From assembly GCA_964545065.1 (NCBI GenBank), contig CAZJEO010000003.1, positions 1 to 55,701 of the forward strand: a DNA stretch of 55,701 nucleotides, in the 5' to 3' direction. The first letter of the stretch is position 1; each line of letters opens with the position of its first letter. Under the pieces are notes generated by a model, which was not told where the DNA came from, ran no database searches, and saw only the letters and a program-made list of their open reading frames with translations. This document shows positions 1 through 55,701 of the stretch, piece after piece. The position numbers and the translations under genes were made by a program. Source of the DNA: Candidatus Woesearchaeota archaeon. Lineage in GTDB: Archaea; Nanobdellota; Nanobdellia; Pacearchaeales; GW2011-AR1.

Positions 1-2
1 TA

Positions 3-647
3 AAAATTAAGATAGAAACAGGTAAGAGTGATGAAGAAATTGAAGAGGATATAGAGAAACTTGAAATTGATGCGGGAGTATCTGGAATTGAGATAGAAGC
101 TGAAATTGTTGGTAGTCAATCTGAAGTTGAAATCGAAAGAGAGTTTTCCACAACAACTACTGATAGAGAAGCAATTATCAATGAAATAATAGAGAAGTTT
201 GCTTTAGATAGGGAAATTGCTGATGTTGCTTTAGAACTTGAAGTTAAAGATGAGAATAAAGAATTAAAAGAAAAGTTTAAGGTTGAAGTTGAAATCGAAG
301 AAGGAATTGCAAAAGTTGAAATAGAACTCAAATTCGTTTTGGACACAATAGATAGAGAAGAAATTTTGAATGCTGTTGTAGAAAGGTCTCAATTAACAAG
401 AGAACAAATTGAAAGTGTTATGGAGTTTGAAATAGAAGATGAAGAGGAAGAATTAGAAATAGAGGTTGAAATAGAAGATGGAATTGCAGAAGTTAAGGTT
501 GAACTTGGTAAAGAAGAATTTGAATTTACTTTAGAAACTACAGATAGAGAAATAATTATTTCTGAAATTATGGATAGAACAGGATTAACAAGAGAAGAAA
601 TAGAAAATGTTATAGAATTTGAAGAAGATGAAGAGATTGAGGAATAG
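3..647 (+). CDS. Acidic tandem-repeat protein, 5'-truncated by window edge
   Basis: Frame 3 is open from base 3 to TAG 645-647; the track ORF 339..647 starts at an internal TTG. It contains three ~60-aa repeats with pattern E[IV]E[IV]E.G.A.V.[IV]EL ... T.DRE.I ... L.RE.I..V.EFE, and is extremely E/I-rich. Confidence 0.5.
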   Translation, partial: KIKIETGKSDEEIEEDIEKLEIDAGVSGIEIEAEIVGSQSEVEIEREFSTTTTDREAIINEIIEKFALDREIADVALELEVKDENKELKEKFKVEVEIEEGIAKVEIELKFVLDTIDREEILNAVVERSQLTREQIESVMEFEIEDEEEELEIEVEIEDGIAEVKVELGKEEFEFTLETTDREIIISEIMDRTGLTREEIENVIEFEEDEEIEE

Positions 648-725
648 GACGAAGAATAATTAGATTCTATATTTAATTTTAGATTAAAACATTAAATTAA
701 TAAAGTATTTTCTTCTTCTAAAATC

Positions 726-1208
726 ATGAGGTCAAAGAGAGGTCAGTTTTATTTAATTGCTGCTATAATTATTATTCTAGTGATTGCGGGATTTGTGACT
801 GTTTCTAATTATGCAAAGAGAAGCAGTTCTGTTACACTTTATGATTTTGGGGAAGAGCTGGGAATTGAAAGCCAGAATGTTCTTGATTATGGGAGTGCTC
901 TGAGTGAAGCAGAGATGAATGATCTTTGGCAGATATTTATTGAAGATTATAAAGATTATGCAGGAGGGGGTAAAGATCTTTATTTTATTTTTGGGAACTG
1001 GTCAGGAATAGGTATAAATGGTTTGAATATTGTGGCTTATGAAAATCTATTATCTGTTAGTGCTCCTACAATGACTCCGTCTAATAATAAAGTTCAAATC
1101 ACAATTGAAGACATCACCTATGAATTTGATTTAATTCAGGGGCAGAATTTTTATTTCGTAGTTTCTCAGGAAATTGATGGGGATAAATATGTTGCGAAGA
1201 ATGGATAA
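726..1208 (+). CDS. Pilin-like protein with class III (type IV prepilin-like) signal
   Basis: N-terminus is MRSKRG/QFYLIAAIIIILVIAGFVTV: a short basic segment ending in RG, Q at +1, then ~20 hydrophobic residues. It lies in the pilus locus. Confidence 0.6.
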   Translation: MRSKRGQFYLIAAIIIILVIAGFVTVSNYAKRSSSVTLYDFGEELGIESQNVLDYGSALSEAEMNDLWQIFIEDYKDYAGGGKDLYFIFGNWSGIGINGLNIVAYENLLSVSAPTMTPSNNKVQITIEDITYEFDLIQGQNFYFVVSQEIDGDKYVAKNG

Positions 1209-2310
1209 AAAAGGGCTGAGCATAATGATTGGGTATGTGCTGTTAATTGTGATTGCTATTGTGATGAGCCTTATTGTTTACCAGTGGGTTAAGACTTATA
1301 TACCTAAGGGAGGAATTGAATGTGTCGACGGTGTTTCTGTTTTTTTAAAGAATGTTACTTATAATTGTAACGATGGAAAATTAGACATTACTTTTCAGAA
1401 TAATGGGCGGTTTGATGTTGCTGGTTTTTTTATACATGCTACAGAGGCTATTGGTGATGATCTGGCGACGCTGGATTTGTCTAGTAAGATTAATGTCACC
1501 CATAATCCTGATGATTGGATGCCATATAAGAATTCTATTGTCTTTACACTTGGAGGACAATTGTTTGACACCAATACTTTAACACCTGAAAGTCCAAATA
1601 ATGAAGCTAAACTGAGATTTGATTATATGGGTTTGGGAGATAAGAAGATTGAAATAACTCCAGTGAGGTTTGAAGAAATTGACGAGAGAATTAGATTTGT
1701 AACTTGTGGTAATGCTCGGATTGAACATGGGGTGAGTTGTTATGAGGCACCTGAAGTTTGTATACCAATTTGTATGGGGATATGTGGAGATGATGGTTGT
1801 CTTCCTTATGATGATACTGACTGTGGAACTTGTACTGGTGTTGGAGAAATTTGTGATGGAGGATTATGTGTTGTTTGTACTCCTGATTGTGGCACAAGAA
1901 TATGTGGTCCCGCACCAAATGGTTGTGGTGGTGAATATGAATGTGGACCTTGTGATGTTGATGAAGAATGTTCAATAGATGGAACTTCTTGTGAGCTTCT
2001 TTGTAGAAATGGTGTGCGTGATGATGGAGAAGAATGTGATGATGGTAATCCTGATAGTGGAGATGGATGTTCTTCCTCTTGTACTATTGAAGCAGGATGG
2101 ATATGTGATGAAACAGAACCAAATAATATTTGTGAGGTAGATATTGAATATACCTGTACAAATTATTGTCAAGACCTAGAATATGACTCTGGCACATGTA
2201 CGTCTAATCAAGGACAATGTACTCAGATTCCTGGAATAATAGTGGGACAAGGATCAGTTGTATTTTGTGAGATAGAAGATTACTACTGTTGTTGTTTTAA
2301 TAATGCTTAA
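1201..2310 (+). CDS. Pilin-like protein fused to a cysteine-rich C-terminal module
   Basis: I prefer ATG 1201 (MDKKG/LSIMIGYVLLIVIAIVMSLIV), which overlaps the upstream stop, over the track start at 1174. The C-terminal half is Cys-rich: DCGTC, CGPC, and CRNGVRDDGEECDDGNPDSGDGCSSSCTIEAGW, which matches the Myxococcus-type cysteine-rich repeat pattern. Confidence 0.65.
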   Translation: MDKKGLSIMIGYVLLIVIAIVMSLIVYQWVKTYIPKGGIECVDGVSVFLKNVTYNCNDGKLDITFQNNGRFDVAGFFIHATEAIGDDLATLDLSSKINVTHNPDDWMPYKNSIVFTLGGQLFDTNTLTPESPNNEAKLRFDYMGLGDKKIEITPVRFEEIDERIRFVTCGNARIEHGVSCYEAPEVCIPICMGICGDDGCLPYDDTDCGTCTGVGEICDGGLCVVCTPDCGTRICGPAPNGCGGEYECGPCDVDEECSIDGTSCELLCRNGVRDDGEECDDGNPDSGDGCSSSCTIEAGWICDETEPNNICEVDIEYTCTNYCQDLEYDSGTCTSNQGQCTQIPGIIVGQGSVVFCEIEDYYCCCFNNA

Positions 2311-2336
2311 TCAACATCAAAATTTATAAACTTAAA

Positions 2337-2837
2337 ATGCTTTTAAATAAAATGAAAAGAGGAATGAAGAAAGGGATTTCGCCAGTTATTGCTACTGTTT
2401 TATTAATTGCTATGGTGGTTGTAATTGCGCTGATTGTTTTTGTCTGGTTCAGGGGAATGGTTGGTGAGAGTGCAATAAAGATGGGGAAAAACATAAAACT
2501 TGTTTGTGATGATGTTGAATTTGATGCAAGTTATTCTTCGGGTAAATTAACTGTGATTAACAGAGCAGACGTTCCAATTTTTCAATTAAGAGTTAGATTA
2601 TCTGGAGGTGGTGCGCATAGCACAGAAGAGATAACATCAAACACACATGATGGTGTTCCCTCTAGTAAGGGTTTATGGGAACAAATAGGATTGACGCAAG
2701 AAGGAAGATTTGTAGGAGAATTTAGTGCTGGGACTGCTGAAAAAATAACTGTATTTCCTGTTTTGATTGGAGAATCTGAAGAAGGGAGAAGGACATATGT
2801 TTGTGAGGGACAGTATGGAGAGGAAATTGAAGTATAA
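2337..2837 (+). CDS. Archaeal type IV pilin-like protein (DUF1628-type N-terminal domain)
   Basis: MKRGMKKG/ISPVIATVLLIAMVVVIALIVFVW is the classic archaeal pilin/flagellin-like N-terminal motif KGxSPVIATVLLIA. The true start may be the internal ATG at 2352 or 2364. Confidence 0.7.
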   Translation: MLLNKMKRGMKKGISPVIATVLLIAMVVVIALIVFVWFRGMVGESAIKMGKNIKLVCDDVEFDASYSSGKLTVINRADVPIFQLRVRLSGGGAHSTEEITSNTHDGVPSSKGLWEQIGLTQEGRFVGEFSAGTAEKITVFPVLIGESEEGRRTYVCEGQYGEEIEV

Positions 2838-3393
2838 AAAAGGGTTGTCTGGAGTAGTTACTGCGATGATTATGATTGGTTTGGTTCTGGTTGCAGCTGG
2901 GATTATCTGGGGGGTTGTGAGCAGGATATTGCAAAGTTCTGAAGGAGCAGAGTCGTGTATTGAAACCATCAATAAGGTTACAATTAATGGTATCTATACT
3001 TGTTATGATGAGGGACTTGAACAAGTTCATTTTTCCCTGAGTATTGAGGATATTGATGTTGATGAAGTGGCTGTTTCTATTTCTTCTGCTGGAAATGTTC
3101 AATCTTATACATTAACCAATACTGATGAAACTATTGATGATTTGTTTCCTTACAAGACTAAGGCCAGTTATTGTCCTGCTACAGCTTGTACAGGAAATGA
3201 TGTTTGTATAAATGGAAATTGTATTCCTCCACAAGCAGTTAAACTTCCAGGGAAAAGAGGAGGCCAAACTTATGTGGCTAATGGTTTTATCTCTGAACCT
3301 GATTTAATTAGGATTGCCCCTACAATTAGTGGAAAGTCATGCGATGTTTCTGATTCTCTTTCTCACATCGAATTTTGTTCTTTATCGGCTTAA
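2815..3393 (+). CDS. Pilin-like protein with class III signal
   Basis: Internal ATG 2815 gives MERKLKYKKG/LSGVVTAMIMIGLVLVAAGIIW. The track start 2767 would overlap the previous gene by 70 nt. Confidence 0.6.
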   Translation: MERKLKYKKGLSGVVTAMIMIGLVLVAAGIIWGVVSRILQSSEGAESCIETINKVTINGIYTCYDEGLEQVHFSLSIEDIDVDEVAVSISSAGNVQSYTLTNTDETIDDLFPYKTKASYCPATACTGNDVCINGNCIPPQAVKLPGKRGGQTYVANGFISEPDLIRIAPTISGKSCDVSDSLSHIEFCSLSA

Positions 3394-3400
3394 CATTAAT

Positions 3401-3410
3401 TATTTAAATT
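3401..3410 (+). promoter_or_regulatory. TATA-box candidate (AATTATTTAAATTAGATT motif) for 3430 gene
   Basis: TATTTAAATT is centred ~24 nt upstream of ATG 3430, implying a leaderless or near-leaderless mRNA. The same extended motif recurs at 12596-12608 and 13185-13203. Confidence 0.5.
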
Positions 3411-3429
3411 AGATTTTATTTAGAATTTC

Positions 3430-3954
3430 ATGAAAAGAGGTAAGAGGGGACAAGTTTGGGTAGAGACTGTTATTTACACTTTGATTGCGTTTGTTATGAT
3501 TGGACTTGTGCTTTCGTTTGCTAGACCGAAAATAGAAGAGTTGCAGGACAAGTCAATTATTGAAAAGTCTATTACAATGATGAAAGAAATTGACTCAATA
3601 ATTTTGGATATTGGGATTCCTGGAAATAAGAGACCGGTAGAGATTAGAATCAGAGAAGGAGAATTGAAAATAGATGGTGTTAATGATGAACTTGTTTTTG
3701 AAATGGAAAGTGAATATGCTTATAGTGAGCTAGATAGGGAGATTGTTGATGGAAATTTGATAATCGTTACTGAAAAATCAGGGAGTGCGAATATTGTCAA
3801 AATAACAAGGAGTTATGGAACTTCTTATGACATACAATATCAGGAAACTAATGAAGAAAAAACTCTCAGTAAATCTTCTACTTCATACAGATTATCAATA
3901 GAGAATAAAAGAATAACCGCTAATAAAATAGTAATTAATTTCGATGTGACATGA
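3430..3954 (+). CDS. Pilin-like protein with class III signal
   Basis: MKRGKRG/QVWVETVIYTLIAFVMIGLVLSF has RG/Q followed by a hydrophobic helix. Its stop overlaps the ATPase start (ATGA). Confidence 0.6.
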   Translation: MKRGKRGQVWVETVIYTLIAFVMIGLVLSFARPKIEELQDKSIIEKSITMMKEIDSIILDIGIPGNKRPVEIRIREGELKIDGVNDELVFEMESEYAYSELDREIVDGNLIIVTEKSGSANIVKITRSYGTSYDIQYQETNEEKTLSKSSTSYRLSIENKRITANKIVINFDVT

Positions 3955-5501
3955 TGGAACAAGCAATACTTACTTACCAAAGAGTTGCGATTGATTTTTC
4001 GCCGAAAGTACCTCCCTTGAAAAAGATAAAAGACAAAACAAAGGTTGATGTTAGATATTGTCTTATTTCTCCATTCGCATTTGTGCATATCCATTGGGAC
4101 CCAGAGATCTATGAAATTATTTATGAAATTGAAGAGCCGATTCTTACTGAAGAAGAGATGAAATACAAGGACCAGATATCAGAGGCAATGAGAGATATGA
4201 TAAATTTCTACAAGGTTGTTGGAAGAGAAACAGATTCTCTTCTTGAATATATTGACAAGCGGTTGAAAATTCTTGCTATTGAATTTGGAATTAATTTATC
4301 TTATGAAACATACAAGAAAATATATTATCATCTTTGCCGGGACTTTATTGGGTTTAATGAAATTGAGCCTGTACTAAGAGATTATTTTATAGAGGATATT
4401 GAGTGCAATGGAGTTGATAGTCCGATTTATGTTGTTCATCGAGTATATCGAAATATGAAGACAAACCTTATTTTCAAAAAAGAAGAAAAATTGGAGAGTT
4501 TTGTTGAGAAGCTCGCGCAGAGGTGTGGGAAATATATATCTTATGCTAGCCCGATTCTTGATGGGAGTCTTCCTGATGGTTCGAGGGTGAATGCAACTTA
4601 TACAAGAGATATTACTAGCAAGGGTCCTACATTCACAATCAGGAAGTTTACAAAAAAGCCGTGGACACCGATTCAGTTGATTTCGTTTAAGACCCTGAGT
4701 ATAGAAATGCTGGCTTATCTCTGGTTGGTGGTTCAGTATAAGATGAATATACTTATTACAGGTGGAACAGCTTCGGGAAAAACAACTCTGTTGAATGCCC
4801 TTGCTTTTTTCATCCCTCCTGAAGCTCGTGTAGTAAGTATAGAAGACACGCGTGAATTGAATCTTCCGAGAGAGAACTGGCTTCCAAGTGTGGCTAGGAC
4901 TTCTGCTGCACTTACTGAGAAAAATGATATAACTTTGTTTACTTTGCTGAGAAGTTCATTCAGGCAAAATCCAGATTATGTAATTGTTGGTGAGGTTAGG
5001 GGAAAAGAAGCATCTGTATTGTTTCAGGGAATGGCATCAGGACATTCTTCTATGAGCACTATGCACTCAGATTCAGTAGATACCTTGATAAAAAGATTGG
5101 AGACGCCTCCTATTGAACTTTCCCCCACACTTGTTAATGTTCTCGACTGCGTTTGTATTATGACACATGCGCTTGTGAACAAAAAAGAAACAAGAAAACT
5201 TAGGGAGATAGTTGAGATTGTAAATGTTAATCTTAACGGGATTGCAACTACGAATACGCCTTTTATGTGGAATCCTGCAGAAGATAGTTTTTATTTTAAG
5301 AGGAAAAAAACTGTGATAGAAAAAATTTCAAAGCGGCATGGATTAAGCATGGAAGAATTGGAAATTGAATTTAGAAAAAGAGTTAAACTTATTTACATGC
5401 TGCATCAAAAAAATGTTTCCAAATTTGAAGAGGTTCAGGAAATTGTCAATAGATATTATAAAAAACCTGAATCTGTGTTAAGGGAATTCGGAGTACAGTA
5501 A
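3951..5501 (+). CDS. Type II/IV secretion-family ATPase (archaeal PilB/FlaI-like pilus assembly ATPase)
   Basis: Walker A is GGTASGKTTLLNAL and Walker B / Asp box is DYVIVGEVRGKEA. SMSTMHSDS is a His-box-like segment. Length is 516 aa and the gene is flanked by pilin and platform genes. Confidence 0.9.
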   Translation: MMEQAILTYQRVAIDFSPKVPPLKKIKDKTKVDVRYCLISPFAFVHIHWDPEIYEIIYEIEEPILTEEEMKYKDQISEAMRDMINFYKVVGRETDSLLEYIDKRLKILAIEFGINLSYETYKKIYYHLCRDFIGFNEIEPVLRDYFIEDIECNGVDSPIYVVHRVYRNMKTNLIFKKEEKLESFVEKLAQRCGKYISYASPILDGSLPDGSRVNATYTRDITSKGPTFTIRKFTKKPWTPIQLISFKTLSIEMLAYLWLVVQYKMNILITGGTASGKTTLLNALAFFIPPEARVVSIEDTRELNLPRENWLPSVARTSAALTEKNDITLFTLLRSSFRQNPDYVIVGEVRGKEASVLFQGMASGHSSMSTMHSDSVDTLIKRLETPPIELSPTLVNVLDCVCIMTHALVNKKETRKLREIVEIVNVNLNGIATTNTPFMWNPAEDSFYFKRKKTVIEKISKRHGLSMEELEIEFRKRVKLIYMLHQKNVSKFEEVQEIVNRYYKKPESVLREFGVQ

Positions 5502-5536
5502 GAAGTTTTTTATAACATTAATTCATTATTCTTTTT

Positions 5537-5701
5537 ATGAAAAAAGGGGATATATCTGTTCTTAACCAGCTTATTATGACTTTGGAGCAAACAGAGGATA
5601 AGTTGGAAGAAGCTTATGAAAAAAAGAATTCTGAAGGGTTTATTGAGTCAAAGAAAATGATGCTTCAAATTCAGAAACAGATATCTCGGATGCTGAAATA
5701 A
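5537..5701 (+). CDS. Small (54 aa) coiled-coil protein, hypothetical
   Basis: This ATG..TAA ORF is below the track size cut-off (MKKGDISVLNQLIMTLEQTEDKLEEAYEKK...). It fills the ATPase-platform gap, and a T/A-rich TATA-like stretch lies ~23 nt upstream. Confidence 0.3.
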   Translation: MKKGDISVLNQLIMTLEQTEDKLEEAYEKKNSEGFIESKKMMLQIQKQISRMLK

Positions 5702-5702
5702 A

Positions 5703-7025
5703 ATGGCTAGAAAAGAATTTGAAGAATTGAGGAAAGCGATCGATATTGAGAAAAAAGCTGTGAAAGAATTGGAGACTTCGCTGAATCATCTTGAAAATGC
5801 GAAGGATGCTAAAGAGAAAAAAGTAGTTCGAGAACATGTTAATGCTCTGAAGGATTCAATGAAGAAATCTAATGGCAGTATTCTCACTGAGCTTGAGAAG
5901 ATTAATGTTGCAAAGCCGTTAGCTGGAAAAAAGGAAGAACCCCTTGGGGCTGTTGGAGAAAAAGGGAAAAAAGTGCAGGAATTAAAAAAGAAAATTTTCT
6001 TAACAGATGATAATAAGCCAAAAGGGTTGGGCAAATCTGCAAAACAACTTTCGTTTCTTGAGAGAGAAGTAATAAAGAGGATTAAGAAAAAAGGGCAGAC
6101 AGTTGAAAAAAAAGAAATTGAAAAGCCGAAAAAATATACAAAAATTGCGAACCAGCTTTTTTATGACACTGCAAGAAAAATCTCTTCTGAGAAAAGTTTT
6201 GATACACTGAAAAAAGATCTTATGAAGACAAATCTTAGATTCACTCCTATAACTTATCTTTCTATAATTTTGTTTACTACAACAATTTCTGCAATTATTG
6301 GATTTTTGCTTTTTGTGTTTTTCTTATTTTTCAGAATCGGCATTGAGCTTCCAATCATAACACTGGCTCAGGGGAATTTTGGATTAAGGCTTTTGAAAGT
6401 TTTCTGGATAATTTTTGTGGTTCCAATAGTGACTTTTATGTTCATGTATTTTTATCCTACGCTTGAGAAAAAATCAGCTGAGAAAAAAATTAACAGTGAA
6501 CTTCCTTTTGCAGCTATACACATGTCTGCTATTTCTCAGTCATTGCTTGAGCCAAGTAAAATTTTTAGTATTATAATTACAACAAAAGAGTACCCTAATC
6601 TTGAGGGGGAATTTATCAAAATAATGAATCATATTAATGTTTATGGTTATGATTTGGTGACTTCGCTAAGGAGCACGGCGATGAACTGTCCTAGCAAAAA
6701 GTTAACGGATTTGTTGAATGGACTTGCCACAACGATAACTTCTGGGGGGGTTTTGAATGAATTTTTTGATAAACGGGCGCAGACACTTTTGTTTGAACAT
6801 AGACTAGAAGAAGAAAAGGCGACAAAGGCAGCAGAGACATTTATGGATATTTACATTAGTGTTGTTATTGCTGCTCCGATGATTTTCATGCTTTTGCTGA
6901 TGATGATGCGAATCAGCGGACTGGGCGTGAGCATGGGAACCTCATCAATAACATTGATTATGGTTTTGGGGGTTTCATTATTAAATATTGCATTCATCTC
7001 ATTTTTGCAGTTGAAAAAATCATAA
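5703..7025 (+). CDS. Pilus platform membrane protein, T2SSF-domain (TadB/TadC/FlaJ-like), part 1
   Basis: It has a ~190-aa charged coiled-coil N-terminus, then a polytopic region with LPFAAIHMSAISQSLLEPSKIF...GYDLVTSLRSTA...LNGLATTITSGG, typical of T2SSF domains. Confidence 0.8.
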   Translation: MARKEFEELRKAIDIEKKAVKELETSLNHLENAKDAKEKKVVREHVNALKDSMKKSNGSILTELEKINVAKPLAGKKEEPLGAVGEKGKKVQELKKKIFLTDDNKPKGLGKSAKQLSFLEREVIKRIKKKGQTVEKKEIEKPKKYTKIANQLFYDTARKISSEKSFDTLKKDLMKTNLRFTPITYLSIILFTTTISAIIGFLLFVFFLFFRIGIELPIITLAQGNFGLRLLKVFWIIFVVPIVTFMFMYFYPTLEKKSAEKKINSELPFAAIHMSAISQSLLEPSKIFSIIITTKEYPNLEGEFIKIMNHINVYGYDLVTSLRSTAMNCPSKKLTDLLNGLATTITSGGVLNEFFDKRAQTLLFEHRLEEEKATKAAETFMDIYISVVIAAPMIFMLLLMMMRISGLGVSMGTSSITLIMVLGVSLLNIAFISFLQLKKS

Positions 7026-7026
7026 G

Positions 7027-7881
7027 ATGGAATTAAAAAAGATACACAAAGCTGGGTTGATTGCGGGGGGCGTGGTTGTTGCACTTTCATTCATAGCCTT
7101 GAACACGAATTTTTTCTTTTTTATTATTGGGCTTGGAATTATTGTGGGAGTTTCTCCTTTTGTAATTAGCATAATTAATGAAGCAAGAATTGCGAGTGAG
7201 AAAGAAGATATGTTTCTGGAGTTTTCGAGGAACCTTGTTGAAAGTGTAAAAACAGGAACTCCAATAAGCAAGAGTATAATTAACATGAGGGGAAGGTCAT
7301 ATGGGGTTTTAAGTCAACATGTTACTAAACTCGCGAACCAAATTTCCTTGGGAATTCCTCTGAATATGGCACTATCAGTGTTTTCGAGGGACATTAATAA
7401 TAGGAATATTTCTAGAGCACTGACTTTAATTGGGCAGGCAGAAAGGGCTGGGGGAGATATAGGACAGATTCTTGAAGCTGTTGCAAGAGCGGTAAATCTT
7501 TCTGATAAACTTAAGAAAGAAAGAAAGGCTGCTATTTCGACGCTGGTTGCCCAAGGTTATATTATCTTTTTTGTATTCATGGTAATTGTGTTGATTATGC
7601 AATTTTACATAGTGCCAATGATTTCTGGTATTTCTAGTGCAGGTTCTCTGGGAATTTCTGGGATTTCTTCAGGAGCAGATATAGATTCAGATGAAATCTC
7701 TGACGCGTTTTTGTATCTTCTTTTGTTTCAGGGATTTTTCAGTGGTTTAACAATAGGGAAGTTGTCAGAAGGCAATCTTAAAGCTGGTGTGAAACATTCT
7801 TTTGCCCTGATGCTTATGGCGTTCATAATTTCTTCTATTTCTAATTTAATTGCTGTGGGCGGTGGAGCTGTTGCAGGATGA
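7027..7881 (+). CDS. Pilus platform membrane protein, T2SSF-domain, part 2
   Basis: This is a second T2SSF-like domain (FSRNLVESVKTGTPISKSI...LTLIGQAERAGGDIGQILEAVA) with flanking TM helices. It starts 2 nt after the part 1 stop. Confidence 0.8.
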   Translation: MELKKIHKAGLIAGGVVVALSFIALNTNFFFFIIGLGIIVGVSPFVISIINEARIASEKEDMFLEFSRNLVESVKTGTPISKSIINMRGRSYGVLSQHVTKLANQISLGIPLNMALSVFSRDINNRNISRALTLIGQAERAGGDIGQILEAVARAVNLSDKLKKERKAAISTLVAQGYIIFFVFMVIVLIMQFYIVPMISGISSAGSLGISGISSGADIDSDEISDAFLYLLLFQGFFSGLTIGKLSEGNLKAGVKHSFALMLMAFIISSISNLIAVGGGAVAG

Positions 7882-8300
7882 GGAATAAAAAAGGTTCACA
7901 TGTTGGGATGATGCTTTCATTTGTTATTTTCATAACTTTTATTGTATTTATGCTTACCACGTTTGATCCACTAGTACGTTCTGGAAAGAATGAAAAATAC
8001 CTTTTTGAACAATTGGAGAGAGCATTGCTTGAAAAGTTTAAAACAGACGGCGATGTACTTATTGCAAATATCCAGAGTGTGGAGGGAGAATATGAAGACC
8101 ATTATGATGATTTGAAAGATGATTTAAAGCTTCCAGAAAATGTTAATTTCTGGTTTAAGTTTGCTGATGTTGATACTGGTGTGGATATTGAACCAGATCA
8201 GGAAATTCTTGAAGGAACTAATGTTTATGTTAAGGATGTTTTTGTTTTGTATAAAGATCCGGGTATGAAAGGAGGATTTCTAACTATGAAAATATGGTGA
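7878..8300 (+). CDS. Pilin-like protein (weak class III signal)
   Basis: N-terminus is MRNKKG/SHVGMMLSFVIFITFIVFML. The start overlaps the upstream gene as ATGA. Confidence 0.5.
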   Translation: MRNKKGSHVGMMLSFVIFITFIVFMLTTFDPLVRSGKNEKYLFEQLERALLEKFKTDGDVLIANIQSVEGEYEDHYDDLKDDLKLPENVNFWFKFADVDTGVDIEPDQEILEGTNVYVKDVFVLYKDPGMKGGFLTMKIW

Positions 8301-8725
8301 GAGAGTTTAAGAATAAAAAAGGATGGATAAGAATTGTTGAAGCGTTTATTGCAATACTTTTGATAGCTGGAATTGTTCTGACACTCACGATGGGAGAATT
8401 TATTCAAAGAGAGGATTATTCTGAGATATATGATGCGCAGTTGGGAATCTTGAGGGACATTCAGGTAAATGATACATTCAGACAGCAAATTTTAGAAGCG
8501 CCAAATGTTGATTCAGATGATAATAGCTTTCCAGGGGATGTTGAAACAAAAATTGAGAGTCTCACTCCTGTACATCTTGAATGCAAGGCAAAGATATGTG
8601 CCATAGATGCAGAATGTGGTATGAGCTTAGATAAAGAAGAGATACATGTTCAATCTGTTGCTATAATTGCAACTTCAACGACTTATGAACCGAAACAGTT
8701 AAAGCTTTTTTGTTGGAGGAAATAA
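8294..8725 (+). CDS. Pilin-like protein with class III signal
   Basis: N-terminus is MVREFKNKKG/WIRIVEAFIAILLIAGIVLTL, with Glu at +6 after the putative cleavage Gly. The gene overlaps its upstream neighbour. Confidence 0.55.
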   Translation: MVREFKNKKGWIRIVEAFIAILLIAGIVLTLTMGEFIQREDYSEIYDAQLGILRDIQVNDTFRQQILEAPNVDSDDNSFPGDVETKIESLTPVHLECKAKICAIDAECGMSLDKEEIHVQSVAIIATSTTYEPKQLKLFCWRK

Positions 8726-8763
8726 TTAGATAATATTAAAAACAATTTTTCCTATATCTCTTT

Positions 8764-11700
8764 ATGAAAAGATGCTTGGTAATTATTTGTGTTTTCTTTA
8801 TTTTGATTCTTTCACTTTCGTTTATCTCGGCTGGGTTTTTTTCAGATATTTGGAATAAAATAACAGGGAAGGTTGTAGAGGACTGTGATGACAGCGACGG
8901 GCATTTAGGTTTAGAAGGGAGTTATTATGTGAAGGGAACTGCTTGTGCGGCTAATGGTTGTTTTACAGATTCTTGTGTTGAGGAGGGAGGTTCTGTGTTG
9001 AGGGAATTTTCTTGTAGTCTGGATGAAAGAGTAGTTTATTTGAGATATACTTGTCCTGGGGGAAGTACTTGTTCTGAAGGAGTTTGTGGGGATGTTTGTG
9101 TTGCTGAAACTTGTGCTTCATTGGGGTATGAATGTGGAACTCATGATGATGGATGTGGAGGAAGTTTAGATTGCGATGTTTGTCCTAGTGGAGAAATATG
9201 CTCAAATGGAAAATGTATTGAAGAAGGACAAGGATGTGTGATTTTTTATCTTGATGCTGATGGGGATAGTTATGGTGTGACAGACAATCAGTGTTTAGAA
9301 TCTGCTGCAGGAGATTATACTGCTTCACAATCTGGAGATTGTGATGATTCTGATTTAGAAATTAATCCTTTGGCAGAAGAAGTTTGTGATGATAGTTTAG
9401 ATAATAATTGTGATGGAAATGTTGATGAGGGCTGTGTTGTTGAAGGAGAAGAAGTTCCTGGAGTTGGAGACGAGGAAGTTGTTGAAGGTGCTGAAGAGAT
9501 AACAGAGGGAGATATTGAAGAGGTGCTCGGGGAGACTGAAGGAAGTGGGGCATGTATTCCTGAAACAGAAATCTGTGATGATGAAATAGATAATGATTGT
9601 GATGAATTAGTGGATTATGATGATATGGAAGATTGTTCAAGATGTGAAAGAACAGATACAAGTTGTTATTATGATCTTGAAGGTGAAGCATGTGTTAGTT
9701 GTGCGTCGTTAGAACCTGTTGATTTGAATTGTAATTTTTTTAGGACAAAATTAAAGGCAAGAACTTTTGGATGTGGAGCCGGTAGTTGTGAAGAAAGTGT
9801 ATTACGATCTGTTATTGAGGATTGTGGGTTTGGATGTTCTGAAGATGAAGAAGGAGCTCATTGCATGACTCAAGAAGAATCTGAAGAGACGTCGCTATTT
9901 GTAGAGTTTATTGTAGATATTTTTGTTGCTAGTGAAGAAGCTGAAACAGTTGAAGAAGTTGAAGAAACAATTTCAGCATGTGTTCCTGAAACAGAAATTT
10001 GTGATGATGAAATAGATAATGATTGTGATGAGTTGGTTGATTATGATGATGTTGAAGAATGTGTTGTTGTGGAGGAAGTTGTTGAAGAAGAAATAGAATG
10101 TTTCCCTGAAGTGGAAACCTGTGAGGATGAAATAGATAATGATTGTGATGGAGAGATTGATGAAGTGGGTTGTAGCTCTGTTTATATAATTCAATTTTAT
10201 GATGCTCCTCTTGCAGAAAAAGAGTATGAATTAGAGAATCAGATAAAAGAATTAGAAGCGACTTTGTATATAGCAGAACAAGAACCTGAGGAATCGGGAG
10301 GTGTTTTCCAAACAAGGTCTCTTAATGAGATTTCTAAAGAATTAGAATCTATTAATTTAGAAGAAGAAATGCAAGAACATGAAGAGGTTTTAGAAGATAC
10401 AAGAAATTCTTTTAAAAATAAAATACTCTCAGATAAAAGTATTACTGGTTCTGCTGTTGAAGGAGAAGTAGAAGATATTATAGTGGCAGAGTATAAGTAT
10501 GCTCTTAATGGTATGGCAATTAGATTGACTCCTGAAATGGCTGCTGAAGTTGAGGGGTATAAGGGAGTTAAGAGTGTTAGTAAGAGTATGAAAATGGAAT
10601 TTGCCTTAGATAATTCAGTTCCCTTAATGCAAGCAAATATTGTTTGGATTTATAATAATCAAGATAGACTTTGTAGAGATGAAAAAAATTGTTTAACAGG
10701 TAAAGGTATTAAGGTAGCTATTATAGACTCCGGTATAGACTATACTCATCCTGCTTTTGGTTCTTGCACAAAAGAAGAAATAGATGGTGGTAATTGTGAA
10801 AAAATAGGTTTAGTAAAAACATACGCTTCATCATTTGATGCTCTTGACTTAATTGGTCATGGAACACATGTAGCAGGAATAATAGCTGCTAAAACAGATT
10901 TAGATAGAGATGGTTCTTATTGTGAAGTTGATGAAGGAGAAATCTGTGGAATTGCTCCAGATTCTGAACTTTATATATATCAGCTTTCTGATTCTGATTC
11001 ATTTGGGGAATATGTTGTAGCTTCTGCTATTGATGATGCTGTTAGCCAGGGTGTTGATATAATATCTATAAGTGTGACTTTTTACCCTTCTGTTATGCCA
11101 ATGTTAGATAATCCTGCAAATAAACCTTTATGTGTTTCAGTAGCAAATGCGTTCAATGCTGGTATCTTTGTTGTCGCAGCTGCAGGAAATAGGGGTCCAA
11201 ATAAAAATACTGTTGGGTTTCCTGCAGGCTGTATTAAAACATTTGCGGTAGGTAATTTTGATAATATTCTTGGATTACGTTATGGTGGTGAAAAATTAAT
11301 ACATTGGTCAAGTTCAAGAGGACCTATTAGTTATATAGATCCCAAGAATAATTATGTATTTACTTACCCTAAACCAGACATTGTGGCTCCTGGAAGAGAG
11401 ATATGTTCTGCTAATCCTTTATATATGGGAGAAGAATTTGGTGATAAGACTTGTGTTTCTGGTTTTGAAGATGAGATTAATCGCTATCGATGGGGTACTG
11501 GAACTAGTATGGCAACACCTCATGTTGCTGGAGTTGCTGCTCTTTTAAAACAGGCAAAACCAGATTTAACAGCGTATGAATTATGGGATATTTTAAAGGA
11601 TGGTGCACTTGGAGAAGATGTATTCCCGGGGTTCAAAACTATTTTTGATGAAAATGACCGTGGAGCAGGTTTCCTACATGCTTATGAAGCTTATAATAAA

Positions 11701-12576
11701 TTAATGGATAAGATGGAAAAAGATGAAAGAATCGCAAGTAATTATTATGATAAAAATTGTGGCGGGCCGTGTGAAGCTGCGACTGATTCTTTTAGAACAC
11801 TAACAGTAGATGATGAAGAAGGAAATGCTATGAGAATTTTAAGTGTTAATAGAGATGGGAGTGTTGGACAAGATTGTACAAAGTATGAAGATCATTTTTG
11901 TAGTGGAACTAACCTTTATACAAAAACTAGAAGATGTAGTGATGGAGATTGTGTTAGGAGGGATGATTCTGAAGCAGTGGTAGCAGTGAATTGTGCAGAA
12001 GAAGAACCAGAGTTGCTCTGTAATAAAATAGTGGAAGATAGTAGGGGGATGTTTAGTCGTGGGGATGCTGTGTATGAACATAAACGAACTTGTAAGACTG
12101 AAAAGTTGTGGAGTGTAATTTCAACAGGTTGTTCTTTTGAGGAAGAGGGTACTCTTGTGGAGGACTGTTCTTATGGTTGTGAGTTTGATGTTGAACAAGG
12201 AAAGGCTGTTTGCGTTGATTGTAAAGGTTTGTCTTCTGGTAAAAAAGTTAATCTCTTCACAAGAAATGCTTGTTGTGATGGTTGGAAATGGATTCAGAAA
12301 AATAGGATTTGCAGGGCTTCTAATTGCCCGGCAGTTCATAAATTATGTAGGGCTGAAAATTCTAATGATTATCCGGGGTGTGGTGTTTTACGTGATAAAT
12401 TTTGTCAATCCTCTGAATGTGGGACATTTTTGGGAATAACCCTATTTTGTTGGAATCCAGCATGTGGGCAAATCTATAAATTGTGCAGATCTCCTACTGA
12501 ATGTAAATTTTCATATAATAAATTCTGTGCATCATCTGAATGTGGGACAAAGAATGATTATATGGTTTGTAAGTAA
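8764..12576 (+). CDS. Secreted Cys-rich subtilisin-like serine protease (S8) with MopE-like metal-binding-motif repeats
   Basis: It has a Sec-type signal (MKRCLVIICVFFILILSLSFISA). DCDD...NP..EE.CD...DN.CDG.VDE modules are present. An I9-like propeptide is suggested by YKYALNGMAIRLTPEMAAEVEGYKGVKSV. The S8 triad contexts are VAIIDSGIDYTHP, GHGTHVAGIIAA and GTGTSMATPHVAGVAALL. The C-terminal tail is Cys-rich with two KFC.SSECGT motifs. Confidence 0.85.
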   Translation: MKRCLVIICVFFILILSLSFISAGFFSDIWNKITGKVVEDCDDSDGHLGLEGSYYVKGTACAANGCFTDSCVEEGGSVLREFSCSLDERVVYLRYTCPGGSTCSEGVCGDVCVAETCASLGYECGTHDDGCGGSLDCDVCPSGEICSNGKCIEEGQGCVIFYLDADGDSYGVTDNQCLESAAGDYTASQSGDCDDSDLEINPLAEEVCDDSLDNNCDGNVDEGCVVEGEEVPGVGDEEVVEGAEEITEGDIEEVLGETEGSGACIPETEICDDEIDNDCDELVDYDDMEDCSRCERTDTSCYYDLEGEACVSCASLEPVDLNCNFFRTKLKARTFGCGAGSCEESVLRSVIEDCGFGCSEDEEGAHCMTQEESEETSLFVEFIVDIFVASEEAETVEEVEETISACVPETEICDDEIDNDCDELVDYDDVEECVVVEEVVEEEIECFPEVETCEDEIDNDCDGEIDEVGCSSVYIIQFYDAPLAEKEYELENQIKELEATLYIAEQEPEESGGVFQTRSLNEISKELESINLEEEMQEHEEVLEDTRNSFKNKILSDKSITGSAVEGEVEDIIVAEYKYALNGMAIRLTPEMAAEVEGYKGVKSVSKSMKMEFALDNSVPLMQANIVWIYNNQDRLCRDEKNCLTGKGIKVAIIDSGIDYTHPAFGSCTKEEIDGGNCEKIGLVKTYASSFDALDLIGHGTHVAGIIAAKTDLDRDGSYCEVDEGEICGIAPDSELYIYQLSDSDSFGEYVVASAIDDAVSQGVDIISISVTFYPSVMPMLDNPANKPLCVSVANAFNAGIFVVAAAGNRGPNKNTVGFPAGCIKTFAVGNFDNILGLRYGGEKLIHWSSSRGPISYIDPKNNYVFTYPKPDIVAPGREICSANPLYMGEEFGDKTCVSGFEDEINRYRWGTGTSMATPHVAGVAALLKQAKPDLTAYELWDILKDGALGEDVFPGFKTIFDENDRGAGFLHAYEAYNKLMDKMEKDERIASNYYDKNCGGPCEAATDSFRTLTVDDEEGNAMRILSVNRDGSVGQDCTKYEDHFCSGTNLYTKTRRCSDGDCVRRDDSEAVVAVNCAEEEPELLCNKIVEDSRGMFSRGDAVYEHKRTCKTEKLWSVISTGCSFEEEGTLVEDCSYGCEFDVEQGKAVCVDCKGLSSGKKVNLFTRNACCDGWKWIQKNRICRASNCPAVHKLCRAENSNDYPGCGVLRDKFCQSSECGTFLGITLFCWNPACGQIYKLCRSPTECKFSYNKFCASSECGTKNDYMVCK
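9550..9635 (+). repeat. Intragenic near-identical DNA repeat, copy 1 (encodes ACIPETEICDDEIDNDCDELVDYDD)
   Basis: gcatgtattcctgaaacagaaatctgtgatgatgaaatagataatgattgtgatgaattagtggattatgatgat recurs at 9976-10061 with few substitutions. A more diverged third copy lies at ~10096-10177. Confidence 0.85.
9976..10061 (+). repeat. Intragenic near-identical DNA repeat, copy 2
   Basis: It lies 426 nt downstream of copy 1 in the same frame and encodes ACVPETEICDDEIDNDCDELVDYDD. Confidence 0.85.
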
Positions 12577-12600
12577 AGAGAGTTATTCTGTGATTAATTA

Positions 12601-12608
12601 TTTAAATT
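12601..12608 (+). promoter_or_regulatory. TATA-box candidate for archease gene
   Basis: AATTATTTAAATT (12596-12608) is centred ~24 nt upstream of ATG 12628. Confidence 0.5.
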
Positions 12609-12627
12609 GTTATAACATCTTATTTTT

Positions 12628-13044
12628 ATGAAAAAATTCAAATTCCTAGAACACACAGCAGATATACAGTTTCAGGCATTTGGAAAAACAGTTGAAGAAA
12701 TGTTTGGAAATGCTAGTTTGGCAATGTTTAATTCAATGTACGACGGAAAAGTCAAAGCAAAGAAAACAGTTAAGGTGAAAGCCAGTGGGAAAGATTATGA
12801 ATCTCTTTTGTATAATTTTCTAGAAGAACTTTTAGTTTTGTTTGATGGTGAGGGGTTTTTTCTTTCGAAAGTTAAGAGTTTGAAAATTACAAAGTGGGAT
12901 GGATTTAAATTAGAGGCAGAAGTTGTTGGAGATGATGCAAAGAATTATGAGTTGCATATAGATGTTAAAGCGATAACTTATCACAGCATGTTTGTAAAAC
13001 AAGAAGGTAAGAAGTGGGTGGGCCAAGTTGTTTTGGATGTTTGA
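12628..13044 (+). CDS. Archease (RtcB activator)
   Basis: N-terminal FLEHTADIQFQAFGKTVEEMFGNASLAM matches the archease signature (EHTAD...). Size is 138 aa and it is adjacent to rtcB. Confidence 0.85.
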   Translation: MKKFKFLEHTADIQFQAFGKTVEEMFGNASLAMFNSMYDGKVKAKKTVKVKASGKDYESLLYNFLEELLVLFDGEGFFLSKVKSLKITKWDGFKLEAEVVGDDAKNYELHIDVKAITYHSMFVKQEGKKWVGQVVLDV

Positions 13045-13057
13045 GAAAAGATTAATA

Positions 13058-13106
13058 TGCTCACAACAAACCTTGTCAAGTTGTTCGCTAAGAATATAAT
13101 TAATGA
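13058..13106 (+). repeat. Intergenic motif shared with 31363-31405
   Basis: tgctcacaacaaaccttgtcaagttgttcgctaagaatataattaatga aligns with tgctcacaacagacttcttgttcgctaaaaatttagttaatga, with one 6-nt indel and a few substitutions. Confidence 0.6.
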
Positions 13107-13187
13107 GTATAGATTTTAGAAGTTTGGTTTATTGTTGCGGATTTTGATTAGTAAATTTTATTTGAGTGAGTTTACGAGCGAGCAAAT

Positions 13188-13197
13188 TATTTAAATT
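13188..13197 (+). promoter_or_regulatory. TATA-box candidate for rtcB
   Basis: AATTATTTAAATTAGATT is centred ~24 nt upstream of ATG 13217. The same extended motif occurs at 3397-3415. Confidence 0.5.
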
Positions 13198-13216
13198 AGA
13201 TTAGCTCTATACAAAG

Positions 13217-14638
13217 ATGGTATTGAAGAAAATTTCAAAAAATATTTATGAGATTCCTAAGGAAGGTGGGATGAATGTTCCTGCGCGAATTTATGCATCT
13301 GAGAAGCTGATAGATTTGGTTCAGAAAGATCAAGCATTAGAGCAAATCAAAAATGTTGCTATGCTTCCTGGAATTTTGGATTCTGCTATAGCTTTGGCAG
13401 ATATACATGTCGGTTATGGTTTTCCAATTGGCGGGGTTGCTGCGTTTGATTTAGATAAGGGAATTATTAGTCCTGGCGGAGTTGGTTATGATATTAATTG
13501 TTCTGTGAGATTGCTGAAAACAAATTTGAAAAAAGCAGATGTGGTGAAAAAGCAAAAAGAAGTTGTTGAAGCTCTTTATCGGAAGATACCTTCGGGTGTT
13601 GGGCGAGGTAGTGTGTTTAAAATGTCAAAACAAGAACTTGCGAAGGTTTTGGAAGGCGGTGCGAAATACATGGTTGAGAAAGGTTATGGGTTTGAGGAAG
13701 ATTATTTACATACAGAGGAAGAAGGTTATATTAATGGTGCTGATGCGAGCAAAGTTTCTGACAGAGCGATTAGAAGAGGCATTGGACAACTTGGAACTTT
13801 GGGAGCTGGGAATCATTTTTTAGAAGTGCAGTATGTTGATGAAATTTTTGATGAGAAAATTGCAAAGGTTTTAGGAATTGCAAAAGGCCAAGTGACAATT
13901 ATGATCCATTGTGGGAGTCGGGGACTTGGACATCAAGTGGCTTCTGATTATATTAAGAAAATGGAAGATGAATATGGGTCAGATAATTTGTCTGATAGAG
14001 AATTAATTAATGCTCCAATAAAAAGTGCGTTGGGCAAGGAGTATTATGCTGCGGCTGCGGCTGCGTCGAATTTTGCTTTTGCAAACAAGCAATTAATTAC
14101 TCATTGGATTAGGGAAGAGATGGCTTATTTGTTTCCTAAGAAAAAATTAAAGATTGACGTTGTTTATGATGTTTGCCATAATATTGCTAAGTTTGAAAAG
14201 CATTTGGTCGAGGGAAAGATGAAAGAAGTTTGTGTTCATAGAAAAGGTGCTACTCGGGCTTTTGGTGCTGGCAGAGTAGAGGTTCCAAAAGCGTACAGAA
14301 AAATAGGGCAGCCAGTTATAATTCCAGGGAGTATGGGGACTTCATCTTATTTAATGATAGGAACAAAAAAAGCAGAGGAATTGACTTTTGGTAGTACTGT
14401 TCATGGGGCTGGTAGAGTTTCAAGTCGGAGCAAGGCATTGAGAGAAATTAAGGGGGAAGATATTAAAGAAGAACTTCATGAAAAAGGAATTGAAGTGAAG
14501 GCGGGAAGTGTGAAAAGCCTTGCAGAAGAATCTCCAGGAGTTTACAAAGATATTGAAGAAGTTATAAAAGTTATCGATGAACTTGGGTTAAGTAAGAAAG
14601 TTGCTCGGTTAAAGCCGTTGTGTGTTGTTAAGGGTTGA
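13217..14638 (+). CDS. rtcB: RNA-splicing ligase RtcB
   Basis: Conserved RtcB blocks are present: GYDINCSVRLL, GAGNHFLEVQ, HCGSRGLGHQ, CHNIA, PGSMGTSSY and STVHGAGR. Length is 473 aa. Confidence 0.95.
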   Translation: MVLKKISKNIYEIPKEGGMNVPARIYASEKLIDLVQKDQALEQIKNVAMLPGILDSAIALADIHVGYGFPIGGVAAFDLDKGIISPGGVGYDINCSVRLLKTNLKKADVVKKQKEVVEALYRKIPSGVGRGSVFKMSKQELAKVLEGGAKYMVEKGYGFEEDYLHTEEEGYINGADASKVSDRAIRRGIGQLGTLGAGNHFLEVQYVDEIFDEKIAKVLGIAKGQVTIMIHCGSRGLGHQVASDYIKKMEDEYGSDNLSDRELINAPIKSALGKEYYAAAAAASNFAFANKQLITHWIREEMAYLFPKKKLKIDVVYDVCHNIAKFEKHLVEGKMKEVCVHRKGATRAFGAGRVEVPKAYRKIGQPVIIPGSMGTSSYLMIGTKKAEELTFGSTVHGAGRVSSRSKALREIKGEDIKEELHEKGIEVKAGSVKSLAEESPGVYKDIEEVIKVIDELGLSKKVARLKPLCVVKG

Positions 14639-14864
14639 GTATAGAAATTTATATAAAGTTTGAGTCACTTAGTTTTTGTGAGGTGGTCAGCACTTCAGAC
14701 TGCTTGTGACCTTTGGTTATTTCTGAAGAAAACAAAATGATGCAAGTTCAACAAAAACAAGCACCAAAAATAAGAGAGCTCATAGAAATTGCTGGCAGAT
14801 TTATTAAAGATTCCTAAAAAGAAATGGAAATTGACCCCGTTGATATTCCAAGATAACGACTAAA

Positions 14865-15110
14865 ATGACAGAACTGAATCCCAAAGTATTAAAGAAAAGA
14901 TTAATTGAACTTTATTCCGCTTTTTTGAAAGACCCAGATAATTCAGGAATAAAATATTCAGCTAATAAAATTTATTGGGATTATTCAGGAGCAATAGAGC
15001 ATTTTTTAGATGAAAATACTGGGAATGCTGTTGGGCAAGCTGTTTATATAACAACTGGCGAAATGACTATAGAAAAGGCAAAGGAAATTTTAGAATCTCT
15101 TCAAAAATAA
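14865..15110 (+). CDS. Hypothetical protein (81 aa)
   Basis: It is an ATG ORF followed by a hairpin and T-tract. I recognise no motif. Confidence 0.4.
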   Translation: MTELNPKVLKKRLIELYSAFLKDPDNSGIKYSANKIYWDYSGAIEHFLDENTGNAVGQAVYITTGEMTIEKAKEILESLQK

Positions 15111-15120
15111 TAAATTTTTA

Positions 15121-15150
15121 CGGGCTCGTTAGAGCCTTTTTTTATTTTTA
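15121..15150 (+). terminator. Hairpin + T-tract terminator candidate
   Basis: GGGCTC-gtta-GAGCC is followed by TTTTTTTATTTTT, 11 nt after the 15110 stop. Confidence 0.5.
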
Positions 15151-15186
15151 ATAAATTAGTTAAACTCAAAGAATCCTCCAATAAAT

Positions 15187-15693
15187 ATGAATAAACAAGA
15201 AATTTTAGAAGAATTAAAAGAACAATTCAATGAAACTAAGAAAAGATTAGGTTTTAAATCAACTTTTGAAGAGATTAATAAAATATCTTATCTTGAGGAT
15301 ATGGCTCTTTCTCAAGGTTTTGTTAGCAATCAATTTTCAAGGCAAATGATTAATAGAATGTTCGAAACATTCTATAGTTGGATACCAGAATTGTATGTGT
15401 GGCTTTATCCTGATCCAATGGATATAATTCACTTAAATGAAAGCAAAAAATTATCTGATGAAGAGAAAAAAGAAATTCTTAGTATTATTGACAAAATAAT
15501 GTACTTTGTTAGAAAAACTAAAAGAATTGCTTTTGAAGGATTAATCAAGAGGGAAGAAGGTAAATTTGTTGATGAATTGGTTGAATTTTATAAAAAAGAT
15601 TTCAATCCGTTTATGTTGAAATATCACAAGAAACTCGAGAAAATTTGGGAAGATGAAATTTTTAGAGATATCTCAAATAAAAAGGATCAATAG
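15187..15693 (+). CDS. Hypothetical protein (168 aa)
   Basis: It is a clean ATG ORF with a soluble K/E-rich product. No recognisable motif. Confidence 0.5.
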   Translation: MNKQEILEELKEQFNETKKRLGFKSTFEEINKISYLEDMALSQGFVSNQFSRQMINRMFETFYSWIPELYVWLYPDPMDIIHLNESKKLSDEEKKEILSIIDKIMYFVRKTKRIAFEGLIKREEGKFVDELVEFYKKDFNPFMLKYHKKLEKIWEDEIFRDISNKKDQ

Positions 15694-15716
15694 AAAATAT
15701 AAATTTCTTAATCTTC

Positions 15717-17633
15717 TCAATTCATCCAATTCATACCTAAAATATTATCTAATCTTTCTCCAGCTGGATATGTTTCTTCGTATAATAATCTAGATGCAAT
15801 ATAATCGAGGTTTTGTGGTTCTTGAAATTTATCTCCTAACACGGATTTATCTGCTAATCTAAATGCATGACCTGAAAATCCAATTACATGCATGACTTCA
15901 TGTGGGAGTGTTCCTTTATAATATACTCTTCCTTCATCAGGGATTTCTTCATCGGTTGCTACTTTTAATGTTATCACTGCAACATCTGTGAAATAATCTA
16001 TTGGTCTGCTTAAATCAGTAGAAAAGGCCCTACCCCAAACAGGTTCTCCATAAGCCATTGGATTAAACTCTGGTTTAATTGCTATCCATCCCCTCTCAGA
16101 ATTTATTCTCTCTACATCATCTTTTGAAACAATCTCTACATGTTCTTCTTTTATTTTTCCTGGAAGCAAGCCCCCAATATCATTTGGGTCTAGTATTCTA
16201 TTTGTGATATCAGTATTTATTTCTGAAAAATACCCCTCCTCTATGCCTTCTAGGCCTTCACTAAATATATAAAGTTTCTTAAAAGATTCTACATCAGGGA
16301 ATTCTCCAAAGTTAAATTTCCATAAAATTGGGTTTAGTCCATCAATTTCATCATCAGGGAGAGTAGATATTATTCTATAAGGTGTGAGTATTTCTATCAT
16401 ATGCCTTTTGAATAATTCTATATCTGGAATTCCATCTTCATCTACATCAACATAAGGTTGTGGTCTTATTATGAGATTAGGAAAATCATCTCCAGAAATT
16501 TCTATTGTTCTGACATAACTGCCATCTGACAGTGCTGCTTGTAAAATAAGTTTTTCATAAGGTTGTTCTACACTAAAACTGAAATTTCCCTGCTCATTTG
16601 CTGTTGCTGATGTTAAAAAATTTCTTAAACTATCATAAACTTGTATTGATCCAGATTGGGGGGTATTTGTTTGACAATCTTCTAGTCTCCCTGAAATATA
16701 AGGAAGATTGTATAATGTTCCTTCAAGAGTTTTTGTAGTTATGCCTCCAAGAGCATTTACAAGTTCAAAATCAATCTCATATGAACTAGTTGTATTTGGT
16801 TCTCCTGCTTGTCTTATTATTTCATTTCCATCTGTGGTGGCAGTTATATTTTCACTAACATTTGTTACTCTAAATGTTACTGGCATATGTTCAGAATTTT
16901 TATCAGATAAAACCACTCGATCTCTTTTTTCTTCTCCTTGTGTTATGTCTGTATTAACATTACTAGTATCCCATTCAGATGGATAATCTTCAATATTCAT
17001 ACTTTTAGTATCAGTTAAATTATTGGCTTCTAAGACAAAAGAATAATCTCCTATTTTCCTATCTGAAAATGTTTCTGTAAAATTTCCATTAACAATTCTT
17101 TCTATTATTGGTTCTGGATTTTCATTGTGATAAACTTTTAATACAGCTTCTTCTAAATCAGAAAGAGTAGCACTATATTCAATATCCACATAATTAATTA
17201 ATTCAAGATTTTGTGATAATGAGGGATTATCTATGCTAACTAATACAGATTTTGATTCTGCTGTTGCTTCAGCCATATCTGTTATCTGACCATAAATTTT
17301 TATATCTTCTTCTTGACTAAAAGTCCTGGATATATTAATTGGATTTGGGTGAATTATTACCTCGTCATTAGATGTTCCTTCTCTGTCTATGGTTAATTTA
17401 TATTCAACTATATCATTCTCTCCATCAGGATCTTCTCCTTCAAACTGTATATTAACTTCTAATGGAACATTACCTGAAACAGGAGAAACATTAAATGTTG
17501 TTATATAAGGTGGCCTGTTTGGTATTGGATATACACATCCTGAACTACCAATTACTGATGAAGCAAGAGCTATAAGAATTCCTTTTTTTATTTTTTTCCC
17601 TAATTGGTCAATTAAAGTATGTACCATATCCAT
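15717..17633 (-). CDS. Secreted/lipoprotein-type HExxH zinc metalloprotease with PKD/Ig-like repeats
   Basis: The N-terminus GILIALASSVIGSSGC resembles a lipobox. The central part is beta-rich. The C-terminal LPHEVMHVIGFSGH is HExxH..G...H, metzincin-like but with one extra residue before the third His. Confidence 0.6.
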   Translation of the reverse strand: MDMVHTLIDQLGKKIKKGILIALASSVIGSSGCVYPIPNRPPYITTFNVSPVSGNVPLEVNIQFEGEDPDGENDIVEYKLTIDREGTSNDEVIIHPNPINISRTFSQEEDIKIYGQITDMAEATAESKSVLVSIDNPSLSQNLELINYVDIEYSATLSDLEEAVLKVYHNENPEPIIERIVNGNFTETFSDRKIGDYSFVLEANNLTDTKSMNIEDYPSEWDTSNVNTDITQGEEKRDRVVLSDKNSEHMPVTFRVTNVSENITATTDGNEIIRQAGEPNTTSSYEIDFELVNALGGITTKTLEGTLYNLPYISGRLEDCQTNTPQSGSIQVYDSLRNFLTSATANEQGNFSFSVEQPYEKLILQAALSDGSYVRTIEISGDDFPNLIIRPQPYVDVDEDGIPDIELFKRHMIEILTPYRIISTLPDDEIDGLNPILWKFNFGEFPDVESFKKLYIFSEGLEGIEEGYFSEINTDITNRILDPNDIGGLLPGKIKEEHVEIVSKDDVERINSERGWIAIKPEFNPMAYGEPVWGRAFSTDLSRPIDYFTDVAVITLKVATDEEIPDEGRVYYKGTLPHEVMHVIGFSGHAFRLADKSVLGDKFQEPQNLDYIASRLLYEETYPAGERLDNILGMNWMN

Positions 17634-17692
17634 TGGTTATACTGTCCTTTTATAAGGGTTTTCATTTATAAAAAATTTTCTAAATTGCTAAT

Positions 17693-17702
17693 ATTTATAA
17701 AA
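17693..17702 (+). promoter_or_regulatory. TATA-box candidate (ATATTTATAAA family)
   Basis: atatttataaaa is centred ~25 nt upstream of ATG 17723. Confidence 0.5.
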
Positions 17703-17722
17703 GATGTTTTATTATTGTAGTT

Positions 17723-18172
17723 ATGCAAAAAAGAGGAATGAGTAATCAGACAATTATCATGATGGTTGTTGGGGTGTTAGTGTTGTTAGGAATTATACTT
17801 GGTGTTGTTTTTCTTGGGGGAGAGAAAGAAGCAGAGTCAAATCCTATTGCTGAGCAATGTGAGTCTCAATGTGAAGCTGGAAGTGTTCCTGGATTTTGTT
17901 CAATGCAGAGGGAAGTTGAGGAAGACTTATCTTTAACATGTGATACTCTTGCAACAAATTCACAATATGCAAGTTATGATGTTGAGGCTTGTCCTACAAT
18001 TTCATGCACCAGCCAAGAATCATCTCCTTTGAGTCAAACATGTATTGCATTGGGCGGAGAATGGGAAACTCCTGCTGTTGGAGGAGATTGTGTGCAAGAC
18101 AGCGATAAGATAAAAAGAAAGATAACTACTTCTGATGATGCTCCTGAAGAAGGAAAGATTTGTTGTAGATAA
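17723..18172 (+). CDS. Small Cys-rich pilin-like/secreted protein
   Basis: N-terminus is MQKRG/MSNQTIIMMVVGVLVLLGIILGVVFL, class-III-like. The 149-aa product has 11 Cys. Confidence 0.5.
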   Translation: MQKRGMSNQTIIMMVVGVLVLLGIILGVVFLGGEKEAESNPIAEQCESQCEAGSVPGFCSMQREVEEDLSLTCDTLATNSQYASYDVEACPTISCTSQESSPLSQTCIALGGEWETPAVGGDCVQDSDKIKRKITTSDDAPEEGKICCR

Positions 18173-18183
18173 TCTATATAAGA

Positions 18184-18195
18184 ATATTTATAAAT
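18184..18195 (+). promoter_or_regulatory. TATA-box candidate (ATATTTATAAA family)
   Basis: atatttataaat is centred ~28 nt upstream of ATG 18218. Confidence 0.5.
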
Positions 18196-18217
18196 AGTAT
18201 TGAGTTAGTATAATAAA

Positions 18218-20068
18218 ATGAGGTCAAAAGGAGAATTATTATTTGTCTGTTTGTTATTACTTGTTGTTTTATCATTGAGTAATGTTTCTTCTTCTGCAGT
18301 TTGTTCAATTGAAGCTTCTGAAGCAGATTGTGATGCAATAACAAACGGGAGAGTTGTAATGAGGTTATCTAATTCTGACAATGCTCATGGAGAAATGAAA
18401 ACCCACACTCCAGCAGATTATGAACATGTTTTGTGTTGTAATTTTGGAAGTGGAAGTTCTAATTGTAATAATGGTGGTAAATTAATAGGGTTATCTTCTG
18501 AAACAAATGCTCATGCAGAAATTCCTGACCTTGTTACTCCTAATTATTTAAATGATGTTTGCTATGATGGATTTGGTAATTGTTCTTCAGTAGATGTTGG
18601 AACATCCTGCTCAATTGAGGAGATTGGGGTTTTGCAATTATTTTCGACTACTAATTCCCATATTGGACCCCTTAATCCAGAAGGATATCCTCAAAAGATT
18701 TGCTGTAAGATTGATGAGGATATAACAGATTGTACTCTTGATACTGCTTACTGGAGTTTGGATATTATTGACCCTTTGGCTAATGCGCTAACTGCTGGAG
18801 ATAATCCTATTGTGGAAGACACAGACGTTTACCTTGTTGTAGATGGAACTGATTGTGGTACTAATCCAATTACATTTGAAATTTTTGAAGATACCTTAGG
18901 AAGTAATGAAACTCGACAACCAAGTCCGCAAAGTTTATCATTTTCATCAGACAGGGCACTGACTACATGGTCAACTAAATGGGTTAATGTTTCTGGAGCA
19001 GACCCTAAATATTATTTTAATGGAACAACTTTATCAACGATAACAAGTGATGCTCCTTTATTAGAAGTCAAGCAATCAGAGTTTGATTGTGCTGTTGATG
19101 GTATTACAGAACGTTGTGCTGATTATACTATTTTTGGCGGGGAGCCCACTGGAGAATGTAAGGCAGATACGTGTAGATTTGCTGTGAGGGATGTTGAGGC
19201 TACATTTCCTGAAATAGAATGTGGAACTGCTTATGATTGTGCATGTGGCTGGGATGCCATAGGAACATGTGTGCCTCAAGCGACTTATAAGGGTATTTGT
19301 GGTGATGAAAGCTGTACACCAGGGAATGAAGATTGTTCTTCATGCCCAGAGGATTGTGGAACTTGTCCTCCTGTAGATTGTGGGAATGGGGATTGTGCAC
19401 CTAATGAAAATTGTAATACCTGTGAATTAGATTGTGGAACTTGTCCTATTCCTGAATGTGGTGATGGTCTATGTGCTGAGAATGAAGAATGTGGGAATAG
19501 TGATGTTGCCCCAGAATGTAATACTGATTGTGGTCCCTGTACTCCAACAGATGTTTGTCCTGATGGAAGCTGTACAGGAACTGAAACTTGTAGTACTTGC
19601 TCAAGTGATTGTGGGACATGCCCACCAATATCTTGTCCTGATGATTATTGTGCGCCTAATGAAGATTGTTTCCTTTGTGCCAACGATTGTGGAACTTGTC
19701 CAGATGTAGATTGTGGTGATGACCTTTCCTATTGTGCTCCTAATGAGGATTGTAATTCTTGCCAAGAAGATTGTGGAGTTTGTATTGGAGATTTAATGGG
19801 AAGGTGTTCTTTTACAGAATCAACAACAGATAACTGTGATGATAACTTCTTAGACTATACCTGGACTGGAGACTGGACAGGAGTTGTTCCTAATTCTGAA
19901 AATCCTAATTATCCTCTTTATGAAAAATGTGAAGCGGGGGGATCAGCACAAAGGCCATGTCCTTCCCAAATTCAACTTCCTTTCTTTGGTTTGTTTGGTG
20001 TACTTGTAACTTTAATAGTAATTGCATTAATTTATATTTCATTGATTTTTAAGGAAAAGAAAAAATAA
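18218..20068 (+). CDS. Cys-rich surface protein with tandem DCGTCP modules and C-terminal membrane anchor
   Basis: It has an N-terminal signal and three L-S-x3-N-[AS]-H modules. About 7 tandem modules of ~20 aa follow (C..NE.C..C..DCGTCP). The C-terminus LPFFGLFGVLVTLIVIALIYISLIFKEKKK is a motif + TM + basic tail. Confidence 0.6.
   Translation: MRSKGELLFVCLLLLVVLSLSNVSSSAVCSIEASEADCDAITNGRVVMRLSNSDNAHGEMKTHTPADYEHVLCCNFGSGSSNCNNGGKLIGLSSETNAHAEIPDLVTPNYLNDVCYDGFGNCSSVDVGTSCSIEEIGVLQLFSTTNSHIGPLNPEGYPQKICCKIDEDITDCTLDTAYWSLDIIDPLANALTAGDNPIVEDTDVYLVVDGTDCGTNPITFEIFEDTLGSNETRQPSPQSLSFSSDRALTTWSTKWVNVSGADPKYYFNGTTLSTITSDAPLLEVKQSEFDCAVDGITERCADYTIFGGEPTGECKADTCRFAVRDVEATFPEIECGTAYDCACGWDAIGTCVPQATYKGICGDESCTPGNEDCSSCPEDCGTCPPVDCGNGDCAPNENCNTCELDCGTCPIPECGDGLCAENEECGNSDVAPECNTDCGPCTPTDVCPDGSCTGTETCSTCSSDCGTCPPISCPDDYCAPNEDCFLCANDCGTCPDVDCGDDLSYCAPNEDCNSCQEDCGVCIGDLMGRCSFTESTTDNCDDNFLDYTWTGDWTGVVPNSENPNYPLYEKCEAGGSAQRPCPSQIQLPFFGLFGVLVTLIVIALIYISLIFKEKKK
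19290..19790 (+). repeat. Tandem coding repeats (~60-66 nt units) encoding C-x-NE-x-C-x2-C-x2-DCG[TV]CP modules
   Basis: Repeated gattgtggaacttgtcc strings occur at ~19356, 19431 and 19687, with the variants gattgtgggacatgccc at ~19609 and gattgtggagtttgta at ~19771. Confidence 0.8.
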
Positions 20069-20082
20069 GATAGAAGAGATAA

Positions 20083-20093
20083 TATTTATAAAA
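20083..20093 (+). promoter_or_regulatory. TATA-box candidate (ATATTTATAAA family)
   Basis: tatttataaaa is centred ~26 nt upstream of ATG 20114. Confidence 0.5.
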
Positions 20094-20113
20094 GATATTT
20101 TGTTATAGTTAAT

Positions 20114-22786
20114 ATGAAAAAAAGAGGGCAGGGGTTGTTTTTTTTATTGTGTGTAGTTTTAATTCTTAATTTTATTTCTGCTAGTTTTGAGATTGGAGAA
20201 CCTAACCATTCTATTGATAAAATGTATGGTCCAGGGAATACATTAAGGGGATGGATAAATATAAGCTTAGATGAAGAACCATCAAATTCTTTTTTTGAAA
20301 GCTCTGGAGGAGATATTATAACTTTGTTGAAATTGTTAGAAGGGGATAGTAATTTTGATTATGATTGTGATATTTCGGGGTGTAATTGGAATTATGAAGC
20401 CACAAATGAAGAGAATGAAAAAATAATTGATTTGGAAGAGGGAGGATTTGCTTTGGTTGGATTTAAGATTCCGAGTGGGATAGTTGAAAAGATTACTAGT
20501 TTTTCAGTAGGTATTTTAAGTGATGCTGCTGAATCAGAAGGTCCGCAATTGTCAATAGATATTCGTAATAACGGGGAAGAGGAATGGAAAGCACACAAGG
20601 CATCTACTAATTTTGGAGCGGTGCGAAAGGGTTGTTACGTAAGTCCTGAAGGAAAAACAGGGGTGATAAATCGTGTTTTTTGCGAGAGAATTGAGTTGCC
20701 TGCTTCTCCAAGAGTTGTAATAGGAGCAAATTTGATTCAGGCAGAGGGAGTAACAGAAGACGTTGAATTTCAAATGAGCATTGGAACTTTTGATGAAGTG
20801 GAAGGAAAATGTGATATAACTGCTTCTGAAAGCAAAGATTATGAATGTATTGCAAAAGATGGTCAAAAAGATTTTATGATTCATGAACCAAAGAACTATT
20901 CTGTTTGTATACAAACAAAAGCTACAACTGACGAAGATGATGATAAATATAAAATAAATTATGAGGAAAGTCAACCGTGCGGTTTTTCAGGAAGTTTTAG
21001 TGGGGAATATAGTTTTGATTTTGATGTATTTGCAAAGCCAGGAATGTACGACGCTGTTGGAAGTTTTACATTAGATAATGCAGAACTAAGTGCTTCTGGA
21101 AGTGAGATTGATGATGTAGAAGAATATATTTGGGATCATCTTTCTGATAATTATAATGCTAATTGTACAAATGGTTGTATAATTCCGTTGAGAATTAATG
21201 CCATAGTTGCGCAAAGGATTACAATCTCAAATCCCTCTCTCACATATAAAGCAGGAATATCTCCAACATTGGAAAATTTATATGACTTGACAGAAACGGC
21301 TCCGAAGATAACTGCAGACATGCAAAAACTGAAAATAGATGCGGGGGAGTTCAAAGTTCCAGATGCATATGATACATATCTTATTTCCCTTTTTGATTTT
21401 AATGGAGATAAGATTTTTGATGAAGAGATTTCTGTTGAGAAAGTTCCTATAATTAATAGATTGCTTCCAATGGAAACTGCTGTTAATTTTTCTACTCATT
21501 TTAAGATTTTTGTTTCTTCTGAGAAGAATTTAACTTCTTACAAATGGGAATTTGATGATGGGACTAACATGACAACCACTAAAGACGAAGTTACTCATAC
21601 TTATAAAGAGATGGGGCAATATGACTTAAAAGTGACTGTTACTGATATTGATGGTAGGCTCTCGAGTGAAATTTTCAATGTTACTGTTGGGTCTGCTGAA
21701 ATAGTAGTAGGACGGATTTTAGAAGAGAAAAAGACTAGTTTTGAACAGATTAAAGCGCAGTTGGAAAATATGTCTTCTTTTGAGAAAGGGCTTGTGGAAA
21801 ATATTCTTCAATTAAATAATACTGAAGTTGAACTTAGTAAACTGGTGGCTTTGAGTGCTAGTGCATCAACAGAAGAAGACTATCGGACTATTTTAGAAGG
21901 TTTGTTGAAGATTGATTTGCCTCTTGAAATTTTCCCGAGTACATCAAAAAGTTCTTCTATATTTTATCCTGAGAAAAGCAGCATTAATCCAGAAGTCCTT
22001 GCAGATATTGCGGGGGATAGTTATGATAGTTCGAAAAAAAATGCTTATATCGACGCTGTTTTGGCTTGGAATATGGAGAATGTGGACATAAATCTTATCT
22101 ACAATGAAACAACTGCTGCATATGCGACTCACAATGAGCCGCTCTTGAATGTTTTTGAAATTGATGTGACAAAAAAAACAGGTGCTGAGGGCGACCCTTA
22201 TATTATTTTGAAAAATATGACTGGGTTAACATTTGATGGTCTTGCTTTGATAGATGAGAAATCTGGGTATGTTTATTTTCAATTGATTGGACAATCAAAG
22301 AAGTTTGTGTTTGCTACTACTGAAAATGTTGATTTTATTGATTTGCCGCTTTTTGTTGCTCCAGCTATTAGTGAGCTATCTCTTAGTGATTTTACTTGGA
22401 GCCCTCTTGGTGATGGTGGTAAATTAAAGCGATGGGCTCTTTTTGCTTTGATAGTTGTTTTACTGATTATAATTGGGATTATTTTTTGGGTTGTTTTACA
22501 GACATGGTATAGGAGAAAATATGAAGATTATTTGTTCAAAAATAAGAATAATCTTTTTAACCTTCTTAATTGGATTGAGAATGCGAAGAAGCGTGGGTTG
22601 AATGAAGGTGAAATTAAGAATACATTAAAGAAAAAGGGTTGGACCTCTGAGCAGTTGAGATATGCTACTCGGAAGCATGCTGGGAAGAGAACTGGGATGG
22701 CTGAGATTTCTAGGAAAAGAAAGAAAAATGCTTTGCAGGGAGCGGTGGCTTTGCAGAAAAAAATTCCTAAAAAGCAGAAGACGTAA
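20114..22786 (+). CDS. Large surface protein with PKD domain, single C-terminal TM and basic cytoplasmic tail
   Basis: The signal is MKKRGQGLFFLLCVVLILNFISA. The PKD-like segment is YKWEFDDGTNMTTTKDEVTHTYKEMGQYDLKVTVTDIDG. The TM is WALFALIVVLLIIIGIIFWVVL, followed by ~110 aa rich in K/R. Confidence 0.6.
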   Translation: MKKRGQGLFFLLCVVLILNFISASFEIGEPNHSIDKMYGPGNTLRGWINISLDEEPSNSFFESSGGDIITLLKLLEGDSNFDYDCDISGCNWNYEATNEENEKIIDLEEGGFALVGFKIPSGIVEKITSFSVGILSDAAESEGPQLSIDIRNNGEEEWKAHKASTNFGAVRKGCYVSPEGKTGVINRVFCERIELPASPRVVIGANLIQAEGVTEDVEFQMSIGTFDEVEGKCDITASESKDYECIAKDGQKDFMIHEPKNYSVCIQTKATTDEDDDKYKINYEESQPCGFSGSFSGEYSFDFDVFAKPGMYDAVGSFTLDNAELSASGSEIDDVEEYIWDHLSDNYNANCTNGCIIPLRINAIVAQRITISNPSLTYKAGISPTLENLYDLTETAPKITADMQKLKIDAGEFKVPDAYDTYLISLFDFNGDKIFDEEISVEKVPIINRLLPMETAVNFSTHFKIFVSSEKNLTSYKWEFDDGTNMTTTKDEVTHTYKEMGQYDLKVTVTDIDGRLSSEIFNVTVGSAEIVVGRILEEKKTSFEQIKAQLENMSSFEKGLVENILQLNNTEVELSKLVALSASASTEEDYRTILEGLLKIDLPLEIFPSTSKSSSIFYPEKSSINPEVLADIAGDSYDSSKKNAYIDAVLAWNMENVDINLIYNETTAAYATHNEPLLNVFEIDVTKKTGAEGDPYIILKNMTGLTFDGLALIDEKSGYVYFQLIGQSKKFVFATTENVDFIDLPLFVAPAISELSLSDFTWSPLGDGGKLKRWALFALIVVLLIIIGIIFWVVLQTWYRRKYEDYLFKNKNNLFNLLNWIENAKKRGLNEGEIKNTLKKKGWTSEQLRYATRKHAGKRTGMAEISRKRKKNALQGAVALQKKIPKKQKT

Positions 22787-22824
22787 AGATTTGTTAATAT
22801 GAAAATATAGGTTTTATTACTGAA

Positions 22825-22836
22825 ATATTTATAAAT
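22825..22836 (+). promoter_or_regulatory. TATA-box candidate (ATATTTATAAA family)
   Basis: atatttataaat is centred ~26 nt upstream of ATG 22857. Confidence 0.5.
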
Positions 22837-22856
22837 AGATTTCACGAATTTAATAT

Positions 22857-23498
22857 ATGGGGATAAAAGTTTTCAAGAGTTTTTTTAAGAGAATTTTTTC
22901 AGGCATGTTCAAGAATAGGGGGGAGGTAAAATTGGGTTTTTATGGGCCTCCAAATGCTGGGAAGACAAGTCTTGCAAATAGAATATGCAAGGATTTTACA
23001 GGCGAGGAAATTGGAAGCGTAAGTAAGGTTCCGCATGAAACAAGGAATGTACAATTTAAGGAAAAAGTTGAAATAGAGTATAAAGGAAAGAAGATGATGT
23101 TCAAAATGATTGATACACCAGGGATTGCGACAAAAATTGATTATGAAGATTTTTTGAAATACAAGGTTAAGAAAAAGGCTGCGAAGAAACGGGCGAAAGA
23201 GGCGACACAAGGAGTTATTGAATCAATAAAGTGGTTGGATGATATGGATATTGTAGTTATTGTTCTGGATGCTACAGAGAATCCTTATAATCAGGTTAAT
23301 ATTACAATTATCGGAAACTTGGTTGCGAGGAAGATTCCTGTTTTAATTGTGGCGAACAAAGTTGATTTGAAAAAAGCAGACAAGAAAAAAATAGAGGCTG
23401 CTTTTCCAGAATATGATGTAATTGGAATTAGCGCGAAGTATGGAACTAATCTCGAAGAGTTTTATGAATCAATTTTCAAATTATCAAAAAAGATTTAG
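22857..23498 (+). CDS. Small GTP-binding protein (P-loop GTPase)
   Basis: G1 is GPPNAGKTS, G3 is DTPG, G4 is NKVD and G5 is SAK. Length is 213 aa. Confidence 0.8.
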   Translation: MGIKVFKSFFKRIFSGMFKNRGEVKLGFYGPPNAGKTSLANRICKDFTGEEIGSVSKVPHETRNVQFKEKVEIEYKGKKMMFKMIDTPGIATKIDYEDFLKYKVKKKAAKKRAKEATQGVIESIKWLDDMDIVVIVLDATENPYNQVNITIIGNLVARKIPVLIVANKVDLKKADKKKIEAAFPEYDVIGISAKYGTNLEEFYESIFKLSKKI

Positions 23499-23532
23499 TA
23501 AAAGTTAAAAAGCGTGTTTAATTTGTTATAAA

Positions 23533-23952
23533 ATGAGTAAGAAAAAAAAGAGGGATAAAGATTTAAGAAGGTTAAATGGATTTTCAATTCAATTTCTTCC
23601 TTATTCTGAAATAAGAGATTTGGATAGTGACCAGAGGATTAAAAAAATTCTTGGAATCATTCTTGGAAATAATATTTTGATTTTGCAAGGGAAGCTGACT
23701 AGCGATGAAGAGACAAGACTTATAGGGGACACGATGGCGATGATTGAGCACGTGAATAATTTCAAAGGAATTGAACTTGCAGTTGTTTCTGGAAATGGGG
23801 AGGATAGGGGATTTTTTAGGAAGATGGGAAGAGGATTGGCGAATGCTCTGTCTGGAGGTGATTTGGGCGCTGTGACAATCATTGGACCTGCTACAATTGT
23901 TAAGGAAATTAAAAAGAATCCGAAGAAGATTGAATTGTTATTGAACCGTTAA
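23533..23952 (+). CDS. Conserved-archaeal small protein, tentatively DUF2073-like partner of the GTPase
   Basis: The assignment rests only on size (139 aa) and position between the GTPase and the Zn-ribbon gene. I could verify no diagnostic motif. Confidence 0.4.
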   Translation: MSKKKKRDKDLRRLNGFSIQFLPYSEIRDLDSDQRIKKILGIILGNNILILQGKLTSDEETRLIGDTMAMIEHVNNFKGIELAVVSGNGEDRGFFRKMGRGLANALSGGDLGAVTIIGPATIVKEIKKNPKKIELLLNR

Positions 23953-24055
23953 TTATATTCTTGGATGCAGATAAATTTATTAAGTTCTTTGGTTATTTGT
24001 TAATATGCCAATGCCATCCCTGGTTTTGGATTAATAAAAAAAGTTAAAACCAAAA

Positions 24056-24466
24056 ATGCCACACCAATGCGTACATTGTAAACGAATTCTTCCTATGGCT
24101 AGTAAGGAATTGTTAGAAGGATGTACAAATTGTGGTAATCATTTTTTCTTTTATTTACGGGATGAGCAAGTTGAAAAAATTAAAAATAATCCAATAGAGA
24201 TTCCGCAAGAAGAAAAAAAGCAGGTTGAGGAAGATATTCGAGAGATGGCAGGAATTACTGAAGCAGATAGTCCGGTTATTTTAGATATAGAATCTGTGCG
24301 TGTGACTGGGGAGGGTAAATTTGAAATTGACTTGCCTAATTTGTTTAGGAAAGACAGACCGCTTATCTATAAACTTGAAGAAGGAAAATATATTATTGAT
24401 TTAGCTACAACATTTAATAGGAATATTGGAGATTTGGAAAAGATTGGGGATGTTGGGGGGAAGTGA
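24056..24466 (+). CDS. Zn-ribbon protein
   Basis: N-terminal CVHCKRILP...(x13)...CTNCGNHFFFY forms a CxxC...CxxC ribbon. Length is 136 aa. Confidence 0.6.
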   Translation: MPHQCVHCKRILPMASKELLEGCTNCGNHFFFYLRDEQVEKIKNNPIEIPQEEKKQVEEDIREMAGITEADSPVILDIESVRVTGEGKFEIDLPNLFRKDRPLIYKLEEGKYIIDLATTFNRNIGDLEKIGDVGGK

Positions 24467-24806
24467 AATTTATTAGAATAATTATTCTATCTAATTTCGT
24501 CCGAAAAGTTTTTCGGAAAATTATTTTTTAAGAAGAACCTTTAATAGATATCCAATAAGCCCACCTACGGCACCTGCGATGATAATATAAATTAGATTAT
24601 AATTAGTAAGTGTTCCGACACCAACACCCAATACTATTATTGGGATTAGAACAATTAATTCAGGTTTATTCCTTTTCCTCGTGAAATATGATTAGCATGA
24701 GATATATTTAAAACTTCCTCATGGTTTCCGAAAAAATTAAAATTAACCTATGGAATACGAACTTTCTATTAGAATAATTTATAAGTATTCTCGCCTTTTG
24801 TTTTTT

Positions 24807-26186
24807 ATGGCACAAACAATTGCTTCTGTGTTAAAAGAGGTATTGAAAGAAGTTAGTCCTTTGCCAGAAGATGTTGATTTGATTGAATCATCTTTAAAAG
24901 ATTTTTTAGTGAAGTTTGAAAAAAGTTTGAAAAGATTGAAAATAAATGCAGAGATTTTTGTTGGCGGAAGTTATGCGAAAAAAACCATGATTCGGAAAGA
25001 TAATTATGATATTGATATTTTTGTGCGGTTTGTTAAAGATCAGAACATTTCTAAGCTTTTAGAAAAAGCATTAAGAGGATTTAGTGCGAAGCTTATTCAT
25101 GGGTCTCGGGATTATTTTCAGGTGACTGTGACTAAAGATATTTTCTTTGAGATAATTCCTGTTGTTAAAGTTAAGAATCCAAAGGAAGCAAAGAACATTA
25201 CTGATTTATCTTATTCTCATGTTAAGTATATGAATAGGAAAATTAAGACAAAAGAGATTTTAGATGAGATAAAATTGGCTAAAGTTTTTTGTTATGCTAA
25301 TGATTGTTATGGTGCAGAGTCTTACATACATGGTTTTTCGGGGTATGCTTTGGAATTATTGGTTTATCATTACGGAAGTTTTTTGAAGTTTATTAGAGAG
25401 ATGGCCAAATCGAGTGGGCACCCATGGGTGTACCCCGAGACTGTTTCTGGAGAAACGTCTACTAGGGGCAAGATTGTAGTGGATACTGAAAAACAATATA
25501 GAAATAAAACGCAAATTATGCTGGATATTAATACTTCAAAGTTAAAGTCGCCTATTGTGCTTGTTGATCCGACTTACAAGCAAAGGAATGTTGCTGCTGC
25601 CTTGTCTGAGGAAACGTTTGAAAAGTTCCAGAAAGTTTGTAAATCTTTTTTGAAGAATCCTTCTATGAAGTTTTTCGAACTTCAAGAAATTGATTTTGAA
25701 AAGATTAAAAAAATGTGCACCTCTCGGTGTATACCCAAGGAGGGCACAAGAACCTCTCACGAGGCCCCAAATTGTGGAATAAAGGGGCAATTTGAATTTA
25801 TTGAATTAGAAATTAAAACAAATCGTCAAGCAGGAGATATTGCTGGGAGCAAGTTGTTGAAATTCAATAAACATTTAGGAGGAGAAATTGAAAGGTTTTT
25901 TGTTATTAAAAATCAAGGATTTGAATATAAAGATGGTAGCTTGGCAAAATCATTTTTTGTTTTGAAGAATCGTGGAGAGGTTTTGTATGATGGTCCTATG
26001 ATAAAAGATGAGAAAAATATGAAGAAGTTTAAAGAAGAACATTCTAAAACTTTTATAAAAAATAAGAGAATTTATGCTAAGAAAAAGATTGATTTTGATT
26101 CTAAAGAATTTATTGGAAAGTGGAAAGTTAAGAATAGCAAGAGAATGAAAGAGATGTATGTTGTTGGGTTGGGGATTCTGAAATAG
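24807..26186 (+). CDS. cca: Archaeal class I CCA-adding enzyme (tRNA nucleotidyltransferase)
   Basis: From ATG 24807 the product reads MAQTIASVLKEVLKEV... FVGGSYAKKTMIRKDNYDIDIFVRF (the GS...DxD nucleotidyltransferase motif). YGAESYIHGFSGYALELLVYHYGSFL and LVDPTYKQRNVAAALS parallel the Archaeoglobus enzyme as I recall it. The track start 24750 adds 19 implausible residues. Confidence 0.85.
   Translation: MAQTIASVLKEVLKEVSPLPEDVDLIESSLKDFLVKFEKSLKRLKINAEIFVGGSYAKKTMIRKDNYDIDIFVRFVKDQNISKLLEKALRGFSAKLIHGSRDYFQVTVTKDIFFEIIPVVKVKNPKEAKNITDLSYSHVKYMNRKIKTKEILDEIKLAKVFCYANDCYGAESYIHGFSGYALELLVYHYGSFLKFIREMAKSSGHPWVYPETVSGETSTRGKIVVDTEKQYRNKTQIMLDINTSKLKSPIVLVDPTYKQRNVAAALSEETFEKFQKVCKSFLKNPSMKFFELQEIDFEKIKKMCTSRCIPKEGTRTSHEAPNCGIKGQFEFIELEIKTNRQAGDIAGSKLLKFNKHLGGEIERFFVIKNQGFEYKDGSLAKSFFVLKNRGEVLYDGPMIKDEKNMKKFKEEHSKTFIKNKRIYAKKKIDFDSKEFIGKWKVKNSKRMKEMYVVGLGILK
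25418..25472 (+). repeat. GC-rich palindromic element, family 1, copy 1 (in-frame inside cca)
   Basis: gcacccatgggtgtaccccgagactgtttctggagaaacgtctactaggggcaag has ~48 identical positions in a 58-column hand alignment with 52013-52069. CACCCATGGGTG is a perfect palindrome, and a second hairpin is CCCCGAGAC.GTTTC/GAAACGTCT..GGGG. Confidence 0.8.
25715..25768 (+). repeat. GC-rich hairpin insert 2 inside cca
   Basis: GTGCaCCTCtcGGtGTA|TACCCaaGAGGGCAC is an imperfect palindrome centred on GTATAC. It is followed by CCTC-tcac-GAGG. It encodes CTSRCIPKEGTRTSHEAPNC where, from memory, the A. fulgidus enzyme has no equivalent segment. Confidence 0.65.
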
Positions 26187-26328
26187 AATTGGCTCGTTGC
26201 ACTCGCAATTAATTAAATTGATAATCAAAAAACGTGTTGATAAACTGAGGGTTAGCGTGTAAATTAATACCTCTTATCAGATTTCTAGCGGAGAGCCTTG
26301 AACTTGTTCTGGCCCGGAGCAGATAACC

Positions 26329-27108
26329 TCAATCGCCCATAGCCTTCTCAAATAAAGATGCGAAAGCTTCTGCGAAAAAACTTGAGTTAAGCCAAATTGC
26401 AATATCTTCGTTTCCAAGTTCTTTTTTTGATAAGTAAAATAAGATTTCTTTTCTGTCAATTATGAAAAACTTTGTATCAATTTCTATTCTTTTTATTTTG
26501 ATTGAGAATTTTTTTTCTATTTCCTTGATTAATATTTCATCTCCTGATAAGGCTATTTTTAGTTTTACATCTGATTTTTTCAAATGTTCAAAAGTTTGAT
26601 AGAAAAGCTTTGCTTTTGATTTTATTTCATCAGCGTTTGTGCAAATTATAACTTCCTTGTTTGCTTCTTTGATTATTTCTCTTAAGAAATTTGAAATAGT
26701 AGATTTTCCTTTTAAAGATGCAGATATGTCTTCTCTTTTAACAGGGTTTATTCCCCCTTTGTAAAGTTCTTCAAGTTTCATGAATTCATCTGTATCTTTA
26801 ATTTTTGCAAGAGTGTTGATTTTTTCTTGTGCGTCTTTTCTTACCTTGTTCTTTAATCTTTCAAGAATCATCTTGGGTTTAATTCCAATATATTTTATTG
26901 GCTTGCCAATTTTGATTATTGCAAATCCTTTTTTCTCTAAACTTTCAAGAACATCATATGCTCTGCTTCTTGGAACTTGTGAAAGGCTTGCAACTTCTCC
27001 TGCTGAAGCAACTCCTTTTGAAATCAAAGCTAACCAAACCTTTGTTTCATAGACATTCAAGTCAAAATAATCTTTGATTTTATTGATTGATTCTTGTTTA
27101 ATTATCAT
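26329..27108 (-). CDS. TrmB-family transcriptional regulator
   Basis: N-terminal wHTH is FDLNVYETKVWLALISKGVASAGEVASLSQVPRSRAYDVLESLEKKGF, typical of TrmB. Length is 259 aa. Confidence 0.8.
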   Translation of the reverse strand: MIIKQESINKIKDYFDLNVYETKVWLALISKGVASAGEVASLSQVPRSRAYDVLESLEKKGFAIIKIGKPIKYIGIKPKMILERLKNKVRKDAQEKINTLAKIKDTDEFMKLEELYKGGINPVKREDISASLKGKSTISNFLREIIKEANKEVIICTNADEIKSKAKLFYQTFEHLKKSDVKLKIALSGDEILIKEIEKKFSIKIKRIEIDTKFFIIDRKEILFYLSKKELGNEDIAIWLNSSFFAEAFASLFEKAMGD

Positions 27109-27128
27109 AATTTACACAGAAATAATCC

Positions 27129-27138
27129 TTTTATAAAT
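27129..27138 (-). promoter_or_regulatory. TATA-box candidate for trmB-like gene
   Basis: The minus strand reads ATTTATAAAA, centred ~26 nt upstream of the start at 27108. Confidence 0.45.
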
Positions 27139-27171
27139 CTTTTGAATGTTACTTTTGTTGAGTGGGAACAA

Positions 27172-28104
27172 TTAGAAGATTAAATAACTAAGAATCATTC
27201 CCAATAAAATCCCTGCTGTTATGAAAGGCATTGCAGGATAGAATTTATTTTTATCTGAAAAAAAGGACAAGTAACCTAAACCAAGAAGTGCTCCTGAGAT
27301 TACAAATATTGCTGGGAAAAATCCTCCAATGAAGCTTTTCAATCCAAAAGGCATTATCACTGTAGTTGTCTTGAATACAACTCCTGCGGCTATCAAAGGG
27401 AATACGACATCGCCACCTCCAAGAATTGCAACATTGATTTTTATTTTTTTCTTTTCTTTTGATTTGGATTTTCTTAATTTTTTTATTTTCATTCTTACTT
27501 TTTTTGAAATATGCGGAATCATAAAGCCTCCAAAAGCTTTTACCTTATTGATTTGGAATTTTGCCATTTTTTGCATGATTCCTGAATGCCAAACTGCCCA
27601 TATATCATAAACAGAAATTAGTGCTAATAGAATGAGGATTGTCCAGAAACTTAAGATTGGAACAAAGATGGCTGCAATACCAGGGTAAACCAAAAGTTCT
27701 GTTGCATTATGAACTATGAAATTTCTTTTGAAGACTTTGAAAAATGCTAAGGGAAGTGCAATGGCTAGGGCAATCCATGCAGCATAAGTAATTTTAATTG
27801 GAAAAAATGACGTAATCGTAATTCCTAATGCTAGAGTAATCACCAAAAAAAACCATACCCTTAGAATAAATTCTGCTTTTATTTTCGTTAATAAAAAAAG
27901 AAGTGCTATTGCAATTACAAATGCAAAAAGTATTGCATAGAAAAAATTTCTGTAATCTGAAGCTTTTTCAACCTCGGGTGTTTCTAATCCAAACGGAAGT
28001 TCATTTTTTTCTCGAACATAATGGTCGATAACATAAAGTCCGATAAACTGTGTTAAAAGAAACATTATTAGAATAATTGCAGTAATTTTTATATTGTGTT
28101 TCAT
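27172..28104 (-). CDS. Presenilin/signal-peptide-peptidase-like GxGD intramembrane aspartyl protease
   Basis: It is polytopic. YD is at ISVYDIW (D167) and GxGD at AILGGGDVV (D232), separated by a K-rich loop. A PAL-like FYPAMPF lies near the C-terminus. The spacing resembles the archaeal presenilin homologue PSH. Confidence 0.7.
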   Translation of the reverse strand: MKHNIKITAIILIMFLLTQFIGLYVIDHYVREKNELPFGLETPEVEKASDYRNFFYAILFAFVIAIALLFLLTKIKAEFILRVWFFLVITLALGITITSFFPIKITYAAWIALAIALPLAFFKVFKRNFIVHNATELLVYPGIAAIFVPILSFWTILILLALISVYDIWAVWHSGIMQKMAKFQINKVKAFGGFMIPHISKKVRMKIKKLRKSKSKEKKKIKINVAILGGGDVVFPLIAAGVVFKTTTVIMPFGLKSFIGGFFPAIFVISGALLGLGYLSFFSDKNKFYPAMPFITAGILLGMILSYLIF

Positions 28105-28193
28105 TTGAAAACAACCTGGCGGTTTTTTTCGATTTTCCCTCTAATTGCGGAAAGGTGGCATCTTTTCATTGCCTCCGCCGGATACCACATAAA
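28105..28193 (-). repeat. Conserved 5'-leader block, copy 1 of 2 (upstream of presenilin-like gene)
   Basis: The core 28134-28190 is 51/57 identical (hand alignment, no gaps) to 43021-43077. It lies between the upstream gene stop and ATG 28104. On the minus strand the arms GUGGUAUC/GAUGCCAC can pair. Confidence 0.8.
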
Positions 28194-28282
28194 ATTTATT
28201 TTCACCATCTTTATTAAAAATAAGAAAAAGAAGTTTTTAAAGTTGTTTAGATTGATTATGAGAGAATTTAATATTTAGAAAA

Positions 28283-29413
28283 TTATACTGTTCCTGGACC
28301 GTATGGTTTTATTTCCCACCCATATACATGTCTAACATCATCCCACCAGCAGAATAGAATACAAGTTTTGTCTTGGCACGTAGCTTCTCTCCATGAACCA
28401 CCTAGTATTCCTGCATTAGCGGGGTCTGCATTAGGATATTCATGAGACCAAAATGTCCAGGTTCCTGATCCTGCAGCAGTACTTCTAGCAGTAAATATGT
28501 TCTCTCTTAATTTTGTAGAACAAGCCCTTGTTCCATAACCTATCCCGGACTCTTCTAAAAGCTCATAAGGAGGGAAACAACCATACCACCATTCACCGCT
28601 ATCTCTATCATATTTAGTAGTACATCCTTTTCCAGAACTACCCTCACAATAACCTATGCCATTGCATGCTTTAGATTCTCCACTTCCACAAGGAGTTCCT
28701 CTTTGGGCTATATTAGTAATTATACTACATGAAGATGGGACACATTCTCCCAGATCATCACAATAATTAGTCACATCCTGATAATCTCTACAAACACTGT
28801 CAGCTGTATCACAGCTCCGAGTTCCACAAGATGTGCCTGCTTGTGCAATTTCTGCTCCAATACAAGTTGTTCCACCACATGCAATTGTTCCTTCAGTCAT
28901 ACAAACATCACCGCCGCAAGGGTCTCCTGCGCCATCAACACAACTAAAATCACCATCATCTATTGCATTCTGCAGATTTTTGCCAACACTATTCACAGTT
29001 ACTTCAACTTCTGTTGCAGGATGTCCTTGAGAAGGAGATGAAGATGATGAGGATATTGTTCCAGTGCCCTTGAAATAATTTTGGTCTATTGCATCTTGCA
29101 TAGTTACATCATAACTATTGATTGTAAGAATAATTTCACTTGCAAGATGATAAGCATCTGGGAATTCTGCTTCTGAAAGACAAGTTGTTGGAGCCACAGT
29201 TTCTTTAAGCCATTCATTATTTATTGCATCCTGCAAAGTTACATCACAACTATTTATTGTAAGGATAATTTCATTTGATGTATGCCCCCCGCCTGTTGCA
29301 TTTATAAAAGCATAAACTCCAACTACAGTGATTAATAGAATTCCGATTATGATTAAAGTATAAAGAAACCTCTTTGATATATGTCTTTTAGATTTCTTGC
29401 CACTCTTTTTCAT
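28283..29413 (-). CDS. Membrane-anchored secreted protein with tandem repeats and Cys/Trp-rich C-terminal domain
   Basis: The N-terminal anchor is FLYTLIIIGILLITVVGVYAF. Repeats are EIILTINS.DVT.QDAI (x2) plus one degenerate copy. The C-terminal ~230 aa is Cys-rich. Confidence 0.55.
   Translation of the reverse strand: MKKSGKKSKRHISKRFLYTLIIIGILLITVVGVYAFINATGGGHTSNEIILTINSCDVTLQDAINNEWLKETVAPTTCLSEAEFPDAYHLASEIILTINSYDVTMQDAIDQNYFKGTGTISSSSSSPSQGHPATEVEVTVNSVGKNLQNAIDDGDFSCVDGAGDPCGGDVCMTEGTIACGGTTCIGAEIAQAGTSCGTRSCDTADSVCRDYQDVTNYCDDLGECVPSSCSIITNIAQRGTPCGSGESKACNGIGYCEGSSGKGCTTKYDRDSGEWWYGCFPPYELLEESGIGYGTRACSTKLRENIFTARSTAAGSGTWTFWSHEYPNADPANAGILGGSWREATCQDKTCILFCWWDDVRHVYGWEIKPYGPGTV
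29086..29278 (-). repeat. Intragenic ~57-nt direct repeats (two close copies, ~135 nt apart)
   Basis: Compare attgcatcttgcatagttacatcataactattgattgtaagaataatttca (29088-) with attgcatcctgcaaagttacatcacaactatttattgtaaggataatttca (29222-). Confidence 0.8.
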
Positions 29414-29434
29414 AATGTATTATATGGAAAGAAG

Positions 29435-29446
29435 TTTTTAAATATT
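29435..29446 (-). promoter_or_regulatory. TATA-box candidate for 28283..29413 gene
   Basis: The minus strand reads AATATTTAAAAA, centred ~28 nt upstream of the start at 29413. Confidence 0.45.
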
Positions 29447-29450
29447 GTTA

Positions 29451-31334
29451 CTATCTTAAACGTAAGGTTTCCAATGTACGGGGAACATTTGTTTCAACAT
29501 GGTTGAGTTTGTATAATGCTGAAGCGAGGTCGAGGGATTTTGAAACTTCTCCGTGGTTTATCATGATTCTTTTTGGTCGTGGTTTCATGTTGTTGAAAAA
29601 TGAGAGGATTTCGTTTCTTCCTGCGTGGGCACTGAATCCAGTTATTGTATTTATTTCTATATTTATTTCGACTCTTTCTTCTCTTCCATTGACCATCATT
29701 GTTGTTGACTTGATCCCTTCTTGCACTTGCCTTCCAAGACTTCCAGGCCCTTGATAACAAACAAACATTATTGAGTTGTTTTTGTTGCCTGCAAATTCTT
29801 TGAAGTATTCTACTGAAGCTCCTCCGACCAACATACCTGAAGTTGCAAGAACAATGCATGGTCCGCCTTCAACTACGTTTTTTCTTTCTTGGGGCGAACC
29901 TACCCTTGAAAAAACATCTGAGACAAAAGGATTGTTGTCCTGGAATATGTCTCCTCTTACTTTATTGCTTAGGAAATCTGGGTAAGCTGTATGAATTGCG
30001 TTGATATCCCAAATCATTCCATCAATGTAAATTGGAATTTTTTCTAATTTTCCTGTTCTTATTGCATCTTCTAAAATTAACATTGTCTCTTGTGCACGGC
30101 CTAATCCTAATTCTGGAATTAAAATTTTCCCCCCCCTCTTTATTGTTTTTTTTATGAATTCTATAATCTCTTCTTCAACTTCTGCTCTTGGAGCGAAAAC
30201 ATCATCCCTTGAACCATAAGTTGATTCTGTAATTACTGACTCTACTCTTGGGAACATTGCTACTGCTGGATCTAAAAGTCTTGAACGTCCGTACTTGTAA
30301 TCTCCTGAATAAAGAAGATTGTGTAAACCATTTCCAATGTTTAAATGAACTAATGATCCTCCAAGAACATGCCCTGAATTATAAAAAGTAATTCTCACAT
30401 CAGGTGTCACATCTGTAACTTCGTTGTAGTTCAAACAGATGCTGTGTTTTACCATTTCTTTTACGTCCTTTGAATCGAACAAGGGTTTTGCTGCTTGTTT
30501 GTATGCTACTCCAATAAAATCAAGTGCAAGCAATGCTGCAATGTCTCTTGTTGGGGGAGTCATATACACTGGACCTTTGTATCCCATTTTGTATAAGTAA
30601 GGAAGCAAACCTACATGATCTAAATGTGCGTGACTGATTATGACTGCATCAAGTTGAGAAATATCAAATTCAGGAACATTGAAGTAAGGGAATTTGTTGC
30701 TGTTTTGTGCTGCTACGTCAACTCCGCAATCAAGTAAAATTTTTGAGTTTGGTGTTTGTAACAACATGCAACTTCTTCCAACTTGTCGTGCTCCACCTAA
30801 GAAAGTTAACCTTACCCATTCTTCAACTTTTTCTGGATTCCATTCATTGTAAATTTTTTCTCCAATTGAATTCAGAAATTTTCTTCGATAATTATTATTT
30901 GCGTATAAAACTTCTCTTACACTTTCTGTAATTTTACTTTTTATTGCAGGCGACCTTTGAACTTGGGGCATCCAAAAAGTTTTTCTTCTTATTTCTTCGA
31001 GAATGCTTCCTTGTTTTCCAATAACCATTCCAGGTCTTTTTGCTTCTATGAGCACAATACTTCTGTGAGCATCAAAAATAATATTTGTTATTTCTGCATC
31101 TTGAGGAACTATTTTTCTTATTTCTTCTTCTGTTTGGGGTTGTTCGCGCAAAATCTTTGGGTCTGCTCTTAATTCAATTCTTTTTTTTATTTGCCCAACT
31201 ATTTCTTTTATTTTTGGTCCGCCTTCTTTGAAAAAAGTTGCATTATTTGTATAAAGAACTATATTTGCTCCCTCAAAACTCGCTTCAGTTATATCTTCTT
31301 TTAACTGTTCAATTATGTTTTTTAAAATGTCCAT
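29451..31334 (-). CDS. aCPSF1 / FttA-type beta-CASP ribonuclease with N-terminal KH domains
   Basis: It is 627 aa with an N-terminal KH-like region (MVIGKQGSILEEIRRKT). The metallo-beta-lactamase motif is ISHAHLDHVG, followed by a beta-CASP C-terminal part. Confidence 0.9.
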   Translation of the reverse strand: MDILKNIIEQLKEDITEASFEGANIVLYTNNATFFKEGGPKIKEIVGQIKKRIELRADPKILREQPQTEEEIRKIVPQDAEITNIIFDAHRSIVLIEAKRPGMVIGKQGSILEEIRRKTFWMPQVQRSPAIKSKITESVREVLYANNNYRRKFLNSIGEKIYNEWNPEKVEEWVRLTFLGGARQVGRSCMLLQTPNSKILLDCGVDVAAQNSNKFPYFNVPEFDISQLDAVIISHAHLDHVGLLPYLYKMGYKGPVYMTPPTRDIAALLALDFIGVAYKQAAKPLFDSKDVKEMVKHSICLNYNEVTDVTPDVRITFYNSGHVLGGSLVHLNIGNGLHNLLYSGDYKYGRSRLLDPAVAMFPRVESVITESTYGSRDDVFAPRAEVEEEIIEFIKKTIKRGGKILIPELGLGRAQETMLILEDAIRTGKLEKIPIYIDGMIWDINAIHTAYPDFLSNKVRGDIFQDNNPFVSDVFSRVGSPQERKNVVEGGPCIVLATSGMLVGGASVEYFKEFAGNKNNSIMFVCYQGPGSLGRQVQEGIKSTTMMVNGREERVEINIEINTITGFSAHAGRNEILSFFNNMKPRPKRIMINHGEVSKSLDLASALYKLNHVETNVPRTLETLRLR

Positions 31335-31362
31335 ATTAGACTCGTTATTGCTCGTGATTGAT

Positions 31363-31405
31363 TGCTCACAACAGACTTCTTGTTCGCTAAAAATTTAGTT
31401 AATGA
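31363..31405 (+). repeat. Intergenic motif shared with 13058-13106
   Basis: See 13058-13106. It lies in the 117-nt gap between the psmB stop and the aCPSF1 start, preceded by TTGCTCGTGA/TTGCTCACAA direct half-repeats. Confidence 0.6.
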
Positions 31406-31451
31406 AAAAATTTTCATTTTATTATCTTATTTTGATTATCTAATTACAAAT

Positions 31452-32117
31452 TTATGCAGTTTTATCTTTGTATTCTGGAACTATCTCTTGGTCAACGACC
31501 TTTTTTATCCCCTCTTTTGTTAAAGTGAAAATGTCTATACCATATCCAGAACCAATGTCTCTTTGTGTTGCTGATTTTAGAGCTTCTGTTGCTAACTCTA
31601 CTCCTTCTTTGACTGTCATTCCTTCTTTGAATTGTCTTTCAAGAAGTCCGAGAACATAAGGCATTCCAGAACCAAAGTTTGCATCGAAATCCTCTACCTT
31701 TTTTATTCCTCCTGCAGGATCAATAGAATAAACTTCTGCAGAGCCATCTTCATTTACTCCTCCAATTAAACTTCCAACTGTGAATTGTAACATTGATGGT
31801 TGTCTCATTGAGTGGTAAATTATTGTTGCTGATAAGCTCGCTGCTTGTTTTACTGTTGGTCTTGATTTTGTTCTAAGTTCTTTTAATCTTAATTCTGCTG
31901 CAGTTAATTTAATTGATTTTTGTATGTCTGCAACCATTCCTGTTCCAGCAAAAAGAATATAATCATTAATTTTCACTATTTTTTCAGAATCTTTGTGCAT
32001 TACAATTGTTCCGGCTGTGCTTTGCTTGTCAGCCGCCATTACAACCCCGTCTTTGCAAACGATTCCTAGAATTGTTGTTCCTGTTTTCAAAATTGAATTT
32101 TTTAATTCAGCATCCAT
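31452..32117 (-). CDS. psmB: Proteasome subunit beta
   Basis: The propeptide is followed by G/TTILGIVCKDGVVMAADKQ (catalytic Thr context). Length is 221 aa. Confidence 0.9.
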   Translation of the reverse strand: MDAELKNSILKTGTTILGIVCKDGVVMAADKQSTAGTIVMHKDSEKIVKINDYILFAGTGMVADIQKSIKLTAAELRLKELRTKSRPTVKQAASLSATIIYHSMRQPSMLQFTVGSLIGGVNEDGSAEVYSIDPAGGIKKVEDFDANFGSGMPYVLGLLERQFKEGMTVKEGVELATEALKSATQRDIGSGYGIDIFTLTKEGIKKVVDQEIVPEYKDKTA

Positions 32118-32219
32118 TTTAATATTCTTAGAATAACTTATGATTTTTAGGAGTTAATGGGGTTTATAAGTTTTTTGGAAGAAGGTTAGATTTATTAAAC
32201 ATAAACTTTATCCAAATAG

Positions 32220-33809
32220 ATGGAAAAAATAAAAGAATTTTTAGAGAAAGAAAATAAAGAGATTCAAAAATTAGCTAAAAATGTTTGTTCTTCATACTGG
32301 AACGCTATAATTTCTGGAGAGGGAGAGAGATATAAAGAATATGAAAAAGATAGTATTGAATATAAAAATTATTTTAATGATAAAGAGAGGTTTGAAAAAG
32401 TTAAGAAGTTTTTAGAGAGTGTTGTGGATCCTTTACAAAAGAGACAACTGGATATTCTTTATTTGTCCTATTTAGGGAGCCAAGGAGATAGGGATTTAAT
32501 GAGGAAAATAATTGAAAAAGAGGCTAAGATAGAGCAGGCTTTCAATACTTTTAGGGCAAAAGTAGGAGATAAAGAATTAACAGATAATGAGATAAAAGAA
32601 ATTTTGCAAAATGAAACAGATTCCAATAAACTCAAACAGGCCTGGGAAGCAAGTAAGAAACAAGGAGAAGCTGTTGAAAAAGAATTGATTGAACTTGTGA
32701 AGTTAAGAAATGAATTCGCAAGAAGTCTTGGATTTGAAAATTATTATGTCATGTCTTTAGAACTGGATGAGCAAACAGAAAAAGAGATTGAAGACATTTT
32801 CATCAAAATGGAAGAAGCAACTGCCGAACCTTTTAAGAAATTGAAAAATGAAATAGATGATGTTTCTTCTAAAAAATATGAAATAGAAAAAAGTGAATTA
32901 AAACCCTGGCATTATCAGAATTTATTTTTTCAAGAAGCTCCAAATATTTATGATTCGGATTTAGGTGAAACCTATAATAAAGATGTTATTAATATATCTC
33001 GGAAATTTTATGAAGACGCTGGACTTGATGTAAAAGACATTTTGGAGAAAAGTGATTTATATGAAAAACCAGGGAAATATCAACATGCTTGTTGTATTGA
33101 TATGGATAAGGGAGGAGATGTAAGGATTGTTCAAAGTGTAAAAAATAATGAATATTGGGCAGGAGTAAGTTTACATGAATTAGGACATGCTGTTTATTGT
33201 AAAGGTTATTCTCAAACTTCCTTGCCCTTTTTATTGAAAGACAGTTCTCATACTTTCACTACAGAAGCTATAGCTCTTTTGTTTGAAAGAAATATAAAAA
33301 ATATTTTATTTCTCAAAAAATATTATGGACTTAGAGATGAAGAATTAGACAGACTTGAAACACAAATAAAAAAAAGTCTGCAAGCTGAACAATTGGTTTT
33401 TGCAAGGTGGTCACAAGTTATGTTTAATTTTGAGAGAGAATTATACAAAAATCCTGAGCAGGACTTAAACAAATTGTGGTGGAATCTTGTAAAAAAATAC
33501 CAAGGGATTGATTTTTATAGAAACAAACCAGATTGGGCTTCAAAAATACATTTAGCAGATGCTCCTGTTTATTATCATAATTATCTTTTAGGAAAAATTC
33601 TTGCGTCACAATTAAATAATTATATTGTTCGAAATATCCTAAAAGAAGGGAACATTAAAAATTCTGATTATTCAGATAAAAAGGTTGGAGAGTATTTGAA
33701 TAAAGAAATTTTTGTTCACGGCAAAAAATATAGGTGGGATAAACTTATTAGAAATTCTAGTGAAGAAAAATTAACCCCAAAATATTTTATTGAAGAATTT
33801 TGTAATTAA
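32220..33809 (+). CDS. Gluzincin metallopeptidase, ACE (M2)-like
   Basis: HELGH has a downstream TEAIA 25 residues after the second His (compare HEMGH...HEAIG in ACE). WEASKKQGEAVEKELIELVKLRNEFARSLGFENYY resembles the ACE-family N-terminal region. Confidence 0.55.
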   Translation: MEKIKEFLEKENKEIQKLAKNVCSSYWNAIISGEGERYKEYEKDSIEYKNYFNDKERFEKVKKFLESVVDPLQKRQLDILYLSYLGSQGDRDLMRKIIEKEAKIEQAFNTFRAKVGDKELTDNEIKEILQNETDSNKLKQAWEASKKQGEAVEKELIELVKLRNEFARSLGFENYYVMSLELDEQTEKEIEDIFIKMEEATAEPFKKLKNEIDDVSSKKYEIEKSELKPWHYQNLFFQEAPNIYDSDLGETYNKDVINISRKFYEDAGLDVKDILEKSDLYEKPGKYQHACCIDMDKGGDVRIVQSVKNNEYWAGVSLHELGHAVYCKGYSQTSLPFLLKDSSHTFTTEAIALLFERNIKNILFLKKYYGLRDEELDRLETQIKKSLQAEQLVFARWSQVMFNFERELYKNPEQDLNKLWWNLVKKYQGIDFYRNKPDWASKIHLADAPVYYHNYLLGKILASQLNNYIVRNILKEGNIKNSDYSDKKVGEYLNKEIFVHGKKYRWDKLIRNSSEEKLTPKYFIEEFCN

Positions 33810-35854
33810 ACTTCCTTCTGGCTCACACCATTAACTTTCTTGAACCTTATAACATTCTCAACAAAACCTTCTATTTTTTGTTCGTGACTAACAATTATCA
33901 GTTGTTTGACATTTAATTGATCTAAAACTTCTCGCATTTTATCTAATTGTTGATCACTGAATCCGTCTGTTGGTTCGTCGAGAATTACTAAGTCGCGGGT
34001 TTTAATCTTGCTAAGGAGGGAATTGATTACTTGGTTTAGGGCTAGGCGATATGCTAAGGCGACTGCTGTTCTTTCTCCTCCAGAAAGATAAGCATAATCA
34101 ATTTCATAATCTTGTTGTTCGATTATTGGGGTGAAATCATCGCCTAATCTTATATTAAAAGAATCAGAGACAAGTGTGTAAAACCATTCTGCAAATAAGC
34201 TAGAAAATTCTCCTCTAAGTTTTATCATAACATTTTTTTCAATGAAGGAAATCAGGGTCATGAATTTTTTAGATAGCCAGTCTTCAAGTTCATTTATGTA
34301 AATCAAATGTTCTCGAATCTTTTCTATCTTTTGTATGTTCTCTTTTAATTCGTTTATTTGGCGAAGAAAGAGTTCTATTTCTTTTTTCAATTCTGCTAAT
34401 TTTATTTCTGCTAATTGTTCTTGTTTTAATGCTTCATCAAGTTCTTTTTGTTTTGTCTCAAAAATGTTTTCAAATTTTTTTAATGCGAAAACAGTATCGC
34501 TAAGAGTTTCTGCATGTTGATTCAAAAATTTTACATCTTCTTCTAACATTAGATTTGATTTCTCTACTTCTGAAATTCTTTTTTGTTTTTCCTGAACTTC
34601 TTGAAGCCGCATCTTTAATATTTTCAAGTCTGTTAATTCTTTTTCCATTGAAGAAATCTTTGAATCTATTTCTTGTAATTTTTCAGCGATGGTTTGTTTT
34701 TCTTGTTTGATTTCTTCTATTTTTTGATTGGCTTGAGAATTATCATTATGAATTTTGTTTAAGACATTTGCTCTATAAATAGCTTCAACATTTTGCAAAC
34801 AAGTCGGACAGATTTCAAGATTTGAAAGTTTTTTCTCAAGATTTTGATTATCTTCTACTTTTAAAACCAATGAACTCATTTGAGAATTTATCTCTAAATT
34901 TTTGTCGGCTAGTTTTTGTTTTGTTTGTTTTTTTGAAGAAATTTCCTGTTCAATTTTTGAAATTTGTGTTTCATCAAATTGCAAATCTTGTAATTCTTTC
35001 ATTTGATTCTTAATTTGATCAATTGTTCTGGCATTAGAAGAAATTGTATCTTTTTTATTAATAATCATAATCTTTGTTTTTTCTATTTCCTGTTGGAGTT
35101 TATTTTTTTCTTCAATTTTTCCAGAAGTTTCTTTCATTTCTTCCTGAACTTTTTTTCGTTGTTCTGATTTCAAGAAAAGTTCTTTTTCAATTGAAGAAAC
35201 ATTACCTTGTTTTGTTTCTAATTCATTTTCTTTTTCTACAAGATTTAATTTATCCTGTTCCAAATTTGCTGTTCGTCCCTCATTCATTCTTTTTTCTTCT
35301 CTTAATTTCAAAGTTATTATTGAAATATTTTCGAGAACTTTTTTATATTTGTCAATTCCAAAAACATGTCGCAAAGTGTTAATTCGTGTTTCAGAATCTT
35401 GTAAAATAATTTGTTTCATTTCTTCTTGAGGTGTATAAACTGTAAATTTGTACAAGAGGTTTTGTTTTTTTGAGAATTCTAGCGGATAGTTCAATAATGT
35501 CAAGACCTTGTTTTTTAATTCTGTTACAGACATTTCTTTTTTTTCGTCATCGATTGTAATTGAACAGTAATCTTGGGAAATTGTTTTTTTCTTTTTTAGG
35601 GTTCTTTCAACTATTATTTTCTTTTCATCAATTTCAAATTCAAGTATTACGCTACCTTCTTGTTCGCCATTTTTTAAAATAGAAGAACCTCTTTGGCCGG
35701 GTTGAAGCCCGAATAAAGCGAATTCTATTCCTAAGAGTATTGAAGTTTTTCCAGAGCCAATATCTCCTGAGAGTAAACTAGAGCCTTTTGGGAAAGTTAT
35801 TTCCTCGTGATTGTAACTTCTTATATTGTTTAAGGTTATTTTTTTTAGTAGCAT
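33806..35854 (-). CDS. rad50: Rad50 ATPase (short coiled coil)
   Basis: Walker A is GDIGSGKTSIL and the central zinc hook is CPTC. The signature is LSGGERTAVALA and Walker B is LVILDEPTDG. At 682 aa it is shorter than typical archaeal Rad50. Confidence 0.85.
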   Translation of the reverse strand: MLLKKITLNNIRSYNHEEITFPKGSSLLSGDIGSGKTSILLGIEFALFGLQPGQRGSSILKNGEQEGSVILEFEIDEKKIIVERTLKKKKTISQDYCSITIDDEKKEMSVTELKNKVLTLLNYPLEFSKKQNLLYKFTVYTPQEEMKQIILQDSETRINTLRHVFGIDKYKKVLENISIITLKLREEKRMNEGRTANLEQDKLNLVEKENELETKQGNVSSIEKELFLKSEQRKKVQEEMKETSGKIEEKNKLQQEIEKTKIMIINKKDTISSNARTIDQIKNQMKELQDLQFDETQISKIEQEISSKKQTKQKLADKNLEINSQMSSLVLKVEDNQNLEKKLSNLEICPTCLQNVEAIYRANVLNKIHNDNSQANQKIEEIKQEKQTIAEKLQEIDSKISSMEKELTDLKILKMRLQEVQEKQKRISEVEKSNLMLEEDVKFLNQHAETLSDTVFALKKFENIFETKQKELDEALKQEQLAEIKLAELKKEIELFLRQINELKENIQKIEKIREHLIYINELEDWLSKKFMTLISFIEKNVMIKLRGEFSSLFAEWFYTLVSDSFNIRLGDDFTPIIEQQDYEIDYAYLSGGERTAVALAYRLALNQVINSLLSKIKTRDLVILDEPTDGFSDQQLDKMREVLDQLNVKQLIIVSHEQKIEGFVENVIRFKKVNGVSQKEV

Positions 35855-35855
35855 T

Positions 35856-36485
35856 TTAATTAATAAGAACTTTCCTCCCTTCTACCTTTAATTTTCCTTT
35901 TGCACATAACTCTATTCCCCTCGGGTACATTTTTTGTTCTTCTTTTTGCACTCTTGTTTTTAATGAATCAACGTCGTCATCCCAATAAACAGGAACAGGT
36001 TCTTGAAGAATTATTGGGCCAGTATCTTTACCTTCATCTACAAATATCAAAGAACATCCTGTGATTTTACATCCTCTCTTTAAAACTTCTCTATGGACAT
36101 CCAAATCCATTTTACCTGCAAAAGCCGGCAATAAAGAGGGGTGCATATTCATACATTTATTCCTCCATTTATCTACAAACCAACCACCATATAATTCCAT
36201 CCAGCCAATATTGATTAATAACTCAGCATAATTATTTTCTAATATTTCATCTATTTTTATATCATATTGTGTTCTTTCAAATTTCTTACCATCTTTATCC
36301 ATTGGACTTACAAAATAATTTTTTATTCCATAAGTTCTTGCTTTTTCCAGAATTCCAGAATTTTTATTGTTAGAGATTATTACAGCTATTTCTACCAGAC
36401 CTTTTAATTCTCCGTGATCTATACTTTCTACAATTGCTGGCAAATCGCTTCCCTTTGTTGATCCTAAAATTCCTATATTCATCAT
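35856..36485 (-). CDS. purN: Phosphoribosylglycinamide formyltransferase-like (PurN family)
   Basis: NMHPSLLPAFAG and DEGKDTGPIILQ match the PurN catalytic N/H/D blocks. Length is 209 aa. Confidence 0.75.
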   Translation of the reverse strand: MMNIGILGSTKGSDLPAIVESIDHGELKGLVEIAVIISNNKNSGILEKARTYGIKNYFVSPMDKDGKKFERTQYDIKIDEILENNYAELLINIGWMELYGGWFVDKWRNKCMNMHPSLLPAFAGKMDLDVHREVLKRGCKITGCSLIFVDEGKDTGPIILQEPVPVYWDDDVDSLKTRVQKEEQKMYPRGIELCAKGKLKVEGRKVLIN

Positions 36486-36486
36486 T

Positions 36487-37650
36487 TTAAAATTTCAGAA
36501 TTTTTTTAGCTTCTTCTATGAGGCGATTGTTGAAACTCTCTATTTTTTCTCCTTCTTGTTTTTCAATTGAAAGTGAATTTATTAGTTGTGGAATAAGTGA
36601 GTTAAAATCAGAGGGATTTTCTTTTGAATAGTGGGTTATTGTTTCTTCTTCTACATTTTCTACATCTTTTAATTCAATATCCAGTTCAATTTCTTTTGTT
36701 GTCAGGTCGTGCGTGTTTCTTAAAATGAAATAAGCGTTTTTTGACTTTGCGAATTCTTCTATCTTCGCGAATTTTATATCTGAGTTTGTTCCTTTTTCAA
36801 TTTCTCCCTTGACTCTTAATAAAATTATTTTATCATTAAGTTCTTTTTTATCTAATTCAGAAATTATCAATTCTGTTGCAGTCAAGGCGTTTTTGATTTC
36901 TATTTCTAATGGAACAATGTCTTTGATTTTCAAATCTATTTTTTCAGAAGATGCTTCTGTGTCTACTATGTAAAAACTTCCGTGTTTCAAATCTTCTAAT
37001 TCTTGAAAATTATTTGGGAAGATTGGACCGGGGTATTGGAAATTTTTGTGTTTGAAATCTATGTGCAAGTGACCTAAGGCGTAATAATCCATTTCAGGCA
37101 ATAAGTCTGTTTCTATGGCGTCTATTGGGAGTGTGCCTTTTGCTTTGTCGATTGTTGTGTGGAGCATGAAAATTTTGAACATGCCTGGAGAATCATTTAA
37201 TTTTATTTTTCTTAGTTCGGGAATTTCTAATCCTGATTTTTTACCTGGGTAGCCATAAATTGCAACTCCTTTGTATAATGTTGGATTTAGGATTATTTTA
37301 CTCTCTGCTTCCCCAACTTCTTCAATGTTTGCTACATTTTTACAAAAGCCTGCGTTTTCTAAAACATCTAGGAAAGTTTTTCCAGAAACAGAATAATCAT
37401 GGCTTCCTGCAATTAGGAAACATGGGATTTGCGCTTCGCTGAATCTGCGGAACTCGCGAAATGTTTGTTTTAAAATTTCTATTGGCGGGTATGCTGAATC
37501 AAATAAATCTCCGCCTATGAGTACAAAATCTAGCTTATTTTGAATGCAAATGTCCACCGCTTTTTGAAAAGATTGAAAATTTAAATCTTGCATTGGCTGT
37601 TGTTTCCATCCTCCAAGGTGAACATCAGAAATGTGGGCAAATTTTACCAT
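36487..37650 (-). CDS. mre11: Mre11 nuclease
   Basis: Calcineurin-like phosphoesterase motifs are present: HISDVHLG, GGDLFD, GSHD and GHLH. Length is 387 aa. Confidence 0.85.
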   Translation of the reverse strand: MVKFAHISDVHLGGWKQQPMQDLNFQSFQKAVDICIQNKLDFVLIGGDLFDSAYPPIEILKQTFREFRRFSEAQIPCFLIAGSHDYSVSGKTFLDVLENAGFCKNVANIEEVGEAESKIILNPTLYKGVAIYGYPGKKSGLEIPELRKIKLNDSPGMFKIFMLHTTIDKAKGTLPIDAIETDLLPEMDYYALGHLHIDFKHKNFQYPGPIFPNNFQELEDLKHGSFYIVDTEASSEKIDLKIKDIVPLEIEIKNALTATELIISELDKKELNDKIILLRVKGEIEKGTNSDIKFAKIEEFAKSKNAYFILRNTHDLTTKEIELDIELKDVENVEEETITHYSKENPSDFNSLIPQLINSLSIEKQEGEKIESFNNRLIEEAKKILKF

Positions 37651-37717
37651 CTTTTGTATAAAAAAGTTTATAACCCTGCAAGATTATAAGCATATATAAA
37701 ATTGATTGTGATAAAAT

Positions 37718-39211
37718 ATGAAGATTACTATTTTATTCGGAGGAGAGGCAGGGCAGGGTCCTAATGTTTTGACAAACATTTTAGGACAGGCATTAGTTAA
37801 ACAAGGATATCATGTTTTTTATTCACGGGATTATCAAAGTTTGATTAGGGGAGGGCATAATTTTAATGTTCTGACTTTTTCAGATAAGCCAATTCACAGC
37901 AATGAGAAATATGTGGATATTGTAATTGCGTTGGATGAGAACACAGAAAAGCTCCACAAGCATGAAATGAAAAAAGGAGCAATTGTTCTTACAGGGAATA
38001 AGGAGAACATGTATTATGCTGGTAGGCTTTTCAGACTTCTTTGTTTGGATTTCAAAGTTTTGAAAGAAGAGCTTAGGGATTTAGAGAAGAGATTTGATGA
38101 TAATATGGCAGAGGCGAGAAAGGGTTATGACGATGAGAAAAAGGACTTCTGCAAGATTGATTTTTTGAAAAAGAATAATAATAAATTTATGAATGGGAAC
38201 CAAGGAATTGCACAGGGGGCTGTGAAATCAGGATTGGATATATATTATGCTTATCCCATGACTCCTGCTACACCTGTTCTTGGGGAACTTGCTGGAGTTC
38301 AAGAAGAAAAAGAAATTCTGGTTTTAGAATTGGAAAATGAACTTTCTGTAATTAATGCTGGAATTGGTAGTGCCATGACTGGAGCAAAGGTTATGGTCGG
38401 AACTTCTGGAGGAGGTTTTGATTTAATGACTGAGAGTATAAGTTTGGCAGGGATAGCAGAAGTTCCTATTGTGATTTATCTTTCTCAAAGACCTGGACCT
38501 GCAACAGGAGTTGCTACATATACTGGGCAGGGAGATTTACATATTGCTCGACATTCTGGACATGGAGAATTTCCAAGAGTAGTGTTTGCTCCAGGAGATC
38601 CAAAAGAATGCGAAGAATTGACAAGTCAGGCATTTTATTTTAGTCAAGTTTTTGGCGTTCCTTCAATTGTTATTGGAGATAAGCATCTTGCAGAAAGCTT
38701 TTACACTTTGGAAGAAAAACCAAAAATCGAACATTCGCGAAAACTTGGTTCTATGATGAGATATAATAGTTATGAGAAAGACAAAGATGGGAGTGCTACT
38801 GAAAATTCGGAGATAATTAAAAAAAATATTGAGGCAAGGATAAAGAAAGGTAAAGATATTAAAGAAGCAGCGAAGAGGTTTAAGCAATTTAATTCTTATG
38901 GGAAAAAATCTTCTAAGAATGTTATTTTGTCTTGGGGAAGTACAAAGGGTGCTATTCTTGACGCAATTGAAGACTTAGATGTTAAATTTATTCAAATTCT
39001 TCATATTGAACCTTTTCCAGATTTAGAAAAAGAACTTGAAGGAAAGAATTTAATTTTGATTGAGAATAATGCAACTGGATTATTGGGTGAGGTTGTTGCA
39101 GAAAAACTTGGAATGTTTATTGGTGATAAAAATAAAATTTTGAGATATGATGGTCGGCCATTTTTACATGATGAACTTAAAAAAGAAATTGAAGGGAGAT
39201 TGGAGAAATGA
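37718..39211 (+). CDS. 2-oxoacid:ferredoxin oxidoreductase, fused gamma-alpha subunit
   Basis: The N-terminal gamma-like domain is GGEAGQGPNVLTNILGQA...IRGGHN. The alpha domain is GNQGIAQGAVKSGLDIYYAYPMTPATP. Confidence 0.8.
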   Translation: MKITILFGGEAGQGPNVLTNILGQALVKQGYHVFYSRDYQSLIRGGHNFNVLTFSDKPIHSNEKYVDIVIALDENTEKLHKHEMKKGAIVLTGNKENMYYAGRLFRLLCLDFKVLKEELRDLEKRFDDNMAEARKGYDDEKKDFCKIDFLKKNNNKFMNGNQGIAQGAVKSGLDIYYAYPMTPATPVLGELAGVQEEKEILVLELENELSVINAGIGSAMTGAKVMVGTSGGGFDLMTESISLAGIAEVPIVIYLSQRPGPATGVATYTGQGDLHIARHSGHGEFPRVVFAPGDPKECEELTSQAFYFSQVFGVPSIVIGDKHLAESFYTLEEKPKIEHSRKLGSMMRYNSYEKDKDGSATENSEIIKKNIEARIKKGKDIKEAAKRFKQFNSYGKKSSKNVILSWGSTKGAILDAIEDLDVKFIQILHIEPFPDLEKELEGKNLILIENNATGLLGEVVAEKLGMFIGDKNKILRYDGRPFLHDELKKEIEGRLEK

Positions 39212-39954
39212 CTGAAGCACATATAAAAAAATATTGGGAGGAACGTTCAAAATCTTATCAGGAAGAATCAGATATAAAAATAGGGATTCACTATGGTCCT
39301 GGAGCACCTTTTGAAGATAAATTAAAACTATTGGGAAATTTGAGAGGAAAAAAAGTTGTAGAAATTGGTTGTGGTGGTGCTCAATGTGGGATAGCCATGG
39401 CTAAAAAAGGAGCGAAGGTAACGGGGATGGATCAATCTGAAGAGCAATTAAAGTTCGCTAAAAATCTTGCTGAGAAAAATAAAGTTAAAATAAAATTCAT
39501 TCAAGGAAGTTTCCAAGACTTAAGAAAATTAAAATCTAATCATTATGATATAGCTTTCTCAGCTTTTGCTTTTCAATATTCTCCAAATCTATTACATTTA
39601 TTTAAGCAAGTTAAAAGGATATTAAAGAAAAGAGGCATATTTATTTTTAGTTTAGATCATCCCTTTTTTGATATTATTAATCCAAAAACATTAAAGGCCC
39701 AAAAAAGTTATTTCAAAACAGGAAGATATGCTGAAAAAAATAAAGGGGCAGATTTTGTAGCTTATCACCATACAGTTTCTGAATTGTTTAACTTATTAGT
39801 AGAAGCAGGGTTTATTGTAGAAAAAATTATTGAACCAGATTCAAGAAAAAAATATAGTGGAGATCCCTGGTATGGTTTGTGGGATTACTACATGCCAAAG
39901 TTATTAAAAATCGTCCCACCAACAATTATCTTTAAAGCGAGGAAACAAAAATGA
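39208..39954 (+). CDS. Class I SAM-dependent methyltransferase
   Basis: Motif I is VVEIGCGGAQCG. Length is 248 aa, with ATGA overlaps at both ends. Confidence 0.75.
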   Translation: MTEAHIKKYWEERSKSYQEESDIKIGIHYGPGAPFEDKLKLLGNLRGKKVVEIGCGGAQCGIAMAKKGAKVTGMDQSEEQLKFAKNLAEKNKVKIKFIQGSFQDLRKLKSNHYDIAFSAFAFQYSPNLLHLFKQVKRILKKRGIFIFSLDHPFFDIINPKTLKAQKSYFKTGRYAEKNKGADFVAYHHTVSELFNLLVEAGFIVEKIIEPDSRKKYSGDPWYGLWDYYMPKLLKIVPPTIIFKARKQK

Positions 39955-40217
39955 CAATACTATCTATATTAGCTACTGTTTTTGGAGTTGTTAATGGATT
40001 TGCGAATCTTCCTCAGATTTACAAAATCTTTAAGAAAAAAAGTGCCAAGGACTTATCTGTTGTCACTTATTTAGTTTTGACTGCAGGAACTATTGTTTGG
40101 GTTTTATATGGAATTGAAATAACAAATGTTCCTATTCTTGTTATGAATGGACTTGCGCTTTTTGAGTTTATTATAATATTGCTTGGGATTTATTTATATG
40201 GGGGTTATAGGAAATGA
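39951..40217 (+). CDS. SemiSWEET / PQ-loop family transporter (88 aa, 3 TM)
   Basis: The PQ motif is FANLPQIYKIFKKKSAKDLS, and three hydrophobic helices fit in 88 aa. Confidence 0.7.
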   Translation: MTILSILATVFGVVNGFANLPQIYKIFKKKSAKDLSVVTYLVLTAGTIVWVLYGIEITNVPILVMNGLALFEFIIILLGIYLYGGYRK

Positions 40218-41047
40218 AAGACATTTCAACTCCCACAAAAATAACATGGTGTCTTGGATGTTTTAATTTTCAGATACTTGCGGGAGTAAAAAGTTTTCTT
40301 GCGAAATCAACTTTAAAGAAAGACGATTTTGCTCTTGTTTCAGGAATTGGATGTCATGCTAAACTTTTTGATTATTTGGATTTGAATGGTTTGAACACTT
40401 TACATGGAAGGGTTTTGCCAACTTGTTTAGGTATTAAAATTGGTAATCCTAACTTGAATGTTCTTGGATTTTCTGGAGATGGGGATGCTTATGCTGAAGG
40501 AATATCACATTTAATTCACGCAGCTAGATTTAATTCAGATATAAATTATTTTGTTTTCAATAATCAAGTTTTTGCTTTGACTGTTGGGCAACCGACGCCA
40601 GTAACAGAAATTGGTTTTAAAGATAAAACAACTCCTCAAGGAGTTAAGACTCATCCTATGAATCCAATAAAACTTATGTTGGCTTCTGGCGCTAGTTTTG
40701 TTGCAAGGGTTTTTGCAGATGTTGGGCAAGTTGAATATATTATGGGAGAGGCTTTGAAACATAAAGGATTTTCGTTTGTTGAAATAATTCAGCCATGTAT
40801 AATTTTTCACAAAGATGAGAACTATAAGGAAAAAACATATTCTCTTGATGGCAAAAAACATGACAAAACTAGTTTTGATCAAGCTTGGAAAAAAGCGCAG
40901 GAATTTGATTACAATGGGATTAAGAAAGATACGAAAATTCCTTTAGGTATTTTTTATCAAACTAAGAAGCCTGTTTTTGAGGAACAATTTCCAAAACTTG
41001 TAGATTTGAAGAAAAAGAAAATTGGTTGGAAGGATATTAGACGGTGA
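40214..41047 (+). CDS. 2-oxoacid:ferredoxin oxidoreductase, beta (TPP-binding) subunit
   Basis: TWCLGC lies near the N-terminus. The TPP motif is GFSGDGDAYAEG...NNQVFALT. Confidence 0.85.
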   Translation: MKDISTPTKITWCLGCFNFQILAGVKSFLAKSTLKKDDFALVSGIGCHAKLFDYLDLNGLNTLHGRVLPTCLGIKIGNPNLNVLGFSGDGDAYAEGISHLIHAARFNSDINYFVFNNQVFALTVGQPTPVTEIGFKDKTTPQGVKTHPMNPIKLMLASGASFVARVFADVGQVEYIMGEALKHKGFSFVEIIQPCIIFHKDENYKEKTYSLDGKKHDKTSFDQAWKKAQEFDYNGIKKDTKIPLGIFYQTKKPVFEEQFPKLVDLKKKKIGWKDIRR

Positions 41048-41098
41048 TGTTTTCTCTTGCCGTTCTTTGTTACTTTATAGTAGTTATAAAAACACAAA

Positions 41099-41108
41099 CT
41101 TTATAAAT
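41099..41108 (+). promoter_or_regulatory. TATA-box candidate for 41129 gene
   Basis: CTTTATAAAT is centred ~25 nt upstream of ATG 41129. Confidence 0.45.
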
Positions 41109-41128
41109 CTCAATTTTACTATATTTCT

Positions 41129-41779
41129 ATGGAAAAAATAGCTCATACAAAAATAGAAGGGACAGATACCGATGAAATTCTCTCAGAGAAGATGTTCTCT
41201 AACTATACTCATCCAGAATTAGAGAAATTTATTAAAAGAGCTGTTCACCAAAATACTGATTCATTTAGCGAATTACAAAGATTCCAAAGAGAATTCCTTT
41301 TATATGGTTTTATGAAGGCCACGGGACAAGAATTTTCTTTTCTAAATTATGACCCAGAAATTCTTGAGAGAGGAAATGAACAGAAGGTATTTTATACAAA
41401 TAATGGGGTCTTAGTTTTTTATGATAATAATGGAGATGCTTATATAAGAGGGGGAGATAGTTATCATGGATGTGGATCAAGTAGATCTCAAGGAGGTGTT
41501 GAAGAAACACTTTTAGACTTAGGTTATGATGCAGAATTTTGTTATGTTCCGCACAGTAATGATAAGTTTGCTGATGCAAGAAGAGAAAAATTATTTAAGA
41601 CCCTTTGTTCTTTCTCAGAAGAAATTAGGAGAATAAGAGGTGAATCCTCTGGTATGATTTATTTTTCAGAACAAGACTCACCAGCACTTTATGAAGGAAG
41701 GGATTTGGATTTACCAACAATAAGGATAGGCAATGATATATTAATTCAAGGAAATGATGAGAAAGTATTGGAATTTTAA
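41129..41779 (+). CDS. Hypothetical protein (216 aa)
   Basis: It is a clean ORF with its own TATA candidate. No recognisable motif. Confidence 0.5.
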   Translation: MEKIAHTKIEGTDTDEILSEKMFSNYTHPELEKFIKRAVHQNTDSFSELQRFQREFLLYGFMKATGQEFSFLNYDPEILERGNEQKVFYTNNGVLVFYDNNGDAYIRGGDSYHGCGSSRSQGGVEETLLDLGYDAEFCYVPHSNDKFADARREKLFKTLCSFSEEIRRIRGESSGMIYFSEQDSPALYEGRDLDLPTIRIGNDILIQGNDEKVLEF

Positions 41780-41797
41780 TAAATTTTCAGATAATTG

Positions 41798-42424
41798 TTA
41801 AATTCTAATCTCCCAAATACACAATCTTTCCATGAATAAATTCTCACATCCGATTTCTTTTGCATGATATCCCAGTTTTTCAAAATCAATCTTTTCTGCT
41901 AAGGAACTTGTGATTAAAAAAATAATTCCGTTTTTTTCTAAATGTGATTTTGCTTGGTTGAGAAAACGGAGAATTATTTCGTTTCCTTTTTTTCCACCTG
42001 TTGTTGCTTGCTGGGAATCTTTTGGTTCTCTTGAGTCCTCAGGAAGATAAGGGGGGTTGAAGATTATGGTATCAAATTTTCCTGAAATTTTTTCGAAGAG
42101 ATTTGAGTGAACGCAATTGAATCCGCGAGGACACCCCTTGTTTTCCTCGCGCTCCTTCCTCGAATCACTGAAGGGCGATTTCCCAACTGCCTTCGCTGGA
42201 AATCGCATATTCTGACAATGTTTTACTGCTTCTGAATCTATGTCGCATGAAAAAATATTTTGTTTTTTTATTCCTAAACTAGAAGATGTTTGCAAATGTA
42301 TTCCAGAGCCTGCTCCAATTTCAAGGAATTTTAAATCTGGATTTTTCTCTAGAAGTTCTGGTATTTTTTCCTTGAGAATTCTGGACATTAAATATGAATC
42401 TTCTGCTGGTTGGTAGATGGGCAT
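41798..42424 (-). CDS. NPPY-motif methyltransferase (HemK/PrmC/Mtq2-like)
   Basis: The SAM motif is FLEIGAGSGI and the catalytic motif is IIFNPPYLP. Length is 208 aa. Confidence 0.75.
   Translation of the reverse strand: MPIYQPAEDSYLMSRILKEKIPELLEKNPDLKFLEIGAGSGIHLQTSSSLGIKKQNIFSCDIDSEAVKHCQNMRFPAKAVGKSPFSDSRKEREENKGCPRGFNCVHSNLFEKISGKFDTIIFNPPYLPEDSREPKDSQQATTGGKKGNEIILRFLNQAKSHLEKNGIIFLITSSLAEKIDFEKLGYHAKEIGCENLFMERLCIWEIRI
42124..42206. repeat. GC-rich double-hairpin insert inside the NPPY methyltransferase gene
   Basis: CGCGAGGA (42124-42131) and TCCTCGCG (42144-42151) form a perfect 8-bp stem. GCGATTTCC (42175-42183) and GGAAATCGC (42198-42206) form a perfect 9-bp stem. The segment encodes ...FPAKAVGKSPFSDSRKEREENKGCPRG... 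between the SAM motif and NPPY. Confidence 0.7.
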
Positions 42425-42425
42425 T

Positions 42426-42989
42426 TTAACTAAACAAATTATTAAAGAAACTGATTAATTCGTCTTTGAAAAGAAAGATTGTTACGAGAATTCCGACTAG
42501 AAGGAGAAGGAGAAATCCTAGAAGGATTATGATTGTTTTGCCGCTTTGCTTTGGTGGTTGGCCGTAACCTGAAACTCGCTGTGGAGCTTGGCCTGGTTGT
42601 TGAGGTTGAATAAGCTGTTGTTGGGCTTGTTGCTGGGGGACTTGGGAGAGAGGGACTTGTTGCTGCATTGCTTGTTGAGGTTGCACCTGTGCAGGTTGTT
42701 GAGGGGATAATTGTTGACCTGGTGCGAGCATTTGAGCACTCACCTGTGGCGGAGGTTGAGGTTGTTTAGATTTCTTTTGTTTTTTTCCTTTTTTCGCAGG
42801 TTCTTGAACTTGTTGTGGTTGAGTTTGCTGTGCTTGAGCCACAAAACCTGATTCATTAATAGACTTGGCAGCTTCTGAGATTTCTTCTTTTTTATAGCCT
42901 GCGTTATAAAGAGTCATCATTGCTTTTTTCAAAGATTCGCCTCTTGTAAGAGCGGATTTTAATGCTTCTAAGATTGCTTCATTTACCAT
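42426..42989 (-). CDS. Q/P-rich low-complexity protein with C-terminal TM anchor
   Basis: It has an N-terminal ~60-aa globular part and a ~90-aa Q/P-rich segment. The C-terminal TM is IIILLGFLLLLLVGILVTIFLF. Its stop lies 1 nt from the downstream methyltransferase start. Confidence 0.55.
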   Translation of the reverse strand: MVNEAILEALKSALTRGESLKKAMMTLYNAGYKKEEISEAAKSINESGFVAQAQQTQPQQVQEPAKKGKKQKKSKQPQPPPQVSAQMLAPGQQLSPQQPAQVQPQQAMQQQVPLSQVPQQQAQQQLIQPQQPGQAPQRVSGYGQPPKQSGKTIIILLGFLLLLLVGILVTIFLFKDELISFFNNLFS

Positions 42990-43080
42990 CGTAAGACACC
43001 TACGGTTTCTTGACGTTCAATTTCCCTCTCGTTGCGGATGTGTGGCATCTTTTCATTGCCTCCGACGGATACCACATAGA
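42990..43080 (-). repeat. Conserved 5'-leader block, copy 2 of 2
   Basis: The core 43021-43077 is 51/57 identical to 28134-28190. It lies immediately upstream of ATG 42989. Confidence 0.8.
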
Positions 43081-43177
43081 TTTCCTTTTTAATCATAATT
43101 AGAATAGGATTTGTGAATTTAAAAATTATGGGGTTAAGAATAATAATGTTTAAAAAGAATTTCGTCTTAATTCAAAA

Positions 43178-43399
43178 ATGGAAGAAGATAAAAAAAGTTT
43201 GGTTGGGAAAGTGTCTAAAGGATTAAAAATTTTTAAAAATGATATGTTGTATGATATAAGAGCTGTGAAGATTCTTTTTTGTCCGTGGAAATATTTTCCC
43301 GAAGGAAATTTTTGGGATAGAAAAATTGAAATTGATGGGGGCACTTCAGAAAGAGGGTATATAATGAGAATCTCACAATATAGAGTGGGTGTAAGGTAG
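43178..43399 (+). CDS. Hypothetical small protein (73 aa), doubtful
   Basis: It is an ATG ORF with GTTTAAAAAG ~25 nt upstream. No motif is recognisable, and an equally long antisense ORF overlaps it. Confidence 0.3.
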   Translation: MEEDKKSLVGKVSKGLKIFKNDMLYDIRAVKILFCPWKYFPEGNFWDRKIEIDGGTSERGYIMRISQYRVGVR

Positions 43400-43433
43400 G
43401 ACAAGTTATTCTTGGTTCAAGTTTTGAATAAAA

Positions 43434-44777
43434 TTATAACTTAATCTTTTGCCCATTTCCAATCAAATGAATTTCTTTATTTGCTTTGTATCCTAGTTCG
43501 CCTGCAAGTTCTACCATTGGTGCAAGTTGTTCGTGTGTACCATGAGCAGGAATTATGTGCTGTGGATGAATCAATGAAATCAAGTCCCTCAAGTCTTCTC
43601 TTCCTGCGTGTCCTGAAACATGAATGTCGTCAAAAATTCTAACGCCTGATTTTTTTAATCTTCTGTTTAATTGCTCTTTGTTTTCTATATTCTGTGGAGC
43701 AGGAATTGTTTTTGAAGAAAAAATAATATTGTCACTTGCTCTAAAATTAAAAGGAAGTTTATTTCTGGAAAGTCTATCCATTATACTTCCTGGTTCTCCT
43801 TGATGTCCTGTACAAACAACCAAAGATCCTTGTCTATTTTTGGCTACTCTTTTTAATGTTGATTCTACTTGTTTACTATAGCTTGCTAATTCTATATCTT
43901 TTTGAAAGGGGCAGAGATTAGCATTTATTGCAGAAGAAACATATTTCTTTAAGCTTCTTCCAATGAAGTAAACTTTTCTGTTTAATTTTTTTGAAAAATC
44001 AACTATGCTTTTGAGTCGTGCTATGTGCGACGAGAATGTTGAAACAAATATTGCAGACTTTTCGTTTTTGATTGTTAATAAAACTTCTTCGAGTAATGCT
44101 CTTGCTATTTTTTCGCTTGGGGTTTTTCTATCTGAGCCAGAATAAAGAGAATCTACAATTAAAACTTTGACACCTTCTTTTGCTATTTTTTTTAATGCCT
44201 CGTAATTTGGAGGTAAACCTAATACTGGCGTGTTATCTAATTTGAAATCATTGGCGTATAAAACAACTCCTTCTGGCGTGTGCAATGCCATCATTGAGGT
44301 TTGTATTGTTGAATGAGTTATATTTATGAAGTCCACTTTGTAGCTTCTTTTTTTGCCTTTTATTGTGATTGAAGAATTTGGGTTTACTGGTTTTATTTTA
44401 TTTGGGATTTTTATTCTCTCGTCCTTTAATATGCTTTTTAATACATTTACTGTAAAAGGTGTTCCGACGACAGGCGCGTTGTAACGATATGCCATATAAG
44501 GAATTGCTCCGATATGATCTAGATGTGCATGACCTAAAAGAATTGCTCTTACTTTTTTTCGTAATCCGAGTTTGTCTAAAACTAAATCATCTGGAAGTGC
44601 TTTAATGCTCCGGAGTTTTTTTTCAGAATACGCTTGTTGCTGGGTTTCTTGTTCTTGAAGTTCAATAATTGCAGGCAAATAAAAACCTGCATCAAAAATT
44701 ATCACATCGTCGCCCAAATCTACGACTGTCATATTTTTTCCTACTTCATTAAAACCACCAATTGTGTATACATCCAT
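43434..44777 (-). CDS. rnj: Archaeal RNase J (beta-CASP metallo-beta-lactamase)
   Basis: GHAHLDHIGAIPY is present, with no KH domains. The 447-aa size and HVSGHAGREDL near the C-terminus fit RNase J. Confidence 0.85.
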   Translation of the reverse strand: MDVYTIGGFNEVGKNMTVVDLGDDVIIFDAGFYLPAIIELQEQETQQQAYSEKKLRSIKALPDDLVLDKLGLRKKVRAILLGHAHLDHIGAIPYMAYRYNAPVVGTPFTVNVLKSILKDERIKIPNKIKPVNPNSSITIKGKKRSYKVDFINITHSTIQTSMMALHTPEGVVLYANDFKLDNTPVLGLPPNYEALKKIAKEGVKVLIVDSLYSGSDRKTPSEKIARALLEEVLLTIKNEKSAIFVSTFSSHIARLKSIVDFSKKLNRKVYFIGRSLKKYVSSAINANLCPFQKDIELASYSKQVESTLKRVAKNRQGSLVVCTGHQGEPGSIMDRLSRNKLPFNFRASDNIIFSSKTIPAPQNIENKEQLNRRLKKSGVRIFDDIHVSGHAGREDLRDLISLIHPQHIIPAHGTHEQLAPMVELAGELGYKANKEIHLIGNGQKIKL

Positions 44778-44807
44778 CTTTTTATGGTTTTAATTAGAGA
44801 ATGTAGT

Positions 44808-44972
44808 TTAAAAATGTTTTATGGAGAAAGAAGGTTCTATATTTTCTAAACTTTTTTTATCATTTGTTGGGTGGTAATGATCTACAAATGGTTCTATGGG
44901 AATTTTACAAAATACCTCTGCATCAGATTTATCCACAATTATTCCAATTGGATATGGTTTAAGTTCTCTCAT
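44808..44972 (-). CDS. Small protein (54 aa), hypothetical
   Basis: The ATG..TAA ORF (MRELKPYPIGIIVDKSDAEVFCKIPIEPFVDHYHP...) is below the track cut-off. It lies 30 nt upstream of rnj, with a TATA arm at a suitable distance. Confidence 0.35.
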   Translation of the reverse strand: MRELKPYPIGIIVDKSDAEVFCKIPIEPFVDHYHPTNDKKSLENIEPSFSIKHF

Positions 44973-44993
44973 GTATCTTTTTAAGAATCAAAG

Positions 44994-45013
44994 AAATATA
45001 AACATTTATATTT
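44994..45013. promoter_or_regulatory. Palindromic divergent TATA pair
   Basis: AAATATAAA-C-ATTTATATTT has perfect inverted arms. Each arm is ~25-28 nt from a divergent ATG (44972 on minus, 45034 on plus). Confidence 0.45.
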
Positions 45014-45033
45014 CTTAATGTATATGTTCTATT

Positions 45034-45309
45034 ATGAAATCATTGAAACCATCAATGCGTGAGAATAAAAGATATTTACTTGTAGAAGGAGAAAATCTAA
45101 AAGAAAATGTGGAAAAAGCTATTCTAGATTTTATTGGTGTGCTGGGCATGTCTAAAACAGGTTTGAGTTTTATTAAATCTAGCAGAAATTCGGCAGTTAT
45201 TGCTGTGAATAGGAAATCTGTGGATCATGTTCGTGCGAGTTTGGTTGTTTGGCCTGAAAAAATGGTTGTTAAAAAGGTTAGTGGGACTTTGAAAGGGTTG
45301 GGGAAATGA
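45034..45309 (+). CDS. RNase P protein component Pop5 (Rnp2)
   Basis: LKPSMRENKRYLLVE, LGMSKTGLSFIK, AVIAVNRKSVDHVRASL and VSGTLKGL parallel archaeal Pop5 (LPPTLRDKKRYIAF ... VSGTIKRL) as I recall it. Confidence 0.8.
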   Translation: MKSLKPSMRENKRYLLVEGENLKENVEKAILDFIGVLGMSKTGLSFIKSSRNSAVIAVNRKSVDHVRASLVVWPEKMVVKKVSGTLKGLGK

Positions 45310-45322
45310 ATAGAAAAATAGA

Positions 45323-45856
45323 ATGACACAAAATACTTACTCTTTGCCTTTTAAGAAGAAAGAATTAATTAAAGCTATTTCCCATCCAAAAGCTCATTTT
45401 GCACATTTTAAATATGCGATAGATTTTATTTTGCCAGAAGGAACTACAATTCTTGCTCCAAAAGCCGGGAAGGTTATTGATATTAAAGTTGACTCTAATT
45501 GCGGAGGGGCGGATCCAAAATATAATGATATGAAATATGCGAATTACATGACTATTCAACATAGTAACGGTGAATTTTCTCAATATGCTCATTTAAAACA
45601 TAACGGTTCGCTTGTTAAACTTGGGGACAAAGTTAAACAAGGTCAACCAATTGCATTAAGTGGAAATACTGGATTTACCACAACACCACATTTACATTTT
45701 CAAATTTTCAAATTAAATAATACTAAAATCGGATGGAAATCTTTGAAAGTTAGATTTAAAGAAAAAATTATAATTGATACTTCAAATAAACCAATTCCAA
45801 AGAAATTTAATAAAACTGAAAAAGAATTAGAAAGGGTGAGGGGGTTGGGGAAATGA
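45323..45856 (+). CDS. M23/LytM-family peptidase-like protein (no signal peptide)
   Basis: GDKVKQGQPIALSGNTGFTTTPHLHFQI matches the M23 C-terminal HxH block. The upstream AIDF...APKAGKV is beta-barrel-like. The canonical HxxxD is not cleanly present. Confidence 0.65.
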   Translation: MTQNTYSLPFKKKELIKAISHPKAHFAHFKYAIDFILPEGTTILAPKAGKVIDIKVDSNCGGADPKYNDMKYANYMTIQHSNGEFSQYAHLKHNGSLVKLGDKVKQGQPIALSGNTGFTTTPHLHFQIFKLNNTKIGWKSLKVRFKEKIIIDTSNKPIPKKFNKTEKELERVRGLGK

Positions 45857-46071
45857 TAGATAAGGGTTTTATTAAAAATTTAAAAGAATTTTTTGATGAT
45901 CGCATGATATTTAGAAAAAAGCCATTGAATTTTATGGGACACTGCAATCCAGAAGAACAAGAACTAGTGAGATTGTACTTTCAATATAAGATATTCAAAT
46001 GGACTAAATGGCTTGTATTTGCTACTTGGGCTTTGGCGATTGGAACAATCTTAGTTTTAATATTCAAATAA
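45853..46071 (+). CDS. Small membrane protein (72 aa)
   Basis: Its start overlaps the upstream gene as ATGA. The C-terminal TM is WLVFATWALAIGTILVLIF. Confidence 0.45.
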   Translation: MIDKGFIKNLKEFFDDRMIFRKKPLNFMGHCNPEEQELVRLYFQYKIFKWTKWLVFATWALAIGTILVLIFK

Positions 46072-46178
46072 TTTCTATGTAAAAAACAATAGAAAAACTT
46101 TTAAACACATATTTCTTGTGAATTTTGGAGAGAAAAGAAATAGGAATTTTATTATAAATTCTCGTAATGTAAAATACA

Positions 46179-46904
46179 ATGGAAATGCCAATAGACATGC
46201 AACACCAAGCAATGGGCTATGATCGGACTGCGACTATGTTTTCGCCGCAAGGTCACTTATTGCAGGTTGAATATGCTGAAAAGACAGTTCGACTTGGTAG
46301 TGCGAGCATTGGAATAGTTTGTGTTGACGGGGTTTTTATAATTGCTGACATGAGGGTTGAAGACAAGTTAATTTGCCAAAAATCTGCGAACAAAGTTTAT
46401 GAAATTGATTCTCATATTATTGCAAGTGTTGCAGGAATTGTTTCTGATGCTAGGGTTTTGATAGATAAATCGCAAGTTTTGGCTCAACAACACAGAATAA
46501 CTTATGATTCAGAAATTGAACCAGAACTAATAATCAAAGATATTTCAAACACAAAGCAACAGTTCACTCAGTATGGTGGAGCAAGACCGTTCGGAGTTTC
46601 ATTGATGGTTGCTGGAATTAATTCTGGAAAACCAGAACTTTATACAAGTGATGTTACTGGAAATTATTTTTCTTATAATGCGAATGCTATTGGAGAAAAA
46701 GATGACGAGATAAAAGAACTCTTAAGGGAAAGGTACAACGAGAATTTGACGATGAAAAAGGGTGTGAAGATAGCATTAGACATTTTCAAGGAAATTCAAG
46801 GAGACAAGTTCAACATAACCAAGTTTGAGCTTTGCTATATTCCTAGTGAAGATGGGAAAGTTGTTAGAATTTATGAAGATGAATTAGAGGAATTTGTAAA
46901 ATAA
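46179..46904 (+). CDS. psmA: Proteasome subunit alpha
   Basis: It contains the GYDRTATMFSPQGHLLQVEYA alpha-subunit signature. Length is 241 aa. Confidence 0.9.
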   Translation: MEMPIDMQHQAMGYDRTATMFSPQGHLLQVEYAEKTVRLGSASIGIVCVDGVFIIADMRVEDKLICQKSANKVYEIDSHIIASVAGIVSDARVLIDKSQVLAQQHRITYDSEIEPELIIKDISNTKQQFTQYGGARPFGVSLMVAGINSGKPELYTSDVTGNYFSYNANAIGEKDDEIKELLRERYNENLTMKKGVKIALDIFKEIQGDKFNITKFELCYIPSEDGKVVRIYEDELEEFVK

Positions 46905-46905
46905 A

Positions 46906-47259
46906 ATGATAACTAAATTAAATGGAAGATGGTTTGGAAAAAAATCGTCTTGTGAAACAGGAAGAGATTTGGGAAACTATGAAGATAGAGGTCATTATCA
47001 AAAAATAATGGATAATGCAGTACGTGAGTTTGAAAGTGATTTTGATATTAAACCTATTTTAGGCCAGAGTGGTCCTGTTAATGGAGGAGTTCTCTTTAGA
47101 AAAGGAGGGAAAATCTCATATTATCGATTTAAAGTGGAAGCATTTGCTTTGAAAATTAAGAGGGTACAAGAATGTGAAGAAATGATAGGAGATATTAATA
47201 GGTTTAACGAAATGCTTTCAAAAAAATTAGGATTGGAAAGAGGGATTATTAACGAATAA
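46906..47259 (+). CDS. Hypothetical protein (117 aa) inside exosome superoperon
   Basis: It is tightly packed between psmA and the SBDS gene, 1 nt from each. No motif recognised. Confidence 0.5.
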   Translation: MITKLNGRWFGKKSSCETGRDLGNYEDRGHYQKIMDNAVREFESDFDIKPILGQSGPVNGGVLFRKGGKISYYRFKVEAFALKIKRVQECEEMIGDINRFNEMLSKKLGLERGIINE

Positions 47260-47260
47260 A

Positions 47261-47941
47261 ATGACACAAACAACAGCACGAATTAAAAAGGCGGGAAAGA
47301 ACTTTGAAATCATGGTAGACATGGATAATGCTTTGGCTTTTAAGAAAGGAGAAGGAAGTGAGAATTTTTTAGAGGTTGATAGGATTTTTTCTGACGCTAA
47401 AAAGGGCGAGGCTGCATCTTCAAGTGATTTGAAAGAAGCGTTTAAGACAGAAGATATTAATGAGATTGCTGGAAAAATTGTCAAAGATGGAGAGATTCTT
47501 GTGAGTCAAGAACATAGAAGTGACGAGCAAGAGAAAAAAATCAAACAGGTTGTTGATTTTTTAGCAACTAATGCGACTAATCCTCAAACAAATAATCCGC
47601 ACACACCTGAAAGAATAAAAAGTGCGATGCAAGAAGCGCATGTGAATGTTAAGAATGGTCCTGTAGAAAATCAAATTAAGGAAATTGTAGAGCAATTGAG
47701 CAAAATAATTCCAATAAAAATTGAAACAAAGAAAGTGAAGATAACTATTCCTGCGGCGCAAACAGGACAGGCTTATGGAGTAATAAACCAATACAAGGAA
47801 GATGAAACTTGGTTGGATGACGGAAGCTTGGAAGTTGTTGTTAGAGTTCCTTCTGGAATTATAATTGATTTTTATGATAAATTGAATTCAATAACTCATG
47901 GTAGTGCATTGACAGAAGAAATTAAGGAGGATGTAGAATGA
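47261..47941 (+). CDS. SBDS/Sdo1-family ribosome maturation protein
   Basis: ARIKKAGKNFEIMVDMDNALAFKKGE is typical of the SBDS N-terminal domain. Length is 226 aa and the operon context fits. Confidence 0.85.
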   Translation: MTQTTARIKKAGKNFEIMVDMDNALAFKKGEGSENFLEVDRIFSDAKKGEAASSSDLKEAFKTEDINEIAGKIVKDGEILVSQEHRSDEQEKKIKQVVDFLATNATNPQTNNPHTPERIKSAMQEAHVNVKNGPVENQIKEIVEQLSKIIPIKIETKKVKITIPAAQTGQAYGVINQYKEDETWLDDGSLEVVVRVPSGIIIDFYDKLNSITHGSALTEEIKEDVE

Positions 47942-47984
47942 TATTAATGGAAAGATTAAAAAACCCAGATTTGGAGGTATTAAG

Positions 47985-48650
47985 ATGACAAATAGAGAAA
48001 TAGTGATTCCAGGAGAAGTTGTTGCAAAGGGCGGAGATTATTTGCCTGGTGAAGGAACAGTGAAGAGGGGGGAAGAAATTGTGGCGATTAAGTTTGGATT
48101 ATCAGAAGAGCATAATAATCTTGTAAAAGTTATTCCGTTGTCTGGAGTTTATCAACCACGAAGAGGAAATATTGTAATTGGAAAAGTTGAGAACATGACA
48201 TTCAATGGTTGGTTAATTGATATTGGAACTTCTGGAAATGGTTTTTTGCCTGTGAGCGAAGTGCCACGATATGTTAATAAAAATGATTTGGCAGAAGTCT
48301 TAGATTTTGGAGACATGGTTGTTGCACAAATATCAGAAGTTAATAAACGAGGTGTAGATTTAACAATTCGGTCAAGAGGACTTGGAAGATTAGACAAAGG
48401 TATAATTATTGAAATAAACCCTAATAAAGTTCCAAGAGTGATTGGGAAGGAAGGAAGTATGATTTCTATGATAAAAGATGAAACAAAATGCCGAATCACT
48501 GTTGGACAAAACGGTTTGATTTGGATTGACGGAGATTCTGTAGAAGACGAATTATTTGCAAAGAAAGCTATTTTGTATGTTACTGAAAGATCATTAGTTT
48601 CTGGTTTAACAGAAGAATTAAAAAATTGGTTTGAGGAGGGGAAGAAATGA
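47985..48650 (+). CDS. rrp4: Exosome complex RNA-binding protein Rrp4
   Basis: The S1-like core is GNIVIGKVENMTFNGWLIDIG and the KH domain is KVPRVIGKEGSMISMIKDETKCRITVGQNG. GGAGG lies 7 nt upstream of the ATG. Confidence 0.85.
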   Translation: MTNREIVIPGEVVAKGGDYLPGEGTVKRGEEIVAIKFGLSEEHNNLVKVIPLSGVYQPRRGNIVIGKVENMTFNGWLIDIGTSGNGFLPVSEVPRYVNKNDLAEVLDFGDMVVAQISEVNKRGVDLTIRSRGLGRLDKGIIIEINPNKVPRVIGKEGSMISMIKDETKCRITVGQNGLIWIDGDSVEDELFAKKAILYVTERSLVSGLTEELKNWFEEGKK

Positions 48651-48835
48651 AATTAGCTCCATTAATTGCTTTCTCAGTATTATTTGAAGAAGAATATGGT
48701 AAAATATCAAAATATTTTTCTGCTCCTTTCATTAACGGGAAAAGACATTATCGTGAAATAAGAACTCGGTTGCCGAACAATAGAATTATTAATCAAAGAG
48801 CGCAGATTCTTCAATATGGGAGGAGAGAAAAATGA
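48647..48835 (+). CDS. Small basic protein (62 aa), hypothetical
   Basis: It exactly fills the rrp4-rrp41 gap with ATGA overlaps at both ends. GAGGAGGGG lies upstream of its ATG. No motif recognised. Confidence 0.35.
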   Translation: MKLAPLIAFSVLFEEEYGKISKYFSAPFINGKRHYREIRTRLPNNRIINQRAQILQYGRREK

Positions 48836-49533
48836 CAACTAAAGAATTTAAACGACCAGATGGAAGAAAAGTTGATGAACTTAGACCGATGACTGCAAAA
48901 GTTGGCGTTGTTCCGAATGCTGATGGAAGTGCTATGTTTTCGTTTGGAGATACAATTGCTGTTGCCGCTGTTTATGGACCTAAGAAAATGCACCCGCAAC
49001 ATAGTCAAGATCCTGAAAAAGGAACATTGAGATGTACTTACAACATGATTAGTTTTTCAGTTACAGATAGAATACGTCCTGGACCTTCACGAAGAAGTAC
49101 TGAGATAAGCAAGATAACTGGATGGGCTTTAGACCCTATTGTGATGATTGATGATTTCCCTTCAGATGTTGTAGATGTTCACATAAGTATTCTTCAAGCA
49201 AATGCTTCAACAAGATGCGCTGGAATAAATGCTGCTGCTATGGCTTTAGCACATGCTGGAGTTCCAATGAAGAATCTTGTTTCAAGTGTTTCAATTGGGA
49301 AATTAGACAAGCAATTAGTAGTAGATGTAAATAAATATGAAGAAGATTGGGAAGAAGGAGAAGGAGCAACAGACATTCCAATAAGTATGACTGGTGATGG
49401 GAAAATTACACATATTCAACTTGATGGGAAAATAGACAAGGAACAATTAAAAGAAGCTGTTAAACTTGCTGAGAAAGCGTGCAAGGAAATTTATGAAATT
49501 CAGAAAAAGGCTTTGAAGGAGGTTGGGAAATGA
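48832..49533 (+). CDS. rrp41: Exosome complex exonuclease Rrp41 (RNase PH-like)
   Basis: It contains RPDGRKVDELRPMTAKVGVVPNADGSAMFSFGDTIAVAAVYGP. Length is 233 aa. Confidence 0.9.
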   Translation: MTTKEFKRPDGRKVDELRPMTAKVGVVPNADGSAMFSFGDTIAVAAVYGPKKMHPQHSQDPEKGTLRCTYNMISFSVTDRIRPGPSRRSTEISKITGWALDPIVMIDDFPSDVVDVHISILQANASTRCAGINAAAMALAHAGVPMKNLVSSVSIGKLDKQLVVDVNKYEEDWEEGEGATDIPISMTGDGKITHIQLDGKIDKEQLKEAVKLAEKACKEIYEIQKKALKEVGK

Positions 49534-50330
49534 TAGAAACACCAAATATAACAAAAGAAAGAATTATAGAATATTTGAAACAAGGTAAAAGGTTTGATGG
49601 TAGAAAACTTGATGAATTTAGAGAAATTTCTATTGAGACTGGTGTTTCAAAAAATGCTGAAGGAAGTGCGCGAGTTAAAATTGGAAAGACAGAAGTTTTG
49701 GTTGGAGTTAAAATGGCTGTAGGTGCACCTTATGATGATTCTCCTAATAAAGGAAATTTAATGGTAACTGCAGAATTAATTCCATTGAGTTCGCCGAGAT
49801 TTGAGAATGGACCTCCAAAATTTGAAGCAATAGAACTTGGAAGAGTTATTGACAGAGGAATAAGGGAAAGCAAATTCATTGAACTTGATAAATTATGTAT
49901 TAAAGAAGGAGAAAAAGTTTGGACTGTTTTCATAGATATTTATTCAATAAACGATGATGGTAATTTACTTGATGCTGCTGGAATCGGGGCAATTGCTGCT
50001 TTAATGAATTCGAAAATTCCAAAGTATGATACTGAAAATGAAAAGGTTGTTTTTGGAGAATGGACTGATGAAAAATTATCTTTGAATAAAGATTTGCCAA
50101 TATCTTTAACTGTGCACAAGATTGGTGATAGTTTAATTGTTGACCCGACACGAGAAGAAGAAGATATCAGCGAGACAAGAGTTACAATGGAAAGTGCTGA
50201 TGGTGTAATCTCTTCAATGCAAAAAGGAAATTCTGTGGCTTTAGAAGTTAAAGAATTTGAAAATATTTTGGATTTGATTACAAAAACAGAAAGAATAGTT
50301 TTAAAAAAAATAGAGAAGTCTTTAAAGTAA
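49530..50330 (+). CDS. rrp42: Exosome complex component Rrp42
   Basis: It contains GKRFDGRKLDEFREISIETGVSKNAEGSARVKIGKTEVLVGV. Length is 266 aa. Confidence 0.9.
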   Translation: MIETPNITKERIIEYLKQGKRFDGRKLDEFREISIETGVSKNAEGSARVKIGKTEVLVGVKMAVGAPYDDSPNKGNLMVTAELIPLSSPRFENGPPKFEAIELGRVIDRGIRESKFIELDKLCIKEGEKVWTVFIDIYSINDDGNLLDAAGIGAIAALMNSKIPKYDTENEKVVFGEWTDEKLSLNKDLPISLTVHKIGDSLIVDPTREEEDISETRVTMESADGVISSMQKGNSVALEVKEFENILDLITKTERIVLKKIEKSLK

Positions 50331-50331
50331 A

Positions 50332-50709
50332 ATGACAGAACAAGAATTTTCAAAATACGAGAGAGCAAGAATTATTGGAGCAAGAGCTTTGCAAATTTCT
50401 ATGAATGCTCCTTTGTTGATTAAGATTGAAGAAGATGATCTTGAGAAGATAAATTATGATGCTATTAAAATTGCAGAGATAGAATTGGACTCAAATATTC
50501 TTCCGATTTCTGTGAACAAGCCTCTTCCAAGCAAAAAAGAAGAAGTATTGAAAAGGGCTAAAGAAAAGAAACTCAGCGACGAGAAAGCAGAAGAAAAAGA
50601 AGCTGAGGAAGAACAAGAGATTGCTAAGGAAGGAGAGATTATGGAACTTGCTAATCCAGAAGATGAAAGTGGTGAAGAAGCGCCGAAAAGCAATAGTGAA
50701 GCAGAATAA
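50332..50709 (+). CDS. rpoK: DNA-directed RNA polymerase subunit K (Rpo6) with K/E-rich C-terminal tail
   Basis: SKYERARIIGARALQISMNAP is the Rpb6/RpoK core. It is followed by a ~55-aa acidic/lysine-rich extension. Confidence 0.85.
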   Translation: MTEQEFSKYERARIIGARALQISMNAPLLIKIEEDDLEKINYDAIKIAEIELDSNILPISVNKPLPSKKEEVLKRAKEKKLSDEKAEEKEAEEEQEIAKEGEIMELANPEDESGEEAPKSNSEAE

Positions 50710-50743
50710 TTAATTATAAAAAGTCTTATTTTCTTTTCTGATT

Positions 50744-51925
50744 ATGAAGATTAATGGGGTTGATGCTAGAATTGTTTTAGATTCTAGGAAAGATAAAACA
50801 ATTCTTGTTTCTATAAAAACTAATGTCGGTGAGTTTTCTGCGTCGTCGCCTAGTGGGAAATCTAAAGGCAAGTATGAGAAAAAGTCGTATAAAAAAGATT
50901 TGAAAGGTGATGAGCAAACAATCAAAAAGTTTTCTGATTATTTTTCTGAAGAGGCGTTGGAGAAGTTTGATGATTTGCGGAGAGTGGAAGATATTATGGA
51001 GGGACATGTTGGTGCGAACACAATGTTTGCATTTGAATCTGCGATTTTAAAAGCCATGGCTAAAGAGCAGAAAAAAGAAGTCTGGCAAATTATTAATCCT
51101 AATGCTAAAGGATTTCCCAGATTGGTTGGAAATTGTATTGGTGGTGGAAGTCATTCTTCCTTGAGTAAAAAACCAGATTTTCAAGAGTTTGAATTAATCC
51201 CTAAATCAAAATCAGTTAAAGAATCTTTTGAGACAAATAAAAAAGCAAAAGAAAAAATTGAGTATCTTTTGAAAAAAGATGATGAAAATTTTGAATCTGG
51301 AAAAACAGATGAAGATGCTTGGGCTACTTCATTGAATGAAAAAGAAGTTTTAGAAGTCTTGAATCACCATGACCTACTTGCTGGGGCAAGGACGCCTAAA
51401 ATTCCTCTGGGAATTGATATTGCTGCTTCAAGTTTTTACAAGAGGAAAAAATATAATTATGAAAATCCCTTGTTGAAAAGGAGTGAAGAAGAACAATTCA
51501 CTTACCTTGTTAATTTGATTAAAAATTTTGATGTTTTTTATATTGAAGATCCTTTTGGCGAAGAAGATTTTGAAAGTTTTGCTAAGTTTTTGAAGAAGTT
51601 TCCAGATAGATTAATTGTTGGCGATGATCTTATTGTGACGAATCTTAAGAGATTGGAAAAAGCTATAAAAATGAAAGCTGTTAATGCTATAATTGTAAAG
51701 CCGAATCAAATTGGTTCTTTGATTGAGGTTAAGGAAGTTTGTGAGCTTGCGAAAAAAAATAACATTCAACTTGTGTTTTCGCACAGGAGTGGTGAGACAG
51801 AGGAAAATATTTTAGCTGACTTGGCTTTTGGATTTGGTGCTGATTTTTTTAAATCTGGAATTACTGGTAAGGGGAGAGAGGAGAAGATTGAGAGGTTGAT
51901 TGAGATTGAAGAGGGGATGAAGTAA
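50744..51925 (+). CDS. eno: Enolase (short, divergent)
   Basis: ARIVLDSRKDKT lies at the N-terminus. Metal/catalytic blocks are GIDIAASSFY, YIEDPFGEEDF, VGDDLIVTN, IVKPNQIGSL and SHRSGETEE. Length is 393 aa. Confidence 0.85.
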   Translation: MKINGVDARIVLDSRKDKTILVSIKTNVGEFSASSPSGKSKGKYEKKSYKKDLKGDEQTIKKFSDYFSEEALEKFDDLRRVEDIMEGHVGANTMFAFESAILKAMAKEQKKEVWQIINPNAKGFPRLVGNCIGGGSHSSLSKKPDFQEFELIPKSKSVKESFETNKKAKEKIEYLLKKDDENFESGKTDEDAWATSLNEKEVLEVLNHHDLLAGARTPKIPLGIDIAASSFYKRKKYNYENPLLKRSEEEQFTYLVNLIKNFDVFYIEDPFGEEDFESFAKFLKKFPDRLIVGDDLIVTNLKRLEKAIKMKAVNAIIVKPNQIGSLIEVKEVCELAKKNNIQLVFSHRSGETEENILADLAFGFGADFFKSGITGKGREEKIERLIEIEEGMK

Positions 51926-51957
51926 AACTTTAAAAACTAAATTATCCCTGATTTCTT

Positions 51958-52932
51958 ATGGCAACTGAAAAAGTTGACGAAAAAATTACTGAAGAAGAAA
52001 CTGTGAAGTCTAGCACACCCAAGGGTGTACCCCGAGACATTTCAGAAGAAATGTCTACTAAGGGCAAAGACTTGGCTGAGAAAGAAGTTGAACTTGATGA
52101 AGAAGCTGGTGAAGAAAAAACAGGCGAAGATTTAGAAAAATCTGCTGAGGCAGAATCTACTGATCCAAAGGCAGAAAAGACTCTTGAGGAAAAGAAAAAA
52201 GAACTTTTGAAAAGAGCAAAGAAACTTGCTGGTACAATTGATGTTACTTCAACAGAAGAATTAAAGGAGAAAGTTAAAATTAAGAAAAGAGAGGATATGC
52301 TGATTCCTCTTGAAGAATATGTTAAGGCGGGAATTTATCTTGGAACAAGAGTTGTTACACCTGACATGAGACCTTTTGTTTATAGAAGAAGGGCAGATGG
52401 TTTGGCTATTTTTAATACTGATTTAATTGATGAGAAATTGAAAGAAGCAATTAAATATTTGACGGAGTTTGCGCCAGAAGATATAATTATTGTTTGTAAA
52501 AGACAAGCTGGTTGGGAAGCTGTTGAAAGATTTGGGAAGATTACAGGAATCAGAGTTTTTACTAAAAAATATCCTGCAGGAATTTTGACTAATACTGCTT
52601 TACCAGATTTTTTTGAAAATGAACTTACTGTTATAAGTGATGCTTGGCTTGACAAAAATGCATTGAAAGATACTTTGAATGTTAAGAAAAAAGTTTTAAT
52701 GATTTGTGATACGAATAATTTTTCAAAGGGTACAGACCAGATAATTATTGGAAATAATAAATCACCGAAGAGCTTGGGTGTGATATATTATTTGTTAGCG
52801 AAGGGTTATTGTAAAGCTAAAGGTATTGAAGCAGATATTCCTGACTTGGAAATTTGGACAGGAGAAATTGCAGAAGAAAAAATAAGAGAGAAGATTTCTT
52901 TAAGTGCGAAGAACGCAGAGTATGGTGTTTAA
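51958..52932 (+). CDS. rps2: Ribosomal protein uS2 with ~113-aa acidic N-terminal extension
   Basis: The canonical S2 core starts near MLIPLEEYVKAGIYLGTRV (ATG 52297). The upstream 113 codons are open, K/E-rich and begin 32 nt after eno. Confidence 0.85.
   Translation: MATEKVDEKITEEETVKSSTPKGVPRDISEEMSTKGKDLAEKEVELDEEAGEEKTGEDLEKSAEAESTDPKAEKTLEEKKKELLKRAKKLAGTIDVTSTEELKEKVKIKKREDMLIPLEEYVKAGIYLGTRVVTPDMRPFVYRRRADGLAIFNTDLIDEKLKEAIKYLTEFAPEDIIIVCKRQAGWEAVERFGKITGIRVFTKKYPAGILTNTALPDFFENELTVISDAWLDKNALKDTLNVKKKVLMICDTNNFSKGTDQIIIGNNKSPKSLGVIYYLLAKGYCKAKGIEADIPDLEIWTGEIAEEKIREKISLSAKNAEYGV
52013..52069 (+). repeat. GC-rich palindromic element, family 1, copy 2 (in-frame inside rps2 extension)
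   Basis: gcacacccaagggtgtaccccgagacatttcagaagaaatgtctactaagggcaaag contains the hairpins CACCC-aa-GGGTG and GAGACATTTC-agaa-GAAATGTCT. Confidence 0.8.
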
Positions 52933-53303
52933 ATTTTAAAAAATAACCAACCCTTTTTGTTCTTTCCATAACCTGTTTTTATCAGAACATAATTTCCATT
53001 TAGTTTTTTTCCATGGAGTTTTATCTCGAGCTTCTTTGGATCTTTTTCTATTAATTCATAAGTTCCGTTGTCCCAGATTTCAACTTTTCCTGCGCCGTAA
53101 TTTCCTTCTGGAATTGTTCCATGGAAAGTTGCATAACTTATGGGATGGTCTTCGACTTGAATTGCTAAACGTTTTGTGCCTTTTGTGCGAGGTGGGATTT
53201 TAGGTAAGGCCCATGATTTCAAAACTCCTTTCATTTCTAATCTAAAATCATAATGAAGATTTGTTGCTTGGTGTTTTTGGATAGTGAAGATTGGCATGTA
53301 CAT
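52929..53303 (-). CDS. Stand-alone LigD-type 3'-phosphoesterase (PE) domain protein
   Basis: FTIQKHQATNLHYDFRLEMKGVLKSWALPKIPP...KRLAIQVEDHPISYATFHGTIPEGNYGAGKVEIWDNGTY matches the LigD PE domain pattern (QKH.A..LHYDFRLE...L.SWA.PKGP...EDHP..Y..FEG.IP...YG.G). Length is 124 aa. Confidence 0.8.
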   Translation of the reverse strand: MYMPIFTIQKHQATNLHYDFRLEMKGVLKSWALPKIPPRTKGTKRLAIQVEDHPISYATFHGTIPEGNYGAGKVEIWDNGTYELIEKDPKKLEIKLHGKKLNGNYVLIKTGYGKNKKGWLFFKI

Positions 53304-53347
53304 TAGAGGATAAATAATTATATAAAGTTTCAGATTGTTAGACTATT

Positions 53348-53542
53348 ATGAGACCTAGAATTTTACGGTGCATTGCATATACTATTGAAAATTATTTTGA
53401 ACATAATCCAATTTTTATGGGTCGTAAAAAATTCCATGAAAGACGGCTTGCAGAAGAAGATAGAAGGTTAAATTACCTTGAAGATAAAAGATTAGGAAAA
53501 ATGGAAAAGTCACGTATAGAAGGTATAGCCAAAGAAGATTAA
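53348..53542 (+). CDS. Hypothetical small protein (64 aa), doubtful
   Basis: It is an ORF only, with a basic/charged product and no motif. Confidence 0.25.
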   Translation: MRPRILRCIAYTIENYFEHNPIFMGRKKFHERRLAEEDRRLNYLEDKRLGKMEKSRIEGIAKED

Positions 53543-53555
53543 TTCTAACAAAACA

Positions 53556-53563
53556 TTTAAATA
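53556..53563 (+). promoter_or_regulatory. TATA-box candidate for rRNA operon
   Basis: TTTAAATA lies ~280 nt upstream of the mature 16S 5' end and upstream of the processing-stem strand at 53634-53652. Confidence 0.35.
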
Positions 53564-53633
53564 CCAATTTCTTCTACCAATTTTATAATTAAGATGAGTG
53601 CTTTAGTTATACATTCCAAGAATGTTAAAGTAT

Positions 53634-53652
53634 GATGTATGTAAAAGCAGTC
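53634..53652 (+). other. 5' strand of 16S processing stem
   Basis: GAUGUAUGUAAAAGCAGUC pairs with 55295-55315 (GACUGUUUUUACAUACUCAUC). That gives 16 contiguous bp including one G-U, a 2-nt bulge, then 3 more bp. Confidence 0.6.
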
Positions 53653-53838
53653 ACGACTATCTCATCTGTAATTTATTATTTTTGAGAAGTCAGTTGTAGT
53701 TCTAATAAAACCGTTTCGTTAAATCGAAACAACAGCCAATAGTTAGGAGTTCGTGTGAAGTGTATTATTTTCTTATAAATAATATGCGCAATCGAAATTC
53801 GTGTCGTTTATCGACGAGGAATTCATGACATTGTTTAA

Positions 53839-55272
53839 ATCCAGTTGATCCTGCTGGCGGCTGCGGCTATCTGGTTTGCGTTTAGCCATGCAAGTCTGTC
53901 GAAAGACGGCGAACTGCTCAGTAACACGTAGCTAATCTACCCTTAAGTCAAGGATACCCTCGGGAAACTGAGGCTAATACTTGATAAGAGATTTACCCTG
54001 GAAAGATTTATCTCTGAAACTCGCGCTTAAGGATGAGGCTGCGGCGGATTAGGTTGTTGGCGGGGTAATAGCCCACCAAGCCTGTGATCCGTAGGGGCTC
54101 TTAGCGGAGAAGCCCCGAGAGGGAATCTGAGACACTATTCCCAGCCCTACGGGGTGCAGCAGTTAGGAATCTTCTACAATGCGCGCAAGCGTGATAGAGT
54201 GAGCCAGAGTGTTTTCCAATTTGGAAGACTTTTATGGAATGTAAAAAGTTCCACGAATAAGGACTGGGTAAGACTAGTGCCAGCCGCCGCGGTAATACTA
54301 GCGGTCCAAGTCGCAGCCATTTTTATTGGGTCTAAAACATCCGTAGCTTGCTTAATAAGTTCTCTGTGAAATCCTGTCTCTCAAGGATGGGGCGAGCAAG
54401 GAATACTACTAAGCTAGAGACTGGAAGACGTAAGGAGTATGGTCAAAGTAGTGGTAAAATACTTTAATCTTGATCAGACTAACAATAGCGAAGGCACCTT
54501 ACGAGGACAGTTCTGACAGTAAAGGATGAAGGCTAGGGGCGCAAAACGGATTAGATACCCGTGTAGTCCTAGCAGTAAACACTGCACACTAAACATTAGT
54601 ACCTCCTCGAGAGGTATTAGTGCTGCAGGGAAGCCGAAGAGTGTGCTACCTGGGAAGTATAGTCGCAAGGCCGAAACTTAAAGGAATTGGCGGGGAGACA
54701 CTACAACGGGTGACGCGTGCGGTTCAATTAGATTATACACCGTGAACCTCACCAGGAGCGACAGCAGGATGAAGGTCAGTCTGAAGGGCTTACCTGACAC
54801 GCTGAGAGGAGTCGCAAGGCCGACGTCAGCCTGTGCCGTGAGGTGACCTGTTAAATCAGGTAACAGGCAAGACCCACATGTATATTTACTACTGAACTAT
54901 ATACAGATTGCCTTGGTAACAAGGATGAAAGTGTGGGCTACGTTAGGTGAGTACAGCCCGAATCCCCTGGGCAACACGCGCGCGTCAATGGTGGATACAA
55001 CGAGATGCGACTCTGAAAGGAGGAGCTAATCCCTTAAAGTCCATCTCAGTCCAGATTGAGGTTTGTAACCCAGCCTCATGACGCTGGAATCTGTAGTAAT
55101 CGTTTGTTATCAACGAACGGTGAATATGTCCCTGTCTCTTGCACACACTGCCCGTCATACCAACCGAGTTGTGTTATGGTGAAACTCTCTTTTGAGGAGA
55201 ACCTTGACACGATGAGGCAGGTCAAGTCGTCACAAGGTATCTGTAGGGGAACCTGCAGATGGATCACCTCCT
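53839..55272 (+). rRNA. rrs: 16S (SSU) ribosomal RNA, archaeal, ~1434 nt
   Basis: The 5' end is AATCCAGTTGATCCTGCTGGCGG. GTGCCAGCCGCCGCGGTAATAC lies at 54277-54298, and ATTAGATACCCGTGTAGTCC and AAAGGAATTGGCGGGG are present. GCACACACTGCCCGTCA lies at 55141-55157. The 3' end is GGATCACCTCCT at 55261-55272. Confidence 0.95.
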
Positions 55273-55294
55273 ATATAATATTATTAGAAGTGCA

Positions 55295-55315
55295 GACTGT
55301 TTTTACATACTCATC
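55295..55315 (+). other. 3' strand of 16S processing stem
   Basis: It is complementary to 53634-53652 (see that entry). Confidence 0.6.
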
Positions 55316-55384
55316 TTATTTATGATGAACTTAATTATATTCGAATTCGATAATCTTAAAAACCACAACGGGCTAGAAAAAATA

Positions 55385-55455
55385 AGGGCCCATAGTATAG
55401 TGGTAGAATACTTCCCTTGCACGGAAGAGATCCGCGTTCGATTCGCGGTGGGTCC
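55385..55455 (+). tRNA. tRNA-Ala (anticodon UGC), no encoded CCA
   Basis: The acceptor GGGCCCA/UGGGUCC contains the G3:U70 alanine identity pair. The anticodon arm is CUUCC-CUUGCAC-GGAAG and the T arm is CCGCG-UUCGAUU-CGCGG. Discriminator A is followed by TAC. At 71 nt it has a compressed D/anticodon junction. Confidence 0.9.
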
Positions 55456-55701
55456 ATACTTCTCCAAAAGTTTTATAAACTGTTTTCTTCTCAAATTTCT
55501 ATCAGATGGTAAACCAGAAATATTCATACTTAATTGCTTTAATTAGCGAGGGTTATGTATATTTCTAGTGTCTGATTCGGTGAAGTATTTCGGTACTTTA
55601 TCGTGATGAGAATTTTCAACCCCTAAGGTTGATTATATTCAATGAACAAGCATTAGGAGAATTTCCCATTAGACATTAATTTAATGTTTAGTGTATTTTT
55701 A

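What the first reader, a model, noticed from the sequence alone, without database searches (positions are those of the whole stretch)
25405..25475. GC-rich palindromic element inserted in-frame in the CCA-adding enzyme, with a second copy in rps2
Seen: 25418-25472 and 52013-52069 share ~48 identical positions over a 58-column hand alignment, including an identical 15-mer GGTGTACCCCGAGAC. The surrounding genome is AT-rich and the two host genes are unrelated.

Both copies fold the same way:
- Hairpin 1 is CACCC-nn-GGGTG.
- Hairpin 2 is CCCCGAGAC.TTTC-loop-GAAA.GTCT..GGGG.
- Hairpin 2 carries a compensatory change: GTTTC/GAAAC in cca versus ATTTC/GAAAT in rps2.

Both copies are read in the same frame without stops, and both follow K-S-S codons. 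They encode GHPWVYPETVSGETSTRGK and TPKGVPRDISEEMSTKGK. In cca the segment sits where the Archaeoglobus enzyme, as I recall its sequence, goes directly from ...ARRW to TRRTVIDV. So it looks like a ~19-aa insertion in a loop.

Established: Rickettsia palindromic elements (RPEs) are the known precedent for short palindromic repeats that insert in-frame into protein genes.

Inference: this may be an RPE-like mobile or expanding hairpin element in a DPANN-type archaeon. I am not aware that this has been described. Whether the segment is translated or removed at the RNA level is open.
Basis: partly seen in the sequence, partly recalled or inferred. Interest (0 to 1): 0.8.

Follow-up and report, generated by a model that had tools for sequence, protein, structure and literature searches.

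The report
In-frame hairpin repeats in Pacearchaeota genes
A tiny (about 54-base, 18-codon) GC-rich two-hairpin DNA element has spread into dozens of unrelated housekeeping genes of ultra-small Pacearchaeota archaea, nearly always in the gene's own orientation and reading frame, which makes it an apparently undescribed archaeal counterpart of the "selfish DNA inside protein genes" known from Rickettsia.

Summary
The copies in cca (25418-25472) and uS2 (52015-68) share 48 of 58 aligned positions. They belong to a large family.

One metagenome pattern scan returned about 75 genuine copies in AT-rich, Pacearchaeota-like contigs. These lie in at least 34 unrelated host protein families and, in six contigs, directly upstream of the 16S rRNA.

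Consensus: R-CACCCAAGGGTGTAC-CCCCGA-[9-10 bp variable stem]-TACWARGGGCAA-R. Eight of the nine upper-stem pairs show compensatory changes.

A "long form" carries an extra module of about 31 nt. The window holds one such copy at 25717-25790, also in cca.

Main properties of the copies:
- They keep the host reading frame.
- 57 lie sense in ORFs and one clearly antisense.
- They use three sense frames, so the conserved unit is nucleic acid, not peptide.
- They have no target-site duplication and no terminal inverted repeats.
- They are missing from close relatives at the same sites.
- Orthologous copies are more conserved than their host gene.

AlphaFold places both Cca inserts in low-confidence coil. 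No Rfam family and no paper matches.

Best reading: an RPE-like, non-autonomous, hairpin-dependent dispersed element that is translated as a tolerated loop. How it spreads is unknown. An RNA-level role is not excluded.

The parts
25418..25472 (+). Short-form element copy 1, inside cca. The core CACCC...GGGGCAA spans 25419-25471 (53 nt). It is read in frame as GHPWVYPETVSGETSTRGK.
   Evidence: (covariance model, 66.7 bits). Orthologous copies occur in L121 and L034.
25418..25431 (+). Hairpin 1 of copy 1: GCACC / GGTGT around the loop CATG.
   Evidence: H1 covaries in variant copies: CGCAC/GTGCG in L199, CACTG/CAGTG in L035.
25433..25468 (+). Hairpin 2 of copy 1. Lower stem CCCC/GGGG. Asymmetric internal loop G / ACTA. 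Upper stem AGAC(T)GTTTC / GAAACGTCT. Loop TGGA.
52015..52068 (+). Short-form element copy 2, in the N-terminal extension of uS2 (rps2). It is exactly 54 nt = 18 codons (TPKGVPRDISEEMSTKGK). Core 52016-52067.
   Evidence: covariance model, 79.8 bits. An orthologous copy occurs in L115/L116. It is absent from uS2 in L119/L120.
52015..52028 (+). Hairpin 1 of copy 2: ACACC / GGTGT, loop CAAG.
52031..52064 (+). Hairpin 2 of copy 2. Lower stem CCC/GGG. Upper stem AGACATTTC / GAAATGTCT. Loop AGAA.
   Evidence: (z = -4.25).
25717..25790 (+). Long-form family member, the second insert in cca. Layout: H1 variant CACC-TCTC-GGTG, then an extra module ACCCAAGGAGGGCACAAGAACCTCTCACGAGG, then a degenerate hairpin 2 CCCC...GGGGCAA. 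Read in frame as CTSRCIPKEGTRTSHEAPNCGIKGQ.
   Evidence: GC island; insert absent from most Cca homologues; nhmmer E = 8.1e-7 against a profile of long forms from other loci. An orthologous short form occurs in L035.
24807..26186 (+). Host gene 1: class I (archaeal) CCA-adding enzyme. It carries two inserts.
   Evidence: AlphaFold: both inserts are coil with pLDDT below 50 (residues 223-238 and 327-346 of the 478-aa ORF).
51958..52932 (+). Host gene 2: ribosomal protein uS2 with a lineage-specific, Glu/Lys-rich N-terminal extension. The element lies in the variable first 40 codons.

Best explanation
The segment is one copy of a dispersed, non-autonomous nucleic-acid element family that is, or was, mobile in Pacearchaeota. 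Its defining unit has four parts:
- a conserved hairpin-1 box (R-CACCCAAGGGTGTAC);
- a CCCC/GGGG clamp with a fixed asymmetric internal loop (G opposite ACWA);
- a 9-10 bp upper stem whose sequence is free but whose pairing is kept;
- a GGGCAA-R tail.

Because pairing rather than sequence is preserved, the form that matters is single-stranded: ssDNA or RNA.

Copies land in many places. They persist only where they do no harm: in leaders and spacers, or inside genes when the net insertion is a multiple of three, has no stop codon, and encodes a hydrophilic stretch of about 18 aa in a surface loop or a terminus. There the element is simply translated.

Extra small hairpin modules can be nested into resident copies, giving the long forms. 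Copies can also be partly deleted.

Shown: the family, its structure and covariation, frame preservation, presence/absence polymorphism, orientation and frame bias, and the absence of target-site duplications (TSD) and terminal inverted repeats (TIR).

Inferred: mobility itself; translation; and that spread uses a hairpin-recognising mechanism that makes no TSD, of the IS200/IS605 or REP-RAYT type, or something not yet known.
For: Family size and dispersal:
- 87 loci came from one pattern scan. About 75 are genuine, all in contigs of 24-38% GC, each with different flanks.
- The 47 host ORFs form 34 unrelated clusters. They include LeuRS and other aminoacyl-tRNA synthetases, Trm5/TYW2, RtcB, deoxyhypusine synthase, diphthamide synthase, ScpB, radical-SAM enzymes, T2SS-F, L24, S11, LigD_N and surface proteins.
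- One ORF carries up to 5 copies (L202).

Structure:
- 8 of 9 upper-stem pairs show compensatory changes. 96.6% of cells are paired. 0 of 500 shuffles reach the observed values, and slid controls drop to 32-57% paired.
- H1 also covaries in variant copies.

Nucleotide level, not peptide:
- Three sense frames are used: PKGVPR.., TQGCTPK.., HPRVYPE...

Frame preservation:
- 57 copies lie in long sense ORFs with the same frame on both sides.

Polymorphism:
- cca is filled in the window, L034 and L121 but empty in L118.
- uS2 is filled in the window and L115 but empty in L119/L120.
- L121 (cca filled) and L120 (uS2 empty) come from the same TARA sample.
- LigD_N is filled in L115 but empty in the window.

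In-situ change:
- Nested modules and a 21-nt duplication in L034.
- A 42-nt internal deletion in L040 relative to L036.

Tolerated positions:
- Both Cca inserts are coil with pLDDT below 50.
- Many copies sit within about 40 codons of an ORF end.

Other:
- No TSD beyond chance.
- Frame-breaking copies are seen only in RadC-like genes that look decayed or N-terminally dispensable.
Against: - No transposase, reverse transcriptase or longer autonomous partner was found, or could be properly searched for (one search found no split ends).
- Orientation is extremely biased: 57 sense to 1 antisense, against 54% sense expected if only stop codons filtered copies (P about 2e-14). Frame is also biased: 28:1:0 for 52-nt cores. 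A purely DNA-level selfish element needs strong peptide-level selection to explain this.
- Orthologous copies are more conserved than their host gene: 91-95% against 74-83% nucleotide identity, and 79-90% against 60-70% at third codon positions.
- The 16S-leader copy keeps identical boxes in six diverged leaders. This hints at function or concerted evolution rather than neutral junk.
- Compensatory changes in palindromes can also arise without selection, by hairpin-templated correction.
- Copy density in this particular genome is low: 3 copies in about 66 kb.
Confidence: 0.6

Rival explanations
1. Host-functional cis-acting RNA motif. In this reading the two-hairpin module is a recognition site for an RNA-binding or RNA-processing factor. 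It would be embedded in mRNAs (even inside coding sequence) and in the pre-16S rRNA leader of translation-related genes. Copies would be kept because the RNA form is useful, for example for stability, processing, localisation or co-regulation.
For: - Near-exclusive sense orientation, including five co-directional intergenic/UTR copies and six 16S-leader copies.
- Conserved sequence boxes flank a stem that covaries, as in protein-binding RNA motifs.
- Orthologous copies are more conserved than the host gene, even at third codon positions.
- Hosts are rich in tRNA and translation enzymes.
Against: - Presence is patchy even between close relatives and between the genes of one genome. That is atypical for a regulon signal.
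- Hosts also include surface proteins, glycosyltransferases, T2SS-F, ScpB and LigD_N.
- Reduced DPANN genomes are dominated by translation genes anyway.
- One intact antisense copy exists in PheRS.
- One copy lies upstream of a likely TATA box and so is probably not transcribed with the downstream gene (L130).
- No Rfam family matches.
Confidence: 0.15
2. RNA-mediated mobile element. New copies would arise by insertion into transcripts, by reverse splicing or ligation, followed by reverse transcription and recombination. That would explain why copies sit in the sense strand of transcribed regions. The highly expressed 16S-leader copy could be a master copy.
For: - Sense bias in ORFs, UTR-like spacers and the rRNA leader.
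- No TSD or TIR.
- Precedent from my own knowledge: proposed transposition of short archaeal tRNA introns in Thermoproteales.
Against: - No bulge-helix-bulge motif can be drawn at the element boundaries (inspection).
- No reverse transcriptase was seen.
- A genuine antisense copy exists in PheRS.
- A copy lies upstream of a promoter-like TATA box.
- Peptide-level selection could also produce the sense and frame bias.
Confidence: 0.1
3. The element is removed before or during translation, as an intron-like excision or by ribosomal bypassing. In that case the in-frame appearance would be incidental.
For: - Frame-breaking copies occur in RadC-like genes whose flanking coding pieces still look intact (L199, L201).
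- The element is GC-rich and structured, like archaeal introns.
Against: - If copies were excised, only about one third would be multiples of three and free of stops. Observed: 57 frame-preserving copies, against 2-4 frame-breaking ones confined to one gene family.
- RadC in L199 has lost its JAB domain and is a pseudogene.
- There is no BHB motif.
- There is no take-off/landing codon pair and no stop codon after a take-off site, as T4 gene 60 or byp elements have (inspection).
- Stop codons are avoided in the frame that is used.
Confidence: 0.04
4. Protein-level module. Here the selected object would be a short linear peptide motif (xPKGVPR...ST[KR]GK) that proteins acquire because it is useful. 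The nucleotide similarity would be a by-product of recent spread.
For: - Strong preference for one frame: 28 of 29 52-nt cores.
- The 3' end is nearly always read as GGC-AAR (Gly-Lys).
- The peptide is hydrophilic and lies in disordered positions.
Against: - The same nucleotide element is read in three different frames, giving unrelated peptides. The window's cca copy is one of these.
- The peptide encoded by the covarying stem is not conserved.
- Copies occur in non-coding DNA and in the rRNA leader with the same conserved boxes.
Confidence: 0.03
5. Chance similarity, or an ancestral loop shared by descent.
For: None beyond the a priori possibility.
Against: (statistics). (absent from most orthologues). 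(dozens of copies in unrelated genes).
Confidence: 0.01

Closest known systems
Rickettsia palindromic elements (RPEs; Ogata et al. 2000, 2002, as summarised in PMC10969869)
   Same: - A dispersed palindromic or hairpin repeat in a small, AT-rich genome.
- Many copies are inserted in frame into unrelated housekeeping genes.
- The encoded peptide sits where it is compatible with the protein fold.
- Copies also occur in non-coding DNA.
- No known transposase.
   Different: - Archaeal (Pacearchaeota/DPANN) host, not Rickettsia.
- About 54 nt (18 codons), or about 85 nt for long forms, against about 100-150 bp.
- A two-hairpin architecture with a stem that covaries freely.
- Three reading frames are used.
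- Modular long forms exist.
- A conserved copy lies in the 16S rRNA leader.
- Sequence relatedness to RPEs was not tested and is not expected.
REP elements (GTAG-tagged) and RAYT/IS200-IS605 Y1 transposases (PMC3733652)
   Same: - Short (20-40 nt) GC-rich hairpins recognised as single-stranded DNA.
- No target-site duplication.
- Some REPs lie inside ORFs and are translated.
- On the antisense strand, the stem here is preceded by GTA(G/A), which is reminiscent of the GTAG tag.
   Different: - REPs are mainly extragenic, often occur as inverted dimers, and are bacterial.
- The tag here is GTAG in only about half of the copies.
- No RAYT or TnpA gene was identified, and none could be searched for properly.
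- Orientation here follows the host gene. The two L115 copies, 1.1 kb apart on opposite strands, are each sense to their own gene. Orientation does not follow replication.
Prokaryotic and archaeal MITEs (Sulfolobus, Haloquadratum and others; PMC10969869)
   Same: Small, non-autonomous, multicopy elements with presence/absence polymorphism.
   Different: - No terminal inverted repeats and no target-site duplications.
- Much shorter.
- Overwhelmingly inside genes and in frame.
Mobile GC clusters and byp elements of yeast mitochondria (my own knowledge; related papers listed)
   Same: GC-rich hairpin-forming mini-elements that invade AT-rich genomes, including coding sequence.
   Different: - An organellar, eukaryotic setting.
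- Byp elements are skipped by the ribosome and carry take-off/landing codons and stop codons. The elements here are open and frame-preserving.
Archaeal bulge-helix-bulge introns in protein genes (e.g. cbf5 in Crenarchaeota; my own knowledge)
   Same: Short, structured, GC-rich insertions in the sense strand of archaeal genes. Intron transposition has been proposed.
   Different: - No BHB motif at the boundaries.
- Length is constrained to keep the frame and stop codons are avoided. This argues against splicing.

Membership tests
Rickettsia palindromic elements (RPE) | Dispersed repeat with palindromic or hairpin potential, present in many copies | tested here: met
Rickettsia palindromic elements (RPE) | In-frame insertion in unrelated protein-coding genes, at positions compatible with the protein fold | tested here: met
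   34 host clusters; Cca loops with pLDDT below 50.
Rickettsia palindromic elements (RPE) | Sequence homology to one of the RPE families; size about 100-150 bp; Rickettsia host | tested here: not met
   Size is 52-55 nt for the core and about 85 nt for long forms. The host is Pacearchaeota-like.
MITE (DDE-transposase derived) | Terminal inverted repeats | tested here: not met
   The ends are R-CACCCAAGG... and ...RGGGCAA-R, which are not inverted copies of each other. The inverted repeats are internal hairpins.
MITE (DDE-transposase derived) | Target-site duplication flanking each copy | tested here: not met
   The distribution of flank repeats across 66 copies is indistinguishable from shuffled pairings.
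MITE (DDE-transposase derived) | A related autonomous IS with the same ends | tested here: inconclusive
   No separated H1 and H2 ends bracketing a longer segment were found in 1.7 Mb of fetched loci. Whole genomes were not available.
REP / RAYT (IS200-IS605 superfamily) | GT(A/G)G tetranucleotide directly 5' of an imperfect palindrome | tested here: inconclusive
   The antisense strand reads GTA(G/A) at the foot of the stem: GTAG in 27 of 59 copies and GTAA in 29 of 59 (columns 48-51 of A2).
REP / RAYT (IS200-IS605 superfamily) | Mainly extragenic location, often as inverted dimers | tested here: not met
   Most copies are inside genes and occur singly.
REP / RAYT (IS200-IS605 superfamily) | A cognate Y1 (HUH) transposase gene in the genome | not tested
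   No practical way to screen all ORFs of the element-bearing contigs with the capped tools. Complete genomes are needed.
Archaeal BHB intron | Bulge-helix-bulge: two 3-nt bulges on opposite strands separated by a 4-bp helix, at the exon-intron junctions | tested here: not met
   Checked by inspecting the consensus and the predicted folds. The only conserved internal loop is 1 x 4-5 nt. The 5' end of the element (H1) does not pair with the 3' end or with the flanks.
Archaeal BHB intron | No constraint on length modulo 3 or on stop codons | tested here: not met
   Frame and openness are preserved in 57 copies inside genes.
Programmed translational bypass (T4 gene 60, byp elements) | Matching take-off and landing codons, a stop codon after take-off, and a non-coding gap | tested here: not met
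   Copies are open in the frame used. In the frame-broken RadC case, landing on AGG would give the wrong frame.
Any Rfam RNA family | Covariance-model match | tested here: not met
   Only SSU rRNA and a tRNA pass gathering thresholds in the window. The permissive scans found nothing with E-value below 0.68.

The most novel reading that the evidence does not exclude
The element acts at the RNA level. Either it is a mobile RNA module that inserts into transcripts, so that it becomes fixed only in the sense strand of mRNAs, UTRs and the pre-16S leader. Or it is a domesticated cis-acting RNA signal shared by mRNAs and pre-rRNA in Pacearchaeota. In both cases coding sequences would carry a second, structural RNA code that is maintained by selection.
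Probability: 0.22. Interest if true: 0.9.

Novelty: new variant of a known kind. Interest (0 to 1): 0.72.

Why it matters
Protein-coding palindromic repeats were presented as a peculiarity of Rickettsia. Finding the same behaviour in DPANN archaea, another lineage with tiny AT-rich genomes, shows it is a recurrent outcome of genome reduction or of relaxed selection. The differences here are a much smaller element (18 codons), a stem that covaries, and a striking bias in orientation and frame.

Practical consequences:
1. The inserts sit in universal marker proteins (uS2, L24, S11, aminoacyl-tRNA synthetases, Cca). They are gained and lost between close relatives. Indels in such proteins are therefore unsafe as phylogenetic signatures in DPANN. 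One 2026 preprint uses insertions in universal proteins for exactly that purpose (title and abstract only).
2. They can mislead gene callers and alignments.
3. The lack of TSD and TIR, the dependence on hairpin pairing, and the sense bias point to a mobility or maintenance mechanism that is not yet known in archaea. The family provides more than 70 natural variants with which to test it.

Tried and rejected
- **Viral contigs.** The bare 15-mer gave 32 hits, all unrelated GC-rich phage coding sequence. The specific two-anchor pattern gave none. The element is therefore not evidently virus-borne.
- **Rfam.** Nothing at gathering or permissive thresholds.
- **BHB intron, K-turn, hammerhead and bypass readings.** I checked each by hand against the consensus and rejected it: no opposite 3-nt bulges, no tandem G.A pairs next to a 3-nt bulge, no conserved ribozyme cores, no take-off/landing codons.
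- **Complementarity to the window's 16S, ITS or tRNA.** Only chance 8-mers.
- **Target-site duplication or target motif.** None. Position -1 is R in 64 of 66 copies and positions +1 to +3 are A-rich, so these belong to the element or to the background composition.
- **Using G.U versus A.C mismatches to tell which strand folds.** 4 versus 12, not significant and confounded by loop-proximal positions.
- **Looking for an autonomous partner.** I searched for separated H1 and H2 ends in 1.7 Mb of fetched loci. Only long forms and degenerate copies turned up.
- **Searching 5.8 billion proteins with concatenated element peptides.** 669 candidates shared words with the query, but an 18-aa match cannot reach significance, so there was no usable census.
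- **GTDB Pacearchaeota cca loci (80 genomes, 1.25 Mb).** Only one representative (L036) carries a clear copy, so the family is restricted to certain lineages.
- **RadC frame-breaking copies as evidence of splicing.** Rejected. The L199 gene has lost its catalytic domain.
- **JGI contigs for P0003 and P0124.** The DNA could not be fetched.
Full report
**Observation**

- GGTGTACCCCGAGAC occurs exactly twice in the 55.7-kb window. Chance expectation is 0.16 even with three mismatches allowed.
- A global alignment of 25418-25472 with 52013-52069 gives 48 identities in 58 columns. Its score is 35, about 11 standard deviations above random window segments.
- The segments are 49-56% GC in a 34% GC window.
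- Both fold into the same two hairpins.

One detail was wrong, and it is informative. The 5' halves are read in different frames: GHPWVYPET in cca and TPKGVPRD in uS2. They converge after a 1-nt indel. What is shared is therefore nucleic acid, not peptide.

**Context**

The window is part of a 97-kb ENA metagenome scaffold. Its proteins are closest to "Candidatus Pacearchaeota"/Nanoarchaeota MAGs. It ends in a 16S rRNA and tRNA-Ala.

The host genes are a class I CCA-adding enzyme and uS2. The uS2 has a lineage-specific Glu/Lys-rich N-terminal extension whose distal part is conserved and hence coding.

**An insertion, not an ancestral loop**

In an alignment of 26 Cca homologues, the site after FLKFIRxMxK holds 11-14 residues in most sequences. 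Several lineages instead have GC-rich inserts of variable length.
- The closest insert-free relatives are P0005-P0007, at 71-74% identity.
- One of them, L118, comes from the same sample as an insert-bearing relative, L034.

uS2 shows the same pattern. The element is present in P0122. It is present as a longer variant in P0124 and P0126, truncated in P0127, and absent from P0123 and P0125.

One TARA sample yields cca with the element (L121) and uS2 without it (L120). The relative represented by L115 has an extra copy in its LigD_N gene that the window lacks.

The A. fulgidus enzyme aligns around the segment without it.

**A large family**

I scanned the JGI metagenome collection with a two-anchor pattern, CACCCADGGGTGTAC-N28-58-RGGGCAA. 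It returned 87 loci.
- About 11 lie in GC-rich contigs and are chance matches.
- The rest lie in contigs of 24-38% GC. Outside the anchors they share CCCCGA before, and TACWA after, a 9-10 bp stem of variable sequence.

On a 59-copy alignment, 8 of the 9 upper-stem pairs have changes on both sides. 96.6% of cells are paired. No shuffle out of 500 reaches the observed values, and sliding the partner by 1-3 columns drops pairing to 32-57%.

Hairpin 1 was fixed by my search pattern. In copies found by other routes it covaries too: CACCC/GGGTG becomes CGCAC/GTGCG in L199, CACTG/CAGTG in L035, and CACC-TCTC-GGTG in the window's second cca insert.

A covariance model (R1) and an nhmmer profile found further copies on the same contigs, up to five in one surface-protein ORF.

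In the window the model finds only the two short-form copies. None lies in the 10 kb of the scaffold upstream of the window.

Long forms carry a module of about 31 nt (ACCAAGGAGGTGCRAGWASCTCTTCGAGG) between GTGTAC and CCCC. A profile built only from long forms of other loci hits window 25717-25789 at E = 8e-7. The GC-rich second insert in cca (CTSRCIPKEGTRTSHEAPNCGIKGQ) is therefore a third family member. Its short-form orthologue is in the distant MAG L035.

**Where copies sit**

Of 87 non-redundant hits:

| Location | Number |
|---|---|
| Long ORFs, sense orientation, same frame open on both sides | 57 |
| Genuinely antisense in an intact gene (PheRS alpha, L203) | 1 |
| 5-10 nt upstream of the mature 16S 5' end, sense (the window's own leader lacks it) | 6 |
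| Short spacers, at contig ends, or otherwise ambiguous | remainder |

A second hit was scored as antisense, but it is the L140 16S-leader copy lying over a spurious 303-nt ORF.

In the five co-directional spacers the copy is sense to the flanking genes.

The 47 host ORFs from the scan form 34 unrelated clusters. These include LeuRS and other class I synthetases, Trm5/TYW2, RtcB, deoxyhypusine and diphthamide synthases, ScpB, radical-SAM enzymes, T2SS-F, Orn/Arg decarboxylase, L24, S11, LigD_N and large surface proteins.

If stop codons were the only filter, 54% of ORF copies should be sense. 57 of 58 gives P of about 2e-14. Counting one event per host cluster, the bias is still extreme.

Frame is biased as well. 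52-nt cores are read 28:1:0 in the PKGVPR frame. Whatever the entry frame, the 3' end is almost always read GGC-AAR.

With its flanking purines, the commonest form is exactly 54 nt, or 18 codons. The uS2 copy in the window is one of these (52015-52068).

Many copies lie within about 40 codons of an ORF end. AlphaFold puts both Cca inserts in coil with pLDDT below 50, between confident secondary-structure elements.

**Mode of insertion**

There is no target-site duplication beyond chance and there are no terminal inverted repeats. No bulge-helix-bulge can be drawn at the boundaries. No Rfam family matches.

The only frame-breaking copies are in RadC-like genes. The L199 gene has lost its JAB domain. 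In L201 an internal start could give an intact catalytic domain. I read these as decay under relaxed constraint, not as evidence of splicing.

Resident copies change in place:
- L034 has nested modules and a 21-nt duplication inside the orthologue of the window's cca copy.
- L040 keeps only the termini of the copy seen in L036.

**Signs of constraint**

The cca copies of the window, L121 and L034 share derived features, a bulged T and the HPRVYPE frame, so they are orthologous.
- They are 91-95% identical in nucleotides, and 79-90% at third codon positions.
- The rest of the gene is 74-83% identical, and 60-70% at third positions.

The six 16S-leader copies keep identical boxes and paired but different stems, while the surrounding leader has diverged.

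This could reflect function, gene conversion among copies, or hairpin-templated correction. I cannot separate these possibilities here.

**Interpretation**

The best-supported reading is a dispersed, non-autonomous, hairpin-dependent element that behaves like the Rickettsia palindromic elements. It is tolerated, and translated, where it preserves the frame and encodes a benign hydrophilic loop.

It is not a member of the RPE, MITE or REP families by their defining features (see the membership table).

The extreme sense and frame bias and the conserved pre-rRNA copy keep an RNA-level reading alive, either as a cis-acting signal or as RNA-mediated spread. I give these together about 0.2-0.25. 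Against them stand:
- the genuine antisense copy in PheRS;
- the copy upstream of a promoter-like TATA box (L130);
- the patchy distribution among close relatives.

**Novelty**

Literature searches found no description of such elements in DPANN or other archaea.
- A 2024 review of prokaryotic MITEs treats in-frame RPEs as an unusually frequent, Rickettsia-specific case and lists no DPANN MITEs.
- Intragenic REPs are reported only for bacteria.

I therefore class this as a new variant of a known kind, of clear interest to people working on archaeal genomes and on mobile elements. How it spreads remains open.

Noticed in passing
window 28099-28214 (-), 42984-43100 (-), 42117-42210 (-); also L118 7922-8038, L081 2765-2868, and L035, L060, L115, L140, L083, L036, L059: A second repeat family of about 90 nt. 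Its core is ATG.G..TCC..GA.GGCA...GCC.C.T.C....GATTAGAGG.AAAATCGAAAAAAACC...AGGTTGTTTTCAAATG. Two copies lie directly upstream of gene starts: SPP at 28104 and the gene at 42989. In the copy upstream of SPP (28101-28208) the motif forms a small upstream ORF whose stop overlaps the downstream ATG. A diverged copy lies inside the HemK/MTS-like methyltransferase ORF 41798-42424. There it is read in another frame and contains an 8-bp GC hairpin. The family is found in many Pacearchaeota loci (nhmmer E from 1e-30 down to 1e-3). No Rfam hit. Function unknown.
   Followed up: partly
L199 (- strand, about 2860-3000) and L201 (about 1240-1420): RadC-like genes are interrupted by element copies that break the frame. 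L199 has two copies giving +2 and +1 shifts, plus a stop codon in the loop. L201 has one copy plus a different insert of about 80 nt flanked by CCCC. The L199 gene lacks the JAB domain and is probably a pseudogene. The L201 catalytic domain is intact.
   Followed up: partly
L135, L140, L166, L170, L182, L204 (16S leaders); window 53780-53838: In six related contigs the element sits 5-10 nt upstream of the mature 16S 5' end, between the processing-stem region and the 16S. The window has an unrelated small hairpin there (TTCGTGTCG...CGACGAGGAA).
   Followed up: partly
L034 10609-10738: The orthologue of the window's cca copy has grown in place. A 21-nt unit (CCAAGTAGGTCTGAAAGAAGA, itself GTAG plus a hairpin) is present twice, and a GGAGGTGCGAGTACCTCTCC hairpin module lies between the two. 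This shows modular nesting or duplication inside a resident element.
   Followed up: partly
L119/L120 uS2 N-terminus (about 4161-4289); several P01xx uS2 N-termini: Other short GC hairpins are encoded in the variable uS2 N-terminal extension (e.g. GAATCGCAGAGCGATTC, CTCCGGAC...GTCGGAG). A recurring peptide of the form AE(S/P)Q(V/E).A(D/S)L.K appears in many relatives. Possibly further small element families.
   Followed up: no
L203 1794-1848: The only clear antisense copy inside a gene. It is in frame in PheRS alpha, just after the HPVRDMQDTFFL motif, and encodes APRKNFEKIFRGTPLGV.
   Followed up: yes
window 9380-10190 and 19320-19810; also 1810-1975: Tandem Cys-rich modules (C..DNDCDG.. and CGTCP repeats) in large secreted or surface proteins. 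These are ordinary protein repeats, unrelated to the hairpin element.
   Followed up: no
window 26275-26355 (-): A GC-rich stretch of about 70 nt at and beyond the 3' end of the TrmB-like gene (26329-27108, minus strand). No similar sequence was found in the fetched loci.
   Followed up: partly

What the first reader, a model, noticed from the sequence alone, without database searches (positions are those of the whole stretch)
28105..28193. 57-nt block 51/57 identical in the leaders of two unrelated genes (copy 1)
Seen: 28134-28190 and 43021-43077 align without gaps at 51 of 57 positions. Weaker similarity continues toward the start codons (AACCTGGCGGTTT versus CACCTACGGTTTC). Both copies lie on the coding strand immediately 5' of a minus-strand ATG: the presenilin-like protease here, and a Q/P-rich anchored protein there.

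Read on the minus strand, the block is AUGUGGUAUCCG.CGGAGGCAAUGAAAAGAUGCCAC...UCCGCAA..AGAGGGAAA.
- GUGGUAUC can pair with GAUGCCAC, with one G-U that would be a C-A mismatch on the other strand.
- It also opens a 25-29-codon uORF (MWYP[AS]EAMKRCH.SA.RGK...). In copy 1 this ends in an ATGA overlap with the main start.
- A T/A-rich TATA-like stretch lies ~20 nt upstream of that AUG.

All six substitutions fall in non-synonymous codons, and indels follow. This argues against simple purifying selection on a peptide and for an RNA/DNA-level element.

Inference: this may be a cis-regulatory leader, a leaderless micro-ORF or attenuator, or a mobile intergenic repeat.
Basis: partly seen in the sequence, partly recalled or inferred. 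Interest (0 to 1): 0.7.

Follow-up and report, generated by a model that had tools for sequence, protein, structure and literature searches.

The report
Small mobile hairpin repeat in DPANN archaea
The shared 57-base block is part of an ~85-base, two-hairpin repeated element that has spread through the genomes of tiny DPANN archaea, landing in gene leaders, in frame inside protein genes and even in a tRNA intron, so it is selfish-DNA-like rather than a regulator of these two genes.

Summary
In detail: 28134-28190 and 43021-43077 match at 51 of 57 positions, and the 34-nt core occurs twice against zero expected.

The block is only the 5' two-thirds of an ~85-nt element: hairpin P1 with a conserved loop (CGGAGGCAAUGAAAAG), a linker, then hairpin P3. 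Both hairpins covary strongly (15 of 19 pairs change on both sides).

A covariance model found a third window copy at 42125-42208. It lies in frame inside the HemK2/MTQ2 methyltransferase gene, where about 2,500 homologues have no insert. A fourth copy lies 0.7 kb beyond the window.

Related copies occur in Pace-, Woese- and Nanoarchaeota MAGs:
- in 5' leaders abutting the ATG;
- in frame in five unrelated protein genes;
- antisense between genes;
- as the 89-nt intron of a tRNA-Arg gene.

A syntenic relative (L129) lacks all three window copies.

Best reading: a dispersed, probably mobile, non-autonomous element. It resembles Rickettsia palindromic elements and MITEs, but has no terminal inverted repeats. 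Its mobilising enzyme is unknown.

The regulatory-leader option is not. The uORFs may matter only as translational coupling that keeps the downstream genes expressed.

The parts
28107..28190 (-). Element copy 1 (the finding). It sits in the 5' leader of the signal-peptide-peptidase (presenilin-like) gene. P1 = 28188-28181 / 28162-28155; 18-nt loop 28180-28163; linker 28154-28131; P3 = 28130-28121 / 28116-28107; the ATG of the gene is at 28104.
   Evidence: CM hits of 65.3 bits (R1) and 78.1 bits (R2). The sequence was read. The empty site in syntenic L129 shows the insertion lies between the old SD (GGTGA) and the start codon. Orthologue L073 carries the same copy at 96% identity.
42989..43077 (-). 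Element copy 2, in the 5' leader of the 187-aa Q/P-rich C-terminally anchored protein. P1 = 43075-43068 / 43049-43042; P3 = 43011-43004 / 43000-42993; the ATG of the gene is at 42989.
   Evidence: CM hits of 50.7 bits and 69.6 bits. L129 has only a 43-nt spacer and no copy here. A degenerate orthologous copy lies before the same gene in L137 (21 bits).
42125..42208 (-). It encodes ..MRFPAKAVGKSPFSDSRKEREENKGCPR... P1 = GCGAUUUC/GAAAUCGC (42206-42199 / 42182-42175), fully compensated relative to copies 1 and 2.
   Evidence: CM hit of 73.3 bits, E 2e-15. In the protein alignment only this protein and P0002 carry the 27-29 aa insert, while the listed homologues are mostly 179-184 aa. The empty-site DNA was read in L129. 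The AF2 model has pLDDT below 50 over residues 63-106 and a confident fold elsewhere.
28101..28208 (-). uORF crossing copy 1 (MVKINFMWYPAEAMKRCHLSAIRGKIEKNRQVVFK*, or from the second AUG at 28190). Its stop UGA overlaps the main AUG (AUGA).
   Evidence: The old SD GGTGA lies just upstream. Translation has not been shown.
42983..43096 (-). uORF crossing copy 2 in the other frame (MIKKEIYVVSVGGNEKMPHIRNEREIERQETVGVLRW*). It starts at an upstream ATG and stops 7 nt into the main ORF.
   Evidence: Translation has not been shown.
4171..4243 (+). Possible decayed copy inside the T2SSE-type ATPase ORF (3951-5501). Uncertain.
   Evidence: CM R2 hit of 15.6 bits, E 0.08; R1 hit of 8.1 bits, E 1.9. It shares AGGCAAUGA and has an 8-bp P3-like hairpin. 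Not followed up.

Best explanation
The block is the 5' part of an ~85-nt dispersed element family of DPANN archaea (up to ~118 nt when an extra hairpin is present).

Architecture: hairpin P1 (8 bp) carries a conserved 16-18-nt loop (..CGGAGGCAAUGAAAAG..). A pyrimidine/purine linker follows (CCUUCAGNGCUUNGAGGAA). Hairpin P3 (9-12 bp) closes the element. It has no coding capacity of its own and is GC-richer (46-56%) than its 34% GC host.

Shown. It has been copied into many unrelated places. The copies that survive are those the compact genome can tolerate:
(i) between promoter/SD and the start codon, usually with an ORF that reads through the element and stops on the main AUG, so translational coupling can keep the gene expressed;
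(ii) in frame in loops of proteins, where it is probably translated as a ~28-aa hydrophilic insert;
(iii) in intergenic spacers in antisense;
(iv) in a tRNA intron, which is presumably spliced out.

Inferred. The two covarying hairpins and the conserved loop are what the unknown mobilising machinery recognises on one strand, as single-stranded DNA or RNA. Copies within a genome homogenise one another, by gene conversion or by re-insertion. In the window, copies 1 and 2 are therefore passengers in the 5' UTRs of the peptidase and Q/P-rich genes. They are not a shared regulator.
For: 1. The family is real and structured. Exact-core scans found homologues only in Pace-, Woese- and Nanoarchaeota contigs. 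On 19-20 copies P1 is 98-99% paired with 5 of 8 pairs changed on both sides. P3 is ~90% paired with 10 of 11 pairs changed on both sides. Slid controls give 40-55% pairing, and 0 of 500 shuffles reach the observed values. RNAalifold predicts the same two helices on its own.

2. It is multi-copy. There are 3 copies in the window and a 4th 0.7 kb outside it on the same contig. L004, L023 and L110 each hold 2 copies within 8 kb or less.

3. Presence and absence differ between relatives. The syntenic relative L129 (20.5 kb) has none of the three window copies. L134, L135 and L136 have none. L137 has one decayed copy at the copy-2 site. At the GINS51 locus L004, L039 and L138 are filled while L140 and L142 are empty.

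4. Five unrelated protein genes carry it in frame and in sense:
- HemK2: window and L128;
- Trm5-like: L048 and L070, with a gap against PDB 5yac;
- NOL1/NOP2/Sun: L025, with a gap against 3m6u;
- DUF167: L062;
- RIO/Bud32-like kinase: L024.

5. One copy, in antisense, makes up the 89-nt intron of a tRNA-Arg(GCG) gene. Another abuts tRNA-Phe.

6. The host genes share no function: peptidase, Q/P-rich protein, PheRS alpha and beta, SRP54, L37Ae, GINS51.

7. Copies decay in some lineages: L137 scores 21 bits against 70 for copy 2, and L128 scores 35 against 72 for copy 3.

8. Copies within a genome share features. L039 and L023a, from the same MAG, share a 33-nt extra hairpin that their orthologues L004a and L111 lack.

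9. The fold is strand-specific: 23 G-U cells against 7 A-C cells in the stems.

10. The closest precedents are RPEs, which insert in frame into unrelated genes, and prokaryotic MITEs. A TIR-based census reports a high MITE density in one Woesearchaeal genome (PMC10969869; PMC11602168).
Against: - No transposase, integrase or reverse transcriptase appears among the Pfam-annotated genes in the ~62 kb of this contig that I could view. Many of those genes have no Pfam hit.
- There are no terminal inverted repeats beyond 3-4 nt and no uniform target duplication. Most copies have none. Two loci have 30-35-nt duplications.
- Some orthologous copies are as conserved as, or more conserved than, the flanking coding sequence: L048/L070 is 90% against 75% and 68%. 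That is unexpected for a neutral relic and needs gene conversion or in-situ selection.
- 11 of 23 copies have an ATG within 0-2 nt after P3. This could reflect a role in translation start.
- No transcription, translation or transposition data exist.
Confidence: 0.72

Rival explanations
1. A host-used cis-acting RNA module. The two-hairpin RNA in the 5' UTR is bound by a conserved DPANN RNA-binding protein or by the ribosome. The loop GGAGG and the linker GAGG are SD-like, and P3 bridges them to the AUG. The module sets translation initiation of the downstream gene, and mobility is only how it was distributed.
For: - P3 ends 0-2 nt before an ATG in 11 of 23 copies.
- Copy 1 was inserted between the old SD and the ATG, yet the gene is kept.
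- The loop is conserved and the stems covary.
- The orthologous copies L048/L070 are more conserved than their flanks.
- The 16S 3' end is ..GAUCACCUCCU, so GGAGG and GAGG are complementary to it.
Against: - Intact copies occur antisense to their neighbours (L004a, L039, L011, L132c, L138), inside coding sequences, and in a tRNA intron.
- The downstream genes are unrelated.
- L004b lacks the GAGG.
- Syntenic relatives express the same genes without the element.
- Copies decay in some lineages.
Confidence: 0.13
2. A mobile archaeal intron-like element. Copies are excised from transcripts by the tRNA-splicing endonuclease (bulge-helix-bulge) and have spread by intron transposition, as proposed for Thermoproteales tRNA introns.
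For: One copy makes up the 89-nt canonical-position intron of tRNA-Arg(GCG) in L110. There is precedent for similar introns at different tRNA sites (PMC4090602).
Against: - The intron copy is antisense to the strand that shows G-U pairs.
- All five independent in-CDS insertions keep an open frame. The orthologues L048 and L070 keep it through compensating indels. That is expected for translation, not for splicing.
- By eye I found no bulge-helix-bulge at the L004a junctions. This was checked by eye only.
Confidence: 0.05
3. An independent small-RNA gene: a conserved scaffold plus a variable 3' tail that pairs with a target. At the GINS51 locus the tail would be 32 nt antisense to the gene's first codons.
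For: - In L004, L039 and L138 the 32 nt after P3 are the exact antisense of the neighbouring GINS51 start.
- These 32 nt stay identical to the gene within each genome, while the genomes differ at 5-6 sites.
- A 9-nt inverted copy covaries with them.
- TATA-like stretches lie upstream of several copies.
Against: - In most copies the 3' flank is the sense start of a gene, or is coding sequence.
- There is no consistent promoter or terminator.
- The same data fit a target duplication homogenised by gene conversion.
- The L023a/L111 duplicates have diverged from each other.
Confidence: 0.05
4. A conserved micro-protein or leader peptide (MWYP[AS]EAMKRCH..) that acts as a peptide or an attenuator.
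For: uORFs exist in both window copies, and one ends in an ATGA overlap.
Against: - The start codon is absent in most family members (L004a, L011, L024, L034, L070 and others).
- Stop positions vary.
- P1 covariation changes the peptide (W..DGYH to Q..FRCR on the other strand, and similar changes on this one).
- The orthologues L048 and L070 read the element in different frames.
Confidence: 0.02

Closest known systems
Rickettsia palindromic elements (RPEs; Ogata et al. 2000, as summarised in PMC10969869)
   Same: Both are short dispersed repeats with stable predicted hairpins in a small, compact genome. Both are inserted in frame into many unrelated protein genes with the ORF kept open. Both are also found in intergenic regions and RNA genes. 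Neither has a known transposase. In both, the insert appears to sit in a tolerated loop; here, the disordered, low-confidence segment of the HemK2 model.
   Different: The host is a different domain (archaea). This element is ~85 nt, against ~100-150 nt. There is no sequence relation. The architecture is two different hairpins plus a conserved loop, not one long palindrome. Orthologous copies are read in different frames, so no conserved peptide exists. Some insertions carry 30-35-nt flank duplications.
Prokaryotic MITEs, including archaeal ones (Sulfolobus, Haloquadratum; high MITE density reported for a Woesearchaeal genome, PMC11602168)
   Same: Small, non-coding, multi-copy, patchy among relatives, and GC/structure-rich. 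It can fuse in frame with host ORFs and can alter leaders.
   Different: It has no terminal inverted repeats beyond GCG(A)..(U)CGC and no short fixed target-site duplication. No parent IS was identified. The G-U excess on one strand suggests a single-stranded intermediate.
Mycobacterial interspersed repetitive units (MIRUs) (from my own knowledge, Supply et al. 1997; not read here)
   Same: Small intergenic elements within operons. They carry short ORFs whose ends overlap the stop and start codons of the flanking genes, giving translational coupling. The uORFs crossing copies 1 and 2, L004b and the GINS51 locus behave the same way.
   Different: MIRUs are tandem-repeat-like, occur in one orientation, and are not known to have covarying hairpins or in-CDS insertions.
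Transposed archaeal tRNA introns (Thermoproteales; PMC4090602)
   Same: Near-identical short sequences occupy different RNA-gene positions in one genome. One copy here is a tRNA-Arg intron.
   Different: Most copies here lie in mRNA leaders or coding sequences and appear to be translated. The intron copy is in antisense.

Membership tests
MITE | Small (<~500 bp), non-coding, several dispersed copies per genome | tested here: met
   The element is ~85 nt. There are 4 copies in ~65 kb of the window contig and 2 copies each in L004, L023 and L110.
MITE | Terminal inverted repeats matching those of a parent IS | tested here: not met
   The ends are GYGGYAUC.. and ..CCUCGC. Only 3-4 nt are inverted-complementary (alignments). 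No parent IS is seen in any locus.
MITE | Short target-site duplication of fixed length | tested here: not met
   A test of flank direct repeats found none in most copies. Duplications of 30-35 nt occur only at the GINS51 locus (L004a, L039, L138) and at L023a/L111.
MITE | A transposase in the same genome that can act in trans | not testable with these tools
   Only ~62 kb of the contig carried Pfam annotation, and it shows no transposase, integrase or RT hit. The rest of the genome is not available.
[quoted passage not shown] | In-frame insertion into unrelated protein genes, absent from their homologues, with the ORF kept open | tested here: met
   HemK2; Trm5-like against 5yac; Sun-family against 3m6u; DUF167 and a RIO-type kinase.
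[quoted passage not shown] | The same repeat also occurs in non-coding regions and RNA genes | tested here: met
   It occurs in leaders, in antisense spacers, in a tRNA-Arg intron and beside tRNA-Phe.
[quoted passage not shown] | Sequence homology to a described RPE family | not tested
   No RPE sequence library was available. Rfam gave no hit. I claim analogy, not membership.
Riboswitch / cis-regulatory leader | Constant position and sense orientation in 5' UTRs | tested here: not met
   Copies occur in coding sequence, in antisense and in an intron.
Riboswitch / cis-regulatory leader | Downstream genes form a coherent pathway or regulon | tested here: not met
   The downstream genes are a peptidase, a Q/P-rich protein, PheRS alpha and beta, SRP54, L37Ae and others.
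Riboswitch / cis-regulatory leader | Conserved secondary structure with covariation | tested here: met
   This feature is shared with the mobile-element reading.
Riboswitch / cis-regulatory leader | Match to a curated RNA family | tested here: not met
   Rfam 15 gave nothing at gathering thresholds and only chance-level hits at E up to 10.
Archaeal BHB intron | Removed from the transcript, so no constraint on reading frame | tested here: not met
   All five independent in-CDS insertions are in frame and open. L048 and L070 keep the frame through compensating indels. Splicing itself could not be assayed.
Archaeal BHB intron | Bulge-helix-bulge at the junctions | tested here: inconclusive
   ARAGORN accepts the L110 copy as a canonical tRNA intron. 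The other junctions were inspected only by eye.

The most novel reading that the evidence does not exclude
The element may be a new kind of archaeal non-autonomous mobile element. It would move through a folded single-stranded intermediate (RNA or ssDNA) and integrate with ~32-nt staggered target duplications. At some loci, such as GINS51, it would have been domesticated into a regulatory device. There, a leaderless uORF made of a 32-nt duplicate of the gene start reads through the element and re-initiates at the real AUG. A covarying 9-bp helix and two duplicates kept identical would control this.
Probability: 0.2. Interest if true: 0.8.

Novelty: new variant of a known kind. Interest (0 to 1): 0.55.

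Why it matters
DPANN archaea have some of the smallest and most compact cellular genomes, and little is known about their repeats. This family shows that even there a structured mini-element can colonise essential genes in frame. The colonised genes include release-factor and tRNA/rRNA methyltransferases, a KEOPS-type kinase, translation leaders and a tRNA intron.

This has three consequences:
- For annotation, it explains odd 27-30-aa inserts, spurious small ORFs, long leaders and over-long tRNA introns in these MAGs.
- For mobile-element biology, covarying hairpins, the absence of terminal inverted repeats and occasional ~32-nt target duplications together point to an uncharacterised mobilisation mechanism.

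The covariance model can serve as a marker for lineage tracing and for finding the enzyme by phylogenetic profiling.

Tried and rejected
- Rfam at gathering and permissive thresholds on the window, copy 1 and L048 gave nothing meaningful.
- Single-sequence folding gave unremarkable z-scores of -0.4 to -1.3. Structure support came only from covariation.
- H-type pseudoknot (loop GGAGG with CCUUC after P1): rejected on geometry (zero-length linker) and lack of covariation, by reading.
- K-turn or K-loop in the P1 loop: the GA/GA spacing does not fit. This was by eye only.
- T-box-like Phe sensing. The idea came from copies before pheS and pheT, a copy next to tRNA-Phe, and a UUC in the linker. 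I dropped it because the other hosts are unrelated and the UUC is not conserved (AUC and GUC in copy 2 and L024).
- Helix P2 (CCUUC/GAAGG) is only 81% paired with weak covariation. I kept it as tentative.
- Integron attC, REP/REPIN and IS200/IS605-end analogies: the architecture does not fit. P1 and P3 are two different hairpins, and there is no GTAG/CGTC head and no R/L boxes. This rests on my own knowledge.
- Three viral-contig scans, with the core and two other conserved 19-21-mers, gave no true hit.
- The peptide search for further host proteins failed. 
- The target duplication at copy 2 is ambiguous. Its 5' flank resembles the gene start (13/19), but it also resembles the 5' flanks of other copies, and the orthologous L137 copy lacks it.

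Full report
**Context**

The window is from a low-GC (34%) DPANN-type archaeon.
- It carries an archaeal 16S rRNA gene (53838-55272) followed by tRNA-Ala.
- It belongs to a 97-kb metagenomic scaffold.
- The closest relatives of its proteins are labelled Pacearchaeota or Nanoarchaeota by their depositors.

**1. The observation**

- The repeat finder extends the pair to 69 nt at 86% (D6).
- The 34-nt core occurs twice on the minus strand and in none of 100 shuffles.
- Both stretches lie just 5' of minus-strand start codons. One belongs to a PF06550 signal-peptide-peptidase gene and the other to a Q/P-rich 187-aa protein with no Pfam hit.

**2. What the thing is**

*Finding relatives.* Rfam has no family for it at any threshold. 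I scanned the genome and metagenome collections for the invariant 18-mer GGAGGCAATGAAAAGATG. Besides chance hits in bacteria, the scans returned a coherent set of homologues only in Pacearchaeota, Woesearchaeota and Nanoarchaeota contigs.

- hairpin P1 (GUGGUAUC/GAUGCCAC) closes a conserved 18-nt loop;
- a linker follows (CCUUCAGNGCUUNGAGGAA);
- a second hairpin, P3, has a sequence that differs between copies (GCGAGGAAA/UUUCCUCGC, CGAGAGAA/UUCUCUCG, GAAAAAAACC/GGUUGUUUUC) but always pairs.

*Further copies.* I built a covariance model from nine copies (R1) and a second from nineteen (R2). They found:
- a third copy in the window at 42125-42208 (73 bits);
- a fourth copy 0.7 kb beyond the window start on the same scaffold;
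- further diverged copies in the fetched loci.

*Covariation.* In the diverged copies P1 is rewritten with full compensation (GCGAUUUC/GAAAUCGC, GCGACAUC/GAUGUUGC, CUGCAUC/GAUGCAG, CGCUUC/GAAGCG). On 19-20 distinct copies:
- 93% of cells pair, against 40-55% in slid controls;
- 15 of 19 pairs show changes on both sides;
- no shuffle out of 500 reaches the observed values.

RNAalifold predicts the same two helices independently. A third short helix in the linker is only weakly supported. G-U cells outnumber A-C cells 23 to 7, so the strand shown is the one that folds, as RNA or as single-stranded DNA.

**3. Where copies sit**

This is what decides the interpretation.

*(a) Sense, in a 5' leader, with P3 ending 0-2 nt before the ATG.* These are window copies 1 and 2, L004b (SRP54), L023b (PheRS beta), L110a and L123 (ribosomal protein L37Ae).

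*(b) Sense and in frame inside coding sequences of five unrelated proteins.*
- Window copy 3 adds 27-28 residues to the HemK2/MTQ2 methyltransferase, between HCQN and GFNC.
  - Of about 2,500 homologues, the listed ones are mostly 179-184 aa. Only one other, P0002 (71% identical), has an insert there.
  - Its DNA (L128) contains a decayed copy at the same site.
- L048 and L070 carry a copy in a Trm5-like methyltransferase. L025 carries one in a NOL1/NOP2/Sun methyltransferase. In both cases the insert aligns to a gap in solved homologues.
- L062 carries a copy in a DUF167 protein. L024 carries one near the N-terminus of a RIO/Bud32-type kinase.
- The AlphaFold model of the window HemK2 is confident except for residues 63-106, which include the insert. 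This is weak support for a tolerated loop, because only two sequences in the alignment cover that segment.

*(c) Antisense between co-directional genes.* These are L004a, L039, L138, L011 and the fourth copy of the window scaffold.

*(d) In or beside tRNA genes.* An antisense copy makes up essentially the whole 89-nt canonical-position intron of a tRNA-Arg(GCG) gene (L110, ARAGORN with introns allowed). Another copy abuts the 3' end of tRNA-Phe on the other strand.

The host genes have nothing in common.

**4. Presence and absence among relatives**

*The window region.* L129 is a 20.5-kb relative with the same gene order as the window: RNase J, a small protein, HemK2, then aCPSF1, the peptidase and TrmB. 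It has no copy at all, so it gives empty sites for all three window copies.
- Copy 1 was inserted between the ancestral SD (GGTGA..) and the start codon of the peptidase gene.
- Copy 2 was inserted directly before the ATG of the Q/P-rich gene.
- Copy 3 is an 84-nt insertion in HemK2.
  - The empty HemK2 site of L129 reads TTGCGATTT|AATTGC (..LRFNC..), whereas most homologues have ..LGFNC...
  - GCGATTT is the first 7 nt of the element subfamily found in copy 3.
  - L129 may therefore have lost the element by a deletion between short repeats. This is inference.

Three further syntenic relatives have no copy, and one (L137) has a decayed copy at the copy-2 site.

*The GINS51 locus.* Three lineages are filled and two are empty.

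**5. Nucleotides, not peptides, are conserved**

- The orthologous in-CDS copies L048 and L070 are 90% identical, while their flanks are 75% and 68% identical.
- Yet they are read in different frames (VRYQSEAMKRC.. against GVVSVGGNEKMPPF..). A 1-nt indel in the P3 loop brings them back into register.

There is therefore no conserved peptide. The frame is merely kept open, which argues that in-CDS copies are translated rather than spliced out.

**6. Dynamics within genomes**

- L039 and L023a come from the same MAG. They share a 33-nt extra hairpin in the linker that their respective orthologues in other genomes (L004a, L111) lack.
- Two subfamilies co-exist both in the window genome and in L004. 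One has GUGGUAUC and an 18-nt loop. The other has GCGAUUUC and a shorter loop.
- Together with point 5, this indicates exchange between copies, by gene conversion or re-insertion.
- All four copies on the window scaffold are on the same strand whatever the local gene direction. L004 and L023 show the same. L110 has one copy on each strand. This is suggestive of a strand-biased mechanism, no more.

**7. How it most likely works**

*Shown:* this is a dispersed, structured, non-coding repeat whose copies are gained and lost among close relatives and which is tolerated in very different contexts.

*Inferred:* it is, or was, mobile. The hairpins and loop are the features its machinery needs. The surviving copies are those that do not kill the host gene.

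*In leaders, the tolerance mechanism is probably translational coupling*:
- In copy 1 an ORF starts at or just before the element, next to the old SD. It runs through the element and ends in UGA overlapping the main AUG.
- In copy 2 and in L004b, an ORF crossing the element stops 7 nt into the main ORF.
- At GINS51, uORFs of 46, 57 and 49 codons stop at +4, +4 and +14 of the real AUG.
- This pattern is not universal. L110a and L123 lack it.

*Unknown:* I could not identify the mobilising enzyme. No transposase, integrase or reverse transcriptase is among the Pfam-annotated genes of about 62 kb of this scaffold. The element has no terminal inverted repeats.

**8. Things not explained**

*Long flank duplications at two loci only.*
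- At GINS51 the first 32 nt of the gene are duplicated on both sides of the antisense element.
  - The two duplicates are identical within each of three genomes, although the genomes differ at 5-6 of the 32 positions.
  - A 9-nt inverted copy next to a new SD covaries with them (CGAAGCUGC/GCAGCUUCG against UGAUGCUGC/ACAGCAUCA).
- At L023a/L111 the last 9 codons plus the stop of the upstream gene are duplicated after the element. Both copies keep a 9-codon ORF.
- Most other copies show no flank duplication.

Gene conversion, repeated excision and re-insertion, or selection on an RNA helix could each account for parts of this.

*ATG after P3.* The frequent ATG immediately after P3 occurs even where no gene follows. 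This is also unexplained.

**9. Comparison with what is known**

- **Rickettsia palindromic elements** are the closest analogue. They insert in frame into many unrelated genes and also occur in non-coding DNA (PMC10969869).
- **Prokaryotic MITEs** are next. They are reported at high density in a Woesearchaeal genome by a TIR-based census (PMC11602168). The family here fails the defining MITE features of terminal inverted repeats and short fixed duplications. It has no sequence relation to RPEs. I file it as working like them, not as a member.
- **Transposed tRNA introns of Thermoproteales** (PMC4090602) are a further partial analogue, because of the tRNA-Arg copy.
- I found no paper containing the core sequence, and none on structured RNAs in these lineages.

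**10. Verdict**

- The "shared cis-regulatory leader" reading is not supported.
- The finding is a new variant of a known kind of element, in a lineage where none had been described to my knowledge.
- Interest is moderate: 0.55. It would be higher if the mobilisation mechanism or the GINS51 architecture turns out to be new biology.

Noticed in passing
L004:1650-1900, L039:2780-3030, L138:4640-4900 (filled); L140:9880-10060, L142:8440-8580 (empty): Conserved architecture at the GINS51 gene start. The order is dup1 (32 nt = codons 1-11), the antisense element, a 9-nt inverted copy, a new SD, then the real gene. The two duplicates are identical within each genome, although the genomes differ at 5-6 of the 32 sites. 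The 9-bp helix covaries with them. The uORF stays open (46, 57 and 49 codons) and stops at or just after the real AUG. The empty sites look leaderless.
   Followed up: partly
L110:790-953 (minus strand): A tRNA-Arg(GCG) gene with an 89-nt canonical-position intron. The intron is essentially an antisense copy of the element. Default ARAGORN misses the gene; it is found only when introns are allowed.
   Followed up: yes
window:4171-4243 (+): A weak covariance-model hit (15.6 bits, E 0.08) inside the T2SSE-type ATPase ORF. It has AGGCAAUGA and a good P3-like hairpin. It may be a decayed in-CDS copy.
   Followed up: no
window:43078-43433: About 350 nt of extra spacer lies between RNase J and copy 2. 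It holds a 73-aa ORF on the plus strand (43178-43399). The syntenic relative L129 has only a 43-nt spacer here.
   Followed up: no
window:28283-29413 (-): A 376-aa Cys-rich secreted-looking protein with no Pfam hit sits between aCPSF1 and the peptidase gene. It is absent at this position in L129 and L134. The sequence upstream of copy 1 also differs in the close relative L073 (61% identity, against 96% for the element).
   Followed up: no
window:17689-17736 and 20080-20127: A 48-nt block, 85% identical (TAATATTTATAAAAGAT..ATG..AAAAAAGAGG), lies upstream of two genes 2.4 kb apart. It is a promoter/leader-like duplicate and unrelated to the element.
   Followed up: no
window:9532-10182 and 19325-19805: Tandem Cys-rich repeat modules (CxxC-type, 64-87-nt units) inside very large PKD/S8-type surface proteins.
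   Followed up: no
L134:6364-7146 and L135:6598-7380: A 260-aa protein with bacterial Sigma70 region 2 and region 4 Pfam hits is encoded next to the proteasome alpha gene in two DPANN archaeal contigs syntenic with the window. A sigma-70-type protein is unexpected in an archaeon.
   Followed up: no
L025:400-440 and L011:1865-1890: Partial second copies of the loop region (..CGGAGGCAAAGAGAAG.. and ..CGTCGGAGGCAATTTAAA..) lie directly next to full copies. This suggests local partial duplication or abortive insertion.
   Followed up: no
L129:10126-10200: The empty HemK2 site reads TTGCGATTT|AATTGC (LRFNC, where most homologues have LGFNC). It matches the first 7 nt of the element subfamily and may be a footprint of an 84-nt in-frame deletion.
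   Followed up: partly
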